Part shown: positions 1-64,000 of the stretch, piece by piece
Layout of the letters: each line of letters begins with the position of its first letter
How positions within the stretch are numbered: position 1 is the stretch's first letter
DNA from: Candidatus Latescibacterota bacterium
GTDB taxonomy: Bacteria; Latescibacterota; UBA2968; SICM01
Reading direction: 5' to 3'
DNA length: 64,000 bases
NCBI GenBank assembly: GCA_965217865.1
Contig: CBDCJO010000002.1
Location: forward strand, 3,456,001-3,520,000
Position numbers and translations under genes: made by a program
The notes under the pieces: model-generated
Database searches by the model: none
Seen by the model: the letters and a program-made list of their open reading frames with translations, nothing else
What the model was told of the DNA's origin: nothing

Positions 1-1215
1 CCGATTTTTTACAAGAGTCCGATCATCACAAGGGTCAAAAAGGCGCGGGAGATTTCGGATCCGCTCAAACGGGATCTTTTGCCTTCGACCCTCGATTTCG
101 GGCCGGTCCGGTTTGTCCTCGCAAGACACTTCGGGTTCTGTTTCGGTGTGGAGAATGCGATCGAGATCGCTTATAAGACGCTGGAAGCGCATCCGGAGCG
201 GCGAATTTTCTTCCTGAGCGAGATGATTCACAACCCGGTCGTGAACCGGGACCTTCAGGACCGGGGTGTCCGGTTCATCTTTGCGCCGTCCGGGGAACAA
301 CTTGTACCCTGGGAGAAATTGGTGGCCGAGGATATCGTGGTTGTGCCTGCCTTCGGGACCACCCTGGAGATCCAGGAGGAACTGGAAAATCGGGGGATCG
401 ATCCTTATACCTACAACACGACCTGTCCATTCGTCGAGAAGGTGTGGAAGCGGAGCATACAGCTGGGAGAGGCCGGCTATACCGTCGTGGTACACGGGAG
501 GGCGAAGCACGAGGAGACCCGGGCAACCTTTTCGCACAGCAGCCGGAGTTCACCTACGGTTGTGGTACTGGACCAGAAGGAGGCACGTATTCTAGGGGAT
601 GTCATTACGGGAACTCTGGGGGGGGGGGCTTTCCTCGAAAGCTTCGGGCAAAAGTGTTCCCCCGGTTTCGATCCGGATCGACACCTCAAGCGGATCGGTG
701 TGGTCAACCAGACGACGATGCTGGCGTCCGAGACTCGAGAGATCTCGCAGGTTCTGAGGCGTGCGCTGGCCGATCGTTATGGTGAGGATCGAATCGGAGA
801 ACACTATGCAGATACGTCCGATACGTTGTGTTATGCGACCAACGAGAATCAGAATGCGACGAACGAGCTGGTCCGGCAGGGGGCGGACCTCGCCCTGATT
901 GTGGGGGGCTATAATTCTTCGAACACGACGCACATCGTGGAACTTTGCGAGGAGAGGATGCCGGCCTATTTCATCAAGGACGCGGGTGAAATCCTCTCCG
1001 CTTCCAGAATCCATCATTTCGTGCCGAAGAAAAGGAAGGTGGAGACCAGCGGGCCCTGGCTCCCCGAAAAACGTCCTGTCGATGTTGCGCTCTCAAGCGG
1101 CGCATCGTGTCCGGACGCCGTTATGGATGAAGTGCTGATTCGGGTCCTCTCTTTCTTCGAAAAAACCCAACCCCTCGACCGTGTTTTGCAACACTACCCG
1201 CAGATCGCGGCGTAG
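1..1215 (+). CDS. ispH: 4-hydroxy-3-methylbut-2-enyl diphosphate reductase (5' end probably lies before the window)
   Basis: Motifs FGFCFGV, EMIHNP, TTCPFV, NQTTM, DTLCYAT, GGYNSSNT, SGASCPD are typical of IspH/LytB. Confidence 0.93.
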   Translation, partial: PIFYKSPIITRVKKAREISDPLKRDLLPSTLDFGPVRFVLARHFGFCFGVENAIEIAYKTLEAHPERRIFFLSEMIHNPVVNRDLQDRGVRFIFAPSGEQLVPWEKLVAEDIVVVPAFGTTLEIQEELENRGIDPYTYNTTCPFVEKVWKRSIQLGEAGYTVVVHGRAKHEETRATFSHSSRSSPTVVVLDQKEARILGDVITGTLGGGAFLESFGQKCSPGFDPDRHLKRIGVVNQTTMLASETREISQVLRRALADRYGEDRIGEHYADTSDTLCYATNENQNATNELVRQGADLALIVGGYNSSNTTHIVELCEERMPAYFIKDAGEILSASRIHHFVPKKRKVETSGPWLPEKRPVDVALSSGASCPDAVMDEVLIRVLSFFEKTQPLDRVLQHYPQIAA

Positions 1216-1368
1216 ATGGTGCCGATTGCGGATTGAACCCAAAATCCCCGATTATCCCTTTTCCTCTGAAACCGCACGTGGTGAAAATCTTCTTGGTTAC
1301 CATCCCGCCTCCCGACCCCGGATGGGTCTCCCCCTAGTCTGTTGAACAACATTCGATATTTTCGTATA

Positions 1369-2241
1369 TTAAGGGCTTCCGTCAGCCGTATCCGCCATCC
1401 CCGTGAGGGTTGAGCTTATCCGCCAAAGGCGTGTGGCGGCCTCTTCATCATAGGATTCGCCCGATGACGAAACGGCTCCGCGGTTCACGAAATACTCCCC
1501 GCTAACGCCTTCCACCTGGGGTGAAGATGCCAGGAAAAGGGATGTCCTTGCGCCCCTTTCCGGACTGGATCCCAGAAGCCGTGATGCAAATTGAAGCCCC
1601 CTGGGAAGGAAGTCTCCCAGGAGCCTGGTCCCGATCAGGCCGGGGTGGAGGCAGTTGGCCGTTACCTGCGTTCCCCGAAGCCTCCTGGACAGTTCGTAAG
1701 TGAAAAGCAGGTTTGCGAGTTTGGTCCGGGAGTAAACCTGGACAGGGCGGTAGTCGCGCTCCGAACCCAGGTCATCGAAGTCGATGACCGCGCGGCGGTG
1801 GGCCCTGGAAGAGACATTGATTATCCGGGCGGGGGCGCTCGCGATCAACAGGTCGAGCAGCAGGTTCGTAAGGAGGAAATAGGCCAGGTGATTGACCGCG
1901 AACTGAGTCTCGATCTTGTCCACGGTGACGGTCCGCTCTCTGGGAATAACCCCTGCGTTGTTGATCAGGACGTGCAGAGCCTGGAATTGGGATTCGATCT
2001 TCGAAGCCAAGTCTCGGATGGCGGTTTGCGATGAGAGATCCGAGACAACGAGTGAAACCTGAACGTTGCGGCCCTTCTCCCTGACCCAGGCCAGGGCGGC
2101 TTCCCCCCGATTCCGGTCGCGGCAAACCATAACCACGGTCGCCCCCATTTCCGCAAGCCCCAACGCCGTGGCCTTACCGATCCCCGCGTTGGCACCTGTG
2201 ACCAGACAGGTCTTGCCGGTCATGGGTTGGGTCGGTTTCAT
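1369..2241 (-). CDS. Short-chain dehydrogenase/reductase (retinol dehydrogenase-like)
   Basis: TGANAGIG Rossmann motif, NNAG, catalytic YSRTK, HPG; start placed at MKPTQP (uncertain). Confidence 0.88.
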   Translation of the reverse strand: MKPTQPMTGKTCLVTGANAGIGKATALGLAEMGATVVMVCRDRNRGEAALAWVREKGRNVQVSLVVSDLSSQTAIRDLASKIESQFQALHVLINNAGVIPRERTVTVDKIETQFAVNHLAYFLLTNLLLDLLIASAPARIINVSSRAHRRAVIDFDDLGSERDYRPVQVYSRTKLANLLFTYELSRRLRGTQVTANCLHPGLIGTRLLGDFLPRGLQFASRLLGSSPERGARTSLFLASSPQVEGVSGEYFVNRGAVSSSGESYDEEAATRLWRISSTLTGMADTADGSP

Positions 2242-2309
2242 AATTTTTACAAGCCTCCATCGGGTGAGGGAGTTAAAATACAACAGAAAAATCGTTCCAA
2301 CAACCGGAA

Positions 2310-5300
2310 TTGAAGTCATCCGTTTCACCCGAAAGCCTCAGGATCCAATCCCAAAGGAGGGATGAAATTTCCAATTATCCTGTCCAGGTCCCACGATTCC
2401 TCGCCCTGTGCATCCCCCTGGTCTTCTGGTCGATCGAAATTTCAGCCCAGGCCGCTGGTACGATCGGGACCTTTGCGGGAGGGGGTACCTCCGAAGCGGA
2501 TACCCTTGCGACGGCGTCCCGGCTTATTCTTCCCACAGGACTGGCGGTGGACGGGGAAGGCAATGTCTTTATTGCCGACCCGGGTGCGCACCTTGTGAGA
2601 CGGGTGGATGCGGAGAGCGGGATCATTACGACCGTCGCGGGCACCGGGGAACCGGGGTTTGACGGAGATGAGGGTCCTGCCGTTCAAGCACGGCTGAACC
2701 GTCCGATCGGGGTTGCGGTGGATGGGGATGGCAATCTGTTTATCGCCGATAGGGGGAACCGGAGGGTCCGGCGGGTCGACCGAACGAGCGGGATCGTTAC
2801 GACTTTCGCTGGGACCGGGGAACCGGGGTTTGACGGAGATGAGGGACCGGCTGCGGAGACCCAACTCTACGAGGTTGTGGGGCTCGCCGTCGATAGCGGA
2901 AACAATCTCCTGATCGTGGACGGGGGAACGGTCGTAGAGGACCCGTTCTTCGGGAGCCGCATCGTGGGGAATCACCGGATCCGCAGGGTGGATGCGAACA
3001 CGGGGATCATCTCCACGATCGCCGGGACCGGGGTCGCGGATTTCAGCGGGGACAACGGTCCCGCGATCTCGGCAGCCCTCTCGTTTCCCTCCCGTGTCGC
3101 GGTTGATGCATCAGGCAGGATTTTGATCTCCGATTCGGGAAATCACCGGGTGCGCGTGATTGACCCGGAAAACGGAATCATCTCGACCTTCGCGGGTGTG
3201 GGTGGAGATCCGTTTACCGGAGCGGGCGGCTTTTCCGGGGACGGGGGGTTGGCGACTCTTGCGGGTCTGGACAGTCCGGTCGGTCTCGCCTTTGACGATG
3301 AAGGCAACGTCTTTATCTCCGATCAGGGAAACAACAGGGTTCGATGGGTGGACACGAACGGTGTGATCTTCAGCGTGGCTGGGACTGGAAGGGGGGAATT
3401 CGGTGGGGATGGGGGTTTCAGCTTTCAAGCTGGACTCGATCTTCCTTCGGACGTCGACCTGCTTCCGAGGGGTGATCTGCTCGTGGCCGACTCGGGGAAC
3501 GGACGAATCCGGAGACTCTTCGGGCCCAGGACGCTCATTCCGCTCGGCGACGCTGTCCAGGAGGTCGATTTCGGAGGTGCCACCCTAGAGACCACGAGGG
3601 AGAGAACGGTCTCCGTGCGGAATGTGGGGAACGCCCCCCTCGGGATAAGGGAAATCCGAACCGATAACCCTTTGTTCGTGGTCCTCGACACAAGCCTGAC
3701 CCTCGCGGTCGGGGACAGCCTCGTGGTCTCCCTTAGTTTTACTCCGGAGACCCCCGTGAGAGTTGAGGGGATCCTCACGATCTTAACGAATGATCCGGTG
3801 GGCCGGCTCACGGTGACCCTTACCGGCCTTGGAACCATCCCCGATATCCTGCTTCTCGATCAGAGCATCAATTTCCTTCCTCTTGTGATCGGGTTGTCCG
3901 ACACGCTCGAGGTGACCCTGTTTAACCGTGGGATCGGTGATCTTTTTGTCCGGTCCGTGACCAGCTCAGATGCACAATTTATCTCCCCGGACACCCTGTT
4001 TTCGCTCAGCTCCGGCCAGAACATGCAACTGCGCGTCATCTTTTCACCCGCGTTGGTCGGAGAGCAGACGGGCACGCTCACGATCCAGAGCAACGACCCT
4101 GATGCGGGGGCAGTAACCCTCGATCTTCGCGGGGTCGGCAGGCCGGCAAAGCCCGGTGGGTTTACTGCGATCGGGGACAGTCTGGGCCTTGGAGGGACCG
4201 GGCGGGAGTTCGGGGTGGCCTGGGGGGACTATAACGGAGATGGGAGTCCGGACCTCTACATCGCGAGAAGCCTCCTTCCGGGTTCTCTCCATCGGAACAA
4301 TGGGGACATGACATTCACCGATATGGCTGTCGGGCTGAACGTCACCAACGATCGGGACGGCAGCGCGCCGTTGTGGGGGGATTACGACAATGACGGGGAT
4401 CTGGATCTTTTCGTGACAAATTTCAACGAGCCGAATCGGCTGTACCGGAATGACGGAACGGGATTCGTCGACGTCGCCGGGGCGGCCGGACTCGACGCTG
4501 CCACGGCGGGGATGGGCGGGGCCTGGGCGGACTACGACATCGACGGGGATCTCGATCTCTTCGTGGCCAACTTCGGTCCCGATCACCTCTATCGGAACGA
4601 CGGCGGGCTATTCGTGGATGTATCGCCCGGGCTTGGTCTCGTGGATTCCCTCGGAAGCAGCGTTCAGCCGGCCTGGGCGGATTACGACCAGGATGGCGAC
4701 CCGGACCTGTATGTGGCGGCCAGCGGGAGAGATCGGTTTTTCGAGAACGATAACGGTCTGTTTGAGGAGATCGGGGACTCTCTGATGGTGATCGATCACG
4801 CGCCCAGCTTCGGGGCAGCCTGGGGGGACTACGACAACGACGCGGACCTGGACTTGTTCGTCACAGGGTTCAACACCGTATCGCATCTGTATCGAAACGA
4901 TGGGGGGTCGTTCGAAGACGTGGAGGGGAGCCTTTTTTTTGAAGACGACGGTACCTGGAAGTCGCGGGGAGCCGTCTGGATAGATTATGACAACGACGGA
5001 GACCTGGATATCTATATCGTGCGGAGCAACCAGACGAACCTTCTCTACCGGAATGATGGGGGGGCCTTCACCGAGGTGGGCGAGGAGCTCGGGGTCGATT
5101 TGCTCGGGGATGGGCGGGGCGCCGCGATTTCCGACTTCGACGGCGATGGTGCACCCGACCTGTACGTGGCCAACCAGGACGGTCCGGGCCGCCTCTACTG
5201 GAATCGCGAAGCCCTTGGGGGCTGGCTTGCAGCCCAACTGGTCGGTAGTTTGAGCTCGACGGATGCGATCGGTACGCGTGTTCTGGCGGTATTCGATGGG

Positions 5301-7064
5301 CGGCCTCTCCTTCAGGAGGTCAGCGGAGGATCCTCACACCTCTCCCAGAGCGGGGCGGTCCTCCTGTTTGGAGCGGGACGGGCGGAGTTCGCGGATACGC
5401 TGACCGTCCGTTGGCCCAGCGGGATCGTCCAGGTGCTGAATGCCCTTCCGGAAGGCCGGCTCACCCGGATCGAGGAGACGCCACCCAGTCCCGCATCCCG
5501 GATCGAGTTGACGACTTCCGCGACGGAGTTGATCGCAAACGGCGCCTCGACGGCAAGGCTCATTGCCTCGGTCTTGGACGCGAGGGGAGAACGATCCTTG
5601 AGCAGCCGGGCAACGATCACCTTTGGAATCGATTCGGGGCAGGGGAGGCTCGAAGGACCGTTGACGGTCGAAGCCCGCGATGGGGTGGCATCGATCCTGT
5701 TCCGTTCGCCCGATCTGGTACCGGGACGGACCTCAATCTCAGCGCGTTCGCCCGGGTTAACGAGCGGGCGGGTCGAGATCGATCTTTTCCCCACACCTGC
5801 CGGAGGCGCGATCGCTGTGGCGGCGGGAAGCGGTCTGACCGGGCTGAGCGGAGACGGGGGCCCAGCTATAGAGGCGGGGCTCAGCCTTCCGGAAGGGGTT
5901 GCGGTCGCCGACACGCTGGGCACGATCTACATCGCCGACACGAACAACAGCGCCGTGAGGCGTGTGGACGGGGGGTCCGGGGTGATTTCGACCCTGGCCG
6001 GAAACGGGGTACGTGGAAGCACAGGGGACGGGGGGCCTGCTTCGGAAGCGCGCCTGAACACCCCATCGGATGTCCTGGTCACATCGGACAACCGGCTCCT
6101 GATCGTGGATACGGGAAACCACAGAATCAGGCAGATCCACCTGGACACCGGGATCATATCGACCCTTGTCGGGGTCGGGTTCCTCGGGAGTGAGGGGGAC
6201 GGGGGCCCCGGCGCAGAGGCAAACCTGTTCTTTCCGACATCGGCCGCGCTCGACTCCCTCGGCAATCTCTATATCGTGGACACAAACAACCATCGCATCC
6301 GCCGGGTGGATCGAGCGACGGACATCATCAGCACGGTCGCCGGAGACGGATCGGCCGGGTACTCCGGGGATGACGGTCCGGCTTTCCGGGCAAGCCTCAA
6401 CCAACCCCAGGGGATCGCTTTCGACCCCGAAGGCCGCCTCTACATCGCGGACACGGAAAACCATCGCATCCGCCGGGTGGACCTGGTCACAGGAACAATC
6501 ACCACTGTTGTCGGAGACGGCCAAAACATATTTGCAGGTGATGGGGGACCAGCCCGGGAGGCCAGTCTCAACGGGCCCAGGCGCCTGGCCATAGGCCCAG
6601 GGGATGACATCTACATCGCGGACACCGGAAACCATCGCCTGCGAAGGGTGGATGCCGGAACGGGTCTGATCACGACCGTGGCGGGGACGGGGGTCGTGGG
6701 GTTCAACGGGAGGGAAGGTGAGGATGCGAGGGAGATCCAATTGAACGAACCGGTGGGGATCTCCCTGGAAGGGACAGAGGGTTTGTTCCTGACGGACCGG
6801 GGAAACCATCTGGTTCGACGACTCACGATCAAAAAGCAGGATGTTCCGATTGATTCCGTGACCTCCGATTTCGACAGTGACGGGGAGGTGGGGCTCGAGG
6901 ATTTCTTTCTTTTCGTGGAGAAATTCGGAACAATGGAAGGAGAGCCAACGTTCGACGCCAGTTTCGACCTGGTGAAGGATGGAACCGTCGACTTCAACGA
7001 TTTTTTCGTTTTCGCGGGACAGTTCGGGAGACGGACTACCAAACCCGTTTTCTTTTCCCGTTGA
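2310..7064 (+). CDS. Large secreted multidomain protein: NHL repeats, Ig-like (choice-of-anchor D-like) domains, FG-GAP/CRTAC1-ASPIC/UnbV region, second NHL block, C-terminal EF-hand/dockerin-like tail
   Basis: Repeated IAD(T/S)GNHRIRRVD..TGIITTVAG.G..GFSGDGGPA; WGDYDNDGDLDL repeats; VRWPSG; DFDSDGEVGLEDFFLF tail; true start uncertain. Confidence 0.85.
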   Translation: MKSSVSPESLRIQSQRRDEISNYPVQVPRFLALCIPLVFWSIEISAQAAGTIGTFAGGGTSEADTLATASRLILPTGLAVDGEGNVFIADPGAHLVRRVDAESGIITTVAGTGEPGFDGDEGPAVQARLNRPIGVAVDGDGNLFIADRGNRRVRRVDRTSGIVTTFAGTGEPGFDGDEGPAAETQLYEVVGLAVDSGNNLLIVDGGTVVEDPFFGSRIVGNHRIRRVDANTGIISTIAGTGVADFSGDNGPAISAALSFPSRVAVDASGRILISDSGNHRVRVIDPENGIISTFAGVGGDPFTGAGGFSGDGGLATLAGLDSPVGLAFDDEGNVFISDQGNNRVRWVDTNGVIFSVAGTGRGEFGGDGGFSFQAGLDLPSDVDLLPRGDLLVADSGNGRIRRLFGPRTLIPLGDAVQEVDFGGATLETTRERTVSVRNVGNAPLGIREIRTDNPLFVVLDTSLTLAVGDSLVVSLSFTPETPVRVEGILTILTNDPVGRLTVTLTGLGTIPDILLLDQSINFLPLVIGLSDTLEVTLFNRGIGDLFVRSVTSSDAQFISPDTLFSLSSGQNMQLRVIFSPALVGEQTGTLTIQSNDPDAGAVTLDLRGVGRPAKPGGFTAIGDSLGLGGTGREFGVAWGDYNGDGSPDLYIARSLLPGSLHRNNGDMTFTDMAVGLNVTNDRDGSAPLWGDYDNDGDLDLFVTNFNEPNRLYRNDGTGFVDVAGAAGLDAATAGMGGAWADYDIDGDLDLFVANFGPDHLYRNDGGLFVDVSPGLGLVDSLGSSVQPAWADYDQDGDPDLYVAASGRDRFFENDNGLFEEIGDSLMVIDHAPSFGAAWGDYDNDADLDLFVTGFNTVSHLYRNDGGSFEDVEGSLFFEDDGTWKSRGAVWIDYDNDGDLDIYIVRSNQTNLLYRNDGGAFTEVGEELGVDLLGDGRGAAISDFDGDGAPDLYVANQDGPGRLYWNREALGGWLAAQLVGSLSSTDAIGTRVLAVFDGRPLLQEVSGGSSHLSQSGAVLLFGAGRAEFADTLTVRWPSGIVQVLNALPEGRLTRIEETPPSPASRIELTTSATELIANGASTARLIASVLDARGERSLSSRATITFGIDSGQGRLEGPLTVEARDGVASILFRSPDLVPGRTSISARSPGLTSGRVEIDLFPTPAGGAIAVAAGSGLTGLSGDGGPAIEAGLSLPEGVAVADTLGTIYIADTNNSAVRRVDGGSGVISTLAGNGVRGSTGDGGPASEARLNTPSDVLVTSDNRLLIVDTGNHRIRQIHLDTGIISTLVGVGFLGSEGDGGPGAEANLFFPTSAALDSLGNLYIVDTNNHRIRRVDRATDIISTVAGDGSAGYSGDDGPAFRASLNQPQGIAFDPEGRLYIADTENHRIRRVDLVTGTITTVVGDGQNIFAGDGGPAREASLNGPRRLAIGPGDDIYIADTGNHRLRRVDAGTGLITTVAGTGVVGFNGREGEDAREIQLNEPVGISLEGTEGLFLTDRGNHLVRRLTIKKQDVPIDSVTSDFDSDGEVGLEDFFLFVEKFGTMEGEPTFDASFDLVKDGTVDFNDFFVFAGQFGRRTTKPVFFSR

Positions 7065-7169
7065 CAGGGAAATTTACTGATTTCGCAGAGATTCGCATTT
7101 TTCGAGAATTCGGATCTTCAAGGTTTTTTGATTGAAAGCGAGGTAGTGTGAGGCGACATATCAACGGGG

Positions 7170-7825
7170 CAACTGCCCGTGATTCCTTGGCCCAGTCCAA
7201 CGGGCTGGGTTTGAATGTGGGCGAATCGAGCGGGCCAAAGGTCATCGATCCGGATCAATCCCACACATATCGTAGATGAATCATGATGCGTGACAGGGAT
7301 TGGGGGATGTGAAATTATCGCGCCCCTTCAGGCCGCACGACGCTATTGTATTTACGACCCAGGGCGTTGCCCTGGGTTGAGGAACAACGCGCCGTTGGCG
7401 CTGAAAGAAGGCCTTGACTTTAGTCTCGGCTTCTCGATTAGCCTGAAAGCCTGGGTTTGATGCTATGAATCACCGGGCGAGGTGGTGTCTCGTCCCTACT
7501 GGAAATGGGTGGGCCGATAAAGGGTAGACCTAACCCTCAAGCCATCGGGCCAACGGCCAGTGATTCCTTTGCCCAGTCCAACGGGCTGGGTTTGAATGTG
7601 GGCGAATCGAGCGGCCCAAAGGTCCGCGATCCGGATCAATTCCACACATACCGTAGATGAATCATGATGCGTGACAGGGATTGGGGGATGTAAAAATTAT
7701 CGCGTCCCTTCAGGCCGCACGACGCTATTGTATTTTACGACCCAGGGCGTTGCCCTGGGTTGAGGAACAACGCGCCGTTGGCGCTGAAAGAAGGCCCTGA
7801 TTTTAGTCTCGGCTTCTCGATTAGC
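7170..7825. repeat. Tandem pair of ~275-bp REPIN-like units (about 7170-7442 and 7551-7825)
   Basis: Near-identical blocks offset by ~381 bp, each containing hairpins GCCCAGTCCAACGGGCTGGG and ACCCAGGGCGTTGCCCTGGGT. Confidence 0.8.
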
Positions 7826-7905
7826 TCGAAGGTCGCGAAGACACGATCCCCTATATTCCACGGAGAACCCATTTTCCGAAAATTCTAATTGAAGGGATAG
7901 GAGAT

Positions 7906-8211
7906 ATGCGCAGACACACCCGGTTTCTCGTCGTCCAGCTGCTTTTCGCACTGTTCCTGTCGTGCATCTTTCCCATCTCCCTCCTTTCACAGGAGGACGC
8001 CGGGGGGACCGGGTCCCCCGGCTGGATGGAGCATTTGATCCTGAAACTGAATGAACACGTCGGGCACATCGTCAGTTATATGGCGGACATCCTTTTTGCG
8101 GATTTCAGGACGGGTGTCCCTCTGATCGTTGTGGTCCTGGTGGCCGGCGGGGTTTACTTCTCCTTCTTCTTCGGATGGATGTCAATCCGGGGATTTCGGC
8201 ACGCCATCCAC
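7906..8211 (+). pseudogene. Alanine/glycine:cation symporter (AgcS/AlsT family), 5' part, interrupted by IS110
   Basis: Reads ...GFRHAIH and continues in frame as VIRGRYDDP at 10127 once the IS is removed. Confidence 0.88.
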
Positions 8212-8340
8212 TACATGCGGAAAGTCAAGAGCAAGGTTGACGATTTCGAGGTTGGATGAGATTTTTTATGCCGGTTTTCTCAGCGTCAAGGGGTGTAAAG
8301 TGGACATTCTTACTATGTTCGGAGCGCAGTTCGCCCTTAT

Positions 8341-8618
8341 GGTGCAGGACCGGTCTTTGAAGAGGGGCGAAGCTCCCGTGTGGGGGGTGGTGTCTTCCGA
8401 TACCAACTTACATCCGCGGCCGGCACTCTTGTTTGTGTGAGTAGGTGTGCCGGTCTTCGCGCATTTTCTAATCCGATCCAGGAAGACGGGGAGGCCTGCG
8501 GATCTGTTAGCCGAAGCGACTCCTATCGGAGCCCTCCTCTCAAGCCAGTTCTGCAGGCCGCCCCTGGCCGCCTTGGAAGGCGGCAGCTTGTGTAACCGGT
8601 CCGGCAGGAGACTGCACC
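8341..8618 (-). ncRNA. Candidate IS110 bridge/seek RNA in the 3' non-coding end
   Basis: Closing stem GGTGCAG..GGACCGGT with ACCGGTCCTGCACC encloses two hairpins with large internal loops; loop segments resemble the circle junction. Confidence 0.55.
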
Positions 8619-8669
8619 GGATGTGAATCGAGCAGCGATGTCAAAGAGCGAGTGTGACCGCGGCAGCGG

Positions 8670-10002
8670 TCAGGCGGCGGCGCGAGCGCGCCGTCGGGGA
8701 TGCTGCTTTTTCTTGTAGCGCTTCATGTAGCGCCTCTCGAGCGTTTTGAGGGATGCCGCGGGGTGGTCTCTCTCCTCGTAGAGACGATTTTCTCTGAGCA
8801 GGGCTACGATGAGCCGTAGGAGCTGGGACGAGGCGGCCACGATATTCTTGCGGTAGCACTTCTTCCTGAGCTCGCGTTCGAGGAAGCGGCGGCGGACCTG
8901 GGGCACGACCCGGGCGGTCTGTTCGGTCATCTGGGTAGATGATTCGCCGCAGCCGGGGATTGCCGATCTTGCTCATCCGCCTTTTGCCTTTGTACTTTCC
9001 GGAGTCGGCGATGCGCACGTTCGTGCCGGCGAGCTTCTCGATCTGTTTGAAGTGGGTGAAGCGGGTGGCCCCTCGCGTCTCCGCGGTAAATTGGGCAGCC
9101 AGGTTTTTGTTGATGTTGGGGATCGAGTCGACGATTTGGAAAGTCGGATCCTGCTGAGTGCGGGCGATCATCGCCTGCTCCACAGCTTTGAGTTGCGTCT
9201 CGGTCCGCCGGAGCGCCTCGATCCAGCCATTCAGGATGATGCGGAGGACATCTTCCTGGCCCTCGACCGGGATCCCGATGGAGGTCCGGGCCTCCTCCTT
9301 CAGCTTCTGCAGCGTCGCCACCCCGTAACTGCCTCTTGAGATCCGATGGATCTGGCGGCCCTCCTCTTCGATGTCAATTTCCTCGAAGTGGCGGGGCAAG
9401 AAATATCGCTCCAACAGGTAGCGGGAGGTCTTCGTACGAATGTTGACCGCGTGGAGGAACTCCGGGAAGACGCGTTCCATCAGAGACCGGGTGCGGAGCA
9501 GGGACTTTGTGAGGTCCTTCCGGAGCTTGTCGTAGGCGATTGAGAGCTGGTGCGCGGCCTCCATGTGAGGCTCGAACGTCCTGAAGAGATCATAGCTTCC
9601 CTTCTGTGCGCTGTCGGCCACCAGAAAGGCATCCCTGGGATCCGACTTGGAGAAATCGCGGTGCATCATCGGTCTTGCGTGATACGTCGTGAGGGGGCTC
9701 ACCAGCAGCACGCGATACCCCTTCCCCTGGAGGTAGTGGGCCAGGGTAACCCACAGATTGCAGGACGTCTCGATGGCCACCACCATCCGATCCGGCCCGC
9801 AATCTTTGATGCGTCGCTCCAGATGCTGCCAGAGGGTATGGTCATATCCCGCTCGCGTCACGGGGAATGAGAAGGCCCCGCCTTGCTGAAGTCCGGAGGG
9901 ATCGAGCACCGACCCGCTGTGTTTTTCCTTGCCCGGATCGATCCCGAGGACGAAATTCTGGGAGATGGCCTGTCGTTTAAGGTGGAAGATTTTCGACTTC
10001 AT
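8670..10002 (-). CDS. IS110 recombinase/transposase with a frameshift near 8935 (real or sequencing indel)
   Basis: LGIDPGK, IETS, KSDPRDA, LAG...SG...SKIGNPRLRR; C-terminus continues in ORF 8670..8930. Confidence 0.88.
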
Positions 10003-10126
10003 CGTATACCTCCAGCGTTGAGGGTTGAGTTTGCTTGCGCTTGCCGAATCTTAAGACACCTTGCCTTGCAAGGGAAGATTCAGCCCCTCAACGCTGTTTT
10101 TTCCTCCTTTACTCAATATAGAAATC

Positions 10127-11440
10127 GTTATCCGGGGGCGCTATGACGACCCCAAGGACCCGGGTGAGATCTCCCATTTTCAGGCCCTCACCAGCGCGCT
10201 TTCCGCAACGATCGGCCTGGGCAACATCGCAGGTGTGGCCATCGCCGTGGGTCTGGGGGGGCCCGGCGCGGTCTTCTGGATGATCCTCACCGCCCTGTTC
10301 GGGATGTCTTCAAAACTCGCTTCCTGCACGCTGGCTGTCATGTACCGCAAGGTTCACCCGGACGGCCATATATCCGGAGGTCCGATGTACTATCTGGAGC
10401 AGGGGCTCCGGGAAAAGGGGCTGCGGCCGCTCGGCCGCACACTGGCCGTCCTCTTCGCTCTCCTCACCATCGGGGGTTCCCTGGGGGGAGGGAACATGTT
10501 CCAGGCCAACCAGACGGTGGAGATCTTCAGCACCATCTCCGAGGACTTCAGGACCTACAACTGGGTGCTTGGTCTCTGCTTCTCGGTCATGGTTGGCATC
10601 GTGATCATCGGCGGTATCCGCCGGATTGGCCGGGTCACGTCCCGTATCGTTCCGTTTATGTGCCTCACCTACGTGATCACGGCGATCCTGATCATCCTTT
10701 CCCATCTTTCCGATGTCCCGGAGATAATCGCAACGATCGTCCGTGAAGCCTTCACGGGACCCGCGGTTTATGGCGGTTTCATCGGAATTCTGGTCACGGG
10801 GGTGAAGCGAGCGGCTTTCTCGAACGAGGCCGGCCTCGGGTCCGCTGCATTTGCGCATTCGGCGGCAAAGACCAATGAGGCCGCGCGCGAAGGTATGGTC
10901 GCGATGATCGGCCCCTTTATTGACACGATCGTCATCTGTCTGATGACCGCATTGGTTTGTATGATTACGGGTGTTTATAACGACCCGCAGTTCCAGGGTC
11001 AGGGCGATTTCGTCGTGGGGGCCAGGATGACGGCCGCGGCCTTCGAGTCGTCCATACCCGGTTCCCGCTACGTCCTTTCGCTGGCCGTCATGCTCTTTGC
11101 TTACTCAACGATGATCTCCTGGTCCTACTACGGGGAACGGGCGTGGGAATATCTCTTTGGGGCCAAATCCATCCTTGTCTTTCGGATCATCTTTGTCTGC
11201 TTCGTCTTTATCGGATCGGTCACCACCTTGAGAAATGTGCTGGACTTTTCGGATATGATGATCCTCGGCATGGCCTTCCCGAATATTATCGGGGTCGTGA
11301 TACTGAGTCCGCAGGTCAAGGCGACTCTGAACGAGTACTGGGGGCGGCTGAAATCGGGACAGATGGTCCCATACCGGGAGGGGCATAAAGTCCAGGATTC
11401 CCGCGGCTCGATGGATGATCCGGGAAAAGCCCGGCCTTAA
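10127..11440 (+). pseudogene. Alanine/glycine:cation symporter, 3' part
   Basis: ISHFQALTSALSATIGLGNIAGVA, GGPGAVFW, GGPMYY, FSNEAGLGSA, FIDTIVIC. Confidence 0.92.
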
Positions 11441-11512
11441 AATCAAGGGGATTCAGGATTTCCCGCCCTCGGAGCGGGGTAGTGTCCTAATTTGAGAAAT
11501 GCAGGTAGGTAA

Positions 11513-11830
11513 TCAGGTTGGGTTTTTCGATTCGCGGTAGTCTTTAAGGAGGGAAGCCCGCACAGCGTCTTGAGCAGATTTCACCGGAACTATATGGAGC
11601 ACGGCATAAAAACGGCGCCGATCTGAGTTCTGGACTGGTTCGCTCCAGGCATAGCAGACCGACGCTTCTTTATGGCCCTTCAAGTTAAAAACGTGCACAT
11701 CATCTTCCCATACGGTCTGGCCCTGAAAGGTTTCGTGGACGTGTTCGATATGACTGAAGATGGCTTTGCAGGAATGGAGGCCCTCTACGGTTTCTTTAAG
11801 TTCCTTCTGGCCCACTTTCTTCATCTTCAC
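11513..11830 (-). CDS. Hypothetical passenger protein inside the IS1-like element
   Basis: Intact 105-aa ORF between the IS ends. Confidence 0.65.
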   Translation of the reverse strand: MKMKKVGQKELKETVEGLHSCKAIFSHIEHVHETFQGQTVWEDDVHVFNLKGHKEASVCYAWSEPVQNSDRRRFYAVLHIVPVKSAQDAVRASLLKDYRESKNPT

Positions 11831-11929
11831 CTTTCAACAAGTCATCATCCACAAGGAAGGTTTTCAATTGTTTCAAATGTTCCATTGCAGATTCCAATTT
11901 CCTCCACTCCTCTGAGGTCATCGGATTGG

Positions 11930-12715
11930 GTAAACGTAAGGAGATCTACAGAGCGTATAGTGGAAACTCACAGAGACACGATACTAAGGCTGATGTGCCG
12001 TGTTGGGGCTGGATGTGAGAAATTGATGGATTCTGAGATGCGGAATCTGTCTTGTGAGCGGATTCAGTTGGATGAAATTTGGGGCTTTGTTGGGAAAAAG
12101 CAACGACACCTAAAGGAAGGGGATGATGTGGCAAGCCTTGGGGATACGTGGACCTTCGTGGCCTTGGATGCGAAATCGAAGCTGGTGCCTACCTACAAGG
12201 TGGGAAACCGAGATTCGGCAACCGCTCAAGTCTTCTTGGATGATTTGGCTTCCAGGCTGACTGGCAGGATACAGTTATCGTCTGATGCCTTTAGCGTATA
12301 TTTTGAGACCGTTGACCGGGCGTTCGGCACAAATGTTGATTATGGACAAATCGTAAAGGTCTATGAAGCCGAACCTATTGGGGCTGGTAGGTATAGCCCG
12401 CCCAAAGTTACTGGGGCAAGGCGTCAAAGCCTATGGGGAAATCCCGATCCAGCACACATCTCAACCAGCCACGTTGAGAGACAGAATCTCACTATGAGAA
12501 TGAGCATGAGGCGGTTCACCAGATTAACCAATGCATTCTCAAAGAAGTTGGATAACCTCAAGGCAGCGGTGGCCCTTCACTTCGCATACTATAATTTCGT
12601 CAGGATTCATAAGACGCTGGGTATCACACCAGCGATGGAGGCAGGGGTTACAGGTAGGCTTTGGTCGCTTGGGAATCTTATGGATGCGGCAATGGATCAC
12701 AATCATGCAAAATAA
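11930..12715 (+). pseudogene. IS1-family DDE transposase, apparently missing its N-terminal HTH start
   Basis: HRDTILRL, QLDEIWGFV, QLSSDA, STSHVERQNLTMRMSMRRFTRLTNAFSKK, TPAMEAG. Confidence 0.8.
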
Positions 12716-13044
12716 TCGGGTGACGCCCACTTAAAAGCCAAGATCGATCTTACTCCTGATCCGGTGTAGCCAGCAACGTGCCACGGTTGCAGCTTCACCG
12801 AGAAAGGAGGTGAGATCATATGGCCAAGCCAAAATTGAAGTGCCGCCCAGAGCGGACTTCAAAACCTGGGCCGAAGGACGTTCGTGTCTCTGAACACAGG
12901 CGGTCTTCGCCAAAACCTATACCAAAGCGGTGTAGGTAAAGGGTAAGGCGGTGGGCGTCACCCATTTTTAATATATGACCCATTAACAGAATAATCAATA
13001 CAATCCTGAATTCAAATTAGGACACTACCCGGAGCGGATGAAGG

Positions 13045-13073
13045 TTGACACCGGCCATCGCCGGTCTTATATT
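13045..13073 (+). promoter_or_regulatory. Sigma70-type promoter for the 13151 operon
   Basis: TTGACA-17 bp-TATATT; the spacer contains the palindrome ACCGGC..GCCGGT. Confidence 0.6.
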
Positions 13074-13150
13074 TGGGCGATCAAGGATCCCGAACAAAAA
13101 AGCGGCAACTTCGCCCGGCCACGATCCCCGACACCTTTGGGAGGTGCATG

Positions 13151-14338
13151 ATGACCAAACTCTACTTCGACGTGCGAGACCTTTTCAGCGCAGCCCGGCT
13201 CGGGTGGTCGTTGAGAAGGATCTGGATCGCGTTCTCCGGACTCCTCATCGGTTATGTCGTCTACGGTATCGGCGCCTACGGCGGTCTTTCCATATCGAGA
13301 GGGATTCCCTTTGCCGGCCTCTGGGATCAATATGGGTTTTTCCCGGAGTGCTCTCTGACGCCATTGTGCATCATAGGGTCTGTCCTGGGCTTCCTCATCT
13401 TGATGATCACTTCCTGTGCGATCTGTAAGATCACTTACCAACAGCTCAAGGGGGATGTCTTTTTCTCCTCCGGTGAGGCGTTGAAGTACATTGGTAGCTG
13501 CTGGCAGAGCGTCGTCCTCGGCCCGATTGCGGTCCTGGGTCTGCTGATCGTTTTCCTCGGGAGCGGGTGGCTGATCGGAGTCGTGGGCTGCTATATCCCT
13601 TATGTGGGGGAGATCGGGTTTGCCCTCATATTCATCCCTGTCTTTTTCGCGAGTATTTTCGCCATCTTCATCGCCTTCGCCTTCCTTGTCTCGCTCATCT
13701 TCGCCCCTGCAATCGTCGGCACAACCAAGGAGGATACCCTGGAGGTGGTCATCCAGTCGTTTTCCCTCCTTTGGAGCCAGCCGTGGCGTCTCCTGTTATA
13801 TTTGGGAGGGATTCTGATCACCGTCCGGATTGGAACCTTCGTCCTGGCGTGTCTCAGCTTCTATTCCCTCTACCTGATCAATTCGGTCAGCGGACTGGCG
13901 ATGGGTGAGAAACTATCGGGGATGATGAACGTCGGTCTTGCCTACGTTCCGGACAAACTGATCGCCTGTCTCTTCACGATGGAGGGATACCCACCTCCCG
14001 ATCTTCTCAAATACCTCCCCGGGTCGGGTACGCCCTCTGGGAGCGTCCTTTGGGCGGGAAGGCTCGTGGCCGTCTCGCTGCTCTTCATCGTAGGGTTCAT
14101 TCTATCCTACGCCCTTTCCGCCTTCAACGCAGGGACGACACTGATCTACCTCATTCTTCGGAAGAAGAAGGACGACGAGAACCTCCTCGAGCGGGAGGAC
14201 GAGGAGGAATCCGAACCGATTTCGGAGACGCCTGCGGAAACGGAATCGAGTGAATCGAAGGCAGAGGGAGACAGCGCATCGACGACCGAGCCCCCCAAGA
14301 GCGAAGAGGGGAATGAGCCGGATTCCGGATCCGCATAA
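13151..14338 (+). CDS. Multi-pass membrane protein with acidic C-terminal tail
   Basis: Several hydrophobic segments; GGAGG upstream of ATG; overlaps the start of the next gene. Confidence 0.75.
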   Translation: MTKLYFDVRDLFSAARLGWSLRRIWIAFSGLLIGYVVYGIGAYGGLSISRGIPFAGLWDQYGFFPECSLTPLCIIGSVLGFLILMITSCAICKITYQQLKGDVFFSSGEALKYIGSCWQSVVLGPIAVLGLLIVFLGSGWLIGVVGCYIPYVGEIGFALIFIPVFFASIFAIFIAFAFLVSLIFAPAIVGTTKEDTLEVVIQSFSLLWSQPWRLLLYLGGILITVRIGTFVLACLSFYSLYLINSVSGLAMGEKLSGMMNVGLAYVPDKLIACLFTMEGYPPPDLLKYLPGSGTPSGSVLWAGRLVAVSLLFIVGFILSYALSAFNAGTTLIYLILRKKKDDENLLEREDEEESEPISETPAETESSESKAEGDSASTTEPPKSEEGNEPDSGSA

Positions 14339-15344
14339 GGCGGATCGGGGTTCGGAACTGCAGGCTCTCCTCTCCGAAGTTGCCTCTGCCACCTCCCTCA
14401 GGGAGGGAGAGGAGGGTGTCCGGGCCATCATGTCCGCAGTCGGCAAGGCCGGAGGCCTCCCGATCCGGGATCTTGCGCAGCGCATTCGGATACCTGTCCC
14501 GGTGGTGGCCGCTGTCCGCCGGGAACTGGAAAAGCGGGACTTGCTGGATCGGAAGGGAGGGCTTGCCCTCTCCGAAAAAGGACGGCTCCTCATCGGTGTA
14601 GAAGCGGATACCGCACCCGGACACCGCTGCCCCACCTGTGAGGGGGACGGTTTCATCCTTCCTGAAGAATTCCGGGACCTGGCGCCGCGCTTCGAATCCC
14701 TGGCCAGGGATCGGCCCCCCCCCGACAAGACCCTCGACCAATCCCATACTACAACGGACACTTCGATCAGGCGGGCCCTCTTCCTCCGGGAATACGGTGC
14801 GCTGGACCGGGATCTTCTGATCCTCGGGGACGACGATCTGACCTCTCTGGCCGTCGGTCTTCTTCGAAAGGCGGTCGGCGTGGAGGCCAAGCTCTCGGTG
14901 GTGGAGATCGACCAGAGGGTGGTCACCCATATCCGCACCGTCTCCGAGGCCGAGGGATTCGGGGTCGAAGTCCTGCCTCACGACCTGCGCAATCCCCTAC
15001 CCGAAACCCTTTCCGAGCAGTTCGATGTCTTCTTCACCGACCCTCCTTACACCCTGGAAGGGCTCGGCCTATTCGTGTCGCGCGGCATCTCGGGACTGCG
15101 AAAAGGGGGCGGTCGTCAGGCCTTTATCGCATTCGGCCACAAGGATCCTGAAGAACAGAGGGCGGTTGTTCAGACGATTTCCGATGCCGGCCTGAGCATC
15201 GGAGAGATGCGTCCGGGATTCAACCGGTATGAAGGCGCTCAGGTTCTGGCCGGTGTCAGTTCGATGATCCGTGCGGTCACAACGCCGCATTCAGCAGCTC
15301 CCGAAGGCCGTTATGACGGTCTCCTGTACACGGCGGACCGCTGA
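14313..15344 (+). CDS. bpsA: Branched-chain polyamine synthase (BpsA)-family protein with N-terminal HTH and a CxxC motif
   Basis: LILGDDDLTSLA, VVEIDQR, HDLRNPLP, FDVFFTDPPYTLEG..LF.SRG match the BpsA family. Confidence 0.72.
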   Translation: MSRIPDPHKADRGSELQALLSEVASATSLREGEEGVRAIMSAVGKAGGLPIRDLAQRIRIPVPVVAAVRRELEKRDLLDRKGGLALSEKGRLLIGVEADTAPGHRCPTCEGDGFILPEEFRDLAPRFESLARDRPPPDKTLDQSHTTTDTSIRRALFLREYGALDRDLLILGDDDLTSLAVGLLRKAVGVEAKLSVVEIDQRVVTHIRTVSEAEGFGVEVLPHDLRNPLPETLSEQFDVFFTDPPYTLEGLGLFVSRGISGLRKGGGRQAFIAFGHKDPEEQRAVVQTISDAGLSIGEMRPGFNRYEGAQVLAGVSSMIRAVTTPHSAAPEGRYDGLLYTADR

Positions 15345-15432
15345 CGCATCCTAGTTTCTATCCCACCCGACCCCCTCACCCGTACCCCCTTGGCTTCATT
15401 CATCACGCCCCCCTTACAATCATTGGTAAGGT

Positions 15433-16338
15433 ATGCCGATCCTGTCCGTTGCTGATCTCCCCCGTTTCAAGTCGGCTTTCATCTCCCACGGAAAACGGGC
15501 ATGGTGTTACTACGTTCCGTTCCTGCTCTCCTTCAGCCTTCCTCCCGGTCGGCAGCTGAGCTGGGATCTTTATGAGGGGGGACTCTGCCTGTTTGTCCGG
15601 CGCATCAGAGGAAAGGGGGAACGCGTGGACCTGGTTATTCCCCCGCTCCCCTGTTCCTCAGCAGCTCTGAAAGCTTTTCGTGATGCGTTCCAGTCCCAGA
15701 ATCCGGACCGAAGCCTAAGCATTCTCTGGACCGATGCATCGGATGCGGCTGTCCTCAGGGATTCCGGTTTCGAGCTGACGTTCAAGGATGAGGGATATCT
15801 CTACGATCCATCCGGAGTTTCAGGGTTGGAAGGGCCTTCTTTCCGGGACCTTCGGAAGAGGGTTCGCCGGTTCGAGCGTGAGCACGCCCACGTTTTCCGG
15901 GAGATGGGTCCCTCGGATTTGGAGGCGTGTGAAAACCTTCTCCGGATCTGGCGGAAGGAACAACGAAGGCGACGATCGTTTCTTCTGGATTGGGGCTACA
16001 CGAAGGCTGGCCTCAGGCTTGTCGGCCGGCTGTGCCGGAATGATCTGTCGGGATGGGTGGTGGAGGTGGGAGGAGAGGTGAAGGCCTTTGCGCTGACCGG
16101 AGAGATGAATGATGATTTGGCTAACTTTTTCGTCGCGAAGAGCGACGTTCGCGTTCGGGGTCTTTCGGAATTCCTTCGATGGGGGGTGTGCCGGGAGATG
16201 AAACGTTTCTCACGGGTGAACGACGCGGGGGATTTGGGTTTACCCGGTCTGCGACAGCACAAACGCAAGTTTCGGCCCGTGGGATCGGAGCAGGTTTATT
16301 CTGCGCAGTCAGGGGGAATGAACGCTACCGACCATTGA
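15433..16338 (+). CDS. DUF2156 / phosphatidylglycerol lysyltransferase C-terminal-like (GNAT-fold) protein
   Basis: YLYD...L.G..F..LRKRV.RF, VKAFALTGE, K.D...RGL, VNDAGDLGLPGLRQHKRKFRP. Confidence 0.75.
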   Translation: MPILSVADLPRFKSAFISHGKRAWCYYVPFLLSFSLPPGRQLSWDLYEGGLCLFVRRIRGKGERVDLVIPPLPCSSAALKAFRDAFQSQNPDRSLSILWTDASDAAVLRDSGFELTFKDEGYLYDPSGVSGLEGPSFRDLRKRVRRFEREHAHVFREMGPSDLEACENLLRIWRKEQRRRRSFLLDWGYTKAGLRLVGRLCRNDLSGWVVEVGGEVKAFALTGEMNDDLANFFVAKSDVRVRGLSEFLRWGVCREMKRFSRVNDAGDLGLPGLRQHKRKFRPVGSEQVYSAQSGGMNATDH

Positions 16339-16953
16339 TTCCAATTCAGCCAGGCCGACCTTTCCGGGTCGAATCAAGGCGGGTGGGCAGACTGACAGAT
16401 CCAACACGGTGGAGGGGATGTCGCCCGTCGAGGGTCCGCCGTCAACGATCAGGTCCAGGCGATTTTCGAAGATCGACGAGGCCTCTTCGGTCGATTTTGC
16501 GGAGGGCTGACCCGAACGGTTGGCGCTCGTCGAGGTGATGGGTCCCGCGACCAGGTCTGTCAGGATCTTTGCCACAGGGTGACTGGAGACGCGGACCGCG
16601 ATCGTGTTGCCGGCTCCGACGAGGGGGACAGGGATCTTTTTTGATGCCCTCAGGACCAGGGTCAGCGGGCCCGGCCAGAAGGCGTTTATCAGTTTATGGG
16701 CTTTCTCCGGGACCTCGTCCGTCAACAATGAGAGATCCGCCTCACCCCGGACGAGGAGGATCAGAGATTTCTCGACTGTGCGGCCCTTCAGATCGAAGAC
16801 TTTCTTCAAGGCATCGGGGTTGAAAGGATCGACCCCGAGACCGTAGACCGTTTCCGTCGGATAGGCGATGATCCCACCCTGACGGATGACTTCGGAAGCC
16901 GTCCTGAGTTGGTTCGGATCCGGATGCGTTGGATCGACGGGAAGGATGGTCAT
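16309..16953 (-). CDS. tsaC: L-threonylcarbamoyladenylate synthase (TsaC/YrdC/Sua5)
   Basis: YPTETVYGLG, LKGR, FWPGPLTLVL, TSTSANRSG, PSTVLD. Confidence 0.93.
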   Translation of the reverse strand: MTILPVDPTHPDPNQLRTASEVIRQGGIIAYPTETVYGLGVDPFNPDALKKVFDLKGRTVEKSLILLVRGEADLSLLTDEVPEKAHKLINAFWPGPLTLVLRASKKIPVPLVGAGNTIAVRVSSHPVAKILTDLVAGPITSTSANRSGQPSAKSTEEASSIFENRLDLIVDGGPSTGDIPSTVLDLSVCPPALIRPGKVGLAELESMVGSVHSP

Positions 16954-17115
16954 AGCGTAAGAGTAAATCTTCAAACAGGAAATGCAAAGTGAAAAATGTA
17001 AAAGGCAGGGGCCAGGGGGCGGAGGTCAGAAAAAAGTCAGACGTGAGACGTGAAAGGTGAGACGGTGGATGAATCACCGGACTTATCGAGAATCGGGTGG
17101 CCCGACAAAATTGGT

Positions 17116-17255
17116 GTAGGGGCGGCATGCCGTGCCCCTCCGAGGGAATTTATGAGAATGTTCGTGATGGACAAATTGAATTCGATTGAGTGTCAGACCT
17201 AGGCTCCTTCCCTAAACCTAACGATTCATATGGGCGGACCTGCGTGTCCGCCCAT
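17116..17255. repeat. REP-like palindromes
   Basis: GTAGGGGCGGCATGCCGTGCCCCT and GGGCGGACCTGCGTGTCCGCCC hairpins. Confidence 0.55.
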
Positions 17256-17598
17256 TTTGTTTGTAGGGTACGGGATTCCGTGCGGCCTCGCGGGCCGGGT
17301 TTATTCCCTATTCCAATCTTCAATCCCGTTCCTCTGACTCCTGGTTTTTCCCGACAAAGGTTAATTCTGCGCGCGCGCGCAGAATTGGTCGTGTCCTGGC
17401 GTTTTCCCGTTCCACTTATTATGTAAGACTCTGTAAGTATTTGTGATAACTGATTTGGCACGACTTACTACCCCATGGCATACTACCAAATGGTAATAAG
17501 TATAATTAAAGATAAGAAAACCTCTCAATTTTTTGCCTCTATTGATGAACCCATCCCACTGTCCATAGAGAAAAAATTGGTAATTAAAAGATAAAGGC

Positions 17599-17627
17599 TT
17601 GACAAGTGGACCCATATTGTGTATATT
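17599..17627 (+). promoter_or_regulatory. Sigma70-type promoter of the IS1595 transposase
   Basis: TTGACA-17 bp-TATATT followed by AAGGAGG and ATG at 17653. Confidence 0.7.
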
Positions 17628-17652
17628 ATATACACACTTAAGGAGGTTCACA

Positions 17653-18531
17653 ATGAACTTGTTTGATATTATGACCCGCTTTCCAGACCAGCAGTCATGC
17701 ATCGATCATCTTGAAAGGATCAGGTTTGGAAACGAGCCTTACTGCCCGCTTTGCGGGGATATGGACGTTGCTCGCAAGAAGGAACGAAACCTTGTGGGCC
17801 GTTGGAACTGCCACGGTTGCAATTCCAGCTTCAACGTATTGTCCAAGACCATCATGCAGAAAACGAAGGTGCCGCTTCAGAAGTGGTTCTGCGCAATCGG
17901 ATTGATCCTCAACGCCAAGAAAAGCCTGTCCAGTTGCCAACTTGCACGGGACCTGGATATGACACAACCCACGGCATGGTATGTGCAACAGCGCATCAGA
18001 GCGGCTATGGCCTCCAAACAACTTCCCCTGCTCAAGGGCATCATCGAAGCGGACGAAACCTATGTCGGCGGCAGACCCCGAAGGCGCAAGAATCGAAAGG
18101 ATGATGACCAAAAGAACAAGCGAGGCAGGGGAACGAAAAAGACGCCTGTCCTAGGCGCGGTGCAGCGTTCCGGGAACGTCACGGCCTGCGTCGCCGAAGA
18201 CACCACCGGACGAAGCATCATGAACTTTTTGAACAATACGGTCAACCCCCATGATTCGATCCTCATTTCAGACGAATATCAAGCCTATGACATCGTTAGA
18301 AGGTTCATGCCTCATTCCGTCATCAACCACAGCGTGAGCTACGCGGACGGCTCAACCCATACCAACACCATCGAAGGATTCTGGTCCCTGCTCAAGAGAG
18401 CCTGGTATGGTTCCCATCATCACTATCGGAAGCATTACATGCCCCTCTACGTGGCCGAAGCGTGCTACAAGTACAACAACCGAAAGAATAAGGACGTGTT
18501 CGGTTCGTTTCTTGAAGGGTGCTTTGCTTAG
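17653..18531 (+). CDS. IS1595-family transposase
   Basis: Zn ribbon CPLC...CHGC, IEADETYVGG, ISDEY, HTNTIEGFWSLLKR. Confidence 0.93.
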   Translation: MNLFDIMTRFPDQQSCIDHLERIRFGNEPYCPLCGDMDVARKKERNLVGRWNCHGCNSSFNVLSKTIMQKTKVPLQKWFCAIGLILNAKKSLSSCQLARDLDMTQPTAWYVQQRIRAAMASKQLPLLKGIIEADETYVGGRPRRRKNRKDDDQKNKRGRGTKKTPVLGAVQRSGNVTACVAEDTTGRSIMNFLNNTVNPHDSILISDEYQAYDIVRRFMPHSVINHSVSYADGSTHTNTIEGFWSLLKRAWYGSHHHYRKHYMPLYVAEACYKYNNRKNKDVFGSFLEGCFA

Positions 18532-18532
18532 G

Positions 18533-18799
18533 TTATAATAATCTCTTTATGGCAACCATTATGGCGACAACTATACCAACTGAAGTGAACAAACTCCACA
18601 AAACCCAAGCTTTTGTGGCGAGATGTTTGGCTTCCGTTTCAAGGACTAATACGCGGTTATGCAAATCGCTGGTAGTGCCTAAGCTTTGCTCAACCGATTC
18701 ACGAAGTTCAGTGATTGCCCGTTGGTCTCGTTTAGTCTGTTCGCGTTCACGATCTGCGACAATAGTTTTGGTCAAGACGTTGAACACTGTTTCATCCAT
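18533..18799 (-). CDS. Small coiled-coil protein with C-terminal TM helix (possible toxin partner of the Panacea gene)
   Basis: Overlaps the upstream Panacea gene; hydrophobic C-terminus. Confidence 0.55.
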   Translation of the reverse strand: MDETVFNVLTKTIVADREREQTKRDQRAITELRESVEQSLGTTSDLHNRVLVLETEAKHLATKAWVLWSLFTSVGIVVAIMVAIKRLL

Positions 18800-19259
18800 T
18801 CGTCTTCACCGTTTTCTTCGCTATATTACGATAGTAATTTTGTATAACCTCGTTTGGGATAATGCTGCCAATACCAGATGTTTGTCGCACAATATCCCAC
18901 GGACTACCTGACTCATGCGTTATACTGGACAATTCTAATGCAGTATAATCGCGATAGGCACGATTGATGAATTCGGTTATTCCTTTCTGGTCATCGTTAA
19001 AAGAAGAGGACATGTCAACCGGAACCACAGATATGGGCTCTCCCCTGAAAGACTTGTATTTTTGATACAAAATGGGCACGACAGGTCCATGGCGCCACGC
19101 CTCAACCGGTTCGTAAATCAGTGGTTCTTCACATATGCCCAGCATCCATCCATGAGCAAGATATGCCATTTTAAGTATATGCATGGGCGTAGTTTCAGCA
19201 TCTCTTCTCAACCAGAGTATCTGCGTGGCAACAATGGTAGCCGAGATACTACGTAACAT
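18792..19259 (-). CDS. Panacea (DUF4065/SocA/GepA)-domain antitoxin
   Basis: TPM.ILKMAYLAHGW, EAWRHGPVVP.LY, LSSITH..GSPW. Confidence 0.88.
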   Translation of the reverse strand: MLRSISATIVATQILWLRRDAETTPMHILKMAYLAHGWMLGICEEPLIYEPVEAWRHGPVVPILYQKYKSFRGEPISVVPVDMSSSFNDDQKGITEFINRAYRDYTALELSSITHESGSPWDIVRQTSGIGSIIPNEVIQNYYRNIAKKTVKTNG

Positions 19260-19416
19260 AAGACACTCCTTTGGGCTTGGTTTCAGTGTCCCGTTCTTTC
19301 ATGAAAGTATTTGAACTTGGATACCCCTTCCTTTGGAAGGGGAGGAAAAGTTTAGCTTGCTGAGGGTAAGCTAAAAGGCTGTTTTGTCCGTACCGTAGTC
19401 GTCCTGGGACACAACA

Positions 19417-20013
19417 CTAGGAGTTCAACAGCCTCCAATTCCTGTAATCGTTTCTATAGCTTAAAGGCCATCGGCTGACTGAGATGGCTTCCCAATTGCG
19501 GAGGATCATGAAGTCGCGGTTGCGGTGGCCGGTCAAGCTGGATGAGATGGAGTGCCGCACGATGCTAGCGGTAAGATTCCCAGGACCAGTCGTCGACTGT
19601 ATTTCAGGTCGGTCTGAGCAATGGAGAAGTATGTTAGTGGCTCGTTCGAGCGCGAGACCAATTATCGGATGATTGGGAGGAGATATTATCGGATTGTTGT
19701 TTATGTAGAAAATCCAATGTGCTGATGCTTGGCATTGTCTCATGAAGATATCGGAACTCACCATAGTAGCGGAAGCAGTATCGTAGCAAAGAGGCTGAAC
19801 TTTCAGCCTGCCATCGCAAAAGAGACCGCTGCAATCAGTACCTTGGTATACCTCATCGGCATCTACATAAAATCCACCGTTGATCAAGATGTAACACAGT
19901 CGGAAGTAGTCGCAACGCATCGCCGGATGGTAACAAAGGTCGAATGCCTTTAAGTAGCGATGGCTATATTTAGTCGAAATGAAATGTCGTGCCTGTAAAT
20001 CATCAAACAACAC
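19417..20013 (-). pseudogene. Glycosyltransferase (DXD, OCH1/GT32-like), 5'-truncated
   Basis: PAMRCDYFRL, GGFYVDAD, TGPG; begins mid-domain. Confidence 0.72.
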
Positions 20014-20048
20014 CCTCCTAAAACCTTGACCCCTTAGATGGTTCCAGT

Positions 20049-20653
20049 CTGATGGGGAGGCAGATCGGCATAGGTCTCATCCCTTAAGAGGGCCGAGATT
20101 TGCTCTTTCTCCTCCCTCAGCAATCCGTGTGGGGCCTCATCAGGGGCGGGCCCGGGCTTCCCATCCAAAAGCGGGTCCGACACCCCATCCAGCTTCTCTT
20201 CTCGATCTCGCCGGCTCCAGGCACAATACCGCTGGAGGGGAAGCTGTAGGATCTCGCAAGAACGGGTGAGTTTCACCCCTTTCTCCTTGGCCCGATGGAC
20301 CATTAAGAGGATCTCGCGTTTGACCTCAGCTTGCACCCGGTGGCCCTTGATCGGGCCTGTCAGATCCCATTCACACTTTTTTTTAGCAGGGAAAGTTCCA
20401 CAGATTGCTCAATGATCGTTTGCTCCAGGCGTGCCCGCTCTTTGCGCAGCTGCTCCACCTCCTCAGCCGATACCATCGGCTTGCGGCTCCGGCGACCCTT
20501 GAACTCCTTGAGGGCCCCGGACTTGACCGACTCACGAATACGCTTTAGATCCGAGGAATGAATGCCCCATTTCCGCAGCACCTGTGCAATGGGAACATCT
20601 CCCCGGCTGGCTTCAAGGAAAATCTCATACTTCTGTTCCGGGGACAAGCTCCT
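20049..20653 (-). mobile_element. Internal fragment of the IS at 41571-43073
   Basis: Near-identical to about 42367-42971; both ends cut. Confidence 0.9.
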
Positions 20654-20659
20654 ACGCTT

Positions 20660-22212
20660 GACACACTTCCGTCTGGCCGATGCGGTGAATCCGGCCGAAC
20701 CGTTGCTCCAATCTGTTGGGATTCCAGGGCAGATCGTAGTTCACCATCAGGTGGGCGCGCTGGAGGTTGATGCCTTCGCCGGCCGCATCCGTGGCGAGCA
20801 GCACCTGCACGTGCGGGTCGTGGCGGAAGGCTTCCTGGGCCTTGAGCCGGTCCTCGCGGCCCATGCCGCCGTGAATCCGAACAACCGACTCCTCACGTCC
20901 CAGCAAGGTCCGGATGCGCCTGTCGAGGTAACGCAGCGTATCCCGGTGCTCGGTGAAAATGACCAGCTTTTGCTTCGGAGACGGGGCCGGCCGGGGAATC
21001 TTGCCGGCACCGGGAACGTCCACCTCCGTGATTTGTCCGGCGAGCCCACCTGCTGTGAAGATTTCACCGAGCAGGCTGGCCAGCTCTCGCCATTTGGTAT
21101 CCGTGCCGCTTCGCCGCAGTTCAAGCGCAAGACCTTCCAGATTCTTGAGCGTCTCAATCTCAGCCCTCAGCTCGGCGATTGATCGCGCCGCCGTCGCCCG
21201 GTCGAGAATGTCCTCCTCGGCCGCCTCGACTTCATTTTCGGGGGCCTCGTCCAGATCCTCGACATCCTCCGGGTCGAGCTCCGATCCCACGGCGGCAAAT
21301 GCGATGGTGGCCTGCCCAACCCGCTGCAGCACCTCGAGCTCACGCAGCCGGCTCTCCAGACGCTCACGGCGGCGGCGCAACGACTGATAGATGGCCTCAG
21401 GCGAAGAGGCGAGCCGGCGCTGCAGAATCGTCAGGGCAAAGCCGATGGCGCCGGCCCGCTGGTCGTTCTCCAGCGCCTCCGCACGGCTGAATTCCTCGCG
21501 CACGTAGTCGGTGACAACCTTGTAGAGGCGGGCTTCCGCCTCCGAGAGGGTGTAGGGAACCGTGTGGGCAATGCGCTCAGGAAATAGCTGCGTGCCGTCG
21601 AACTTGAGCAGATTCTCTTTCACCATACGCCGCATCAGGTCCGAGACGTCGGCGGCATGCACGCCATCGCGAAAGCGCCCCTCGAACCGGTCCCCGTCGA
21701 TGAGGGCCATAAAGAGCTGAAAGTCTTCCTCTTTTCCGTTATGCGGCGTGGCCGTCATCAACAGGAAATGGCGGGTGAGACTCGACAGCAGTTGCCCCAG
21801 CCGGTAGCGCTTCGTGTACTTGACTTCACCACCGAATAACGTCGCCGACATCTTATGCGCCTCGTCGCACACGACGAGGTCCCAGCGGCAATCCGGAACC
21901 TGCAGCTTCTGCTGAACGTCTTCGTTGCGAGAGAGCTTATCCAGCCGGGCAATAACGAGATTGGATTCCAGGAACCAGTTCCCTGTGCGCGCGGCTTCGA
22001 GATTGTCGTTTGTCAGGATGTCGAAGGGCAGCTGGAACCGGCGGTAAAGCTCATCCTGCCATTGCTCTGCGAGACTGCCGGGACAGACGACCAGACACCG
22101 CTGCAGATCCCCGCGAGCGATCAACTCCTTGATGAGCAACCCCGCCATGATCGTCTTGCTGGCGCCCGGGTCATCGGCGAGAAGAAAGCGAAGGGGTTGA
22201 CGGGACAGCATG
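20660..22212 (-). pseudogene. SNF2-family helicase fragment (defence-associated type), truncated at both ends
   Basis: RFLLADDPGASKT (G>S in Walker A), DEAH, TATPH, EGINLQ, WNPNRLEQRFGRIHRIGQ. Confidence 0.85.
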
Positions 22213-23831
22213 GGCCGCTTCAGATACCTATTGGAGTTGATGGTCGACTTTTCATAGTAGGTGCCAACGGCTCCGGAAAGTCGGCACTGATTCAGCATTT
22301 TGTTTCGACGAAACAAAACAAAAAAGCCAGACGTATTTCTGCTCATAGACAGACATGGTTTAGTTCCGGAAGCATTGACCTTACTCCGCAGGATCGTAGA
22401 CGGTTTGATCAACAATTCATGCTTAATGAACCGCACTTTGAATCGCGGTGGAAGGATGACCTAGCCAAGCAAAAGCAGTCGGCTGTCCTTTTCGACTTGG
22501 TTGCCAAGGAAAACGACAGAGCTCGGTCCATCGCTCGCTATATCGACGGTCAGGATTCACAAAGGGCCGTCGAATTTGCCTCAGAATCAGAGTCGCCCTT
22601 TGATCAGCTCAACGAACTACTTGCGCTCGGGACTCTGGTTGTTTCTCTCCAGAATTCCAAAGATGAAGAGATTCTTGCGTGGCACAAAAACGACGGCACG
22701 AGTTTCAGTATTGCGCAAATGTCGGATGGGGAGCGGAACGCCGCCATCATCGCGGCTACCGTGCTCACGGTTGAACCGGAAACCGTCTTGCTTATCGACG
22801 AACCGGAGCGCCACCTCCACCGATCCATCATTGAGCCGTTTCTGTCGGCACTGTTCGATCGACGCCAGGATTGTGCGTTTATCGTATCGACACACGAGAT
22901 CGCCTTGCCGGTTGCCAACCCGAAGGCGCGCGTCCTCATGGTCCGATCGTGTGAATGGGATGGTGACACCGCCAAAGCATGGGATATTGAAATCCTCGAA
23001 GAGAACGCGAAGCTGCCCGAGGAACTCAGGCGAGACATCCTAGGGGCCAGACAAAGAATCCTTTTCGTGGAAGGTACGACCAACAGTCTGGATACACCGC
23101 TCTATGATGCTTTATTTCCGGGTCTTTCGGTGATCCCGAAGGGAAGTTGTATCGATGTGCAGAGAGCAGTGAGCGGCCTGAGGGGGTCTCAGGAACTCCA
23201 TCATGTCGAGGCATTTGGCCTCATAGATAGAGATGATCGGCCCGATGAGGAAATCGACCAGCTTGCTGAGGACAGAGTCTTCGCCCTGGACGTATGCTCG
23301 GCAGAAGCTCTCTACTATTGTTCGGACGCCATTGCGGCCGTCGCACGCAGACAGGCAGAGTCCTTGGGGTGCAACGCCGACGAATTGATCAGGTCGGCGA
23401 CCCGGAAAGCACTAGATGTACTGATCCAGAACGGTCTCGCCAAGCAGATGGCCGCACGGCGGGGCGAACGCCGACTGCGCACCGCGATCTTATCGACAGT
23501 TCCAGGCTGGGAGGAGATCATGGCTACTGCAAGTCCGAAAATCTCCGCCTGCGTCGTGTCTCCTTACCTCAATGAATTGACCGAATTCAAAAAACTCGTT
23601 GCTGACGGAAAACTGGACGATCTTGTCGCTCGCTATCCACTCCGCAAAAGCAATACGTTAGACATCATTGCGAAAGCCCTTAAATGCCAAAATAGAAGGG
23701 ACTATGAGCAAATGGTTGTCTCCCGTATTCGCAAAGATGGCGACTTGGCCCAAAAACTCAAGGAACGTATCGCCGCCCTTTCATGTGCACTCGACGCTGA
23801 AACCATGGTGTCGAAGAATTCTGGATCGTAG
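22213..23831 (+). pseudogene. ABC/AAA ATPase with TOPRIM/DUF4435-like C-terminus, native start lost
   Basis: GANGSGKS, MSDGER, IDEPERHLH, STH, FVEG, IDRD; 5' end abuts the helicase fragment. Confidence 0.78.
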
Positions 23832-23996
23832 CGCCGCCTCAGGAAACGCCTGACTCGGTGGATGAGCGCGACGCAATAAACGTATTCATCAACCATCTGG
23901 GGCACCATAAAGGTTACCCGAACTTGAGGGTGGACCGATGACCAGAAGACGAAAATCACCAGAGCCCAGAAATTGACGCAATTGCCGGACCCTTCG

Positions 23997-24380
23997 GAGC
24001 TCTCGTCAAGAGGTGTGTAAAAAGGTCAGGCGGCCAGCTTCTTCCCCGAGTCGATAGTGATCTTGTTTTTGCGGTGGTGCTGTGCGTAGACATCCTTTAG
24101 CAGATGGGGTGCGTTGAGTCGTCGGAAGCGTTTTTCAGCGACCATCAGCGTGCGCCAGATCAGAGCGCTTGCCGCAACGATCTTTTTGTATCGCTTGGCC
24201 GCGTTGGTTCTCAGGCGGACGGAGGCAAAGGGGCTTTCGACGACATTGGTGGTTCTCAGGTGTCTCCAGTGTTTTGTCGGAAAGTCGAAGAAGGTGAGCA
24301 TTCGATCCCAGTCTCGATCAAGGGCTTTAACTGCCTTCGGGAACTGGCTTTGGTATCGTGCGATGAACTGCTTGCGGAGT
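23997..24380 (-). mobile_element. IS256-family transposase 3' fragment with its terminal repeat
   Basis: LTFFDFP..HWRHLRTTNVVESPFASVRLRT; GAG-type end at 23997. Confidence 0.82.
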
Positions 24381-24395
24381 TAATATCGCCAGACT

Positions 24396-24503
24396 GGTTC
24401 CCCCGCACACGCGGGGTATAGACCCAGGTCCGCCTCCTGTTGCAGAAGCTCGGTCTCGGTTCCCCCGCACACGCGGGGATAGACCATGGCTGTCCCCGCA
24501 CGC
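24396..24503 (+). CRISPR. Orphan type I-E-like mini array: 2 repeats, 1 spacer (33 nt) and a partial third repeat
   Basis: GGTTCCCCCGCACACGCGGGG(T)ATAGACC at 24396-24424 and 24458-24485; TCCCCGCACGC at 24493; no cas genes in window. Confidence 0.8.
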
Positions 24504-24559
24504 AAGACGCAATTCGGAATTATCGTGAATAGGTGATTTCGATAAAACTACCGCTTGGT

Positions 24560-25363
24560 ATGCAAGAATTCATCCGCTTTATGAATCAGGGTTGGGTTGG
24601 AACGATTATTGGAACGGCAAGCCTGGCGCTGGCACTGTTTTTGTACTGGCGTTCTCGGATTTCCGGAATCATTGCCTGTCAATCTCGCGATGTGCCAATG
24701 ATTGGCAGCAGCGATGCAGTATTTCCAGCCGGAGTCGAGGTTCGGTATCGGGAAACTCTGGTTCCAAGGCTCATTTCTAGCACTGTCTGGATTTGGAACG
24801 CAGGCAAGAAGACTGTAAGAGGAACGGACATTGCAAAGCACGACCCGTTGGGGTTTTGCTTTAGCGGTGAAGTCCTCAATGTCAGAATCAGAAAGATGAG
24901 CCGAGAAGCCGTTCGGATTACAGCGGATACCTCAGGAGAGAAAACGATCCGCTGCGAGTTTGAGTTCTTAGACCCAGGCGATGGCTGCGTATTGGAAGTG
25001 CTCCATACCGGCCCCAATGAAGCCCCGGAATGTACTGGAACCATCATTGGCCTTCCAGCGGGACCTCAGTATTGGGGGCACGCTTGGGGCTCTTCAGCTT
25101 CTTCCAGGCGGGAAAGAAGAGTTAATCGGTTTCTGTTTACCGTGCTGGTAATTGTTGGACTAGGAATGAGTGTATACGGAATCCTAGGAGAGCAGTACAT
25201 CGAAGAAGCTCTTCCCTTTCTCGCCGAACCACCAGAACTGCAAGCGCCCTCCTGGCTTAGTCGGGGATTTCTTGTACTGTTCGGGCCATTGGTATCTTTA
25301 TTTTCAGCGGTTGGTGTGAGGAACCTAGGACGTCGGTCCCCTTCATCGCTGGACGTGGACTGA
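24560..25363 (+). CDS. Hypothetical membrane protein (N-terminal TM, soluble domain, two C-terminal TMs)
   Basis: Intact ORF with three hydrophobic segments. Confidence 0.65.
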   Translation: MQEFIRFMNQGWVGTIIGTASLALALFLYWRSRISGIIACQSRDVPMIGSSDAVFPAGVEVRYRETLVPRLISSTVWIWNAGKKTVRGTDIAKHDPLGFCFSGEVLNVRIRKMSREAVRITADTSGEKTIRCEFEFLDPGDGCVLEVLHTGPNEAPECTGTIIGLPAGPQYWGHAWGSSASSRRERRVNRFLFTVLVIVGLGMSVYGILGEQYIEEALPFLAEPPELQAPSWLSRGFLVLFGPLVSLFSAVGVRNLGRRSPSSLDVD

Positions 25364-25398
25364 ACTGGGGGCCAAAGAGGCTCACGCGCTCATCTCGC

Positions 25399-26298
25399 AT
25401 GCTTCTTACATCGATCATCGCATCCACCGTCGGTGGAATTCTGGTGCTCTGTTCCATCTCCGGCGTGGCGGCCCAGAGCGGGGCCGAGGGGCCGCCGCGC
25501 TCCGGATGGTACGTCGGCGGGGGCATCGGATCGAATTGGGCGTCCGACTTGGACCAGGAGGGCTGGAATCGGGACCCGCTCTGCTATCCGACGGACCTTT
25601 GTTTCGATGCGCTCCCCTTTCCCGCAATCTCCGGATACCGGTGGCGTTACGATATCGACGCTGGAGCCGGAGCCGTGTTCGAGATCTCGGCCGGCCTCAT
25701 CGTCGATCGCGCACGTATGGAGCTATCGTTCGCGCAGCGGAAGAACGGCCTCGACCAGATGTTCCGCAGCATCACCGATTACGATGGGACATCCATGGTG
25801 CAGGAACGGCCCGGAGGTTCGGTCGTATCCAATGCCCGGGCCTCGATCGACCATCTCACCGTGCGCACCCTTTCGCTCAATGCGTACTACGCTTTTCCGG
25901 GTGCGTACCGCGGGATTTCTCCATACCTGGGTGGTGGGCTGGGTCCCGCATTCGTCGAGGTGTCCGGGGTGCGGTTTTCCACCGGTTACGAGGACACATC
26001 GGGTAATGCTCAAGCTTACAATCCTCCCCTGTCGTTCTACAACAGCCGCCAGGACGCTGACCTGTCCGACACGGTCTTGGCCGGGCACCTGCACGTCGGC
26101 GCCGACTACAACCTGAACGACAAGGTGTCGTTGGGACTGAAACTGACCTGCTCGATGATGGGCGACATCGAAGACAGCAGCGGATATTCGCTTCACCCGC
26201 TTCACGAGCGGGACCCGGACTTCCCCAACCACAATACGTTCACCGGTTCGCGTTACTGGACACTGACGTTTACAGTCAAACGCCTGTCCGGCAACTGA
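25399..26298 (+). CDS. Outer-membrane beta-barrel protein (opacity/P44-like)
   Basis: Signal peptide, GWYVGGGIG, SPYLGGGLG, VGADY. Confidence 0.72.
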   Translation: MLLTSIIASTVGGILVLCSISGVAAQSGAEGPPRSGWYVGGGIGSNWASDLDQEGWNRDPLCYPTDLCFDALPFPAISGYRWRYDIDAGAGAVFEISAGLIVDRARMELSFAQRKNGLDQMFRSITDYDGTSMVQERPGGSVVSNARASIDHLTVRTLSLNAYYAFPGAYRGISPYLGGGLGPAFVEVSGVRFSTGYEDTSGNAQAYNPPLSFYNSRQDADLSDTVLAGHLHVGADYNLNDKVSLGLKLTCSMMGDIEDSSGYSLHPLHERDPDFPNHNTFTGSRYWTLTFTVKRLSGN

Positions 26299-26316
26299 AC
26301 GGGTCCATCTGATCGA

Positions 26317-26415
26317 GCCGTTCCCGGGCTGGAACGTGAAGGACACTTCCAGGGGTCCGGGTCCGGCCCGGGTTGCATCGGATGCGCGACCGCTCATCGC
26401 ATGACCTCCTGTCCG
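26317..26415 (-). repeat. ~99-bp inverted copy of 31200-31298
   Basis: Both encode MSGR(A/P)SDATRAGPGPLEVSFTFQPGNG with RBS; few mismatches. Confidence 0.9.
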
Positions 26416-26562
26416 GGCCTCGAGGGCCTGCGGGTCGGTAACGCCTCACCAGGGAGGTGTTGTTTCTTGTGAATCGACCCGGCAATGTGCCCAGCCACGC
26501 CCAGTCGATCTTTACATTCTCCTCCAAGTCGGCGCAGCAAGGCTTTATCACCCGCATCTGCA

Positions 26563-27318
26563 ATGCCCACGGCAAAGATAAAGAACCCGGGATACGAAAA
26601 TGTGTTTGTCGATTGTCCTCATTGTGATTGTGGGCAGGAACTCGTTCTAAATCGCGCGTCTGATCTTTGCACCTTTGAGCCGATATTCGGAAGATCCGTA
26701 TCGTGCGAGGAATGTAAACGACAATTCTGGATCAACAGCGACAGCATTAATGATAGACACGAAGCTCTCCTTTTTGACTGCCATGATCTCTTGAAGCGAA
26801 AGCAATATATGAATTGTGTTCTCAATGTATGCCAAGCATACGAGATGTTCTTCAGTTTGTATCTCCGAGTAAATTTACTCTACAGACCATTTGCAACCCA
26901 ATTCCGTGATATTCCGAATTCTATTGAGAAACTAAATCAATTGAGCGCTCGGCTGGAAAAAAAGACCAAGAGATTTGCTTTCGTTGATTTAAAGACCATA
27001 TGCTTACAGCATATAGTCGATTCCATTTCTCCCACGACTCTGGATGATGCCTGTAATGTGATAGAATCAATTTGCAAGCCAAAAATGCCAAGTGATGAGA
27101 ATATATCTTCTTTGCATCCAGAAAAACTTAAAAAACATCTGTTAGCGATAAAGAAAACAAAAGTCAACGTTGTGAGAAATAGTGTTGTGCACAAATCAGG
27201 CTATCGACCGACGCGCGAGAAGGCCAAGTTGGTACTTGAGGAAGCGAGATCAGTACTATTCCCGTTAACGTCGATTCTCGATCTTCATGACGATATAAAT
27301 TGGTACACGATGCGCTGA
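26563..27318 (+). CDS. Low-GC hypothetical protein with N-terminal Zn-ribbon
   Basis: CPHCDC and CEEC motifs; RNSVVH (RxxxxH, HEPN-like) near the C-terminus. Confidence 0.6.
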   Translation: MPTAKIKNPGYENVFVDCPHCDCGQELVLNRASDLCTFEPIFGRSVSCEECKRQFWINSDSINDRHEALLFDCHDLLKRKQYMNCVLNVCQAYEMFFSLYLRVNLLYRPFATQFRDIPNSIEKLNQLSARLEKKTKRFAFVDLKTICLQHIVDSISPTTLDDACNVIESICKPKMPSDENISSLHPEKLKKHLLAIKKTKVNVVRNSVVHKSGYRPTREKAKLVLEEARSVLFPLTSILDLHDDINWYTMR

Positions 27319-27342
27319 ACGCAAACTGCTCCTACGGCGGAA

Positions 27343-27600
27343 ATCATCGTAGTTGAAGAGCATCCGCAATGATGCTGCCGACCTTCTCCGCCGCTTCGAC
27401 GAGGTGCGCATCGGCGAGATGCGCGTATCCCGCCGTGGTTCGGTGTCGCCGGTGTCCGAGCAATTTCCCGACCAAGGGCAAATTCTCGCCGGACATGACG
27501 GCCTGACTGGCCGCCGTATGGCGCAGGTCATGCAGGCGTAGCCGACCGAGTTTCGCGTCGGCGCAAACCGCCCGCCAGCAAGCTCCATACCGTCGGGCGC
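27343..27600 (-). pseudogene. Tyrosine integrase C-terminal fragment
   Basis: Minus strand reads LRLHDLRHTAASQAVMSGENLPLVGKLLGHRRHRTTAGYAHL. Confidence 0.88.
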
Positions 27601-27780
27601 TTGGTACAACGGAGGGTAGGTCCCAGCGTCGATAGCTTTTGCTTTCGGGTTGTTAGAACGACCGCTCACAGCACCAACGCAATTGTTTGGGGATTTTCTG
27701 ATCTTTGCCGGCGACTTCGGCAAGGACGTGTCATAACTTGCGCTTCCCGGTGATTGGATACATCTAAAATTGTTCACTGT

Positions 27781-28150
27781 ATGGGATACTTGAGACCTGT
27801 GTATGTTACACGCATGAATCCATACCGCTTCGAAGTCTTGGCGATGTGGTCGCGAGCGGTTCCACAGTGTGCTCCGACAGCGGAATGCTCAGTATGGGAG
27901 ACGGATGACGAACGCCTCCTCGGCGTGGTGATCATGGACCTGACGGATCGGGACTACAATTTCGTCATTCTGGCCCGGGACAAGCATGGCCGCTTTCGTG
28001 CTGTGGATGTCGGTAAAACGTACTTCACACGGCGGATGGCGGAGGTTGCTCTGATTAAGCGCATGCCCGAGGTGCATGCCAAAGAAGATACAGCGTTCGA
28101 ACAAGGAGACGAGACCGAAAAGCACCTCGATTTCTTTACGCCACTGTCTA
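27781..28150 (+). pseudogene. Truncated hypothetical gene (5' part)
   Basis: Coherent reading to about DFFTP, then collides with an opposite-strand fragment. Confidence 0.45.
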
Positions 28151-28164
28151 ATGATCGGCTCAGA

Positions 28165-28373
28165 GGGTCACTCCACTCGACCACCGCTCCCCGGTCAAAC
28201 AATGCCTGAACGAAACGGGTTGCCCGGTTGCGCCGGGAATCAAAATAGAAACAGAACTGCGCCCGCGTGAAGACGCCGCTGTGGAGACAAACGAGCGCGA
28301 TCCATTCCGCCTCCCGGCCAGTCCAGCCGAGCGATTCCAGTGCTTGTTCCCAGCCCCGTAAGTGCTCAATCAT
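28165..28373 (-). pseudogene. Truncated conserved hypothetical gene of mobile-element type
   Basis: GWTGREAEWIALVCLHSGVFTRAQF with RBS; ends abruptly. Confidence 0.5.
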
Positions 28374-29260
28374 GGCTCACCTGTCCGGACAGCGGAAGCG
28401 GCCATGCGCCCGGAGTCCGAAACCGTAGCCGGCGCAGCCCCCAGTCCCAGCCCGAGCGACGCCTTCTCCGGCGATTTTAGCAAGGCTTATCAAAGGCGCG
28501 CACGGTTCCCCCAAGGCGTTCGGGGAGATCCGGAAGGCCCGGTTCGTGGCCGCCTCTACGAGGGCTCTCCAGCATGGAATCCATACCTGGCGACCATGTT
28601 CAGGGACGAACGGCCGGGGAAACGATAGGAGGGGAACGCCATGCCGCAGAACCCAACGCTGGAGGAGTGGCGTCTGCTGACGTTGCGCCCGCTTGACCGG
28701 TTTCCGGCGTTTCGGTGTCACTCGTTCGGGTCTCCGTGACTCGTTCGCAAGGACAGTAGACGTTAATAAGCCTGATCCGGTTCCGGAAAGGTCGGCTTGG
28801 TAGGGATATGTGAAGGTCTACGATCCCGCGTTCGAACTCGCAGAACGGGAAGCCGATGAAATGGACGATATCCGTTTCGTCCAGATCAACCACCTGCACC
28901 CCAACAACAAGCTCTACCTTTCCGAATATCGGATCAAACGTTTCGACGACCTGCCCGGTTGCATCCAGGCGGCCGGTTTCGACGTTTCGGAAGGTCCTCC
29001 GGCAAGTATCCCCTTGGAGCCTGACCCCCTTCCTGACTCGCTCGACGAGACTCTCCCGGCCCTCGCCTTGCTCCTGGCGCAGGGCTCCCCGCGTTTCCGG
29101 AACGGCGCCGTCTCCCCTGATTCCGGGAGCACCGAATAACGAGTAGCCGTCCGAAGAATCCGGGACATTTGGGCAGAAACGACTTGACATGCCGGCCACA
29201 CAAGTCGTTCATAGTGAGAAGGTTAACGGCTTGATATCCCCAAGGGAAGGGAGGATTCGG

Positions 29261-29797
29261 ATGGAAGCCAGCACGGTTCAGCAGATCCAGGGACTCTCCC
29301 GGATGACGGTGGGTGAACTGCGGGAGAAGTACCTCGAGGTCTTCGGGGAGGAGACCCGCTCGTATCACAAGGCGTTCCTGTGCAAGCGGATCGCCTGGCG
29401 GCTTCAGGCTCTGGCCGAGGGTGACCTCTCGGAGCGGGCCCGGCGGCGCGCCGGGGAACTGGCCAACGATGCGGATCTGAGACTGCGCGCCCCCCGGGAC
29501 CGGAGCAGGCCGGGCTCGGCGGCGGAGCAGGCGCGGACGGCTGGTCGCCTGTCGACCTCACGGGACCGGCGGCTGCCCCTGCCGGGGACGCTGCTGGTGC
29601 GCGCCTTCCAGGGCCGCGACCTGGTGGTGCAGGTGCTCGATGACGGCTTCGCGTTCGAGGGACGCCGCTACCGGTCTCTCTCCGCCATCGCCCGGCAGGT
29701 CACCGGCAGCCAATGGAACGGCTTTGCCTTCTTCGGGCTTACCCGGGGAAAAAAGAGGCGGAACCACAACCGTGGATCCGGAAAGGGAAACGCATGA
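29261..29797 (+). CDS. DUF2924 domain protein
   Basis: KRIAWRLQALAEGDLS, PGTLLVR, Y.SLSAIAR.VTG.QWNGFAFFGL; strong RBS. Confidence 0.88.
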   Translation: MEASTVQQIQGLSRMTVGELREKYLEVFGEETRSYHKAFLCKRIAWRLQALAEGDLSERARRRAGELANDADLRLRAPRDRSRPGSAAEQARTAGRLSTSRDRRLPLPGTLLVRAFQGRDLVVQVLDDGFAFEGRRYRSLSAIARQVTGSQWNGFAFFGLTRGKKRRNHNRGSGKGNA

Positions 29798-31221
29798 GCG
29801 GAAACGCTCCTCAGGCCATCCCGGCATCGTCCTCCAATGGAACCGGGACCCTTCGCTGCGCCATCTACACGCGCAAGTCCACCGGTGAGGGACTCGAGCA
29901 GACCTTCAACAGCCTGGACGCCCAACGGGAATCGGCCGAGGCCTGCACCGCCAGCCAACGGCAGGAGGGCTGGGTCTGCCTTGCCGGACGCTACGACGAC
30001 GGCGGCTTCACCGGCGGGAACATGGAGCGGCCCGCACTCGAACGGCTCCTGACCGGCGTCGAGGCCGGCGCGATCGACTGCGTGGTGGTCTACAAGGTGG
30101 ACCGGCTGAGCCGGTCGCTGCTGGACTTCGCCCGCATCATGGAGCGGTTCGACCGGCACGGGGTGAGCTTCGTCTCGGTCACACAGCAGTTCAACACGAC
30201 CAGCTCGATGGGGCGGCTCACCTTGAACATCCTGCTGTCGTTCGCCCAGTTCGAGCGGGAGATCATCTCCGAGCGCACCCGGGACAAAATGTCGGCGGCG
30301 CGGCGCAGGGGAAAGTGGGTCGGGGGTCTGCCGGTGCTGGGGTATGACGTGGCCCCTGGGGGTGGGCGGCTGATCGTCAACGCGGAGGAAGCGGCGCGGG
30401 TCCGGGCGATCTATCACCTCTACCTGGACCACAAGGCCTTGATCCCGGTCGTCCGGGAGATCGACCGCCGGGGATGGCGGACGAAACGCTGGACGACCAG
30501 GAAAGGCATCGAGCGAGGCGGCAACCCCTTCACGAAGAACAGCCTGCACCGGCTGCTGACCAACGTCATCTATGCGGGGAAGGTGAACTACAAAGGCTGC
30601 CTCTACGAGGGGGAACACGACGCCCTGGTTGACGCCGGCCTGTGGCAGCGGGTCCAGGACGCGCTCCGCACGAACGCCCGCACCGGAGGCAGGGAGGTGC
30701 GCAACAAATACGAAGCGTTGCTCAAGGGGTTGCTGTCCTGCACACCGTGCGGGACGGGCATGGCGCACGTCTGTACCGGCAGGAACGGAAAACGCTACCG
30801 TTATTACGTCTGCCGGAATGCCCGGCAGCGGGGCCGGTCGTCGTGTCCGGGCAGGTCCCTCAACGCCCACCAGATCGAAACCGCGGTGGTGGAGCACGTC
30901 CGCGGCATCGGGATGAACCAACAGGCCGTGGTGGCCACGGTGGCCAAAGCGCGGGAACAGCGGCTGACCGCTCTCCGGGAAGAGGCTCCCGCTCTTGAGC
31001 GGGAAGCCGTGGATGAAAGCGACCTGGCCCGGGCCCTGGAGATCTTCGACCCGGTCTGGGCGACGCTGGCCCCGCGGGAGCAGGCCCGGAGACTCCGGCT
31101 GCTCATCGAGCGGGTCGGCTACGACGGACGGCACGGCACGGTGACCGTCACCTTTCGCCCACCCGGCATCGAGGCGCTGTGCCGGAAGGCGGGTCTCGAC
31201 GGACAGGAGGTCATGCGATGA
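29794..31221 (+). CDS. Large serine recombinase, probably with a coiled-coil deletion
   Basis: CAIYTRKST, SLDAQRE, YKVDRLSRS, FAQFERE, Zn motif CTPCG...YYVC. Confidence 0.9.
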   Translation: MSGNAPQAIPASSSNGTGTLRCAIYTRKSTGEGLEQTFNSLDAQRESAEACTASQRQEGWVCLAGRYDDGGFTGGNMERPALERLLTGVEAGAIDCVVVYKVDRLSRSLLDFARIMERFDRHGVSFVSVTQQFNTTSSMGRLTLNILLSFAQFEREIISERTRDKMSAARRRGKWVGGLPVLGYDVAPGGGRLIVNAEEAARVRAIYHLYLDHKALIPVVREIDRRGWRTKRWTTRKGIERGGNPFTKNSLHRLLTNVIYAGKVNYKGCLYEGEHDALVDAGLWQRVQDALRTNARTGGREVRNKYEALLKGLLSCTPCGTGMAHVCTGRNGKRYRYYVCRNARQRGRSSCPGRSLNAHQIETAVVEHVRGIGMNQQAVVATVAKAREQRLTALREEAPALEREAVDESDLARALEIFDPVWATLAPREQARRLRLLIERVGYDGRHGTVTVTFRPPGIEALCRKAGLDGQEVMR

Positions 31222-31616
31222 GCGGTCGCCCATCCGATGCAACCCGGGCCGGACCCGGACCCCTGGAAGTATCCTTCACGTTCCAGCCCGGAAACGGCCG
31301 GTCCACGACCGATCAGCTAGCCGACCTGCAGGATCGAATCCGCAGCCCGGAACAACTCGTAACCGCCATTCGGGAGGAGGTTATTGCGCTGGAACGGGAG
31401 GCCGTCGGCGAAGGCGAATTGTCCCAGGCCCTGGCCCACTTCGATCCGGTCTGGGAGTCGCTGTCGCCCCGCGAGCAGTCGCGCATCATCCGGGTACTGG
31501 TTGAGCGGATCGGCTACGACGGGCGTGACGGCACGGTGACCGTGGCTTTTCGCTTCCTGGGCATCAAGGCCCTCTGCACCGAGGCGGCCGTCACCGGCGC
31601 GGAGGACACGGCATGA
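31218..31616 (+). pseudogene. Chimera: start of the small accessory gene fused to the C-terminus of a second recombinase copy
   Basis: FDPVWESLSPREQSRIIRVLVERIGYDG repeats the end of the preceding recombinase. Confidence 0.75.
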
Positions 31617-32042
31617 GAGACCTCGCATACGACGCCGCGACCACGAGGCCGAGTCCGCTGGAAGTCTCCTTCACCTTCCAGCCCGCCAACGACCGCAGCA
31701 ACGGCAAGCACCCGGACCCAAAGCGTCGAACCGGGGAACGTGCCGCGCATCTCGAGGCTCATGGCTCTGGCCATCCGTTTCGACGGTCTGGTCCGGCGCG
31801 GCGAAGTGCGGGACTACGCGGACCTGGCGCGCCTCGGCTACGTGACGCGGGCCCGGATCACGCAGATCATGAACCTGCTCAACCTCGCGCCCAACATTCA
31901 GGAGGCGTTGCTCTTCCTGCCTCACACACTAATGGGACGCGATCCCATCCGGGAGAAAGACGTCCGTCCCATCACTCGTGTCCCGCACTGGAGCCGCCAG
32001 CGCGCGATGTGGGCGCAACTCGTCGCCCGGCAGGAGAAGTAG
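31613..32042 (+). pseudogene. Recombinase-associated small HTH-like gene, frameshifted near 31700
   Basis: PLEVSFTF N-terminus and PRISRLMALA...YADLARLGYVTRARITQIMNLL in different frames. Confidence 0.65.
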
Positions 32043-32398
32043 CAGCCCCCTTCCGTACCCGGCGGGACATCGTCCCCCGTCCCCGCTTTCCAGGATCAGT
32101 CCAGCTTTTCCCGCCCGCCGTCGTTTCGCTATTGACCTAATATCCATGATGTCATATCATACCTGTCCAAAATCGGTTTTTTCTTTGGACAGCATCTTTG
32201 GCCAGTGCAACCTGGATTTCAGTCTGCCAGAGGGCAGTGTGTAAAAACAGTCACTTGCTTGTCCAAAAAAGGCCAATTCTGATTTATCTTGGACAGCAGT
32301 GTATATTAAATGGATCCTTCGCCCACCTAAATTCTGATCAGGGCGATCGGGAAGGGGGGTTGATCGAAAAATCGAGTTATGAAAAGGAGGAGACCGAT

Positions 32399-32695
32399 AT
32401 GCTGACAAAGCCCGAGATGACAGAGCACATCAGATCGCGTTTCAGGAACGCGAAAGAACGGGCGGGCGTGTTGGTTAGGGCCTTTAGGGTTCGGGTGGAG
32501 ATCCTCGCAACCCGAAGACGCCTTCGGGCAAGATTCGCCGAGATGGGTGAAGAGATTTACGAAGGGATGAAGACCGGATCTCAGGATTTGGGGGGTGTAC
32601 CGCGTGTGGTATCTCTGAAGGTCCGCATCGATGGCCTTAAGTCAGAGTTGTCCGGCCTTGAGGAAAAACTGAAGAACGTCCTGGAGGGGGCCTGA
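32399..32695 (+). CDS. Small coiled-coil hypothetical protein
   Basis: AAGGAGG RBS then ATG. Confidence 0.6.
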   Translation: MLTKPEMTEHIRSRFRNAKERAGVLVRAFRVRVEILATRRRLRARFAEMGEEIYEGMKTGSQDLGGVPRVVSLKVRIDGLKSELSGLEEKLKNVLEGA

Positions 32696-32788
32696 TGGAG
32701 GACTGCTTCGGAAAGCCGGCGCGGGTGAGGTAAGAAATCGAACTGTAACGAAGTTGTCGGGGGACTGGCATTTTGAATGGAGGATGCA

Positions 32789-35650
32789 ATGCAATGTAGG
32801 TTGATCGCTGTGTTGTGGATGCTGTATGTTGGTATGTGGCCGGTGGAAGCCGAGGGGAAAGGCGTGTTGATGGGGAAGGTCGTGGACGATCGGGGAAAGG
32901 TTTTGCCCGGGGCGACTGTTGTGGTGCAAGGGCATGCGCTTTCCCGGCCGACGGGCGCGATCGTGAGTTCTCAAGGCGCGTATCGCATTGAATTGCCGGC
33001 AGGCACCTACACCATCGGGGTTTCGTTTGTGGGTTACGGTAAGGTTGAAGGCACCAATGTAGTGATCGATTCGGGGGCCACCGTGACGCTGGATTTCACC
33101 CTTGTTGCCGAGGCTCTGATGGGACAACAAATCGTGGTATCGATTTCGCGAAGAAAGGAAAAGGCGCTGGATGCGCCGGCTTCCGTGGCGGTGGTCGATG
33201 CGGCTGACATCAGGGACCGGCAGGCCCTTTCGATCGGCGACTATGTGAAAGCGATGCCGGGCGTGGACCACTCCAAGACGGGGTTGGCGCAGAACAATAC
33301 GGTGATCCGGGGGTTTAACAATGTTTTTTCGGGGACGGTCTTGATGCTGGTGGACAACCGGATCGCCCGGGTGCCTTCGCTGCGGGTCAATGCCAACCAT
33401 TTTATTCCTACCACGGGAGAGGATATCGAGCGCATCGAACTGGTGTTGGGGCCGGGGTCTGCGCTTTATGGGCCCAACAGTGCCAACGGGGTAATGCATA
33501 TCATTACCCGGTCTCCTTTCGGGTCGGAAGGCAACTCGATTTCGGTTTCAGGTGGGGAGCGAAGCTTGCGAAAGGTATCTCTAAGGCATGCCAGCAGCTT
33601 TGACAACAAGATCGGGATCAAGATATCCGGTGAGCACTATGCTGGAAATGATTGGAAGTATGTCGATCCGGTGGAAGTCCAGGCCCGGGGATCCAACCCG
33701 CGAAACTACGATATGGAACGCCAAGCCGGTGAGGTGCGACTGGATTTTCGGCCCAGAGATGAGTTGATGTTGATTGCAACGGGGGGATATACCAGAACAA
33801 CCAACATTGCGTTGACCGGACAGGGTGCCGGACAGGCCGACGATTGGATCTACTCTTTTGCACAAGGCCGGCTGCTTTACAAGGGCTGGTTCGCCCAGGT
33901 TTTTTACAACAAAAGCGACGCGGGCGAAACGCGATTGCTCAGGACGAACAGTCCGATCGTGGACAAATCGTCGCTGACGGTGTTTCAGCTCCAGCACAGT
34001 GCCGGTCCGGGAACGCGGCAGCAGTTTACTTATGGGGTCGATGCGTTGTGGACCCGGCCGAAGACCGGCGGCACGATCCACGGGCAAAATGAAACGGACG
34101 ACGATGTTAACGAATACGGCGTTTACCTTCAGAGTGAGACGAGCCTGAATGATCGGGTGGACGTGGTTTTAGCCGGACGGGTGGACGGGCACAATCACGT
34201 TGAAGATCCGGTCTTTTCGCCCCGGGCGGCTCTGGTTTTCAAGCCCGGTCCGGCGCACACACTGCGGTTTACGTACAACCGGGCCTTTGGTACCCCTTCG
34301 AGCCCGAATCTGTTTCTGGATCTGGTGGCCAGCCCGGATGCGTTTTCACTGGGACGGAACTTCAGTCCGTCGCTGGGGTTCAATCCGGCGGTTGATGTGC
34401 GGACCCAGGGGTCTACGGAAGGGTTCACGTTTCGGCGGGATGGAAACGGGTTACCGATGTTCCGGTCATCGTTTGCGCCGGTTGCAGGGTTGTCCAAAGA
34501 GCACTATTTTCCGTTGCACGATCCTCAGTTCACAAATGTGATGTGGAGCGTTGGCCGTGCGGCGGTACTGGCTCAATTGGTGCCGCAGCTGACCCAGGTG
34601 GCCACCGGCGCGATGACACGGCAGATGGTTGCCGCCGGTTTGGCGCCCGATCAGGCACGGGCTCAAGCTGCACAGCAAGCCGCAGGGCTGGCGGCTGCTT
34701 TTCCAGGCATTGTGCCGACGGTGTTGACGGGGCTCCAAAATGCGGTGGCAAAATTGAATCTGCAAACTACGGAATTTGATCCGGTGGCGAGTCTGACCAA
34801 TGCCGTCGAGGATCTCAAAAGAATTGATCCGACGATCACCGAGACGTTTGAGGTAGGCTACAAGGGGGTTGTGCAGAACAAGCTGATTCTGGCTGCCGAT
34901 TTCTACCGGACCCGAATCCGGGACTTCGTAGGGCCGTTGCGGATTGAAACCCCCAATGTGTTTTTGGAACCGGCGTCACTGCGCGCAGGATTGTCAACAG
35001 CGTTTGGTCAAGCGCTGCAGGACCCGGCAAATGCTCAACTGGCAGAGGCTCTGGCAGCGCTGGATGCGCCCACACTGGGTGGAAATGGAAATGGGTCAGT
35101 GGTAGACGAACTGACCACAACGTTTACGACCAATACGGCGAGAATCCCGTATGGGACCATCACGGCCGAACAGGCAACCGATCCAGTGGCCGTGATGCTG
35201 ACCTATCGAAATTTTGGCAAGGTGACGATCTACGGCGCGGATCTGGCCTTTGCCTATTATCCCGACGATGCCTGGACGGTTACGGGAAACTTTTCGTATG
35301 TTAGCGAAGATCTGTTTCCAAATCTGGACAACCTCGGAGATGTTGCGTTGAATGCGCCCACCCGGAAATTCAACCTCGGCATCGAATACAAAGTGCCCAA
35401 TACCCGTTTGAGCCTGGGTGGGGAAGTGCGTTATCGAGGGAAATTCCCGATGAGTTCGGGCGTGTTTGTCGGACCTGTGGATTCTTATGCCGTGGTGGAT
35501 GGGAACGCCGCCTACGAAATTCCTATGGGGCAGGCGCGTGTGACGTTGAGTTTGGATGCCAGCAACCTTCTGAACCGAAAATACCGGTCTTTTGTGGGGG
35601 CGCCGGAAATTGGACGGCTGGTGTCGGCAGGATTGACGGTTCGTTTCTGA
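32789..35650 (+). CDS. TonB-dependent receptor with N-terminal carboxypeptidase-regulatory-like domain
   Basis: Signal peptide, SFVGY, IERIELVLGPGSALYG.N..NGV plug motif, terminal Phe. Confidence 0.93.
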   Translation: MQCRLIAVLWMLYVGMWPVEAEGKGVLMGKVVDDRGKVLPGATVVVQGHALSRPTGAIVSSQGAYRIELPAGTYTIGVSFVGYGKVEGTNVVIDSGATVTLDFTLVAEALMGQQIVVSISRRKEKALDAPASVAVVDAADIRDRQALSIGDYVKAMPGVDHSKTGLAQNNTVIRGFNNVFSGTVLMLVDNRIARVPSLRVNANHFIPTTGEDIERIELVLGPGSALYGPNSANGVMHIITRSPFGSEGNSISVSGGERSLRKVSLRHASSFDNKIGIKISGEHYAGNDWKYVDPVEVQARGSNPRNYDMERQAGEVRLDFRPRDELMLIATGGYTRTTNIALTGQGAGQADDWIYSFAQGRLLYKGWFAQVFYNKSDAGETRLLRTNSPIVDKSSLTVFQLQHSAGPGTRQQFTYGVDALWTRPKTGGTIHGQNETDDDVNEYGVYLQSETSLNDRVDVVLAGRVDGHNHVEDPVFSPRAALVFKPGPAHTLRFTYNRAFGTPSSPNLFLDLVASPDAFSLGRNFSPSLGFNPAVDVRTQGSTEGFTFRRDGNGLPMFRSSFAPVAGLSKEHYFPLHDPQFTNVMWSVGRAAVLAQLVPQLTQVATGAMTRQMVAAGLAPDQARAQAAQQAAGLAAAFPGIVPTVLTGLQNAVAKLNLQTTEFDPVASLTNAVEDLKRIDPTITETFEVGYKGVVQNKLILAADFYRTRIRDFVGPLRIETPNVFLEPASLRAGLSTAFGQALQDPANAQLAEALAALDAPTLGGNGNGSVVDELTTTFTTNTARIPYGTITAEQATDPVAVMLTYRNFGKVTIYGADLAFAYYPDDAWTVTGNFSYVSEDLFPNLDNLGDVALNAPTRKFNLGIEYKVPNTRLSLGGEVRYRGKFPMSSGVFVGPVDSYAVVDGNAAYEIPMGQARVTLSLDASNLLNRKYRSFVGAPEIGRLVSAGLTVRF

Positions 35651-35696
35651 ATCGCAGAGGGCCAACGATCCCCTCGGCCCGACCCCGGGAGGTCAA

Positions 35697-36779
35697 GTGG
35701 TCAACAAGATCAACGAGGTCGACTTCAACAACCTGAGCGAACGCCAGCATTTCGGCGACATCTACGAACAGATCCTCAACGACCTGCAATCGGCGGGCAA
35801 TGCGGGCGAGTACTACACGCCCCGCGCCGTCACCGCCTTTATGGTGGACCGCATCGACCCGAAACCGGGCGAGACCCTGTTTGACCCCGCCTGCGGCACC
35901 GGCGGCTTCCTGACCTGTTCTTTGCGCCACATGCGTGATCGCTACGTCAAGCGGCCCGAGGATGAGCAGACCATGCAGGCAGCCCTGCGCGCCGTAGAGA
36001 AGAAGCAGCTTCCACACATGCTCTGCGTCACCAACATGCTACTGAACGGCATCGAGGATCCGGGCTTCGTCCGCCACGACAACACCCTGGCCCGTCCCTA
36101 TATCGGCTGGGGGCGGAGGGACCGGGTGGACATTGTGCTCACCAATCCGCCTTTTGGCGGCAAGGAAGAAGACGGCATCGAGAGCAACTTCCCGCAGTAC
36201 TTCCGGACCAAGGAAACGGCGGACCTGTTCCTGGCCTTGATTGTCCGCCTGCTGAAGCCGACTGGTCGCGCTGCCGTGGTTTTGCCCGACGGTACGCTGT
36301 TCGGCGAAGGCGTCAAGACGCGGCTCAAGGAGCATCTGATGGAGGAGTGCAACCTGCACACCATCGTTCGCCTTCCGAACTCCGTGTTCCGTCCCTATGC
36401 TTCCATCGGCACCAACCTGCTGTTCTTCGAGAAGGGTGAGCCGACCGGGGACATCTGGTTCTACGAGCACCGCGTGCCCGAAGGCCAGAAGGCTTATTCC
36501 ATGACCAAGCCGATTCGGCTGGAACATCTGCAGGGCTGCATCGACTGGTGGGGCGGGGTGGACCGCAAGGGCCGCGAAGAGACCGAACGTGCCTGGAAGG
36601 TGACGGCGGATGAGGTCAAGGAGCGCGACTACAACCTGGACATCAAGAACCCGCACATGCGGGAAGACGATCACGGCGATCCGGTGGAGCTTCTGGAGAA
36701 ACTGACCGCCGCTGAGGCCGAGACGGCAGACTTGCGGAATCGGTTGAAGGCAATTCTGGCTGAGGTGCTGACCCAATGA
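35697..36779 (+). pseudogene. hsdM: Type I R-M methyltransferase HsdM, N-terminally truncated
   Basis: GEYYTPR, DPACGTGGFL, NPPF; starts mid-protein ~45 bp after the TonB receptor stop. Confidence 0.88.
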
Positions 36780-38464
36780 ACGCCGACCAACTGCTCGCTC
36801 ATTACGAACGGATCGCCGACGCGCCCGACGCGATCATGCGCTTGCGCCGCTTCATTCTCGACTTGGCCGTGCTTGGCAAGCTGGTGGAGCAGGACCCGAA
36901 CGACGAACCGGCGGCCATCTTGTTGGCAGGAGGAAAGCGATGTAAACCGCAAAAATCTCGCCACGCAGACACTCCCGGTTGGCTGGTCTTTCCTGTTGGC
37001 GCGTTGTTGGAATTTCGATACGGCAAAGGGAAGAAGGCCAGCGAACGAATAAATGAAGGACCGGTACCAGTATTCGGATCAAATGGGATCGTAGGGTACT
37101 GCGAGACACCGCTGACCGAAGCTCCGTCGATAATAGTGGGTCGCAAGGGTTCAGCCGGTGCGCTTAACCTGTGCAACGGCTCATCGTGGACCACGGACGT
37201 TGCCTACTTCGTAGAAGCACCTAACTTCTTCGATCTCCGGTACCTGTTGATTGGACTCCAGGCGCTCCATCTCGAATCACTCGGAAAGGGTGTCAAACCG
37301 GGCTTAAGTCGTTCCGACGTTTACGATCTGCCGCTAAGCGTTCCACCCCTCGCCGAACAACACCGTATCGTCGACAAGGTCGATGAACTCATGGTCCTGT
37401 GCAACCGGCTGGAGGAGGCGCGCACAGAACGTGAGGAGACGCGCGACCGGTTGTCGGTGGCAAGCCTTGACCGCCTCAATGCGCCCGATCCCGACCTGGG
37501 GGTATTTCAGAACCACGCTGCCTTCGCCCTCGACAACCTCATCCCGCTCACCACACGCCCCGACCAGATCAAGGCCCTGCGCCAGGCCATCCTTAACCTC
37601 GCAGTGCGCGGCAAGCTGGTGCCACAGAACCCGAACGACGAACCGGCGGCGGAGTTGCTGAAGCGGATTGAGTCAGAGAAGGCGCGGCTGGTGAAGGCGG
37701 GGGTGATTAGGAGGCCGAAAGTTCCGGTATTGCTTAGCGGTGATGAGCTTCCGTTCCACCTACCTAGAGCATGGGCGTGGACTCAGATCGCAGAACTTGG
37801 CGTGATCAGTCCGCGCAATGATTCTCGTGACGATCACGTAGCATCCTTCGTTCCGATGCCTATGATTCCAGCAGAATATGGCGCTACGAACGTTCACGAG
37901 CCCCGCCAGTGGGGTGAGATCAAGAAGGGCTACACTCATTTTGCCGAGGGCGATGTCGGGCTGGCAAAAATCACGCCGTGCTTTGAGAATGGTAAATCCA
38001 TCGTCTTCCGCAATCTGACTGGCGGCATTGGGAGTGGCACGACCGAGTTGCATGTCGTATGTCCTATCTTTGTGGATGCTGACTACATCGTACTGTTTCT
38101 GAAGACCCCACACTTCATTGAGACGGGTATCCCGAGGATGACAGGCACAGCGGGTCAAAAACGCGTGCCAGCAGAGTACTTCGCGAACTCACCATTCCCT
38201 CTCCCGCCCCTCGCCGAACAACACCACATCGTGGCCAAGGTCGATGAACTCATGGCCCTGTGTGACCGACTGAAGACGAGCCTTGCCACCGGCGACGAAA
38301 CTCGCCGTTGCCTGTTTGACGCGCTATTGCACGAAGCGCTGTCGCCGAACAAAGAGGAAATCCGGCAGAATATCTCCACGATCGCTCAAGAACTGCCGGA
38401 TGAAACGCCCGGATCACCCAAAGTGCTGACCGAGCCAACACCGATCCGTACGTCACTTGAATGA
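36776..38464 (+). CDS. hsdS: Type I R-M specificity subunit
   Basis: Two TRDs with repeated PPLAEQH.IV.KVDELM.LC and GKLV.Q.PNDEPA. Confidence 0.93.
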   Translation: MNADQLLAHYERIADAPDAIMRLRRFILDLAVLGKLVEQDPNDEPAAILLAGGKRCKPQKSRHADTPGWLVFPVGALLEFRYGKGKKASERINEGPVPVFGSNGIVGYCETPLTEAPSIIVGRKGSAGALNLCNGSSWTTDVAYFVEAPNFFDLRYLLIGLQALHLESLGKGVKPGLSRSDVYDLPLSVPPLAEQHRIVDKVDELMVLCNRLEEARTEREETRDRLSVASLDRLNAPDPDLGVFQNHAAFALDNLIPLTTRPDQIKALRQAILNLAVRGKLVPQNPNDEPAAELLKRIESEKARLVKAGVIRRPKVPVLLSGDELPFHLPRAWAWTQIAELGVISPRNDSRDDHVASFVPMPMIPAEYGATNVHEPRQWGEIKKGYTHFAEGDVGLAKITPCFENGKSIVFRNLTGGIGSGTTELHVVCPIFVDADYIVLFLKTPHFIETGIPRMTGTAGQKRVPAEYFANSPFPLPPLAEQHHIVAKVDELMALCDRLKTSLATGDETRRCLFDALLHEALSPNKEEIRQNISTIAQELPDETPGSPKVLTEPTPIRTSLE

Positions 38465-39838
38465 GCCTTCCAGACATCAATTTCGAGAATATCCGCTCGT
38501 TCGACGGAAGCCGCCACGCCGGGTTTGAGAAAATGTGTTGCCAACTCGCCTCTTTGGAACCAGCACCCACGGGAGATAAATTCTATCCAAAAGGCCGAGG
38601 CGGCGACGCTGGTGTCGAATGCTACCGCCGCCGTGCAGACGGGAAGGAAGTCGGATGGCAAGCCAAGTATCTCTTTAGCTGGAATGCAAGCCCGGCAGCA
38701 CAGCTTGACGATTCAATACGCACGGCGTTGAATAAGCACCCGAATCTCGTTGAGTACATCGTCTGCCTTCCGTTCGATCTTCCCGATTCCCGAACCGGCA
38801 AGGGCAAGACCGCACAAGAGAAGTGGGACGCTTGGTGCGCGAAATGGAAGGAGTTCGCCACATCGCGGAAGCGTGACCTAACTATCAGGCTGTGGGGCAA
38901 GAGCGAACTCAGCCTTCGTCTGGTGAGAGAGGACCCTGCCCACTCTGGTCGCCTTCTCTACTGGTTCGGCCGCGAGGCCCTCACAGCGGATTGGTTCAAG
39001 GAGCAATTTGGCAAGGCACGGGCATCACTGGGCAGCCGATACACTTCCGAAACAAACGTTGAACTCCCAATTAGACAAGACCTCCTCGCCTTTGCGCGCC
39101 ATCCTGATCTTCAGAAGCAGATCGATGGGTGGTTTTTCCATGTCATCGAGAAAGGAAGCAATGCAGTAAGAGCCATACGCAGAACGGGTGCGGAGGCAGC
39201 TAAAACCCATTCCGATCCTCTGGCTGAAGCAATTCGTGCGTTGACGTCTTTGCTTGACGGGGATCCGATCGGTCCCGACCAACCCTATCCCGTAAACGAT
39301 TGGGCTTCCGAAGCTTCAAACTGTCTCAATCTTGCTGGAAAGGCACTTCGCTGGTCCTACGACCTTCCGTCTTCCAAACCCGATAGTATGGGTATCAGGC
39401 CCGAACGCGAGGCGCAACATGACCTCCATGAACTGATGGAGGTGTTGCATGAAATCGAGAGTGTAGTCGCTTCGAACCGTTGGCAGCTAAGCAATAGGAA
39501 GGCGGTTCTTCTGCAAGGCCCGGCGGGGATCGGTAAGTCCCATTTGCTTGCCGACATCGTGGAGCACCATCTTCACGAAGGCGGGCAGGCGCTGCTCCTT
39601 CTTGGCGGTGATTTTATCGACAATGAGCCGTGGCCGCAGATTCGCGACCAACTCGATCTCCCACCAACGGAGCAGTTCAAGCACTTCCTCGGGAGTCTGG
39701 ACGCAGCAGCGCAGGCCGTCGGCATGAGAGCAATTCTGTGCATCGATGCTTTGAACGAACGCAACGGCGTTAATGTCTGGCCGCAGCGTCTCGCAGCCTT
39801 TCTCAATACTTTCGAGGCTTTCCCGCGAGTCGGCGTTA
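38461..39838 (+). pseudogene. Avs2-like STAND NTPase with N-terminal nuclease domain, truncated after Walker B
   Basis: FE..CCQLA, GGDAGVE, QAKY nuclease-like motifs; GPAGIGKSHLL; IDALNE; then abrupt break. Confidence 0.7.
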
Positions 39839-40228
39839 TACAACGCGAACACCCTGGCCAACATCGCGGCAGACCGGGCCGGCCTTCTCGGAAGAAAACA
39901 GGATCTCCGGGGCAGCAGAGTGGCCACGATCCACGCCGTCAAAAAGCGATTCTTCGAGGTTCTTCAGGCGGAGAAGCTGTTGGCGTTGAACCAGGAATCG
40001 GTTCGCACGGCGGAGGAATCCCTCCGTCGCTCGAAGACCATGTATGAGATCGGATCGGTGGCGTATCGGACGTGCTGAAGGCCAGGTCCGCTCTCGAAGC
40101 CCTGAAGGTGACCGTGATCACCCAGGACAACGAGATGAAGATCGCTCGGTCAAACCTGGCTTTCGTTCTCGGGATTGACGTCAACCGTTCGATTCGGCTG
40201 AAAGCCGGTGACCTCACCGTCGACCGTC
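39839..40228 (+). pseudogene. TolC-family outer-membrane protein internal fragment, frameshifted
   Basis: VKKRFFEVLQA, MYEIGSV..SDVLKA, ARSNLAFVLG. Confidence 0.7.
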
Positions 40229-40258
40229 AAAGGTGAGTTCGTCCTAAAAACGATTTCT

Positions 40259-40382
40259 CTTATAGCAAGGAATCTACGAAGACATACGGGTTTCTTTTTG
40301 GTGGGGAGGTATCTGCGAAGTGCGGGAGATATGCTGAAATGGTGGAATCTGCGTAATGGTTCGTGGATTCCGTAAGTTAGCT
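40259..40382 (+). other. attC-like site (R'' box degenerate)
   Basis: TATAGC-AA-GGAATCTACGAA ... TTCGTGGATTCC-GTAA-GTTAGCT; arms 40269-40280 and 40360-40371 pair. Confidence 0.6.
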
Positions 40383-40433
40383 GCAATTGTGGCCATCGTA
40401 GCTGCTGCCTTCCTGCCCGCCTTGAAAATCTTA

Positions 40434-40473
40434 TTGACAAGCCCAGTACCTTGAGAGTATATTATATTATAAT
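40434..40473 (+). promoter_or_regulatory. Sigma70-like promoter inside the putative cassette
   Basis: TTGACA followed by AT-rich TATATATTATTATAAT. Confidence 0.5.
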
Positions 40474-40593
40474 CATCGCGTGAAGGGCGCGACCGAGTCC
40501 ACAAAAAGGGTCTTACCCACCTTCCCTTCCTCCTTCGAACCTTCTTTCGCTCTGTTGATGTGGACAACAGAGGAGCGATGAAAGGGGTTCGTT

Positions 40594-41301
40594 ATGCACA
40601 AGAGGTTGTCCCGTCGTCCCAGTGTTGAGTTCTACCATAAGCAGGCGAATCGGTTTCTCAAGGCGCATCGGAAGGGTGATGCGGAGATTCGCAACCGACT
40701 CTTTGCGTCCCTTCCCGAATTGGGAAACGTGACGGAAAAGGGTAAACTCGCAACGCGGTTGAGTCTCAAGGACATGCTTCGAATGATCGCGCTGGAGCAC
40801 GGTTTCAGAACGTGGGCGGATATGAAGAGGGAGATTGTCAGCAGACGTATCATTGCGCTCCCTGCATTCTCAAGTATTGCTGGTGGACTCTACGAGCAGA
40901 GAATAATGGTAATAATGAAGCATGTGGCGAAGGCCAGCATGCACTGGGGTGAGGCGCTCAAGTACACGGAAGTGACATATGATCGTGTGAGGTTCACTGA
41001 GGAAGGCAGGATTGGAGCAGTGATCTGCCACGCGGAACGGTCCCGAGTACGGGACATAGAGGTAGCACCAAGTGATGAGATGTCAAGCTGGCGCTTTTCG
41101 GATGCACGCGATGGTGAAGAATTCTACGTGGGTGGTACAACATTGCATCTGAGCGATAGATTGCAGTCGCATCCGTCGCAAAAGGTGAGGTCTCTGGCGG
41201 CTCAGCACCGGCGGGATAACAGAGCAGGAAGGGGAACAAACCAACAGCTCGATGAGCTCTTGGCAGCAGTGACCGAGTCGGAGGTACCTGCGGCCAGCTA
41301 A
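40594..41301 (+). CDS. Hypothetical cassette protein
   Basis: N-terminal PSVEFYHKQA..FLKAHR...IALEHGF.TW motif, of the kind often seen ahead of ankyrin repeats; unknown C-terminal domain. Confidence 0.65.
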   Translation: MHKRLSRRPSVEFYHKQANRFLKAHRKGDAEIRNRLFASLPELGNVTEKGKLATRLSLKDMLRMIALEHGFRTWADMKREIVSRRIIALPAFSSIAGGLYEQRIMVIMKHVAKASMHWGEALKYTEVTYDRVRFTEEGRIGAVICHAERSRVRDIEVAPSDEMSSWRFSDARDGEEFYVGGTTLHLSDRLQSHPSQKVRSLAAQHRRDNRAGRGTNQQLDELLAAVTESEVPAAS

Positions 41302-41462
41302 GTCCGTGTTGCCGCTCAGTTCCCGCATTAAATAATTTGATCTCATAGAATATTCCCGCCAGGTGTTCCACTCTTGGCGGGGATTTCTATATTAAGCAAA
41401 CGTGAATGCTTTGTACCGCCCCCATCCTGGCGGGGTGGAAGATTAGATTGGGATCCACAACA

Positions 41463-43161
41463 GCAGCTAACAGCACGCTCCCGGCTCGCTAACGCTCTAC
41501 CCAAATGGCCACGGGCTTAACTTTTCGTCGATCGGAAGACAATTTATCTTTTCGGCAGGCGTGGCCATTTTGTATCTATTCTGAGATAACAAGAGAAAAG
41601 CAGATAAAGGTCCAAGCAAGATTCAGGCAGCCTTGTGGATGGTCTGGGATGTTCTTTGCCGATTGATTTCTATGCGGCGCTGCCGAGCCTCCTCCTTTCG
41701 ACCTTGTCGGTGGTGAAGAATCTTTTGATGCTGGCCTTTATGCCTCTGAAGAGGCGTGACATACTGTATTGCCCCGTGATAGCGTTCGGCGTTGTAGCTG
41801 TGAATGAAGGAATCAATCAGGCCTTCCAGTTGATGGAATGTGAAGATGTCCTGGAAGCGCAGCCAGTCGTATTTGAATGTCCGGAAAAAGGCTTCGATCC
41901 AGGCGTTGTCCGTGGGTGTTTGATATCGGGCAAACAGCTGCGAGATGCCCAGGTCCTTGAAGAATTGGGCCATCGATTTGGCCTTCATCTGAGATCCGTG
42001 ATCTGAGAGGGCTGTCAAGCTTATGGGCCCAGTGTCCAGGTCCAGCAGTCCTTCGTTGGCAAGGGCTTGATCCCAGGCCTGTTTGACCTGCTCCACGGTC
42101 GCGTTGAAGGAGAGCTTCCATCCTACGATCTTCCTGGAATACACGTCGAGAATGGCGGTAAAATACAGGAACAAACCGAAAAATGGGATGTAGGTCAGGT
42201 CCCAGCTCCAGACCTGATTAGGACCTTCAGGTTTGACCTGGGGCTTGCTCTGCTTGACCGGCGTCCTCACCTGTTTCCTGCGTGCCAGACGTTCTTTCCT
42301 GGCCTGTCGGTAGAAGCTGGAGGCCGAGGCCTGCACTACCCCCTTCTCTGAGGCTACCACCGCCAGCTGATGGGGAGGCAGATCGGCATAGGTCTCATCC
42401 CTTAAGAGGGCCGAGATTTGCTCTTTCTCCTCCCTCAGCAATCCGTGTGGGGCCTTATCAGGGGCGGGCCCGGGCTTCCCATCCAAAAGCGGGTCCGACA
42501 CCCCATCCAGCTTCTCTTCTCGATCTCGCCGGCTCCAGGCACAATACCGCTGGAGGGGAAGCTGTAGGATCTCGCAAGAACGGGTGAGTTTCACCCCTTT
42601 CTCCTTGGCCCGATGGACCATTAAGAGGATCTCGCGTTTGACCTCAGCTTGCACCCGGTGGCCCTTGATCGGGCCTGTCAGATCCCATTCACACTTTTTT
42701 TTAGCAGGGAAAGTTCCACAGATTGCTCAATGATCGTTTGCTCCAGGCGTGCCCGCTCTTTGCGCAGCTGCTCCACCTCCTCAGCCGATACCATCGGCTT
42801 GCGGCTCCGGCGACCCTTGAACTCCTTGAGGGCCCCGGACTTGACCGACTCACGAATACGCTTTAGATCCGAGGAATGAATGCCCCATTTCCGCAGCACC
42901 TGTGCAATGGGAACATCTCCCCGGCTGGCTTCAAGGAAAATCTCATACTTCTGTTCCGGGGACAAGCTCCTGCGCTTCTTGACCGGGTCACTGTTTGAGG
43001 ACAGTTGCTCCATCTTTACTCCTCCTGTGAGGTCAGGGATATCCCAAAATATGTATCCCTTCTCAACCCTACAGGCAACCAGGATCTTGCTTCGACCTTG
43101 CCCCCGTTTTTTCGGGCGATCTCAGACAAAAGATAATTTCGGGAGCCTGCAAACGTTATCG
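41463..43161 (+). other. attC-like site split by IS insertion (41463-41570 plus 43074-43161)
   Basis: GCAGCTAAC-AGCAC-GCTCCCG at left and CGGGAGC-CTGCAAAC-GTTATCG at right; inner stem CCAAATGGCCACG/CGTGGCCATTT|GG is completed across the IS. Confidence 0.6.
41571..43073 (-). mobile_element. Two-ORF DDE insertion sequence (IS3/IS481-like): orfA 42678-43013, orfB 41623-42654
   Basis: TGTA...TACA ends with weak IR; rve motifs WSWDLTY, SDHGSQ, DNAWIE; no target duplication. Confidence 0.85.
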
Positions 43162-43251
43162 GCAATCGCCCTGTCCCCAACTAAACAGAGCTTATATCGT
43201 GCCGGAGCGGATAGTGACAGTGCTGTTGAATTCTGTTTAGGGAGTCGAGAA

Positions 43252-44466
43252 TTGAGTGATACACCTTCTTTGGTACGGCAGGATGCTGAGGAGATACTAT
43301 CAGACGCATTTTCAGGCCGTGTAGAACTTGGTAAAGCAGACAGTCTTGACAACCGACAGAATGTCTCTCGCTTTGGTGTTCTCTCAGGTCCGGAAGGCTG
43401 TCCGAGTAGCGTAGTCGTTAAGAGACCTGCTCTCGAGGAGGGCAAGATCTACGACCCCAAGTCTCGGGTTTGGACAAATCGAGGGTTTTTCAACGATTGG
43501 GCGGGATTGCAGTTTTCATCCGAAATATTTGATGCGCCTATACCAGTACCACAGCTATATGGTGGAAGTCGCAACAAAGGACTCATAGTCATAGGAGACC
43601 TAGGCAACGAGGAGAGCCTCGACGAAATATTGCTTGGAACGAATGGTCTCAAAGCGAAAGAAGCGCTCATCGAATTAGCGAAAACAATCGGTAGATTGCA
43701 CGCCGGATCGTTAGGTAAGGAAGCGATCTATGATAAGATCAGAAGAGCTCTTGGGCCAGTGGACGGGCGAGTACGCATATCCGAGGAATTAGATGATCTG
43801 CTCGAGAGATTCAATGAAGTATGCGAAGTTTTCGGGGTCCGACCTCGCAGGGGCTTTAAGGGTGAGCTGAAGGGAGCTGTGACGCCTGGAGTCCTTTGCA
43901 CGTACACTCACGGAGACCCATGCCCAGATAACATCCGATACGATGATTCAAGAGTAAAACTCATAGACTTTGAGAAAGCATGTTACCAAAATGCTCTTAG
44001 AGAAGGTGTTTACGGGCGGATGTATTTCCCCTCCTGCTGGTGTGTACGCAAAATCCCAAGTCTTGTCTTCCGTCAGATGGAGTCTGCCTATCGCATTGAG
44101 TTGGCTAAAGGTTGCCGAGAAGCTGAAGATGATACGGTGTTTTACCGAAGCGTTACGGCAGCATGCACCTATTGGGCAATTAGCGCATTCTACATGACAA
44201 CGCGGCCGAGCAATGCGCTCAAGGGAACATTGACTGATCTTGCGCGAAGGTTAGGTGTAGACATTGAGGACGAATGGCGAGGAATTACCGCTATTCGAGG
44301 CCGCATCTTTTCACGTATTGAGAAACTGGCACAGACTTCAGAAGAGTTTGGCTATTTCAAAGCAATCGGGGGAACTGCTCGCGACCTTGTGGGGAAGTTG
44401 GAAAAGCTTTGGCCGTCAGAAGTGCGAGAAATGCCTTTATATCCAGCTTTCAGATCACTTGATTGA
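43252..44466 (+). CDS. APH/choline kinase-like phosphotransferase
   Basis: VVVK, HGDPCPDN, LIDFE; start uncertain. Confidence 0.75.
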   Translation: MSDTPSLVRQDAEEILSDAFSGRVELGKADSLDNRQNVSRFGVLSGPEGCPSSVVVKRPALEEGKIYDPKSRVWTNRGFFNDWAGLQFSSEIFDAPIPVPQLYGGSRNKGLIVIGDLGNEESLDEILLGTNGLKAKEALIELAKTIGRLHAGSLGKEAIYDKIRRALGPVDGRVRISEELDDLLERFNEVCEVFGVRPRRGFKGELKGAVTPGVLCTYTHGDPCPDNIRYDDSRVKLIDFEKACYQNALREGVYGRMYFPSCWCVRKIPSLVFRQMESAYRIELAKGCREAEDDTVFYRSVTAACTYWAISAFYMTTRPSNALKGTLTDLARRLGVDIEDEWRGITAIRGRIFSRIEKLAQTSEEFGYFKAIGGTARDLVGKLEKLWPSEVREMPLYPAFRSLD

Positions 44467-44517
44467 TGCATTGTGAACGCGGAAGGTCTATGACGCACGA
44501 TGGATTGGCGTCCTGAT

Positions 44518-45787
44518 TGGAGTTACCCCGGTTTAGCGGACGGTTTATCAGTTGCGATTCATTCGGCTTCATGGGCAACAGCGCTGGAGGTCTGCTCAAA
44601 GTTCATGGGAGAGAGATATCCGAGTGCTGAGTGTCGCCGATGGGAGTTGTACCAGCCCTCGATGTATTGAAATACGGACATCCGAGCTTCGGCCTGTGTG
44701 CGGTAGTTTCGGCGATCCAGGCGTTCGCATTCGAGCGTGGCGAAGAAGCTCTCGCATAACGCGTTGTCGTAGCAGTCACCGGTGGAACCCATAGAGGGCC
44801 GGACACCGGCCTTGCGGCACCGTAGACCGAAGGCAATGGAGGTGTACTGACATCCCTGGTCGGAGTGATGGATGACGGCTTCCGGCTGTCGTTGCCAGAG
44901 CGCCATATTCAACGCCTCGAGCACCAGCTCGGCGCGCAGATGGGTCGCCATCGCCCAGCCAACGACGCGGCGGCTCCAGGCGTCCACAACGACCGCGAGA
45001 TACAGGAAGCCGGCCCACGTACTGATGTAAGTGATGTCGGCTACCCAGAGCTGGTCTGGCCCGTTAGCCGTGAAATCTCGATTGACCAGGTCAGCAGCGA
45101 CGCGCCCATCGCGATCACGGTAGGTGGTTCGATGCCGTTTGCGACGACTTACGCCCTCCAGGCCTGCAGCACGCATCAACCGCGCAACGCGCTTGCGACC
45201 GATCCGCTCCCCCTCGGCTACAAGCTCCTCGTATATGCGCGGGACACCACAGGTGCCATCAGAACACTTGTGAATCTTCACGATCCGTTCCGTCAGAGCC
45301 ACATCGGCCTGCGCTCGTGCCGACAGCGGCCGCTTGAGCCACGCGTAGTACCCACTGGTGGAGACTTCCAGGACCCGGCACATCGTGGCTACTTTATAGA
45401 AGGCCTGATTGGCTTTCACGAACTCGTAGACTCCCCTGGCACCGAGTTGGTCTCCCGAGCGAACCAGGCCGCGGCTTTTGCAAGGATCTCCCGCTCCTGT
45501 CGCAACTGCCTATTCTCGCGGCGCAGTCGTCTGATCTCCTCCCGCTCCTCGGTGATCAGACCGTCACTGCGGAGGCCCTCATCCAGATCGGCCTGCCGCA
45601 TCCAGATCCGGATCGCCTGGGCCGACGGCTCGAACTCACGGGACAACTCATGGGGCGTGCGACCCGCTCGCACCAGTTCTACAATCTGCCGCTTGAACTC
45701 CGGTGGATACGGCGAATGTGACCTCGGCATCGTAGCATCCTCCTTTCTGCCAAGTAATAAGGTATCCACGAAACCGGGTCAAGTCCA
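44518..45787 (-). mobile_element. IS3-family element (orfA 45416-45730, orfB 44559-45419)
   Basis: TG...CA ends with IR TGGAGTTACCCCGGTTT / AAACCGGGTCAAGTCCA; WVADITY, HHSDQG, DNALCESFF. Confidence 0.93.
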
Positions 45788-46039
45788 CTATGCTTGCCAA
45801 ACTGACGTCCAGGAATGAGTTGGCTCTGCCAAAAGCAGCAGTTGCCGACTTCCAAGGCTCCGAGCGGTAGTGGAGGTGAGGCCGGTCCTGAACCGGGCCT
45901 CTTTGTCGGCCTAGGCCACCCGAATCTGCCCTGGGTTCGCAAACCCTGGGACGTTTTTCGAAACTGGCGTAGAGACAAACACTAAAACCTCACACCGGCA
46001 AATGGCCCATAAAAAGCTCTGGTTACGTGTGGGAACAAA

Positions 46040-46816
46040 ATGGAAGAACTGAACCAAGCCTGGAACGCCCTTAGGGCAACCCTACAGAACAATTTCTCAT
46101 TTTATGACATCAAGGAAATCGTCGGGCTTGCCGGCTTCGACCTGCCATCTATCTCACATCTTGAGCAGAAAGCAGGTGGGGGGGCATCAAAAGGCCAACT
46201 AATGACCGGGATTGACGGTGGCCTACTACCTGGACTCAATAAGCATTTCATCGCCATCGTGGCCGAAGAGGTACTGACAAGAGAACCTGATTTACGAGAA
46301 TCGCTTGATGATAATCTTTCGCGTTTGGGATGGTCTCTCAGTGGTAATGCTGTCATACCCATCAAGATTCTTGATACCTCTATTCTTTCCGAGCTTCCAT
46401 GCGAGTCCCAGCAGGATCTTGAAAAGGCAGCGCAACGCCTACGCGACGGGGACTTGAGCGGTGCCATTTCTTCAGCGTGCGGCGCACTGGATGCAACAAC
46501 TTCAGCCATCTATTCTTCCGCGAATCTTGGGGATCCGACAAAGGCCTCGTTCCAAGAGCGATGCAAACATTCATTGGCAGTGAGAGGTGTCAGTCCCAAA
46601 ATGGAGCAACAGCTACACGAGCTTTGTTGGAACGAAAAGGAAGTTATATGTTTCCTCAAGAATTTCAAAGGTGCTATGAATCATGGAGCTTATATAATGC
46701 AGACTTTGCGCTCCAATATGGGTGATGTTCACGGCACGAAGCCCATCCTGAAGCCCTTGGTATTCCACTGCTTGAGGTGGGCCGAACTTATGCTTCGTGC
46801 CCTCAACGAAGATTGA
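46040..46816 (+). CDS. Abortive-infection family protein (Abi_C/HEPN-like)
   Basis: GDLSGAISSAC and C-terminal LRSNMGDVHG. Confidence 0.6.
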   Translation: MEELNQAWNALRATLQNNFSFYDIKEIVGLAGFDLPSISHLEQKAGGGASKGQLMTGIDGGLLPGLNKHFIAIVAEEVLTREPDLRESLDDNLSRLGWSLSGNAVIPIKILDTSILSELPCESQQDLEKAAQRLRDGDLSGAISSACGALDATTSAIYSSANLGDPTKASFQERCKHSLAVRGVSPKMEQQLHELCWNEKEVICFLKNFKGAMNHGAYIMQTLRSNMGDVHGTKPILKPLVFHCLRWAELMLRALNED

Positions 46817-46820
46817 TTCC

Positions 46821-48094
46821 TGATATGACCCGGGAAAAGTGGACAGTGGTTTAAGCCGCTTTCTTCAGCGATAGCCGTTCAAAAAGGGCCGGGGACACAT
46901 AGTCCAGGTAAGCGTGCAGCCGCTGATTGTTGTAAAACATTTCGATGTACTCGAAGAGTTCGCGCTCTGCATGATCGAGGTCGATCAAGTCGACGTGATA
47001 CAGCCATTCGGTCTTCAAGGTTTTGAAGAATGACTCGGAGACGGCATTGTCCCAGCAATCGGCCTTCTTGCTCATGCCTTGAACAAACTGATGCGCGTCG
47101 ACGGCCTTTCGGAAGCCATCGCAGCAATACTGAATACCTCGATCGGAATGAATCATCAGATTCGGCTGCGGTCTGCGTTGCCATACTGCGCGTGACAGGG
47201 CCGTGAGTACCGTTTCGTGCGCCAGCGAGGTGCTGACGCACCAGCCAACCACGCGACGTGAAAACAGGTCAATGAATACAACCAGATACAGCCATCCCGA
47301 TCGACTGGACAAATACGTGATATCGCTGACCCACACTTCGTTGGGACGACCCGCGTCAAAGGACCGGTTCAGCAAGTTCGGGGATGCCTTCAGGTCGTGC
47401 TTCGTATCCGTGGTCACCACGAACTTCCGACGTACCTTCGACCGGAGGCCCTGACGACGCATCGAAAAGGCCACGCGGTTGCGCCTATACGGCTTTCCTT
47501 GTGCCGCCAGCGCACGGCTGATCTTCAGGCTCCCATACCAGCCACGGCTGGCCTCGCAGGCCGCTTTTACCAGGACATCCAGAAGAAGTCGTTCCTGCTC
47601 GCGCTCGCTCTCAGGGCGGGAAAACCAGCCATAGTAACCGCTTGTTGACACATCAAGCAACTTCGCCATCCTCTCCACCGAAAACTCCAAGTGGTGGTCC
47701 TTTATGAACCTGAATCTGCTTTCGGTGTCTTTGAGAAGATGGCCACTACTTTGTTTAGGATGTCCCGTTCTTCCCGCGCGATGTCAAGCTCTCGACGTAA
47801 ACAGCGGTTCTCCTCCTCCAAAGGCTTCTGGTGACCTGTACCTGGGAACGCATCGATCGGGTCTGCCTCCAGCTCATCACGCCAGCGCCGGATCGCCCCC
47901 TGGTATAATCCCAGGTCCCGTTCTATCTGCCGGTCCGTCTTTCCACTGGTGTCAGCCAGACGCACCGACTCTCTCTTGAACTCAGAATCATACCGCTTTC
48001 CCGGATGTGAAGCTCCTTGACCTTTCATAGACACATCTCCTATACCTACAAAATATACTACCTCTTGGTGTGTCCACAATCCCCAAACAGGTCA
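46821..48094 (-). mobile_element. IS3-family element (orfA 47702-48028, orfB 46851-47705)
   Basis: TGA...TCA ends with GTGGACA/TGTCCAC IR; WVSDITY, HSDRG, DNAVSESFF. Confidence 0.93.
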
Positions 48095-48328
48095 ATCTCC
48101 AAGCCCAGCTTTGCCCCACCAGGACATGGGGTCCATCGCGCCTAGTGAGATATTAGGGGGTCATGCAAATGGTCGAGAAACGCATGAATAGGTAGGAGCG
48201 ATCCGTCAGTTAGGTAGCGGACTGTAGAGATGATAGATGTTTGATAAATTGTCCCTCTTGGACATAAGGGCCTGTGATTCCCAGGGAGAGTTGATGTGCT
48301 CAGCAAGGAACTTTTCTCGACTCGCACG

Positions 48329-50794
48329 ATGATCGCTCATCTTTTCATCTCGTTGAGCCTCGCCGTCACAGGGATCGCTTTCTTCGCCTCCAGTGCGGGC
48401 GTTGTGTCCCCGGACTCCTTAGCTGTGTCACTGGATTCCTTACAAGCGGAGCTCGACTCGTTGATGAACGCTGCGCCGCGTTTGAAGGTGAGCGGTCAAG
48501 CCTTTGGTCAGGGAGTCGAATCATTATCTGAAGTTCATCCTGCGAACCTGGATTCGCTGGTGGAGGTGGCCACCTTGCTGTCGGAAGCAGGGGATGCAAA
48601 AGAGGCCGCTGTCGTCCACCGGACGCTGGGAGCTATCTACTTGGGCACAAAGCGGCTCGATGCGGCGGCGGAGGCGTTTGATCGGGCCCGCCGCCTCGAC
48701 GATTCGGCGTCGTCATGGTTTGGCTTGGGGATTGTCGCGGCCGCGGGAGACCGATCCCGGAAGCGGGAGGCCCCGGACCGGTTCCGGGAGGCCCTTGCCC
48801 GCGACCCGAAGATGTCCGATGCCCGCTATCGACTCGCCCTCGTGCTGCATAGCCTGGGAGAGGGGAATGCCGGATCGGAGCTGGAGCGCCTTGTGAATAC
48901 GGAACCGAAGTACATAGCGGGCTACCTCCTCCTCTCCGAGTGGGCTGAGCAGAAACCTTACGGTCTCGAAGAAGCCCTCGAATGGTGTGAGCGCGGCCTG
49001 AAGTCAAATCCGGATGATCCGGACCTCCTGGTCCGAAGGGAAGAGCTCAAGTTTCTCTCCGGTGGGGAGGACACTGGGATCAGTGTGTTGATGTCCTACC
49101 TCAAGAAGAGGCCTCACGAAATCCGTCTCTTGCCTCTGATCGGACAAGCCCACCTGAAGAAGGGGCGGTTGGGACCGGCGGATGCTATGTTTCGCGCCTA
49201 TCTGGACCGGGTCAGCCCTCAGGAGCGAGCATTCTACGATGACATTTCGCTGGTGGGGTCGCAGGAAGAGATAGAGGCATTTAGAGCCATCAAGCCGGAG
49301 GATGCCCCGGAGTTTCTGCGGCAGTTCTGGGCTCGGCGGGACATAGACCTGATATCTGGGGTTAACCGGCGTCGTCTTGAGCATTATCGGCGGGTGTGGG
49401 TGGCCAGGACGCAGTTCTCTAAGGGACAGACGCCGTGGGACCGGCGCGGGGAGATCTACATTCGCTACGGGGAGCCCTACTTCCGGCAGCGGTCGGGGGA
49501 GAGCAACTTCAAAAAGGCGATGGACCGGAAGGTACAGGCCGTGCGGCAGCGGCAAGCGTCCCGACTTTACGGCACTTTTGGATCGAATCCCCGTGGCATC
49601 CTTTGGCTTCTGAGAGGTTATTCCTATTCCATGCCCGACACTCTTGCGGACGTGCCGATGGACGTGGGACTGTACCAGGGTCCGGTTTATCCGTTGCAGA
49701 GGTTCGGGCGTGGCTACACCATTCTAGGGATTGGTGAAACCGTATCTGCGTCTTGGGAGAGCTGGATCTACCCGCATATCGAGGGGGGGATCGAGTTCGT
49801 CTTCACCGACGAATTCCGTGGATATGACTATGACTTTGCCCCGATTCCCACGATCTATATCCCAAAAGGTCCGCATGGTCCGCCAGCGGCACGATTTAAT
49901 AGGATCCCAACCATGGTGCGTGAAGGGGCTCCCGAGCAGGTCTTTCTCGCTTTAAAATCAAAGGCGCGGTCGTTGTATTTACCTGTGGATCTGACAGAGC
50001 CACTCACGTCTCACGTGGCAACAGTGGACTTCCGGGGAAGCCGCGACAGCTCACGCGTGGAGGTCTACCTGGAGGTGCCCGTCGAAGAGATCACTTCGAC
50101 GGAGCAGGGTTGGCCAGGGGAGCGGTGGGTGGTCGTGTACGACAGGACGTGGCGAGAGGTTCACCGCTCCATCGACCGTTCACCGCTCCAGGTCCTTCCG
50201 GGGTTCGATGAGGAGATCCTGGACGTGATGGCATTCAACTTGCCGGCAGGTGACTATTTTATGGCTGTGAAGGTCAGAGACCTGAAGTCCAAACGATCGC
50301 AGGTGGTCCGCGACAGCCTCCGTGTGGAAGGTTACGGTGGAAATAGCCTCCGGATGAGCGGAATAGAGATCGCCCGTAGGATTGCGCCCACAACAGAGGA
50401 AGGTAAGTTCGTGAAACAGGGGCTGGAGGTGATTCCCATACCTTCCCTTACCTTCAAACGGAATCAGGATGTCTTCCTCTACTTTGAGGTTTACAATCTC
50501 ACCCGGGACATGCGGGGATGGACGCACTACAAGGTCGATTATACTCTGCGTAGGCTGAAGGGGGGCATCGGTAATCCCATCCTGTCGGGTCTCGGACGGC
50601 TGATCGGAAGGCGTAAGAAGGAGGACGAGGTCACCACCTCCCACGAGTCAAGGGGAGAGACGATGCAGGAGATAATCCACACAGCGCTGGATTTGAGGAA
50701 GGGGAAAAAGGGGGACCATACCCTTCAGGTGACCGTTACGGACCTGAACAGTGGGATTGGAGTAAGCAGACAGACATCCTTCGTTCTTCGGTAA
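48329..50794 (+). CDS. GWxTD-domain protein with TPR repeats
   Basis: TPR-like helices; FWARRD...EHYRRV...WDRRGEIYIRYGEP. Confidence 0.85.
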   Translation: MIAHLFISLSLAVTGIAFFASSAGVVSPDSLAVSLDSLQAELDSLMNAAPRLKVSGQAFGQGVESLSEVHPANLDSLVEVATLLSEAGDAKEAAVVHRTLGAIYLGTKRLDAAAEAFDRARRLDDSASSWFGLGIVAAAGDRSRKREAPDRFREALARDPKMSDARYRLALVLHSLGEGNAGSELERLVNTEPKYIAGYLLLSEWAEQKPYGLEEALEWCERGLKSNPDDPDLLVRREELKFLSGGEDTGISVLMSYLKKRPHEIRLLPLIGQAHLKKGRLGPADAMFRAYLDRVSPQERAFYDDISLVGSQEEIEAFRAIKPEDAPEFLRQFWARRDIDLISGVNRRRLEHYRRVWVARTQFSKGQTPWDRRGEIYIRYGEPYFRQRSGESNFKKAMDRKVQAVRQRQASRLYGTFGSNPRGILWLLRGYSYSMPDTLADVPMDVGLYQGPVYPLQRFGRGYTILGIGETVSASWESWIYPHIEGGIEFVFTDEFRGYDYDFAPIPTIYIPKGPHGPPAARFNRIPTMVREGAPEQVFLALKSKARSLYLPVDLTEPLTSHVATVDFRGSRDSSRVEVYLEVPVEEITSTEQGWPGERWVVVYDRTWREVHRSIDRSPLQVLPGFDEEILDVMAFNLPAGDYFMAVKVRDLKSKRSQVVRDSLRVEGYGGNSLRMSGIEIARRIAPTTEEGKFVKQGLEVIPIPSLTFKRNQDVFLYFEVYNLTRDMRGWTHYKVDYTLRRLKGGIGNPILSGLGRLIGRRKKEDEVTTSHESRGETMQEIIHTALDLRKGKKGDHTLQVTVTDLNSGIGVSRQTSFVLR

Positions 50795-50809
50795 AATGGG
50801 GCTGGTTGG

Positions 50810-51273
50810 GATATTATGTTTGGCGCTCTGGCGGAAAGGGCAGTGTCGCTAACTCGCTAAAAGACGCTACGGCTAAAGCAGTGAAACAAGACATCAATGA
50901 TTACAAACAGGTCTGGTCAAAAAAGGACAATAGCGAACAAGACAAGGCATCTTTTCAAGCTACGACATGGGCGACACGGCATGCAGGTCACCGTGTGAAT
51001 TGCCCATCGTGCAATTCTAAAGCACTCCTACAGGGCATCCCTAGTGGAACGGTCACAACCGAGGTGAGTGGGGAAGAGGTAATACAACGACAAACTCTGT
51101 TGCCTTCGTCATTCAAATGCATAGCGTGTGGGCTCCACATTTCCGGCCTCTCGAAGCTTTCCGCTTGTGGGTTGGGTAACGCATTTAACGAGAAGTCGAC
51201 CTACACGGCTGCCGAGTTTTTCAATCTTTACACCGAAGATGAACTATACGAGCCGGACTTCAACGAATATTGA
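50810..51273 (+). pseudogene. 3' fragment of a Zn-ribbon hypothetical gene
   Basis: CPSC and CIAC motifs; starts mid-sequence right after the GWxTD stop. Confidence 0.5.
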
Positions 51274-51419
51274 TCGCTCCGCCCCGTTAGAGCGAACCTT
51301 TCCTAAAAAATGGTCGCTGTTAAATGGTATTTCGTATGGTGTTGGCATCCGAACTCCGCTGAAAGTGTGAGAATCAACATGGATCTGAGGCGTGGCGTAG
51401 CGGTTGTCCACTAAGAGCC

Positions 51420-51722
51420 TGTATGGAAATCAGGTAGACAAGACGGTCAGACCATGTGGCGTGCCTATATCACCCACCCCGAACGTTTTGTGCAGGGTCA
51501 CCCGCAGCCACCCGACCTGCCTCCCGAGGTCTGGATCAACCCACCCCGGATCTCGGATAAGTCCCAGCACGATCCACTTGTTATTTCGCCAGGTGACACC
51601 AAATCGAACTCGGTCCGATATCTGCAGAGGGATCCACTGGGCCGATGCCACCTCTAAAGAAGACGGCCGGAAACTTCACTAAATTCCAACTTTCAGTGTC
51701 TCAAAATTGTTGACACGTTCCG
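51420..51722 (+). mobile_element. Right-end remnant of an IS3-like element
   Basis: HPERFVQGHPQPP.LP.EVWINPP C-terminus and end sequence TCTCAAAATTGTTGACACGTTCCG. Confidence 0.65.
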
Positions 51723-53640
51723 AAGCGCGGCTCAGTCCTGCGCTGCTTTGCGGCTTGCCGCTTGTCGCGTCGATTGTCCTACTGATTCCTCAGCTCGGGC
51801 CGATCTGGGGTTCGATTGGCGTCGTCGTATATGGCGGAGGGTCCATGTTGCTGATCCAGATCGTCCGGGATCTAGGTAAGGGCCTAGCAGCCCGTTGAAG
51901 AACTACCTTTCAACGCACATAAACGGAAAAGACGCCTGGAGTGCGGGTCAGATAAATCAAGGTAAGGAGATTGAGCAGGAGACGCTGATAAGAGGTTAAA
52001 AAGGTGACCGAGGGCAGCAAACGTGATTGTAGGACGAGCAGTAGACGCTGCAAGGCCTTGGCCAGGTCCTGGAGGGCCTTCGGAGTACCTACGCCCATCA
52101 CTTTGCGCATGAGCAGAGCCAGGTTGCAGCCCCCGATGTGGATCAGCAAACGCTTGAGGATATTGCCGCGGTCTCTCAAGTGCAACCTGCGCATGCCACC
52201 GGTATCATATGTGTGAGCGATGGTTCTTTCCACCCGTTCTGCACGACTTCGGCGCAAGGCCTTGCCGCGATCTCCCTTGATCCGGCGTCGATTCGCATAT
52301 ACCGCGGCCTGCTCATCTCGTCGGCCGTTCCACTTGCGGCGTCCCCGATCCGGTTCTGAAATGTAACTCCGGATGCCGCCTTGCTTCAGACTGGTCAATA
52401 CATCGTTGCTATGATATCCTTTGTCCGCAACCACCTCCCGTATACGCTGTCTGTGCAAACGTTTGGCAGCTTTTTCGTCCTTCGCGACCTGCTTGAGATT
52501 GAGCTGCGCCTCGAGCAGCGTCCAGGGCAACGACTCGGTATCTCCTTCATCTGCTCCCGACAACGCCACTGCCACAATGGCATTGGTGTCCAGATCCACC
52601 GCGTGCTCCACCTTGTGCGCCATGTGCGTGCGACCGTCCTTCATCTTAGCGATCTTGGCATCCGGGTCGTGCGGGTGCTCCCAGTCCTGGTTCGATCCCT
52701 TCTTCGGTCGCTTCTTATCGATCTTGGACAAGTCCTCGCGGGTAGGCGTTTCAATGCCCGAGGCCTTGGCCAGATTCTCAAGGAATGCCTGGTAGCCTTC
52801 ACCCGTGTCACGGCGTACAATGCTGCGCATCGCGGCGTTGGCCTCCAGTGTCGTAGCATCCACGCCCAACGTCTTCCCCTTCACCAGACCCGCTTTGCAC
52901 AAGACCCTCAGGATCCACTTGAAAACCGCTTCGTGAACTTCCAAGGGAAGCCGATGCCGGATGCGAGACAGGCTGGAATGATCCGGGGTCTGTTCGTCAA
53001 GGGCATACCCCAAAAACCGGCGCAACGTCAGCGAGTCAGATACACGCCATTCGATCCCACGTTCCGAATCAAGTCCCTCGAAATACCCAATCAAAAGCAT
53101 CCGAAAATAAACCCCGGGCGGAATGCCCTTGCGACCCATATGAGGAGCGTAATACCGCTGGCAAAGCCCCTCGACGAACTCGTCGAAGCCGTTCGCCCCC
53201 AATACCTGATTCAGCTTCTCGTAGAACGGATGACCCGGAGATTTCACCAAAGTGTTCGATGCGATGAACAGGTTTTCCTGTCTCTGTCGTCCTCGTTTTC
53301 CCATTGCCATTTGCTCGTCCTCCCTTCTCAGTTTGAACCTGATATATCATAGGACCAAACCACAAGGAAAGACAACAGTCATCTTGGCATAAACGCACTT
53401 TTTCAACAGGCTGCTAGAGGAGCGGCTATTCCAATCGTGGGGTGGAAGGCCCTCTGCGGCCATGCTGCGACATGCGGATGGTCGATTGGAGAAGCCGACC
53501 AAGGAACGTTACCGGAGGTTTCTGAGCGAGGCTGTACCCGGCTTGCCGCTGGTGCCCACGGAGGACGAGCGGGAGAATCCCGAGAAGGCGCTTGCGGGAT
53601 ATGAGAGCGCGAACCGATGGTTGCTCGAGCAGACGGGGTG
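51723..53640 (+). pseudogene. Membrane-protein gene fragment interrupted by the IS at 51888
   Basis: ...VRDLGKGL|EERLFQSWGGRPSAAMLRH reads through once the IS and one CTAG are removed. Confidence 0.7.
51888..53413 (-). mobile_element. IS1182/IS5-like element, transposase 51910-53310
   Basis: TIR CAGCCCGTTGAA / TTCAACAGGCTG; CTAG duplication at 51884-51887 and 53414-53417; PDHSSLSRIR, VDAT, ADKGY. Confidence 0.92.
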
Positions 53641-53728
53641 GCCCCTCTAACCGTCATATACTACCAAGGACATTTTTTCGACACTCCATCCTGGACCGGA
53701 TCGTCTCCTGACCTCTTCTCCGACACTT

Positions 53729-53986
53729 TCAGACGGTCTCCGGTAGGGTAGGTATCCCAGCGGCAGAAAGGCTCTCCATCTCACGAATGAGCGCAGCTGC
53801 TTCCCGCCGCTCGGTGATCGCCGCGGCGGTGAAAAGACCGTGTTTGAAGGCGTTCGTGTTACCGGCCGGTGCGCCGGGCGATGCTCCTCCGTGCATCCGG
53901 CAACGGCCGTTCGTCATCGCGGGTGACCGGCACGGCATCCCGCTTCTCGTCCAGGCGCCGCAACGCGGGCTCCGGTGCATGGGCAA
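53729..53986 (-). CDS. HGGxSTG-domain protein
   Basis: RCGAWTRSG.PC...NGRCRMHGGASPG...NAFKHG. Confidence 0.8.
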   Translation of the reverse strand: MPMHRSPRCGAWTRSGMPCRSPAMTNGRCRMHGGASPGAPAGNTNAFKHGLFTAAAITERREAAALIREMESLSAAGIPTLPETV

Positions 53987-53989
53987 GTG

Positions 53990-54135
53990 CTATGCAGGGG
54001 GTTGTTCCTCCGATTTAGTGCGATCCCTCCTCTGTGTTTCGACCATGCCGACCACTGCCTGCCCACCCGCGTGGACGTACACATGCTCGACCGTCACCTT
54101 CTGCTGCCCCTTGCCGCGATGCTTGTCGAGGGCCC
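53990..54135 (-). pseudogene. 3' fragment of the hypothetical gene that usually precedes HGGxSTG genes
   Basis: Minus strand reads LDKHRGKGQQKVTVEHVHVHAGGQAVVG. Confidence 0.6.
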
Positions 54136-54172
54136 CCTGAATCTAGACTCAACTCTCGGAGGACTCTCAACC

Positions 54173-55396
54173 GTGACTGAAAATGTCAACGTAGCGACGT
54201 TTGACTCAGACTCCCCAACATCGGGCATTCAGGAAGCAATCGATGCTCTTGGTGATGGTGGCGGGTGCGTCAGAATACCTGCTGGCGAATGGAGATTGCG
54301 GGGTTCGGTCGTGCTGCCGTCCCGAGTATGCCTGTTTGGCGATGGCCCAGCAACGGAGCTTACCGCTTCAAGGCCGGAAGTGGTGCGCCTAACCCGTGAC
54401 GCGCGAAAGGGCTCCCGCAGTGTGTGTGTCCGAGGACGTGTACCGTTTCTCCCCGGCGATTCGGTCGGGTTGGTGGACAACGCACACCAGTGGTGGGATG
54501 GGACACACGCATGTGTCGCCTCGGTAGAGGGCGGCATCGTCCGCTTAACTGAACCGATTCGGCTTGGGTTGAAAGTGGCCCTGGAGGCGCGTATCTGTAG
54601 TCTCTTCCCTGGGGTGACCACTGAAGGCACCGGCCCTCCGGGGGACACCGGAACAAGGAAGGGCACGCAGGATTCCGAGTTACGGGATCTCACGCTGCTT
54701 GGGACAGTGGATCAGAAAGAACCCGCTTGGGATTTCACATACAGCGCCGTTCACCTCGTCGCGTGCGAAAGCATCCGAGTGCTAAATTTGACGGTGAGGG
54801 ACTGGCCAAGCGATGCCATCGGCGTGCAAGGAGGGTGGGATGTGCATGTTCACAACTGTCGATCTCGGTTCTGCCGAGGAAACGGTTTCCATCCCGGGAC
54901 TCACCTAGGACGAACCGTCTGGTCCAATAACATCGCCATTGGCAATGGGATGGACGGCTTGTTCATCTGCAGCCTTGTGCATGACTCTGTCTTCACTAGC
55001 AACGTGTTCACCGGCAACAGTCAAAATGGTATCGGTGGTGTGGGGCATCACGATGACCACCACAACGTCATCAGCAACAATGTCTGCTCTGAGAACGGAC
55101 GGTCAGGAATCAATGCGCACGATGGCTCAGAGCACACCATCACCGGAAACATACTACGCAGCAATTCCTGGGATTCCCCAGGTACGTATCCAGCCATCCG
55201 TCTCCACAGCGCTACTCGATTTCTCGTACAGGGCAATCGCTGCGCGGATGATCAGCAGAAGCCCACTCAGAAGCGTGGCATCGTCGAAACCGGCGACAGC
55301 GACTGGAACCTTGTGACCGGAAACGTCTGTGTTGGGATGCCCCAACCAGTTTCTTTGGTGGGTAGCAACTCGCTTGCTGAGGGGAACCTAGTTTGA
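54173..55396 (+). CDS. Right-handed parallel beta-helix (pectate lyase-like) protein
   Basis: IQEAID...GG.V.IPAG.W, repeated N..GN..DG/NGI coils; GGAGG RBS before GTG. Confidence 0.8.
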   Translation: MTENVNVATFDSDSPTSGIQEAIDALGDGGGCVRIPAGEWRLRGSVVLPSRVCLFGDGPATELTASRPEVVRLTRDARKGSRSVCVRGRVPFLPGDSVGLVDNAHQWWDGTHACVASVEGGIVRLTEPIRLGLKVALEARICSLFPGVTTEGTGPPGDTGTRKGTQDSELRDLTLLGTVDQKEPAWDFTYSAVHLVACESIRVLNLTVRDWPSDAIGVQGGWDVHVHNCRSRFCRGNGFHPGTHLGRTVWSNNIAIGNGMDGLFICSLVHDSVFTSNVFTGNSQNGIGGVGHHDDHHNVISNNVCSENGRSGINAHDGSEHTITGNILRSNSWDSPGTYPAIRLHSATRFLVQGNRCADDQQKPTQKRGIVETGDSDWNLVTGNVCVGMPQPVSLVGSNSLAEGNLV

Positions 55397-55529
55397 TGGC
55401 AAGAACGAGTCAGGAGGCAACCGTTAACCCGGAGGACAGAAGCCTGCATTTCCCAGGCGGGTATTTCGTCCGCTGGCAGATCGAGTCGCTGGGCACGGCC
55501 CGCTAACACGCAATTCATAGGAGAGGCTT

Positions 55530-57593
55530 ATCGAAGCGCAACGACCGGATCAGTTTATCAGGGCAGTAGTCTTCGACTTTGGTGGTGTCATATCGAAGCC
55601 GCAGAACCAGGCCCGCGCTCAGTGGCTTAGGCAGGCCTGTGGAATATCTGATAGTAAGTTTGAGGAGTTATACTTCCTATACAGGGAGGACTACGACGGG
55701 ACAACGCTCGCTTCTGGATCGCATGATGAAACGGTCAAGCTGTGGGACGTTGCGGCGCGAACAAATATCGCTACCCTCGAGGGGCATAAGTCTTGGGTCC
55801 GTTCTGTTGCGTTTTCACCTGACGGAACAACCCTTGCTTCCGTCGGGTCAAGCTACGGTCCAGGGTCATTGGATAACACGGTCAAGTTGTGGGACGTGGC
55901 GACGGGACGAAATATCGCGACTTATAGGCATATAGATAAGCATTCTGGTCAGGTGCAATCTGTCTATTCTGTGTCGTTTTCACCCGATGGCACGACCCTC
56001 GCCTCGGGGTCACAGGACAGCACGGTCATTTTGTGGGATGTGTCTGGGCGGCTACGACCCCGTCCTCAAACGCCTGTGAAAATCTCAGGCGATAACCAGC
56101 AGGGCACGCCCGGTGCGACGTTGGCGAACACCCTGATCGTCGAGGTGCGAGATCAGTACGATCATCCCTTACCGGATGCGCAAGTCACGTTTACGGTCAC
56201 CGCGGGCGAGGGGAGGCTCAGCGGGAGATTCACTGTCGAGCACGCAACGACCGGTGCCAACGGCAGAGCAGAGAACACTCCGACACTTGGGAGCAATCCG
56301 GGGCCGAACATCGTTGAGGTATCTGTCGCTGGACTTGAGCCTGTGACCTTCAACGCTGTGGGAGTTGGAACGTCCACATCAATCATGGGTGGTGATTATC
56401 GGACATGGCATTTACCCGATGGCGCAATCGTCCGCCTGGGAAAAGGAGCCATTGGTGCGGTGGCATTTTCTCCCGATGGTCAACGCCTCGCCGTGGCAAG
56501 TGGTATCGGTGTCTGGCTTTACGATGTGGCGACCTCTCGTGAACTCGCGCTATTCACCGGGCATACGGGCAAGGTTGGGACCGTGGCGTTCTCTCCCAAT
56601 GGCACGATGCTGGCTTCCGGTTCTCATGGTGATGTCAACCTATGGGACGTAGCGACGCGAACAAATATCGCCACCCTCGAGGGGCATAAGTCTTCGGTCC
56701 TTTCTGTTGCATTTTCACCCGATGGCACGACCCTCGCCTCGGGATCACTGTATGGCACGGTTAAACTGTGGGATGTGGCGACGCGAACAAATATCGCCAC
56801 CCTCGAGGGGCATAAGTCTTCGGTCCTTTCTGTTGCATTTTCACCCGATGGCACGACCCTCGCCTCAGGATCACGGGATAGAACGGTCAAGCTGTGGGAT
56901 GTGGCGACGCGAACAAATATCGCCACCCTCGAGGGGCATAAGTCTTCGGTCCTTTCTGTTGCATTTTCACCCGATGGCACGACCCTCGCCTCGGGGGCAG
57001 GGTCTTGGGATGGGAATGGCACGATCATTTTGTGGGATGTGGCGACAAGAGAAAATATCGCCACTTTTCGGCATACGAGTGAGGTCTCCTCTGTTGCGTT
57101 TTCACCCGATGGGACGACACTCGCTTCAGGGTCAGGGAGTAAGATCTACCTTTGGGATGTAAAGGCGGGAATAAATCTTGCCACCATTGAGGGGCATATA
57201 AATCGGGTCAATCACCTACAGATAAACGGAAAAGTTCTTGTGACCGTACGTCGCTTTGATCCCACTGAGTTCATAGACGATCGTAGAAATGTCCCTTGGT
57301 CAGATCCAATGCGGCATCCAACCACCGGTGGCGTGGTGACACGGAAGATTGAAAGGCGACTTATAAAAGAGGAAAAACTGATAAGGGGGGCAATGATTTA
57401 TAAAACCATAGACACAGCTGGCAGAGAAACCATTGAGGAATTCCCTTTTGAGGCTCCTGCGATGCTCAAAGGTGATTACATCTCCCTTTTCGTGGAGGCA
57501 GGTCTCTCGCCGAACGTTTTTGTGGACTATGAGGAGAAAGAAGATGATGGAATGAGTGGCATTCTATGTTTCGTCTGTGATGTGACCGAGTGA
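55530..57593 (+). pseudogene. Stop-free chimeric frame: HAD phosphatase N-terminus + WD40/Big_1 segment + probable methyltransferase C-terminus
   Basis: IRAVVFDFGGVI (55557 on), then DGTTLASGS.D.TVKLWD repeats and ISGDNQQG Ig-like domain, then unrelated tail from ~57212; no canonical start until 55869. Confidence 0.7.
56652..56995 (+). repeat. Three near-identical 126-bp WD40 tandem repeats
   Basis: GCGACGCGAACAAATATCGCCACCCTCGAGGGGCATAAG starts at 56652, 56778 and 56904. Confidence 0.93.
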
Positions 57594-57596
57594 TCT

Positions 57597-57990
57597 GAGC
57601 CGGCGCATAATATCACGCTCGTGTGCCTTGAAATCATCATCTGCTAACCGGTGTAAGTCCGCGTAGGTGAAGGCCACGGAAGAGGCGAAGACTCTGGAGA
57701 TGCAGCCTCGAAGGACTCCCCGGCGTCGGGTGAACGGAATGTGGTACGGTAGATGATGGAACAAGGGAGGTCTCAGTCGGAGGCCACATCCACGATAACC
57801 TCTGGATAAGCGACGAGACGTGAAGTCTGGAGGGATGCTGTATAAGAAGTCGGATGAGGTAATAGTACCGGTAATGGTGTGGCAACAGAACCCCACCGGA
57901 GGGAAGAGCCTCTACTTCAGCCGTGCCCAGCGGGGGAAGGTAAGTACGGTGCATGACCCGACAGGATTGTGCTAATCCCGACCAATATAA
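57597..57990 (+). ncRNA. Group II intron 5' fragment (domains I-III), no reverse transcriptase ORF
   Basis: GAAGTCGGATGAGGTAATAGTACCGG..., GGAGGGAAGAGCCTCTACTTC, GGTAAG and GGAACAAGGGAGGTC resemble group II intron domain I-III motifs. Confidence 0.68.
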
Positions 57991-58236
57991 ACAAGGAGTT
58001 ACAGCAGCTAGACTGTAGCCCCTTTTAACTTGGGTTGCAAAAGGGTTGCAAATCCCCAGCCGTAGATATTGATTATGTGATGCTTCTGCAATTAATAAGG
58101 GTATTCAGGCACATTGTTTATTCGAATAGTGAAAAGCTTATAAAGGAGTTAACAAACAAAGAGCTCATAAATCTAGAATGGGAAGACATTCACTATAACT
58201 CACACCAAATGTTTAAATCCTGTCACTGAGGTTCAA

Positions 58237-58797
58237 ATGACAAAACGCAAGGCACTCATTTCTGGTATCACGGGACAGGATGGTTCTTACTTGGCGGAAT
58301 TCCTCCTAGAAAAAGACTATGAAGTCCACGGCGTTGTACGTCGAGTGGCCTTGGAGGATCCAGAACACCGTCTGGGACGTATCCTCCATATTCAGGACCA
58401 GATCGACCTCCATGCTGCATCACTGGAAAGCTATCCAAGTATGTACAACGTGATTAAAAACGTCCGCCCCCACGAATGTTATCACTTGGCCGCACAGAGC
58501 TTTGTTAGTTACTTATTTGAGGATGCATTTTCAACTCTCAATACCAATATCAATGGCACGCATTACGTTCTGGAGTCTCTACATGATCTCAAACCCGACT
58601 GTCGGGTATACTTTGCTGCATCAAGCGAAATGTTCGGCAGGACTGAGGAAGTTCCGCAGACCGAAAAAACCAGGTTTCATCCTAGGTCGGCTTATGGCAT
58701 CTCCAAAGTAGCGGGTTACGATCTAACGCGAAATTACCGGGAAGCCTATAACCTACACGCCTCCAGCGGTATTCTCTTTAACCACGAATCTCCACCT
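58237..58797 (+). pseudogene. gmd: GDP-mannose 4,6-dehydratase, truncated after NHESP
   Basis: ALISGITGQDGSYLAE, LAAQSFV, SSEMFG, YGISK, GILFNHESP. Confidence 0.9.
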
Positions 58798-58995
58798 GAT
58801 TGAGGAACGGGTCGGCGACGACTACATCGTTCTCACCCACCGGCCAAAGTATGCCTCTGAAGCTGCGTGGAAGAATGAAGCCGAGCGCCCCGGATTCATC
58901 CAGGCCAACAAACTGTGCTTTCTGCGTGCCTACCAGCTCAGAGCGATTCATGCGTTGCAGCGGGCGGTACAGGATGGAGGCGATCGCTTCTTACA
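58798..58995 (+). pseudogene. Type I restriction subunit HsdR internal fragment
   Basis: Alternative frame reads FLRAYQLRAIHALQRAVQDGGDRFL (Q-motif just upstream of Walker A). Confidence 0.55.
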
Positions 58996-59048
58996 ACGAT
59001 ACGTGGCTGACCGATGGCCCTTGTTCGCAACGGAGAAAAGAGAACGGT

Positions 59049-59745
59049 ATGAGCGCCACAGATGAGGAATATCTGCAGATCGTGCTGGATGCGATCAGAG
59101 TCTGTGCGCTTTACAAACCGAAATTCGGGCAGGGACCGAAAGGCGAAGGGCTGACGCTTGAGCAGTTCCGGGAGTTGTATCAGGGAGATGCATTCTACAG
59201 TTGGTTCGGGCTGGAAAACCCGATGATGTACGCCGCCCACAAGGCGGCAGGTGGCATGACAAGCGTATATCGGCAGATCGGAATTGGTTGCGAAAAGCTG
59301 TTTCGAAGGGTCTTAAAGGACTCACTGGAATTGTCCGAGGAAGACGTGACTTGGTCGTATCAGGTGACGTTGCCGAGTGGACGGAAGCGAACGCTCTATC
59401 TGGATGGGCGGGTTTCCCTTGAGAAAATTCGCGACAAAGACAAACGGAACCGTTTCCATGGATGGATGAGCGAGTCTGCGAAGATGCTAGATGTGGACAC
59501 GAAGGTATTCGAGAGCTTGACTGGCACAATCTTCGAGGTCCGGCAGGGCTACAAGAGCAAGGATTCAAAGCGCCAGAATGCGGATATCGCCAACGCTGCG
59601 ACGGCGTACACGAAAGGCTATTTTCCGTGCGCTGCGATCTTGTCTGGACAGATCGATGGCGACGTTCTCATGCGTTACCGTGCTGAAAAATGGTCGGTTG
59701 TAACCGGTATCATCGGAACCACGAACCCCTTGATTTCGACCTACT
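59049..59745 (+). pseudogene. Type II restriction endonuclease-like gene (AvaII-like), 3' end probably truncated
   Basis: AAHKAAGGMTSVYRQIG.GCE, LYLDG, FEVRQGYKSKDSKRQNAD. Confidence 0.6.
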
Positions 59746-59952
59746 TATCACTTTCTAAAACCCTATTTTTAAATCTTATATCCGATCATCGAAAAATTAG
59801 ACCATGATCCAGGATGCTGAGAAACCAATCGCCACCTTGGCCCTTCATGCTTCAATCTTTTTGTTTGCTTCAAACCTTTTTGATCGTATTATCATCTGAC
59901 ACAAGCATTGGCAGTTGGCCCCGTGGTATGACATTTAACAGGAGGCCGAAAG

Positions 59953-60228
59953 ATGAAACTCTCAATCAAGTCCCTCGCCATAACGGCCGGGATCATCTGG
60001 GGGGGGTCGATCCTCCTCTTGGGGATCGCGAATGTTATCTGGCCGTCTTATGCCCTCGGTTTTCTTCAAATCGTGGACTCGATCTATCCCGGATACCACG
60101 CCGGAACCGGTGGTAGAAGTGTGATCGCGGGAACGCTCTACGGCCTGATCGACGGCGCCATCGGCGGTCTGATTTTTGCTTGGGTCTACAATCGGTTTGC
60201 ATGCGAAGGGAAGCCGAAAACCACCTGA
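59953..60228 (+). CDS. Small membrane protein (putative holin-like family)
   Basis: AGGAGG RBS; IYPGY and DG.IGG.IFAWVYN motifs. Confidence 0.65.
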   Translation: MKLSIKSLAITAGIIWGGSILLLGIANVIWPSYALGFLQIVDSIYPGYHAGTGGRSVIAGTLYGLIDGAIGGLIFAWVYNRFACEGKPKTT

Positions 60229-60335
60229 TAGAGAATGACAACGACCTCCCCTAGAAGGAGGTGGATTGCTTGGGGGAGTCCCCTGCGGCGGACTTTGTAC
60301 GCGTAGCGCAGGAATTCATTCCCGCGCGATGTCTT

Positions 60336-63300
60336 TCAATTGGGCTTTCCGATAAGCCGTTCGAAAATCCCCCGCGTCCTGGCCATCTCCTCCCGAACCG
60401 CTGCCAAGAACGACTCCGGTTCCTTAAAATTCACTGCCCTGGCAAGCGCGGTCAACGCCAGCTGATTCGAAGGCAGCCGGGTTCGCGCCCGTTCGTCCTG
60501 ACGGCGCATAACTTTTTCCACGCTTCGTAAAAACGAAAAACCGCCCTTCAAGTGGGCGGCGTCCTCGTCCGTCAGAAAACCTTCCTTTGTCAGCCGGTTT
60601 AAGCTCTCCAGGGTATTGACGCTCCGAACCCCTGGCGATCTTCGGCCATGCCGGATCTGCATGATCTGTGCGATAAATTCGATGTCTAAGATGCCACCTG
60701 GGCTGGTCTTGATACTCAGCGACTCCGATCTGCTTTTTCCGCCCTTGGCCTGAATACGCCGTCGGATATCCACAAGCTCATCGATTTCGGATTCCGAAAG
60801 GCCTTCCCCCAGCACGAATTCCTCAAACCGGCCCATCATCCGCTTCCCAAATCCTGCATCCCCTGCCACTACCCGGCTCCTCGAAAGGGCCAGGCGCTCC
60901 CAGGTCGAAGCCCGCTTTTCCAGATAACGATCATACGCCTCGTAAGACAACGCCAACAGAGCGCTACCCCCCTCGGGACGCAGGCGGGAGTCCACGGGGT
61001 ATAGTTTTCCATAAACCGTCCCCTGTTCCAGCATCGTGATGATCTGCTGAGCAAGATCCACGAAAAACTGAAGGTTTCCCTGAGCCTGGGGCCCGTCGGT
61101 CTCCCCGTCGCTCGAATACACAAACACGATGTCCAGGTCCGATCCGAAATTGAGTTCCCTTCCCCCCATCTTTCCCAGTCCCAGCACCACAAATTCCGCA
61201 GGCGATCCATCGGCCTTGCGAGGGGTCCCCCACCTTGCGGAAAGTCCCTCGAAGGCAACCTGGTAGACCTTTTTTAACAGCGTATCCGCCAGATGCGTCA
61301 AAGCCTCGAACGTCTCGAATGTCCCGGTTAATCCCAAAAGGTCCCGGGTACCGATCCGCAACAATTCCCGGCTTTTAAACCCGTTTAAGGCGGCCATCCG
61401 TGCATCATCCGTGTCCGCCCTGTTCATCCGGACATCAAGCTCGGTTTCAAAGTCTGCGGCAGACGACTCCCGGAGCAGCACATTCGACCGGGTCAGCCAG
61501 TCCAAAAGACTCGGGTTGCGCACAACGAGATTAACCAGATATTGACTGCCGGCGCACACCTTGAGCATCAAGTCTCGCAAACCCCAATCCGATGACAGGA
61601 TTCGAAAAAGGGTGTCACCAGCCCCATAAGCAGAAACCAGCCGCTCAAGATTGCTCAACCCCTGGTCCGGATCAGCCGAAGCCTCGAGCGTCTCCATCAA
61701 CGCGGGGGCAAGTGCCATAAAACTCTCGCGGGCACGGGTTCCTCTGATCCGGGGAACGTTCCCGAAGGCCAAAAACACCAGATTTCGGTGAGCCGCTTCA
61801 GGTTGGGCGAATCCAAGTTTCTGAAGTAACGCAACCGCCTCGGGATCGCCCACTTCCATTTCGCACAATGCCCCCACAGACCGCCCTTCGCCTTCCGGAG
61901 CCGCAGAAAAAATCTCCAGGTAGATCCCCTGGACCCCTTCGAGGTGACCTTCCAACGCCGCCCGGTAAGCCTCCTTCGACGAAAAACCCAGGTTTCGGGC
62001 GATCATCGCCTGATCCGCTTCTGTTTCGGGCAGGTTATAGTCGCTCAGCCCGTGCATCATCTGCATCCGGTGTTCCAATCGCCTGAAAAACAGATAGGCC
62101 TCCTCCAGGACCTCCCTTTCCCCTGGAGACAGGGCAAAAACCCGTTTTAGCTCCGATAACGCCTGGAGGGTATTCCCGGAGCGCGCATCAATGTGTATCC
62201 GCCCGACCATCAGTTGCAGGCACTGCACGATAAATTCAATGTCCCGGATCCCCCCGGATCGGAGTTTGAGATGAGTCTCTCCCTTTCCCTTCCGCCCGAT
62301 CCGTTCTTCGATCCTGCCTTTGGTGCGATGGATCTCCCTCACCGGGCTCACCTCGAAGTGTCTGGGATACACGAACGGCTGGACCGCCGCCAGGAACCGT
62401 TTACCAAGATCTTCCGATCCCGCACAGGGTCTGGCTTTGATCAGCATCTGCCGCTCCCACAGTTCTCCCCGGCGAACATAATAACCCTCATAGCCCGCGA
62501 GCGGCATGGTCAAGGCCCCTGATGACCCATCGGGACGCAGACGCAAGTCCACGCGGTACAGAAAACCCTCTTCCGTAACTTCGGTTGCAGCCTCGACCAC
62601 CCGCTCAGCCAGGCGTGAAAAATACGCCTGGTTGGTCAGCGGCCGGTGGTGGGATTCCCCCCCGTCGGTCTCGCCCTCCTCGGAATACAGAAACATCAAA
62701 TCAACATCGGAACTGAAATTGAGTTCCATCCCGCCCAGTTTGCCCAGCCCCATAATCACAAACTCCGCCCGACTGCCCTCCGTGTTCCGGGGAGTTCCAT
62801 AGCGGGCGTCGAGTTCCGGGGTCAGCAGATCCAGGAGCTTTTGCAGGCATACGTCGGCCAGGGTGGAGAGTTCCGCGGTCACGTCCTGGATCGGACGGTT
62901 ATCCATCAGGTCGCTTGCGCCGATCCGTAACAGCTCCCGGCGCGCGGCGCGACGTACCCCATTCAGCCGGTGGTCCAGGCCTTCAAACGCACCCACGGCT
63001 CTTTCGAAGGTCTTGATCAATTCCGCCTTTGTGCTGGGTTTTGAAAGCCGGTCGGGCGTTTCGGTCAGCCAGTAAAAATACTGCGGATCTCGTACGAGTA
63101 CGTCCGCCACAAATTGGCTGCTGCCCAACAGGCGGACAAGGATCCGGCACGTCTCGGGCCGGTCTTCAAGCTCGTGGAAAAATCCTGATGGGCTGAATAC
63201 GGATCGGGTCAAACGCTCAAAATTGTTCAGGGCCATATCAGGGTCAGGCGTCTCTACCAGTTCTCGGAACAGGACCGAAGGCAGGGTCCCGGTGGTTTCA

Positions 63301-63464
63301 GGACCCACCAGCCCCTCCAGGTTTCGCAAAGCCCGGTCCGGATCCCGGAACCCCATCCGTCCCAGTTCCCCCCGGGCCTCATCCGGGGTTTTTAGCAGTT
63401 TGGCCGTTAGCGCCCTAGCGGATATATCGGAGTCAAAAAGAGACATAAAAAGCGATGCGTTCAA
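60336..63464 (-). CDS. glnE: Bifunctional glutamine synthetase adenylyltransferase/deadenylylase
   Basis: Two NT domains GKLGG.ELNFSSDVD / GKMGG.ELNFGSDLD, VD.RLRP, WER, GGIRDIEF. Confidence 0.95.
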   Translation of the reverse strand: MNASLFMSLFDSDISARALTAKLLKTPDEARGELGRMGFRDPDRALRNLEGLVGPETTGTLPSVLFRELVETPDPDMALNNFERLTRSVFSPSGFFHELEDRPETCRILVRLLGSSQFVADVLVRDPQYFYWLTETPDRLSKPSTKAELIKTFERAVGAFEGLDHRLNGVRRAARRELLRIGASDLMDNRPIQDVTAELSTLADVCLQKLLDLLTPELDARYGTPRNTEGSRAEFVIMGLGKLGGMELNFSSDVDLMFLYSEEGETDGGESHHRPLTNQAYFSRLAERVVEAATEVTEEGFLYRVDLRLRPDGSSGALTMPLAGYEGYYVRRGELWERQMLIKARPCAGSEDLGKRFLAAVQPFVYPRHFEVSPVREIHRTKGRIEERIGRKGKGETHLKLRSGGIRDIEFIVQCLQLMVGRIHIDARSGNTLQALSELKRVFALSPGEREVLEEAYLFFRRLEHRMQMMHGLSDYNLPETEADQAMIARNLGFSSKEAYRAALEGHLEGVQGIYLEIFSAAPEGEGRSVGALCEMEVGDPEAVALLQKLGFAQPEAAHRNLVFLAFGNVPRIRGTRARESFMALAPALMETLEASADPDQGLSNLERLVSAYGAGDTLFRILSSDWGLRDLMLKVCAGSQYLVNLVVRNPSLLDWLTRSNVLLRESSAADFETELDVRMNRADTDDARMAALNGFKSRELLRIGTRDLLGLTGTFETFEALTHLADTLLKKVYQVAFEGLSARWGTPRKADGSPAEFVVLGLGKMGGRELNFGSDLDIVFVYSSDGETDGPQAQGNLQFFVDLAQQIITMLEQGTVYGKLYPVDSRLRPEGGSALLALSYEAYDRYLEKRASTWERLALSRSRVVAGDAGFGKRMMGRFEEFVLGEGLSESEIDELVDIRRRIQAKGGKSRSESLSIKTSPGGILDIEFIAQIMQIRHGRRSPGVRSVNTLESLNRLTKEGFLTDEDAAHLKGGFSFLRSVEKVMRRQDERARTRLPSNQLALTALARAVNFKEPESFLAAVREEMARTRGIFERLIGKPN

Positions 63465-63520
63465 CTTGAACAGTCGATTTCATAACCCGCGCCTCAAGCT
63501 TCAAGTCCTCTGGATCCTGG

Positions 63521-63862
<342 letters not shown>

Positions 63863-64000
63863 TCACCTCCCTCGAGGAACGCTTTTACTTCTCTTAATTT
63901 CCCATCAGATCACCTTATGACAAGGTATCTGCGCCAATCAAAAGCGTCAAGTAGAAATACTTTTGGTTTCTTGGGCTACGGCCGGAGATTTGGGGAAACT

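Follow-up and report, generated by a model that had tools for sequence, protein, structure and literature searches.

Introduction

Insertion sequences of the IS110 family insert without target duplication, form a promoter at the circle junction and carry long non-coding regions that encode a guide. In IS621 and the other bridge-RNA elements (Durrant et al. 2024; Hiraizumi et al. 2024, 2026), the recombinase combines a DEDD domain with Transposase_20, the guide lies in the left end, and donor and target share a CT dinucleotide. Studies differ on whether the donor site is left empty when a circle forms: IS621 in E. coli yielded post-excision junctions, whereas for IS621 in vitro and for CazIS110-1 the donor copy was kept or the empty site was unseen. 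In the seekRNA elements ISEc11 and ISEc21, circles and transposition both require the non-coding region, and insertion adds no bases; the junction promoter Pjunc of ISEc11 was shown to be active, and its rejoined empty site was not detected. IS492 of Pseudoalteromonas atlantica is said to be excised precisely, with polysaccharide phase variation at the eps locus. Elements of the IS1111-attC group (ISKpn4, ISPst6, ISPa25; Siddiquee et al. 2024) insert in a specific orientation near one end of attC, at AA*CG about 8 nt before GTTAG (Table 1 of the review). IS1111 transposases measure about 330-350 aa, and the subterminal inverted repeats of these elements 7-17 bp.

The window analysed here, a stretch of 64,000 nucleotides of a Candidatus Latescibacterota genome, holds an element of this family inside a symporter gene. 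It resembles IS621 in its DEDD and Transposase_20 recombinase, in the lack of target duplication, in a putative promoter split between right and left end that would be complete only in the circle, and in a structured non-coding RNA, here predicted, whose internal-loop sides match donor and target. It differs in its protein, which is distant (phmmer E = 2e-10, over the C-terminal part) and measures 443 aa against 328 aa, in a predicted guide placed 3′ of the gene instead of in the left end, and in one base shared by donor and target instead of the CT dinucleotide. With the IS1111-attC group it has in common the orientation-specific insertion near one end of attC sites (here attC-like), the circle with abutted ends (here predicted), and the long non-coding side 3′ of the gene (458 nt, with 124 nt on the 5′ side) that gives rise to a seekRNA in that group; in the nine relatives whose ORF is whole, the 3′ non-coding sequence measures 406-506 nt. 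The insertion points are unlike, AA*CG inside the attC arm there and ...AAC|GTTA here, and with 443 aa the present element is set apart from the IS1111 group by protein length rather than by sequence comparison. The best inverted matches in the clade elements lay at inconsistent positions, with 6-7 bp near the tips only in L069 and L075, so that no consistent subterminal inverted repeats were found. The primary papers on the IS1111-attC group are reportedly those of Tetu and Holmes from 2008 and of Post and Hall from 2009.

ISEc11 and ISEc21 differ from the window element in their targets and in their shorter proteins. IS492 is likewise a family member with a circle junction promoter, and its reported gene-restoring excision is the precedent for regarding such an insertion as a switch; however, it belongs to a short Piv-like branch of 315-330 aa, and no excision was observed here. 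Our main reading, to which we give a probability of about 0.8, is that one copy of a multicopy IS110-family element sits in one of three symporter paralogs, is predicted to depend on other copies and most likely simply inactivates the gene.

Results

Element ends and the empty site

The features of the locus are collected in Table 1. Element and gene meet at cacgccatccac|tacatgcgg on the left and at agaaatc|gttatccggg on the right, and the base common to both junctions is a single C (at 8211 and at 10126). The 5′ part of the interrupted gene ends in ...CAC GCC ATC CAC; the 3′ part matched PF01235 with E = 2e-130 and 436 bits, which assigns it to the alanine/glycine:cation symporters (AGCS). 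According to the first-pass annotation, joining 8211 to 10127 would restore the frame with only one C shared, and this was borne out by the agreement of two intact paralogs in the genome (~92% identical), a colinear alignment and an uninterrupted allele. In both paralogs CCAGGTGATCC takes the place of CCACGTTATCC in the joined window gene at equal length, with no extra residues at the join. The uninterrupted allele was present in public run X10, in a 337-nt contig that joins 8210 to 10126 and skips 1915 bases, with one base ambiguous. This allele carries 4 differences in 261 bases and therefore represents another lineage, not a revertant. In X1 and X2, the likely source runs, the contigs, which drop rare forms, had the two sides joined solely as in the paralogs, with GGTG in between, and the CACGTT joint was absent. 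The window gene has no other stops apart from the insertion. The intact state of the rest of the gene is also compatible with an insertion that is recent or reversible.

Table 1. Features of the element and the interrupted symporter gene (window positions)
Feature	Position	Strand	Evidence or remark
Symporter 5′ part, codons 1-102	7906..8211	+	ORF; aligns to paralog residues 1-101
Symporter 3′ part, from codon 103 (GTT ATC CGG ...)	10127..11440	+	Pfam Na_Ala_symp; aligns to paralog residues 103-521
IS110-family element, 1915 bp	8212..10126	- (transposase strand)	ends as in other copies; empty-site contig of run X10
Left end, 124 nt 5′ non-coding	10003..10126	-	begins GATTTCTATATT
Right end, ~458 nt 3′ non-coding, with predicted guide RNA	8212..8669	-	406-506 nt in relatives
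Transposase gene, frameshifted	8641..10002	-	Pfam DEDD_Tnp_IS110, Transposase_20; 453 aa ORF
+1 frameshift: CCC, CC in intact copies	8933..8935	-	extra C in 2/8 aligned copies
Displaced transposase C-terminus, 86 codons, other frame	8670..8930	-	identical to C-terminus of intact P0001
Putative -35 half, TTGACT	8223..8228	-	11 nt from right-end terminus; + strand agtcaa
Putative -10 half, TATATT	10115..10120	-	left-end positions 7-12; + strand aatata
Predicted guide block 1, GGCTAAC-A-GAT	8502..8512	-	TAA(C/T).GAT in 11/11 elements
Predicted guide block 2, AGAAAAT	8463..8469	-	complementary to left-end positions 2-7, one bulged base
Predicted guide block 3, CGGATGTA-A-GTT	8405..8416	-	matches right-end terminus and right flank
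Predicted stem B, strands 8475-8487 / 8392-8404	8392..8487	-	own-versus-cross duplex energies

When the ends were compared across the other copies, two kinds of search returned the same termini. The mismatch-tolerant search of the copy loci gave ten copies for either end, with AC before the 8212-side end in all ten and, after the 10126-side end, GTTA in nine and GGAA in one partial copy. By exact search of the genome, TAAC preceded seven of the eight transposase-proximal ends, and GT followed all nine distal ends. Positions 8212 and 10126 are thus confirmed as the true ends of a multicopy element, constant across the genome copies, which was inserted site-specifically between constant flanks (AC|...|GTTA), with neither target duplication nor terminal inverted repeats; at the empty site just one base is shared. 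That the core measures 1 nt, in place of an IS621-like dinucleotide, was upheld beyond this genome, the one-base overlap (a shared G; C on the + strand) being found in 11/11 elements of the clade.

The transposase gene and its other copies

Assignment to the IS110 family, as annotated at first, was supported by both Pfam domains and by an NCBIfam model. PF01548 (DEDD_Tnp_IS110) matched residues 19-180 over profile positions 1-155 of 155 (E = 2e-18), and PF02371 (Transposase_20) matched with E = 1e-13, the match in the window copy breaking off at profile position 69 of 87, where the frameshift falls; the intact copy P0001 scored 157.9 bits with NF033542, above the cut-off of 140. In this assembly, the reading frame of the window copy is correct as far as about residue 356, beyond which the ORF runs on out of frame. 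Intact copies encode 443 aa, the ORF being open in L003-L006, and four full-length matches in the genome are free of stops. Among 30 aligned homologs, the frame of RLRRIIYQMTxQTA is retained, S334 is invariant and G335 nearly so.

Only one of the other aligned copies has the extra C in common with the window copy, namely that at C2:4977749-4979670. A frameshift common to two copies at different loci fits mobilisation in trans, and the window copy is accordingly predicted to depend on other copies for its movement.

No close relative was found in the genome contigs by exact peptides, although the alignment-based scan did find relatives; 4/60 related genomes gave matches at E <= 1e-20, the nearest 51% identical and with stops, and the best matches in the plasmid collection were ~27% identical. 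Positions 8270-8706 and parts of the transposase gene also occurred in short contigs (depth 2-6) of three metatranscriptome runs from one study; these contigs carry no strand or start and may reflect DNA carry-over, and they were kept out of the evidence.

A putative promoter split between the two ends

The earlier reading had placed a TTGACT-17 nt-TATATT promoter aimed at the recombinase gene at the circle junction. Such a geometry is present: on the - strand, the abutted ends give TTGACT, 17 nt (11 from the right end and 6 from the left end) and TATATT. It is also conserved, TTGnnn-17/18-TATnnT occurring in 11/11 elements, among them relatives whose transposases are 38-48% identical; TTG stands at the -35 place in all 11 (TTGAC[AT] in six), and TATnnT at the same place in all 11. 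Given that this geometry and the shared G both recur in 11/11 elements, chance is an unlikely source of the observation. The left end further contains a 12-bp inverted repeat (10085-10096 / 10013-10024) and a GGAGG ribosome-binding site, and its terminus GAT.TCTAT..T is kept in 16 of the 24 relatives' loci examined.

In the integrated state, a scan found no promoter-like site directed from the left end towards the transposase gene. In a circle with the junction gaaatCtacatg, TTGACT would come from the right end and TATATT from the left end, 17 nt apart. The promoter so formed would likely transcribe the transposase gene and the guide that lies downstream of it, as happens elsewhere in the family; for the junction's promoter function we rely on its letters and their conservation. 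Assembled contigs of X1, X2, X8, X10, X12 and X19-X21, in which rare forms are dropped, contained no back-joining joint. Since junction promoters and scarless ends are known traits of the family, they do not single out the window copy.

A predicted guide RNA 3′ of the gene

The ~458-nt 3′ non-coding region probably encodes a guide of the seekRNA or bridge-RNA type, as judged from three short blocks and a stem. Block 1 reads the left flank in the sense direction (..TAAC), then a spacer A and bases 1-3 of the left end; in L065 it has TAAT together with a TAAT flank, and the permutation test of guide-to-DNA matching gave 29/5000. The variable base of block 2 pairs with left-end position 4 in 10/11 elements, by three pair types. 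This covariation was taken from alignments, given that the pattern search misregistered block 2 in the window element, L053 and L062 (and block 3 in L051). Block 3 consists of the right-end terminus in the sense direction, a spacer A, and G with the start of the right flank; it agreed with the right flank over 7, 6 and 5 consecutive bases in L064, L065 and L067, and its permutation tests gave 26/5000 and 54/5000.

Stem B encloses blocks 2 and 3 together with a variable hairpin. RNAalifold on 10 sequences lost this stem through alignment shifts, and it was therefore tested by duplex energies, which averaged -14.0 kcal/mol for strands paired within their own element and -7.9 kcal/mol for cross-element pairs; 0/5000 permutations reached the own-pair mean. 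A search of 7000-10400 against Rfam gave no match at or above the gathering score of any family. Unlike in IS621, blocks 1 and 3 each join a flank part to an element part. Another difference from IS621 concerns the RTG-like segment: the search for one, complementary on the opposite strand to the right flank, yielded no consistent position, which leaves the guide model incomplete. In the model as it stands, the blocks would read both flanks (..TAAC on the left and GT.. on the right) as well as the left end (GAT.TCT) and the terminus of the right end (..ATGTA).

Usual insertion sites: attC-like repeats

The other insertions of the element lie at the edge of attC-like inverted repeats (RYYYAAC...GTTRRRY), between the spacer and the GTTA box, and the CGAA(C) motif of such sites was found in 7/9 right flanks. 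As reference form we used an imperfect RYYYAAC...GTTRRRY palindrome of 57-141 bp with paired inner arms and a cassette ORF after it. The genome has 32 unoccupied sites of attC-like form, 24 of them with a TAAC partner 57-156 nt upstream, and many show long L''/L' inner stems and an ATG right after GTTA. Among the relatives, the rejoined flanks had a RYYYAAC...GTTRRRY partner with <=2 mismatches at 6/9 loci with enough flank, and a long imperfect palindrome folds in four of these six (L051, L053, L061, L075).

No integron integrase scored over the TIGR02249 cut-off of 265; the best match was split (117.7 + 105.4 bits), and sub-threshold matches were also obtained in all 14 control genomes. The natural targets are hence called attC-like by their architecture. 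The symporter insertion site, GGATAAC|GT, also matches the predicted guide. Its fit would be no worse than that of the attC-like sites, which may be why the gene was struck.

Discussion

Alternative readings of the locus

Two of the alternatives concern the element itself. It could be supposed that TAAC and GT belong to it, which would make it 6 bp longer and leave neither a sequence preference nor a shared base; TAAC|...|GT surrounds nearly every copy, and (T/A/C)AA(C/T) precedes the left end in 16 relatives with the same terminus. This is hardly credible, as the empty site in X10 retains CCACGTTATCC and already contradicts it; besides, the paralogs are equal in length at the insertion point, GTT ATC supplies codons for the conserved V-I of the symporter, and the unoccupied attC-like repeats often have TAACGT themselves. 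It also seems unlikely that the window copy is autonomous, with a normal 443-aa transposase and an extra C at 8933-8935 introduced by mistake during assembly or polishing. In favour of this, the base falls in a short homopolymer, and the collapsed contigs of all four DNA runs are without the extra C; yet those contigs represent the majority copy and are uninformative for the window locus, and since each contig collapses all copies, public runs cannot show the CCC of the window copy. A systematic homopolymer error, moreover, should strike all copies alike, and the extra C is confined to two of eight.

The proposal of the first-pass annotation that the insertion is a reversible off-switch did not fare well. 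Such a switch would need precise excision and re-insertion at a useful frequency, giving phase-variable amino-acid uptake in the manner of IS492 at eps. In its favour, the join restores the reading frame exactly, nothing else in the gene is damaged, another population has the allele without the element, post-excision junctions of IS621 in E. coli and a possible action in trans are on record, and the reported excision of IS492 would be a precedent within the family. Against this, the transposase gene of the window copy is frameshifted, two intact paralogs with ~92% identity make the gene redundant, the X10 allele is another lineage, and the natural targets are attC-like repeats, not the symporter gene. 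The element also lies antisense to that gene, so that host read-through would yield neither transposase nor guide RNA. The literature is split, with reports for CazIS110-1, for IS621 in vitro and for ISEc11 that the donor copy was kept or the empty site unseen. We regard the switch as very improbable; an ordinary insertion that is no genetic switch is most likely. In principle, intact copies could excise the element in trans and so restore the symporter, but nothing indicates that such excision is frequent or regulated.

A possible clade and its meaning

Beyond the single insertion, we tentatively propose that the element belongs to a possibly undescribed RNA-guided IS110 clade spread over many phyla. 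As a joint reading, held with well under even confidence, its members would have a transposase of ~440-455 aa, a 3′ guide, a single shared base and a homing point at the very edge of attC-like sites, one base from the integrase crossover; two guide blocks would each read one flank and one element end and so mirror the integrated junctions.

For the genome the consequence is minor, one of three symporter paralogs being knocked out. Within the clade, the attC-edge target and the one-base core are the most noteworthy parts. The putative split promoter, kept in 11 diverged elements, supports on independent, comparative grounds the idea that expression in this family is specific to the circle. The clade would offer a natural test case in which donor and target need only one shared base, the right flank is apparently read by the donor-side-loop block, and the attC edge is contested between the element and integron recombination. 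It may thereby bear on the flexibility of the bridge recombinase core and guide layout, and on the erosion of cassette arrays by insertion sequences.

The interrupted symporter gene and its insertion element

The element carries an ORF on the minus strand with matches to Pfam DEDD_Tnp_IS110 (2e-18) and Transposase_20 (1e-13), and the intact form of the transposase scored 157.9 bits with the NCBIfam model for RNA-guided transposases of the IS110 family, NF033542 (cut-off, 140 bits). When window 8150-10200 was compared with its own genome (6.43 Mb in 2 contigs), 21 matches were obtained, of which 7 were nearly full-length including the window copy. The ends proposed in the first-pass annotation recurred at the other copies: in the fetched loci, AC preceded the 8212-side end in 10/10 copies, and the 10126-side end was followed by GTTA in 9/10 and by GGAA in the remaining one, a partial copy. 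A genome-wide search for exact matches found TAAC before 7/8 transposase-proximal ends and GT after 9/9 distal ends. These conserved flanks belong to the target and not to the element, because a contig of the public run X10 holds the uninterrupted site and two intact paralogs of the symporter have the same length at this point.

Run X10 comes from another study (95-99% alike). Its 337-nt contig joined 8210 straight to 10126, with 1915 bases skipped and one base fitting either side, and was free of differences over 10126-10201. The sequence from 10127 on was identified as a Na_Ala_symp symporter (Pfam, 2e-130). At the join, the window gene gives CCACGTTATCC, against CCAGGTGATCC in both intact paralogs of this genome, and upon alignment the 102 codons of the 5′ part corresponded to paralog residues 1-101 and the 3′ part to residues 103-521. 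The X10 contig and the paralog comparison thus confirmed two earlier proposals, the in-frame join HAIHVIRG and the single C shared by both junctions. At the insertion point the paralogs read CAGGTGA and the window gene CACGTTA; two substitutions relative to the paralogs thus created the target in this symporter copy.

Several other features were seen around the gene. Just upstream (7297-7830) lie two tandem copies of a non-coding unit with a period of ~383 bp, each with a sub-threshold match to Rfam Acido-Lenti-1 (at 7358-7402 and at 7741-7785) that scores 28.6 bits where the gathering score is 37. A 1584-aa ORF at 2310-7064 contains numerous short repeats and, in its middle, a repeat block rich in D, G and N (type assigned by eye), and a 347-aa ORF downstream of the symporter (11672-12715) was judged by eye to be a putative transposase.

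Element boundaries, coding regions and predicted guide blocks in the window
Feature	Position	Strand	Sequence or description
Left junction	8211/8212	+	...cacgccatccac/tacatgcggaaagtcaag...
Right junction	10126/10127	+	...ctcaatatagaaatc/gttatccggggg...
Transposase ORF	8641-10002	-	453 aa, as read in the window
True C-terminus of transposase	8670-8930		86-codon ORF
Extra C	8933-8935		CCC in the window copy
Guide block 1	8502-8512	-	GGCTAAC-A-GAT: left flank in sense, spacer A, G + first left-end bases
Guide block 2	8463-8469	-	AGA(A)NAU: complement of left-end positions 2-7
Guide block 3	8405-8416	-	right-end terminus in sense, spacer A, G + right flank

The window copy is frameshifted in the assembly

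Where the window copy reads CCC, 6/8 aligned copies read CC, and the window frame is lost past approximately residue 356. The motif RLRRIIYQMTxQTA was kept across this point in the homolog alignment, and the intact transposase of 443 aa is encoded without stops at four places in the genome. Elsewhere the extra C was found only in the copy at C2:4977749-4979670 (L002, own genome G000), and this occurrence of the same +1 frameshift at two different loci suggests that a defective copy may have been mobilised in trans by intact ones. A collapsed contig of the public runs lacked the extra C; it merges all copies and hence is not specific to the window locus. The window copy is probably non-autonomous.

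A predicted promoter across the abutted ends

Below, the left end is the transposase-5′ side (10126) and the right end the transposase-3′ side (8212). Read on the element strand, the right end closes with ...TTGACTttccgcatgta and the left end opens with gatttcTATATT; abutted, they form TTGACT-17 nt-TATATT, directed at the start of the transposase gene, which lies 105 nt downstream. For a test of selection on this arrangement, an alignment of 30 homologs led to 35 loci retrieved from many phyla. The left-end terminus (T/A/C)AA(C/T)/GAT.TCTAT..T was common to 16 of the 24 loci examined upstream of the gene, and the right-end terminus was placed for 10 of those 16, giving 11 elements together with the window's family. 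A subgroup of the transposase relatives (L055, L056, L057, L059 and L068) has a different upstream region sharing GTCCTGACGCCC..GAG, without the GAT.TCTAT terminus, and may represent a sister clade that differs in its end and its target.

In all 11 elements TTGnnn-17/18-TATnnT spans the junction, with a -35 of TTGAC[AT] in 6 and TTGC.. in 5, a T-rich tract upstream of it in most, and a spacer sequence that differs from element to element. The previously proposed geometry of hexamers aimed at the recombinase was thereby borne out at the sequence level. Since TTG and the -10 bases A8, T9 and T12 are not among the bases to which the guide blocks correspond, their conservation is best explained by promoter function. 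For the integrated state, a scan of the left end revealed nothing promoter-like directed at the gene. Circle-specific promoter logic of this kind is known for the IS110 family. Near the right end, a weak promoter-like TTGACG-17-AAAAAT (8261-8289, minus strand) faces outward to the symporter 5′ part; relatives do not share it. A perfect inverted repeat of 12 bp (CAGCGTTGAGGG / CCCTCAACGCTG; 10013-10024 and 10085-10096) brackets most of the transposase 5′ leader, stopping just before the ribosome-binding site.

A predicted two-loop guide RNA and a one-base overlap

Three conserved blocks appeared in the 3′ non-coding region when the 11 elements were aligned over their final 440 nt. Block 1 follows the flank (TAAT in both in L065), and an outer stem and inner hairpin around it are formed with several pair types. 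The N of block 2 pairs with variable left-end position 4 in 10/11 elements, as A-T, U-A or C-G, the exception being L067, whose ORF is broken. Block 3 tracks the GTA/GCA/GAA changes of the right-end terminus and matches 7 flank bases in L064, 6 in L065 and 5 in L067. When three guide-to-DNA comparisons were permuted between elements, 26, 54 and 29 of 5000 shuffles attained the observed mean match. Blocks 2 and 3 lie, together with a variable hairpin, inside a stem whose own strands paired at a mean of -14.0 kcal/mol versus -7.9 for cross-element pairs, the own-pair mean being reached in 0/5000 permutations. We infer that the 3′ region encodes a two-loop guide RNA resembling bridge RNA or seekRNA. 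The guide of IS1111-type elements likewise lies 3′ of the gene, although their transposases are much shorter than the window element's protein. No consistent subterminal inverted repeat was found in the elements, and the guide model is incomplete, because no opposite-strand complement of the right flank was found at a consistent position. The symporter site GGATAAC/GTGG agrees with block 1 at 6/7 bases and with block 3 at GT, and many attC-like sites fit no better.

G is the first base of both the left end and the right flank in 11/11 elements. The second base is always A in the element; in the flank it is A in 5 elements, C in 3 and T in 3, and equals the base after G in block 3 in 8/11. Before the join, flank C or T never agrees with the A of the right end. 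Donor and target therefore need share no more than one base, and this observation is sound. Published work on IS621 stresses a CT dinucleotide, whereas this clade shares a single base, in line with the first-pass claim of a core shorter than that of IS621. The papers on seekRNA elements describe where insertion occurs, with no duplication, and make no use of a core concept, so the contrast is real but modest.

Targets resemble integron attC sites

The right flanks of most copies read GT-N11-CGAAC, after which comes a hairpin. On its two strands together the genome contains 857 TAACGT sites, 65 with CGAA at the same spacing and 32 in the stricter form with CGAAC[CT]. In window orientation the site reads nnnTAAC-(inner arm)...(inner arm)-tgAAC/GTTAnnn with an ATG within ~10 nt after; an upstream TAAC partner lies at 57-156 nt in 24/32 sites, and many have long paired inner arms. 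By sequence, these sites have the architecture of integron attC sites, with the element inserted precisely where the spacer meets the GTTRRRY box. After the flanks of relatives were rejoined, a RYYYAAC...GTTRRRY partner within 2 mismatches was found in 6/9 loci with enough flank; long imperfect palindromes fold in four of these (L051, L053, L061 and L075), and the L061 boxes ACATAAC/GTTATGT are perfectly complementary. We term the sites attC-like, because no integron integrase in the genome passes the TIGR02249 cut-off. The best candidate was a split, sub-threshold match at C2:1657178-1657988, adjoining two attC-like sites; control genomes give sub-threshold matches too. The known attC-seeking elements ISKpn4 and ISPst6 differ in inserting between AA and CG, some 8 nt further in.

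Dozens of attC-like sites occur in small clusters along the chromosome (e.g. C2:369471-373150, 527690-528452, 4223260-4233944 and 4314692-4316535). A conserved ~45-nt stretch (...cctgacaacgagggcctttagattaatatca...) directly precedes several of them, as if one cassette end were repeated (e.g. C2:235209, 528452, 1604792, 2462544 and 3242773).

Is the insertion a switch?

The first-pass annotation had proposed a reversible off-switch, in which excision restores the symporter gene. The underlying observation is correct and goes beyond chance. In favour of a switch, the join is exact and in frame, the gene is otherwise undamaged, and X10 carries an uninterrupted allele. That allele differs at other positions, however, and therefore represents another lineage and not a revertant. 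Post-excision junctions and possible action in trans are described for IS621. Against a switch, the window transposase gene is frameshifted, the donor copy was reported as retained for CazIS110-1 and for IS621 in vitro, and the rejoined site was not seen for ISEc11. With two intact symporter paralogs (~92% identical) and an element antisense to the gene as well, regulated or frequent switching is very improbable, and the proposal is not supported.

The gene that the window copy interrupts is redundant, and the insertion site fits the element's guide by coincidence. The element is a new IS110 family member whose split promoter and scarless ends are already known traits of the family. The more interesting lead is the wider clade, with its homing to attC edges, one-base overlap and guide blocks that span the junctions.

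Follow-up and report, generated by a model that had tools for sequence, protein, structure and literature searches.

An IS110-family element lies in a 64,000-nucleotide stretch of DNA from a Candidatus Latescibacterota bacterium (the window), and the question it raises is whether the non-coding sequence downstream of its recombinase gene encodes a guide RNA, and for which DNA. A first-pass annotation had read this sequence as the guide of an RNA-guided recombinase. Structure and covariation support that reading and predict a bridge RNA, and we consider this sequence to be, very probably, a real bridge-RNA gene. The sequence is likely a guide RNA because the letters in its loops shift together with the element's ends and with its landing sites. 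The main features are as follows.

8211..10125, minus strand: IS110-family element, with its left end at 10125, its right end at 8212 and, beside it, a single core G at 8211
10126..10130, minus strand: left junction TAAC plus core G (10126), TAACG at most left ends
8670..10002, minus strand: DEDD recombinase gene, 443 aa in the siblings, with a +1 frameshift near 8933-8935 in the window copy
8341..8618, minus strand: predicted bridge RNA region with its enclosing stem, from the fold and the homolog consensus; conserved core about 8566-8392

The element, its copies and its recombinase

To set the boundaries of the element, 12 left junctions and 11 right junctions were aligned within the genome, which contains seven near-full copies, one 5'-truncated copy and fragments. 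TAACG was aligned at 11 of the 12 left ends and CATGTAG-T at 10 of the 11 right ends, the remaining one being TATGTAG-T. The empty paralogous sites, which are attC-like hairpins, read TAACGT, and so the target and the donor have one G in common. Four of the seven full copies encode an intact recombinase of 443 aa. The window copy and one other carry the +1 frameshift near 8935, and a base there is missing from the contigs of all four DNA runs. Repair of the frameshift before a recombination assay is dispensable because intact sibling copies exist. One copy (C2:3761495) has an intact ORF and lacks 11 nt of the left end, among them those of the -10 box and of the donor-right sequence, and is probably immobile because of this loss. 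At L044 the left junction resembles the right end of another copy (AAGTA-G-ATTTCT), which suggests a tandem insertion or a captured circle junction.

Obvious subterminal inverted repeats of the IS1111 kind had been described as absent, and we agree. None was found above background, the longest perfect repeat in the window element is 5 bp, and the mean repeat length was 5.46 in homolog end pairs compared to 5.36 in shuffled end pairs (41 clusters). A candidate pair, CTTTGCTC/GAGTAAAG, which matches at 7/8 by eye, was no better than shuffled ends. Across the homolog clusters, the median length was 124 nt for the left end and 427 nt for the right end.

The recombinase contains the Pfam domains PF01548 and PF02371, lies above the cut-off of NF033542, and has the DEDD RuvC domain and the C-terminal domain with a catalytic SG that define the IS110 family. 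D22, E78, D121, D124 and S334 were invariant across 56 homologs, the alignment being composed of P0001 and 55 of the 120 homologs listed. In the G--P----SG motif the usual proline is V or L in this clade, and the window protein reads AGTNVRIADSG. The best plasmid matches were IS110 proteins of about 400 aa from Bacillota, at 25-28% identity, and the only sequence relatives in the PDB were 9t56 and 8wt6. The length of the recombinase, its motif and its best matches point toward the long IS110 group. The SCNL motif, a hallmark of the clade, had no match in the curated ISfinder protein file of PMC11187229, where a control motif had 17.

The protein alignment search yielded 80 metagenome and 35 genome loci at 34-89% identity, from sources that include Nitrospirota, Bacteroidota, Ignavibacteriota, Calditrichota, Marinimicrobia and others. 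Among close relatives the element was present in one other genome of 60, and in one other of 167 in a second set. Neither a homolog nor a circle junction was found in viral contigs, in which six right-end pattern matches occurred, none with the RNA beside it.

Fold of the RNA and its conservation

All motifs of the first-pass annotation were present on the minus strand where it had placed them. The outer stem pairs 8618-8593 with 8354-8341 and encloses hairpin A (8564-8487) and hairpin B (8486-8392); we also found an extra hairpin (8586-8567) that was absent from the earlier description. When 8341-8618 was folded, its MFE was -121.9 kcal/mol compared to -99.9 +/- 5.3 kcal/mol for 200 dinucleotide shuffles, none of which was as good (0/200; z -4.14).

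8513..8537, minus strand: apical stem of the target loop (GGAG/CTTC), with compensatory pairs (z 3-9)

The structure is conserved among homologs. Of the 104 homolog loci with the ORF end on the contig, 97 had a match to an RNA profile on the 3' side of the ORF; 74 of the 97 had seeded this profile. A consensus of 61 cluster representatives, made without L005, L036, L096, L100 and L115 (RNA truncated or with an insertion), recovered both loops with compensatory changes, and its loop-closing and apical stems carried many two-sided changes. The individual homolog RNAs folded at z<-2 in 44 of 60 cases. The outer stem of the first-pass annotation, present in the window element, proved general only weakly among homologs, with z<-2 against its own shuffles in 18 of 52 clusters (median -1.25). 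RNAalifold on a 35-sequence alignment (A2) returned the apical target stem alone, a result of truncated 5' arms in several sequences; both loops emerged from the full alignment. The apical TACTCA of hairpin B was considered as a left-end guide and rejected, the segment not being conserved. In L115 and L096, short hairpin-like insertions (~25-30 nt) break the 3' TAAC guide region of the target loop.

No match was found in Rfam apart from two chance-level hits far below the gathering score. This, together with RNA-run contigs that are not diagnostic of a discrete transcript, would fit a fold that is a structured 3' UTR or a terminator with loop matches arising by chance. We give this explanation next to no credence, since no terminator-like site was found on the minus strand, and the loops covary with host flanks as well as with DNA at distances of 200 to 1,600 nt, which effectively refutes it.

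Guides and their covariation with DNA

The guides of the predicted bridge RNA lie in its two loops.

8502..8510, minus strand: target loop 3' guide CTAAC, with the extra base A8505, core G8504 and predicted handshake AT (8503-8502)
8463..8470, minus strand: donor loop 5' guide TAGAAAAT, which complements the left end of the element with one extra base
8405..8413, minus strand: donor loop 3' guide ATGTA, with the extra base A8408, core G8407 and predicted handshake T8406

The echoes of the donor noted earlier in loop B, TAGAAAAT at 8470-8463 and GATGTAAG at 8414-8407, hold, and these guides covary with the element ends. The nine bases CGGCTAACA (8513-8505), taken earlier as the guide of loop A, held in part: TAAC is supported as a guide, the rest of the 9-mer is not, and C8513 lies within a stem.

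Covariation with donor and target, which the first-pass annotation had set as a test of its reading, was present for both. It was measured on one locus per 85%-identity cluster (66 clusters, not fully independent) in about 24,000 tests of an RNA column against a DNA position, and loci without an end were dropped from each position test. The top four tests were donor -2, target -1, donor -4 and target +1, the handshake. Donor -2 agreed with 8410 in 56 of 57 clusters (expected 25.5), and in 57 of 58 in a later count; target -1 agreed with C8506 in 46 of 47, later 47 of 48 with concerted changes; donor -4 agreed with 8412 in 56 of 57; and target +1 agreed with 8406, the donor-loop handshake, in 39 of 55 (expected 18.2), later 40 of 56. 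Target +2 agreed with the donor-loop handshake in only 20 of 55. The pair of donor +3 and 8465 (40/46, later 41/47) came eleventh, in a part of the ranking where signals stem from shared ancestry. When changes were mapped on a tree of 68 proteins, donor -2 showed seven RNA changes and seven DNA changes, all seven joint, and target -1 showed four in RNA, five in DNA and five joint. Natural retargeting was also seen, as TAAT, TAAA and TACA targets were accompanied by corresponding guides.

Both 3' guides follow one pattern, in which the guide is followed by one extra base, the G and then a base matching the partner DNA. The extra base of the target loop was A in 39, T in 19, G in 8 and C in 2 cases. 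The handshake A of the target loop was invariant (48/48), and it is uninformative for this reason. Invariance of the core G among homologs is partly built in, because the end patterns assume a core G; the exceptions were L020, with A at the right core, and L128, apparently with A at the left.

Short target-loop RNAs dominate the pull-downs of ISEc11 and ISKpn4 (PMC11187229) and likewise those of CazIS110-1 (10.1101/2025.10.25.684509), as would be expected if the target hairpin alone acted as a short seekRNA and loop B were dispensable. We consider this very improbable here, because the covariation of loop B with the element ends was the strongest of all (57/58, 58/58 and 57/58) and loop B is therefore under selection for pairing.

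Target sites and the interrupted agcS gene

Most flanks of the element's own copies form long hairpins beginning with TAAC and closing near GTT(A/G), as attC sites do. By a stricter rule, 7 of the 11 right flanks at own sites were attC-like. In the homologs, TAACG was the left junction at 71 of 86 loci, and the right flanks were attC-like in 24 of 38 clusters, compared to 17 of 152 in-gene windows and 12 of 49 further downstream. CGA at +13/+14 was present in 10 of the 11 used sites and in 76 of 857 TAACGT sites (p 3e-10), and in the window element's sites it is explained by none of the guides found.

8195..8198, minus strand: CGAA at target +13, common to the attC-like sites of the sibling copies

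The genome holds arrays of attC-like sites, and no integron integrase was found in it above the cut-off. A frameshifted tyrosine recombinase (L132, G000:C2:1657178-1658300, minus strand) lies beside the attC-like site 1655089; it was the best integron-integrase match and fell below the cut-off. The opposite end of the same attC-like hairpins is occupied by another multicopy element of the IS110 family (347 aa, ~1.64 kb, 12 left ends), with loci at G000:C2:2534141-2535181, L133:5573-6616 (minus strand) and C2:3521503, the last just beyond the end of the window. One site (C2:1984829-1984951) is flanked by both elements.

The site of the window copy is an exception. It is not attC, and the insertion splits agcS, a sodium:alanine symporter gene.

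7906..8210, plus strand: agcS 5' piece, contiguous with the 3' piece in two paralogs
10130..11440, plus strand: agcS 3' piece (PF01235)

The target assumed in the first-pass annotation, CGGATAACG, to which loop A was matched at 7/9, turned out to be the filled junction, the empty allele reading CGGATCACC. The empty agcS site, ...CGGATCACCT..., was found in both paralogs and in four of four DNA runs from three studies, and the right arm of X3 record 8 had one difference in 211. Where the left junction reads AACG, CACC stands in the empty allele, with a guide mismatch at two of the four bases 10129-10126; CGGATAACG is therefore the product and not the substrate. At 10126-10135, the left junction of the window copy is shifted toward the guide relative to the empty allele. 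Ten bases, CCGGATAACG, are common to this junction and the flank of the copy at C2:3240560, and the right flanks also share GTGCC..GAA, which suggests either that the flank was converted from that copy in the course of insertion or that polishing introduced an artefact. As a speculation, copy-out or direct transfer, both routes of CazIS110-1, might explain the altered flank bases of the left junction.

Two further intact agcS paralogs (C2:704856 and C2:441697) are 90-99.6% identical to the flanks of the interrupted copy. Directly after the interrupted gene, the window contains an IS1-family-like transposase ORF (11672-12715, plus strand, PF03400). It also contains, at 2310-7064 (plus strand), a 1584-aa ORF whose repeats resemble a beta-propeller by eye.

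The putative second target guide

The first-pass annotation could not find a second target guide. We located it at the family level as the 5' strand of loop A; for the window element's own sites the match was not significant.

8538..8552, minus strand: target loop 5' strand, the putative second target guide, which pairs right of the crossover in homologs

This strand complements the strand right of the crossover with a z of 7.3 (52 clusters), and the controls, namely the opposite strand, +14..+26 and two other RNA segments, were null (z -1.2 to 0.8). The hexamer at strand positions 3-8, picked after inspection of the data, pairs at 5/6 or better in 30 of 51 clusters, against a null of 7.9 +/- 2.3 with a maximum of 16 in 2000; the other 21 of the 51 were below 5/6. 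With L005 left out of the register test, pairing starts at +4 (2 clusters), +5 (6), +6 (5), +7 (8), +8 (6) or elsewhere (3), that is, within +4..+8 in 27 of 30, at a gap of 3-7 nt from the crossover. Because the register moves, no single column carries the signal. The box that is paired is the conserved attC arm beyond the variable spacer, and L085 and L089 differ by one compensatory change in strand and target. For the window element, whose 5' strand (8552-8538) is one base longer than usual, the best p against its own 11 sites was about 0.03-0.08, uncorrected for 10 windows; L017 (89% identical) matches the family hexamer at 2/6. From these alignments, the second target guide in homologs is probably the 5' strand of loop A, read in a variable register.

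Two other candidates were rejected. AGAAC as a contiguous core-proximal second guide gave p 0.44-0.64. CTTCG as a third guide against the distal CGAA lies in a stem with compensatory changes, and CGA at +13/14 occurs in 5 of 51 clusters only.

It is possible, though less likely than not, that the register of the second guide is fixed for each element with about 1 nt of slack, so that the spread from +4 to +8 lies between elements. L043, L103 and L104 all read +8, L085 and L089 both +4, and both L123 sites +6; extra copies in homolog genomes, sought for the register within an element, gave one match per genome and one extra site. However, identical 14-nt strands read +7 and +8 (L077/L106) and +6 and +5 (L060/L061), such same-strand differences resting on three cross-genome pairs, one at 4/6 only, and the length of the strand is about equal in +4 and +8 readers.

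It is fairly unlikely that the RNA is a bridge RNA and the attC preference comes instead from DNA structure (an extruded or single-stranded hairpin) or from a distal motif, for instance CGAA, that the protein reads, with the 5' strand being minor or pairing with the other arm of the folded site. The window element keeps the strong attC and CGA preference given above without a significant 5'-strand match, and the opposite-arm register is steadier (+5 in 7 of 10 matches). However, the complementarity in the family is strand- and position-specific, the window site has no hairpin, and of 31 clusters, 14 match the near attC arm better and 5 the opposite arm (Wilcoxon p 0.06). The near-arm fit mildly favours recognition of a duplex over that of a folded strand.

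Predicted junction promoter and transcription

If the ends join at one G, the ends of the copies would bring together two promoter boxes.

8223..8228, minus strand: -35 box TTGACT in the right end, conserved at homolog right ends
10115..10120, minus strand: -10 box TATATT of the predicted circle-junction promoter

The spacing would be 17 nt. Of 41 homolog clusters, 35 also give 17 nt, a figure that the end search built in to some extent. By analogy with PMC11187229 and PMC13626964, TTGACT-17 nt-TATATT may be a junction promoter. No circle junction was seen in the four DNA runs or in viral contigs. Four unstranded metatranscriptome runs of one study gave contigs at 95-100% identity, which cover parts of the ORF in all four runs and the RNA region in three (8270-8510, 8496-8706 and 8333-8531). 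These contigs are compatible with read-through from the junction promoter and are not diagnostic of a discrete RNA.

Comparison with known systems

The bridge-RNA class is known. Our element resembles IS621 and ISCro4 (IS622) (PMC11208160, PMC11208158) in its DEDD and Tnp-serine recombinase and in a single RNA with the target loop and then the donor loop as simple internal loops. The promoter that those systems form where their ends join is predicted for ours, and for IS621 a handshake base behind each 3' guide is also described (PMC11208158). Our element differs in having the RNA in the right end and not the left, a recombinase of 443 aa and not 328-341, one shared G in place of a CT core, an extra base in each 3' guide and, at the family level, 3-7 unread bases before one target guide. 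Discontiguous pairing of the IS621 donor guide is reported there as extra RNA bases (PMC11208160). The long RNA-bearing left end, 2-nt core and short protein of the IS621 type were not found here.

The IS1111-attC group (seekRNAs of ISKpn4, ISPst6 and ISPa25; PMC11187229) is alike in having the RNA downstream of the gene, the attC end as target and, for IS1111 seekRNAs, the top-strand complement 5' of the bottom-strand complement. The long RNA-bearing right end, the order of the guides and attC targeting are found in both. However, our element is without subterminal inverted repeats of 7-17 bp, its protein has 443 aa compared to 330-350 aa and lacks the GL-P----S(t)G motif, so that neither the protein nor the ends are of the IS1111 type, and its two target matches are separated, whereas the published ones overlap on the target. 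In the same source, IS110-group elements that carry a non-coding region downstream are already mentioned, as an exception group in Fig. 1b, so the 3' placement without repeats is not new; these have, like ours, a long transposase, no or short inverted repeats and a 3' non-coding region. CazIS110-1 (10.1101/2025.10.25.684509) also has a two-loop RNA; the part of that report covered describes neither attC targeting nor a gapped guide.

In the literature covered, there was no attC-targeting bridge RNA of the IS110 group and no guide of variable register. Single-base cores with bulged guides and gapped guides were likewise absent from it, including the available parts of PMC13626964, PMC12288879 and 10.1101/2024.06.21.599552. 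The clade was also absent, though it may occur among the 72 orthologs that supplement 10.1101/2025.05.14.653916 or in the element tables supplementary to PMC11208160, which lie outside this scope. Relative to that literature, the single-base core with bulged guides, the gapped second guide and the clade are new.

Proposed mechanism and its significance

The element ends, the class of target, the conservation of the structure and the covariation are observed, and from them we outline how the element may move. Its ends would join at the G, creating the promoter from which recombinase and RNA would be co-transcribed and then assembled into an RNP. In the circle, loop B would pair with both element ends. 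Loop A would pair with the target, for which the clade mostly uses the TAAC box in attC-like hairpins of the integron type. Each 3' guide would read the 4-5 bases left of the core, skip one unpaired RNA base and take the core G, after which a handshake base would match the opposite DNA partner. A box of 5-6 nt in the attC arm, starting 4-8 nt right of the core, would be read by loop A's 5' strand, with the variable attC spacer left unread, and strand exchange would cross over at the single shared G. We hold this bridge-RNA mechanism as a whole to be probable, with good confidence. A wider proposal is plausible and stops short of probable: that a multi-phylum, undescribed clade of long IS110 recombinases became independently specialised for attC by a gapped bridge RNA, in which one guide is fixed on the TAAC box with a core of one base and its partner guide floats at 3-7 nt downstream, so that one RNP tolerates variable spacers.

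Bridge recombinases are under engineering for genome rewriting, and their rules come almost entirely from IS621 and ISCro4, with contiguous sites of 11-14 nt and a CT core. The rules of target design would be broadened by a natural clade in which the core is one base, a guide is bulged and a guide crosses a spacer. The clade also supplies a ready-made collection of guide-target pairs from nature, with handshake covariation among them, that lies beyond the IS621 branch. If the proposal is true, it would mean RNA-guided recombination with a programmable target of variable gap. For integron biology, the finding suggests that RNA-guided elements reached attC sites at least twice, and in this genome two different IS110-family elements hold the opposite ends of the same attC-like sites.
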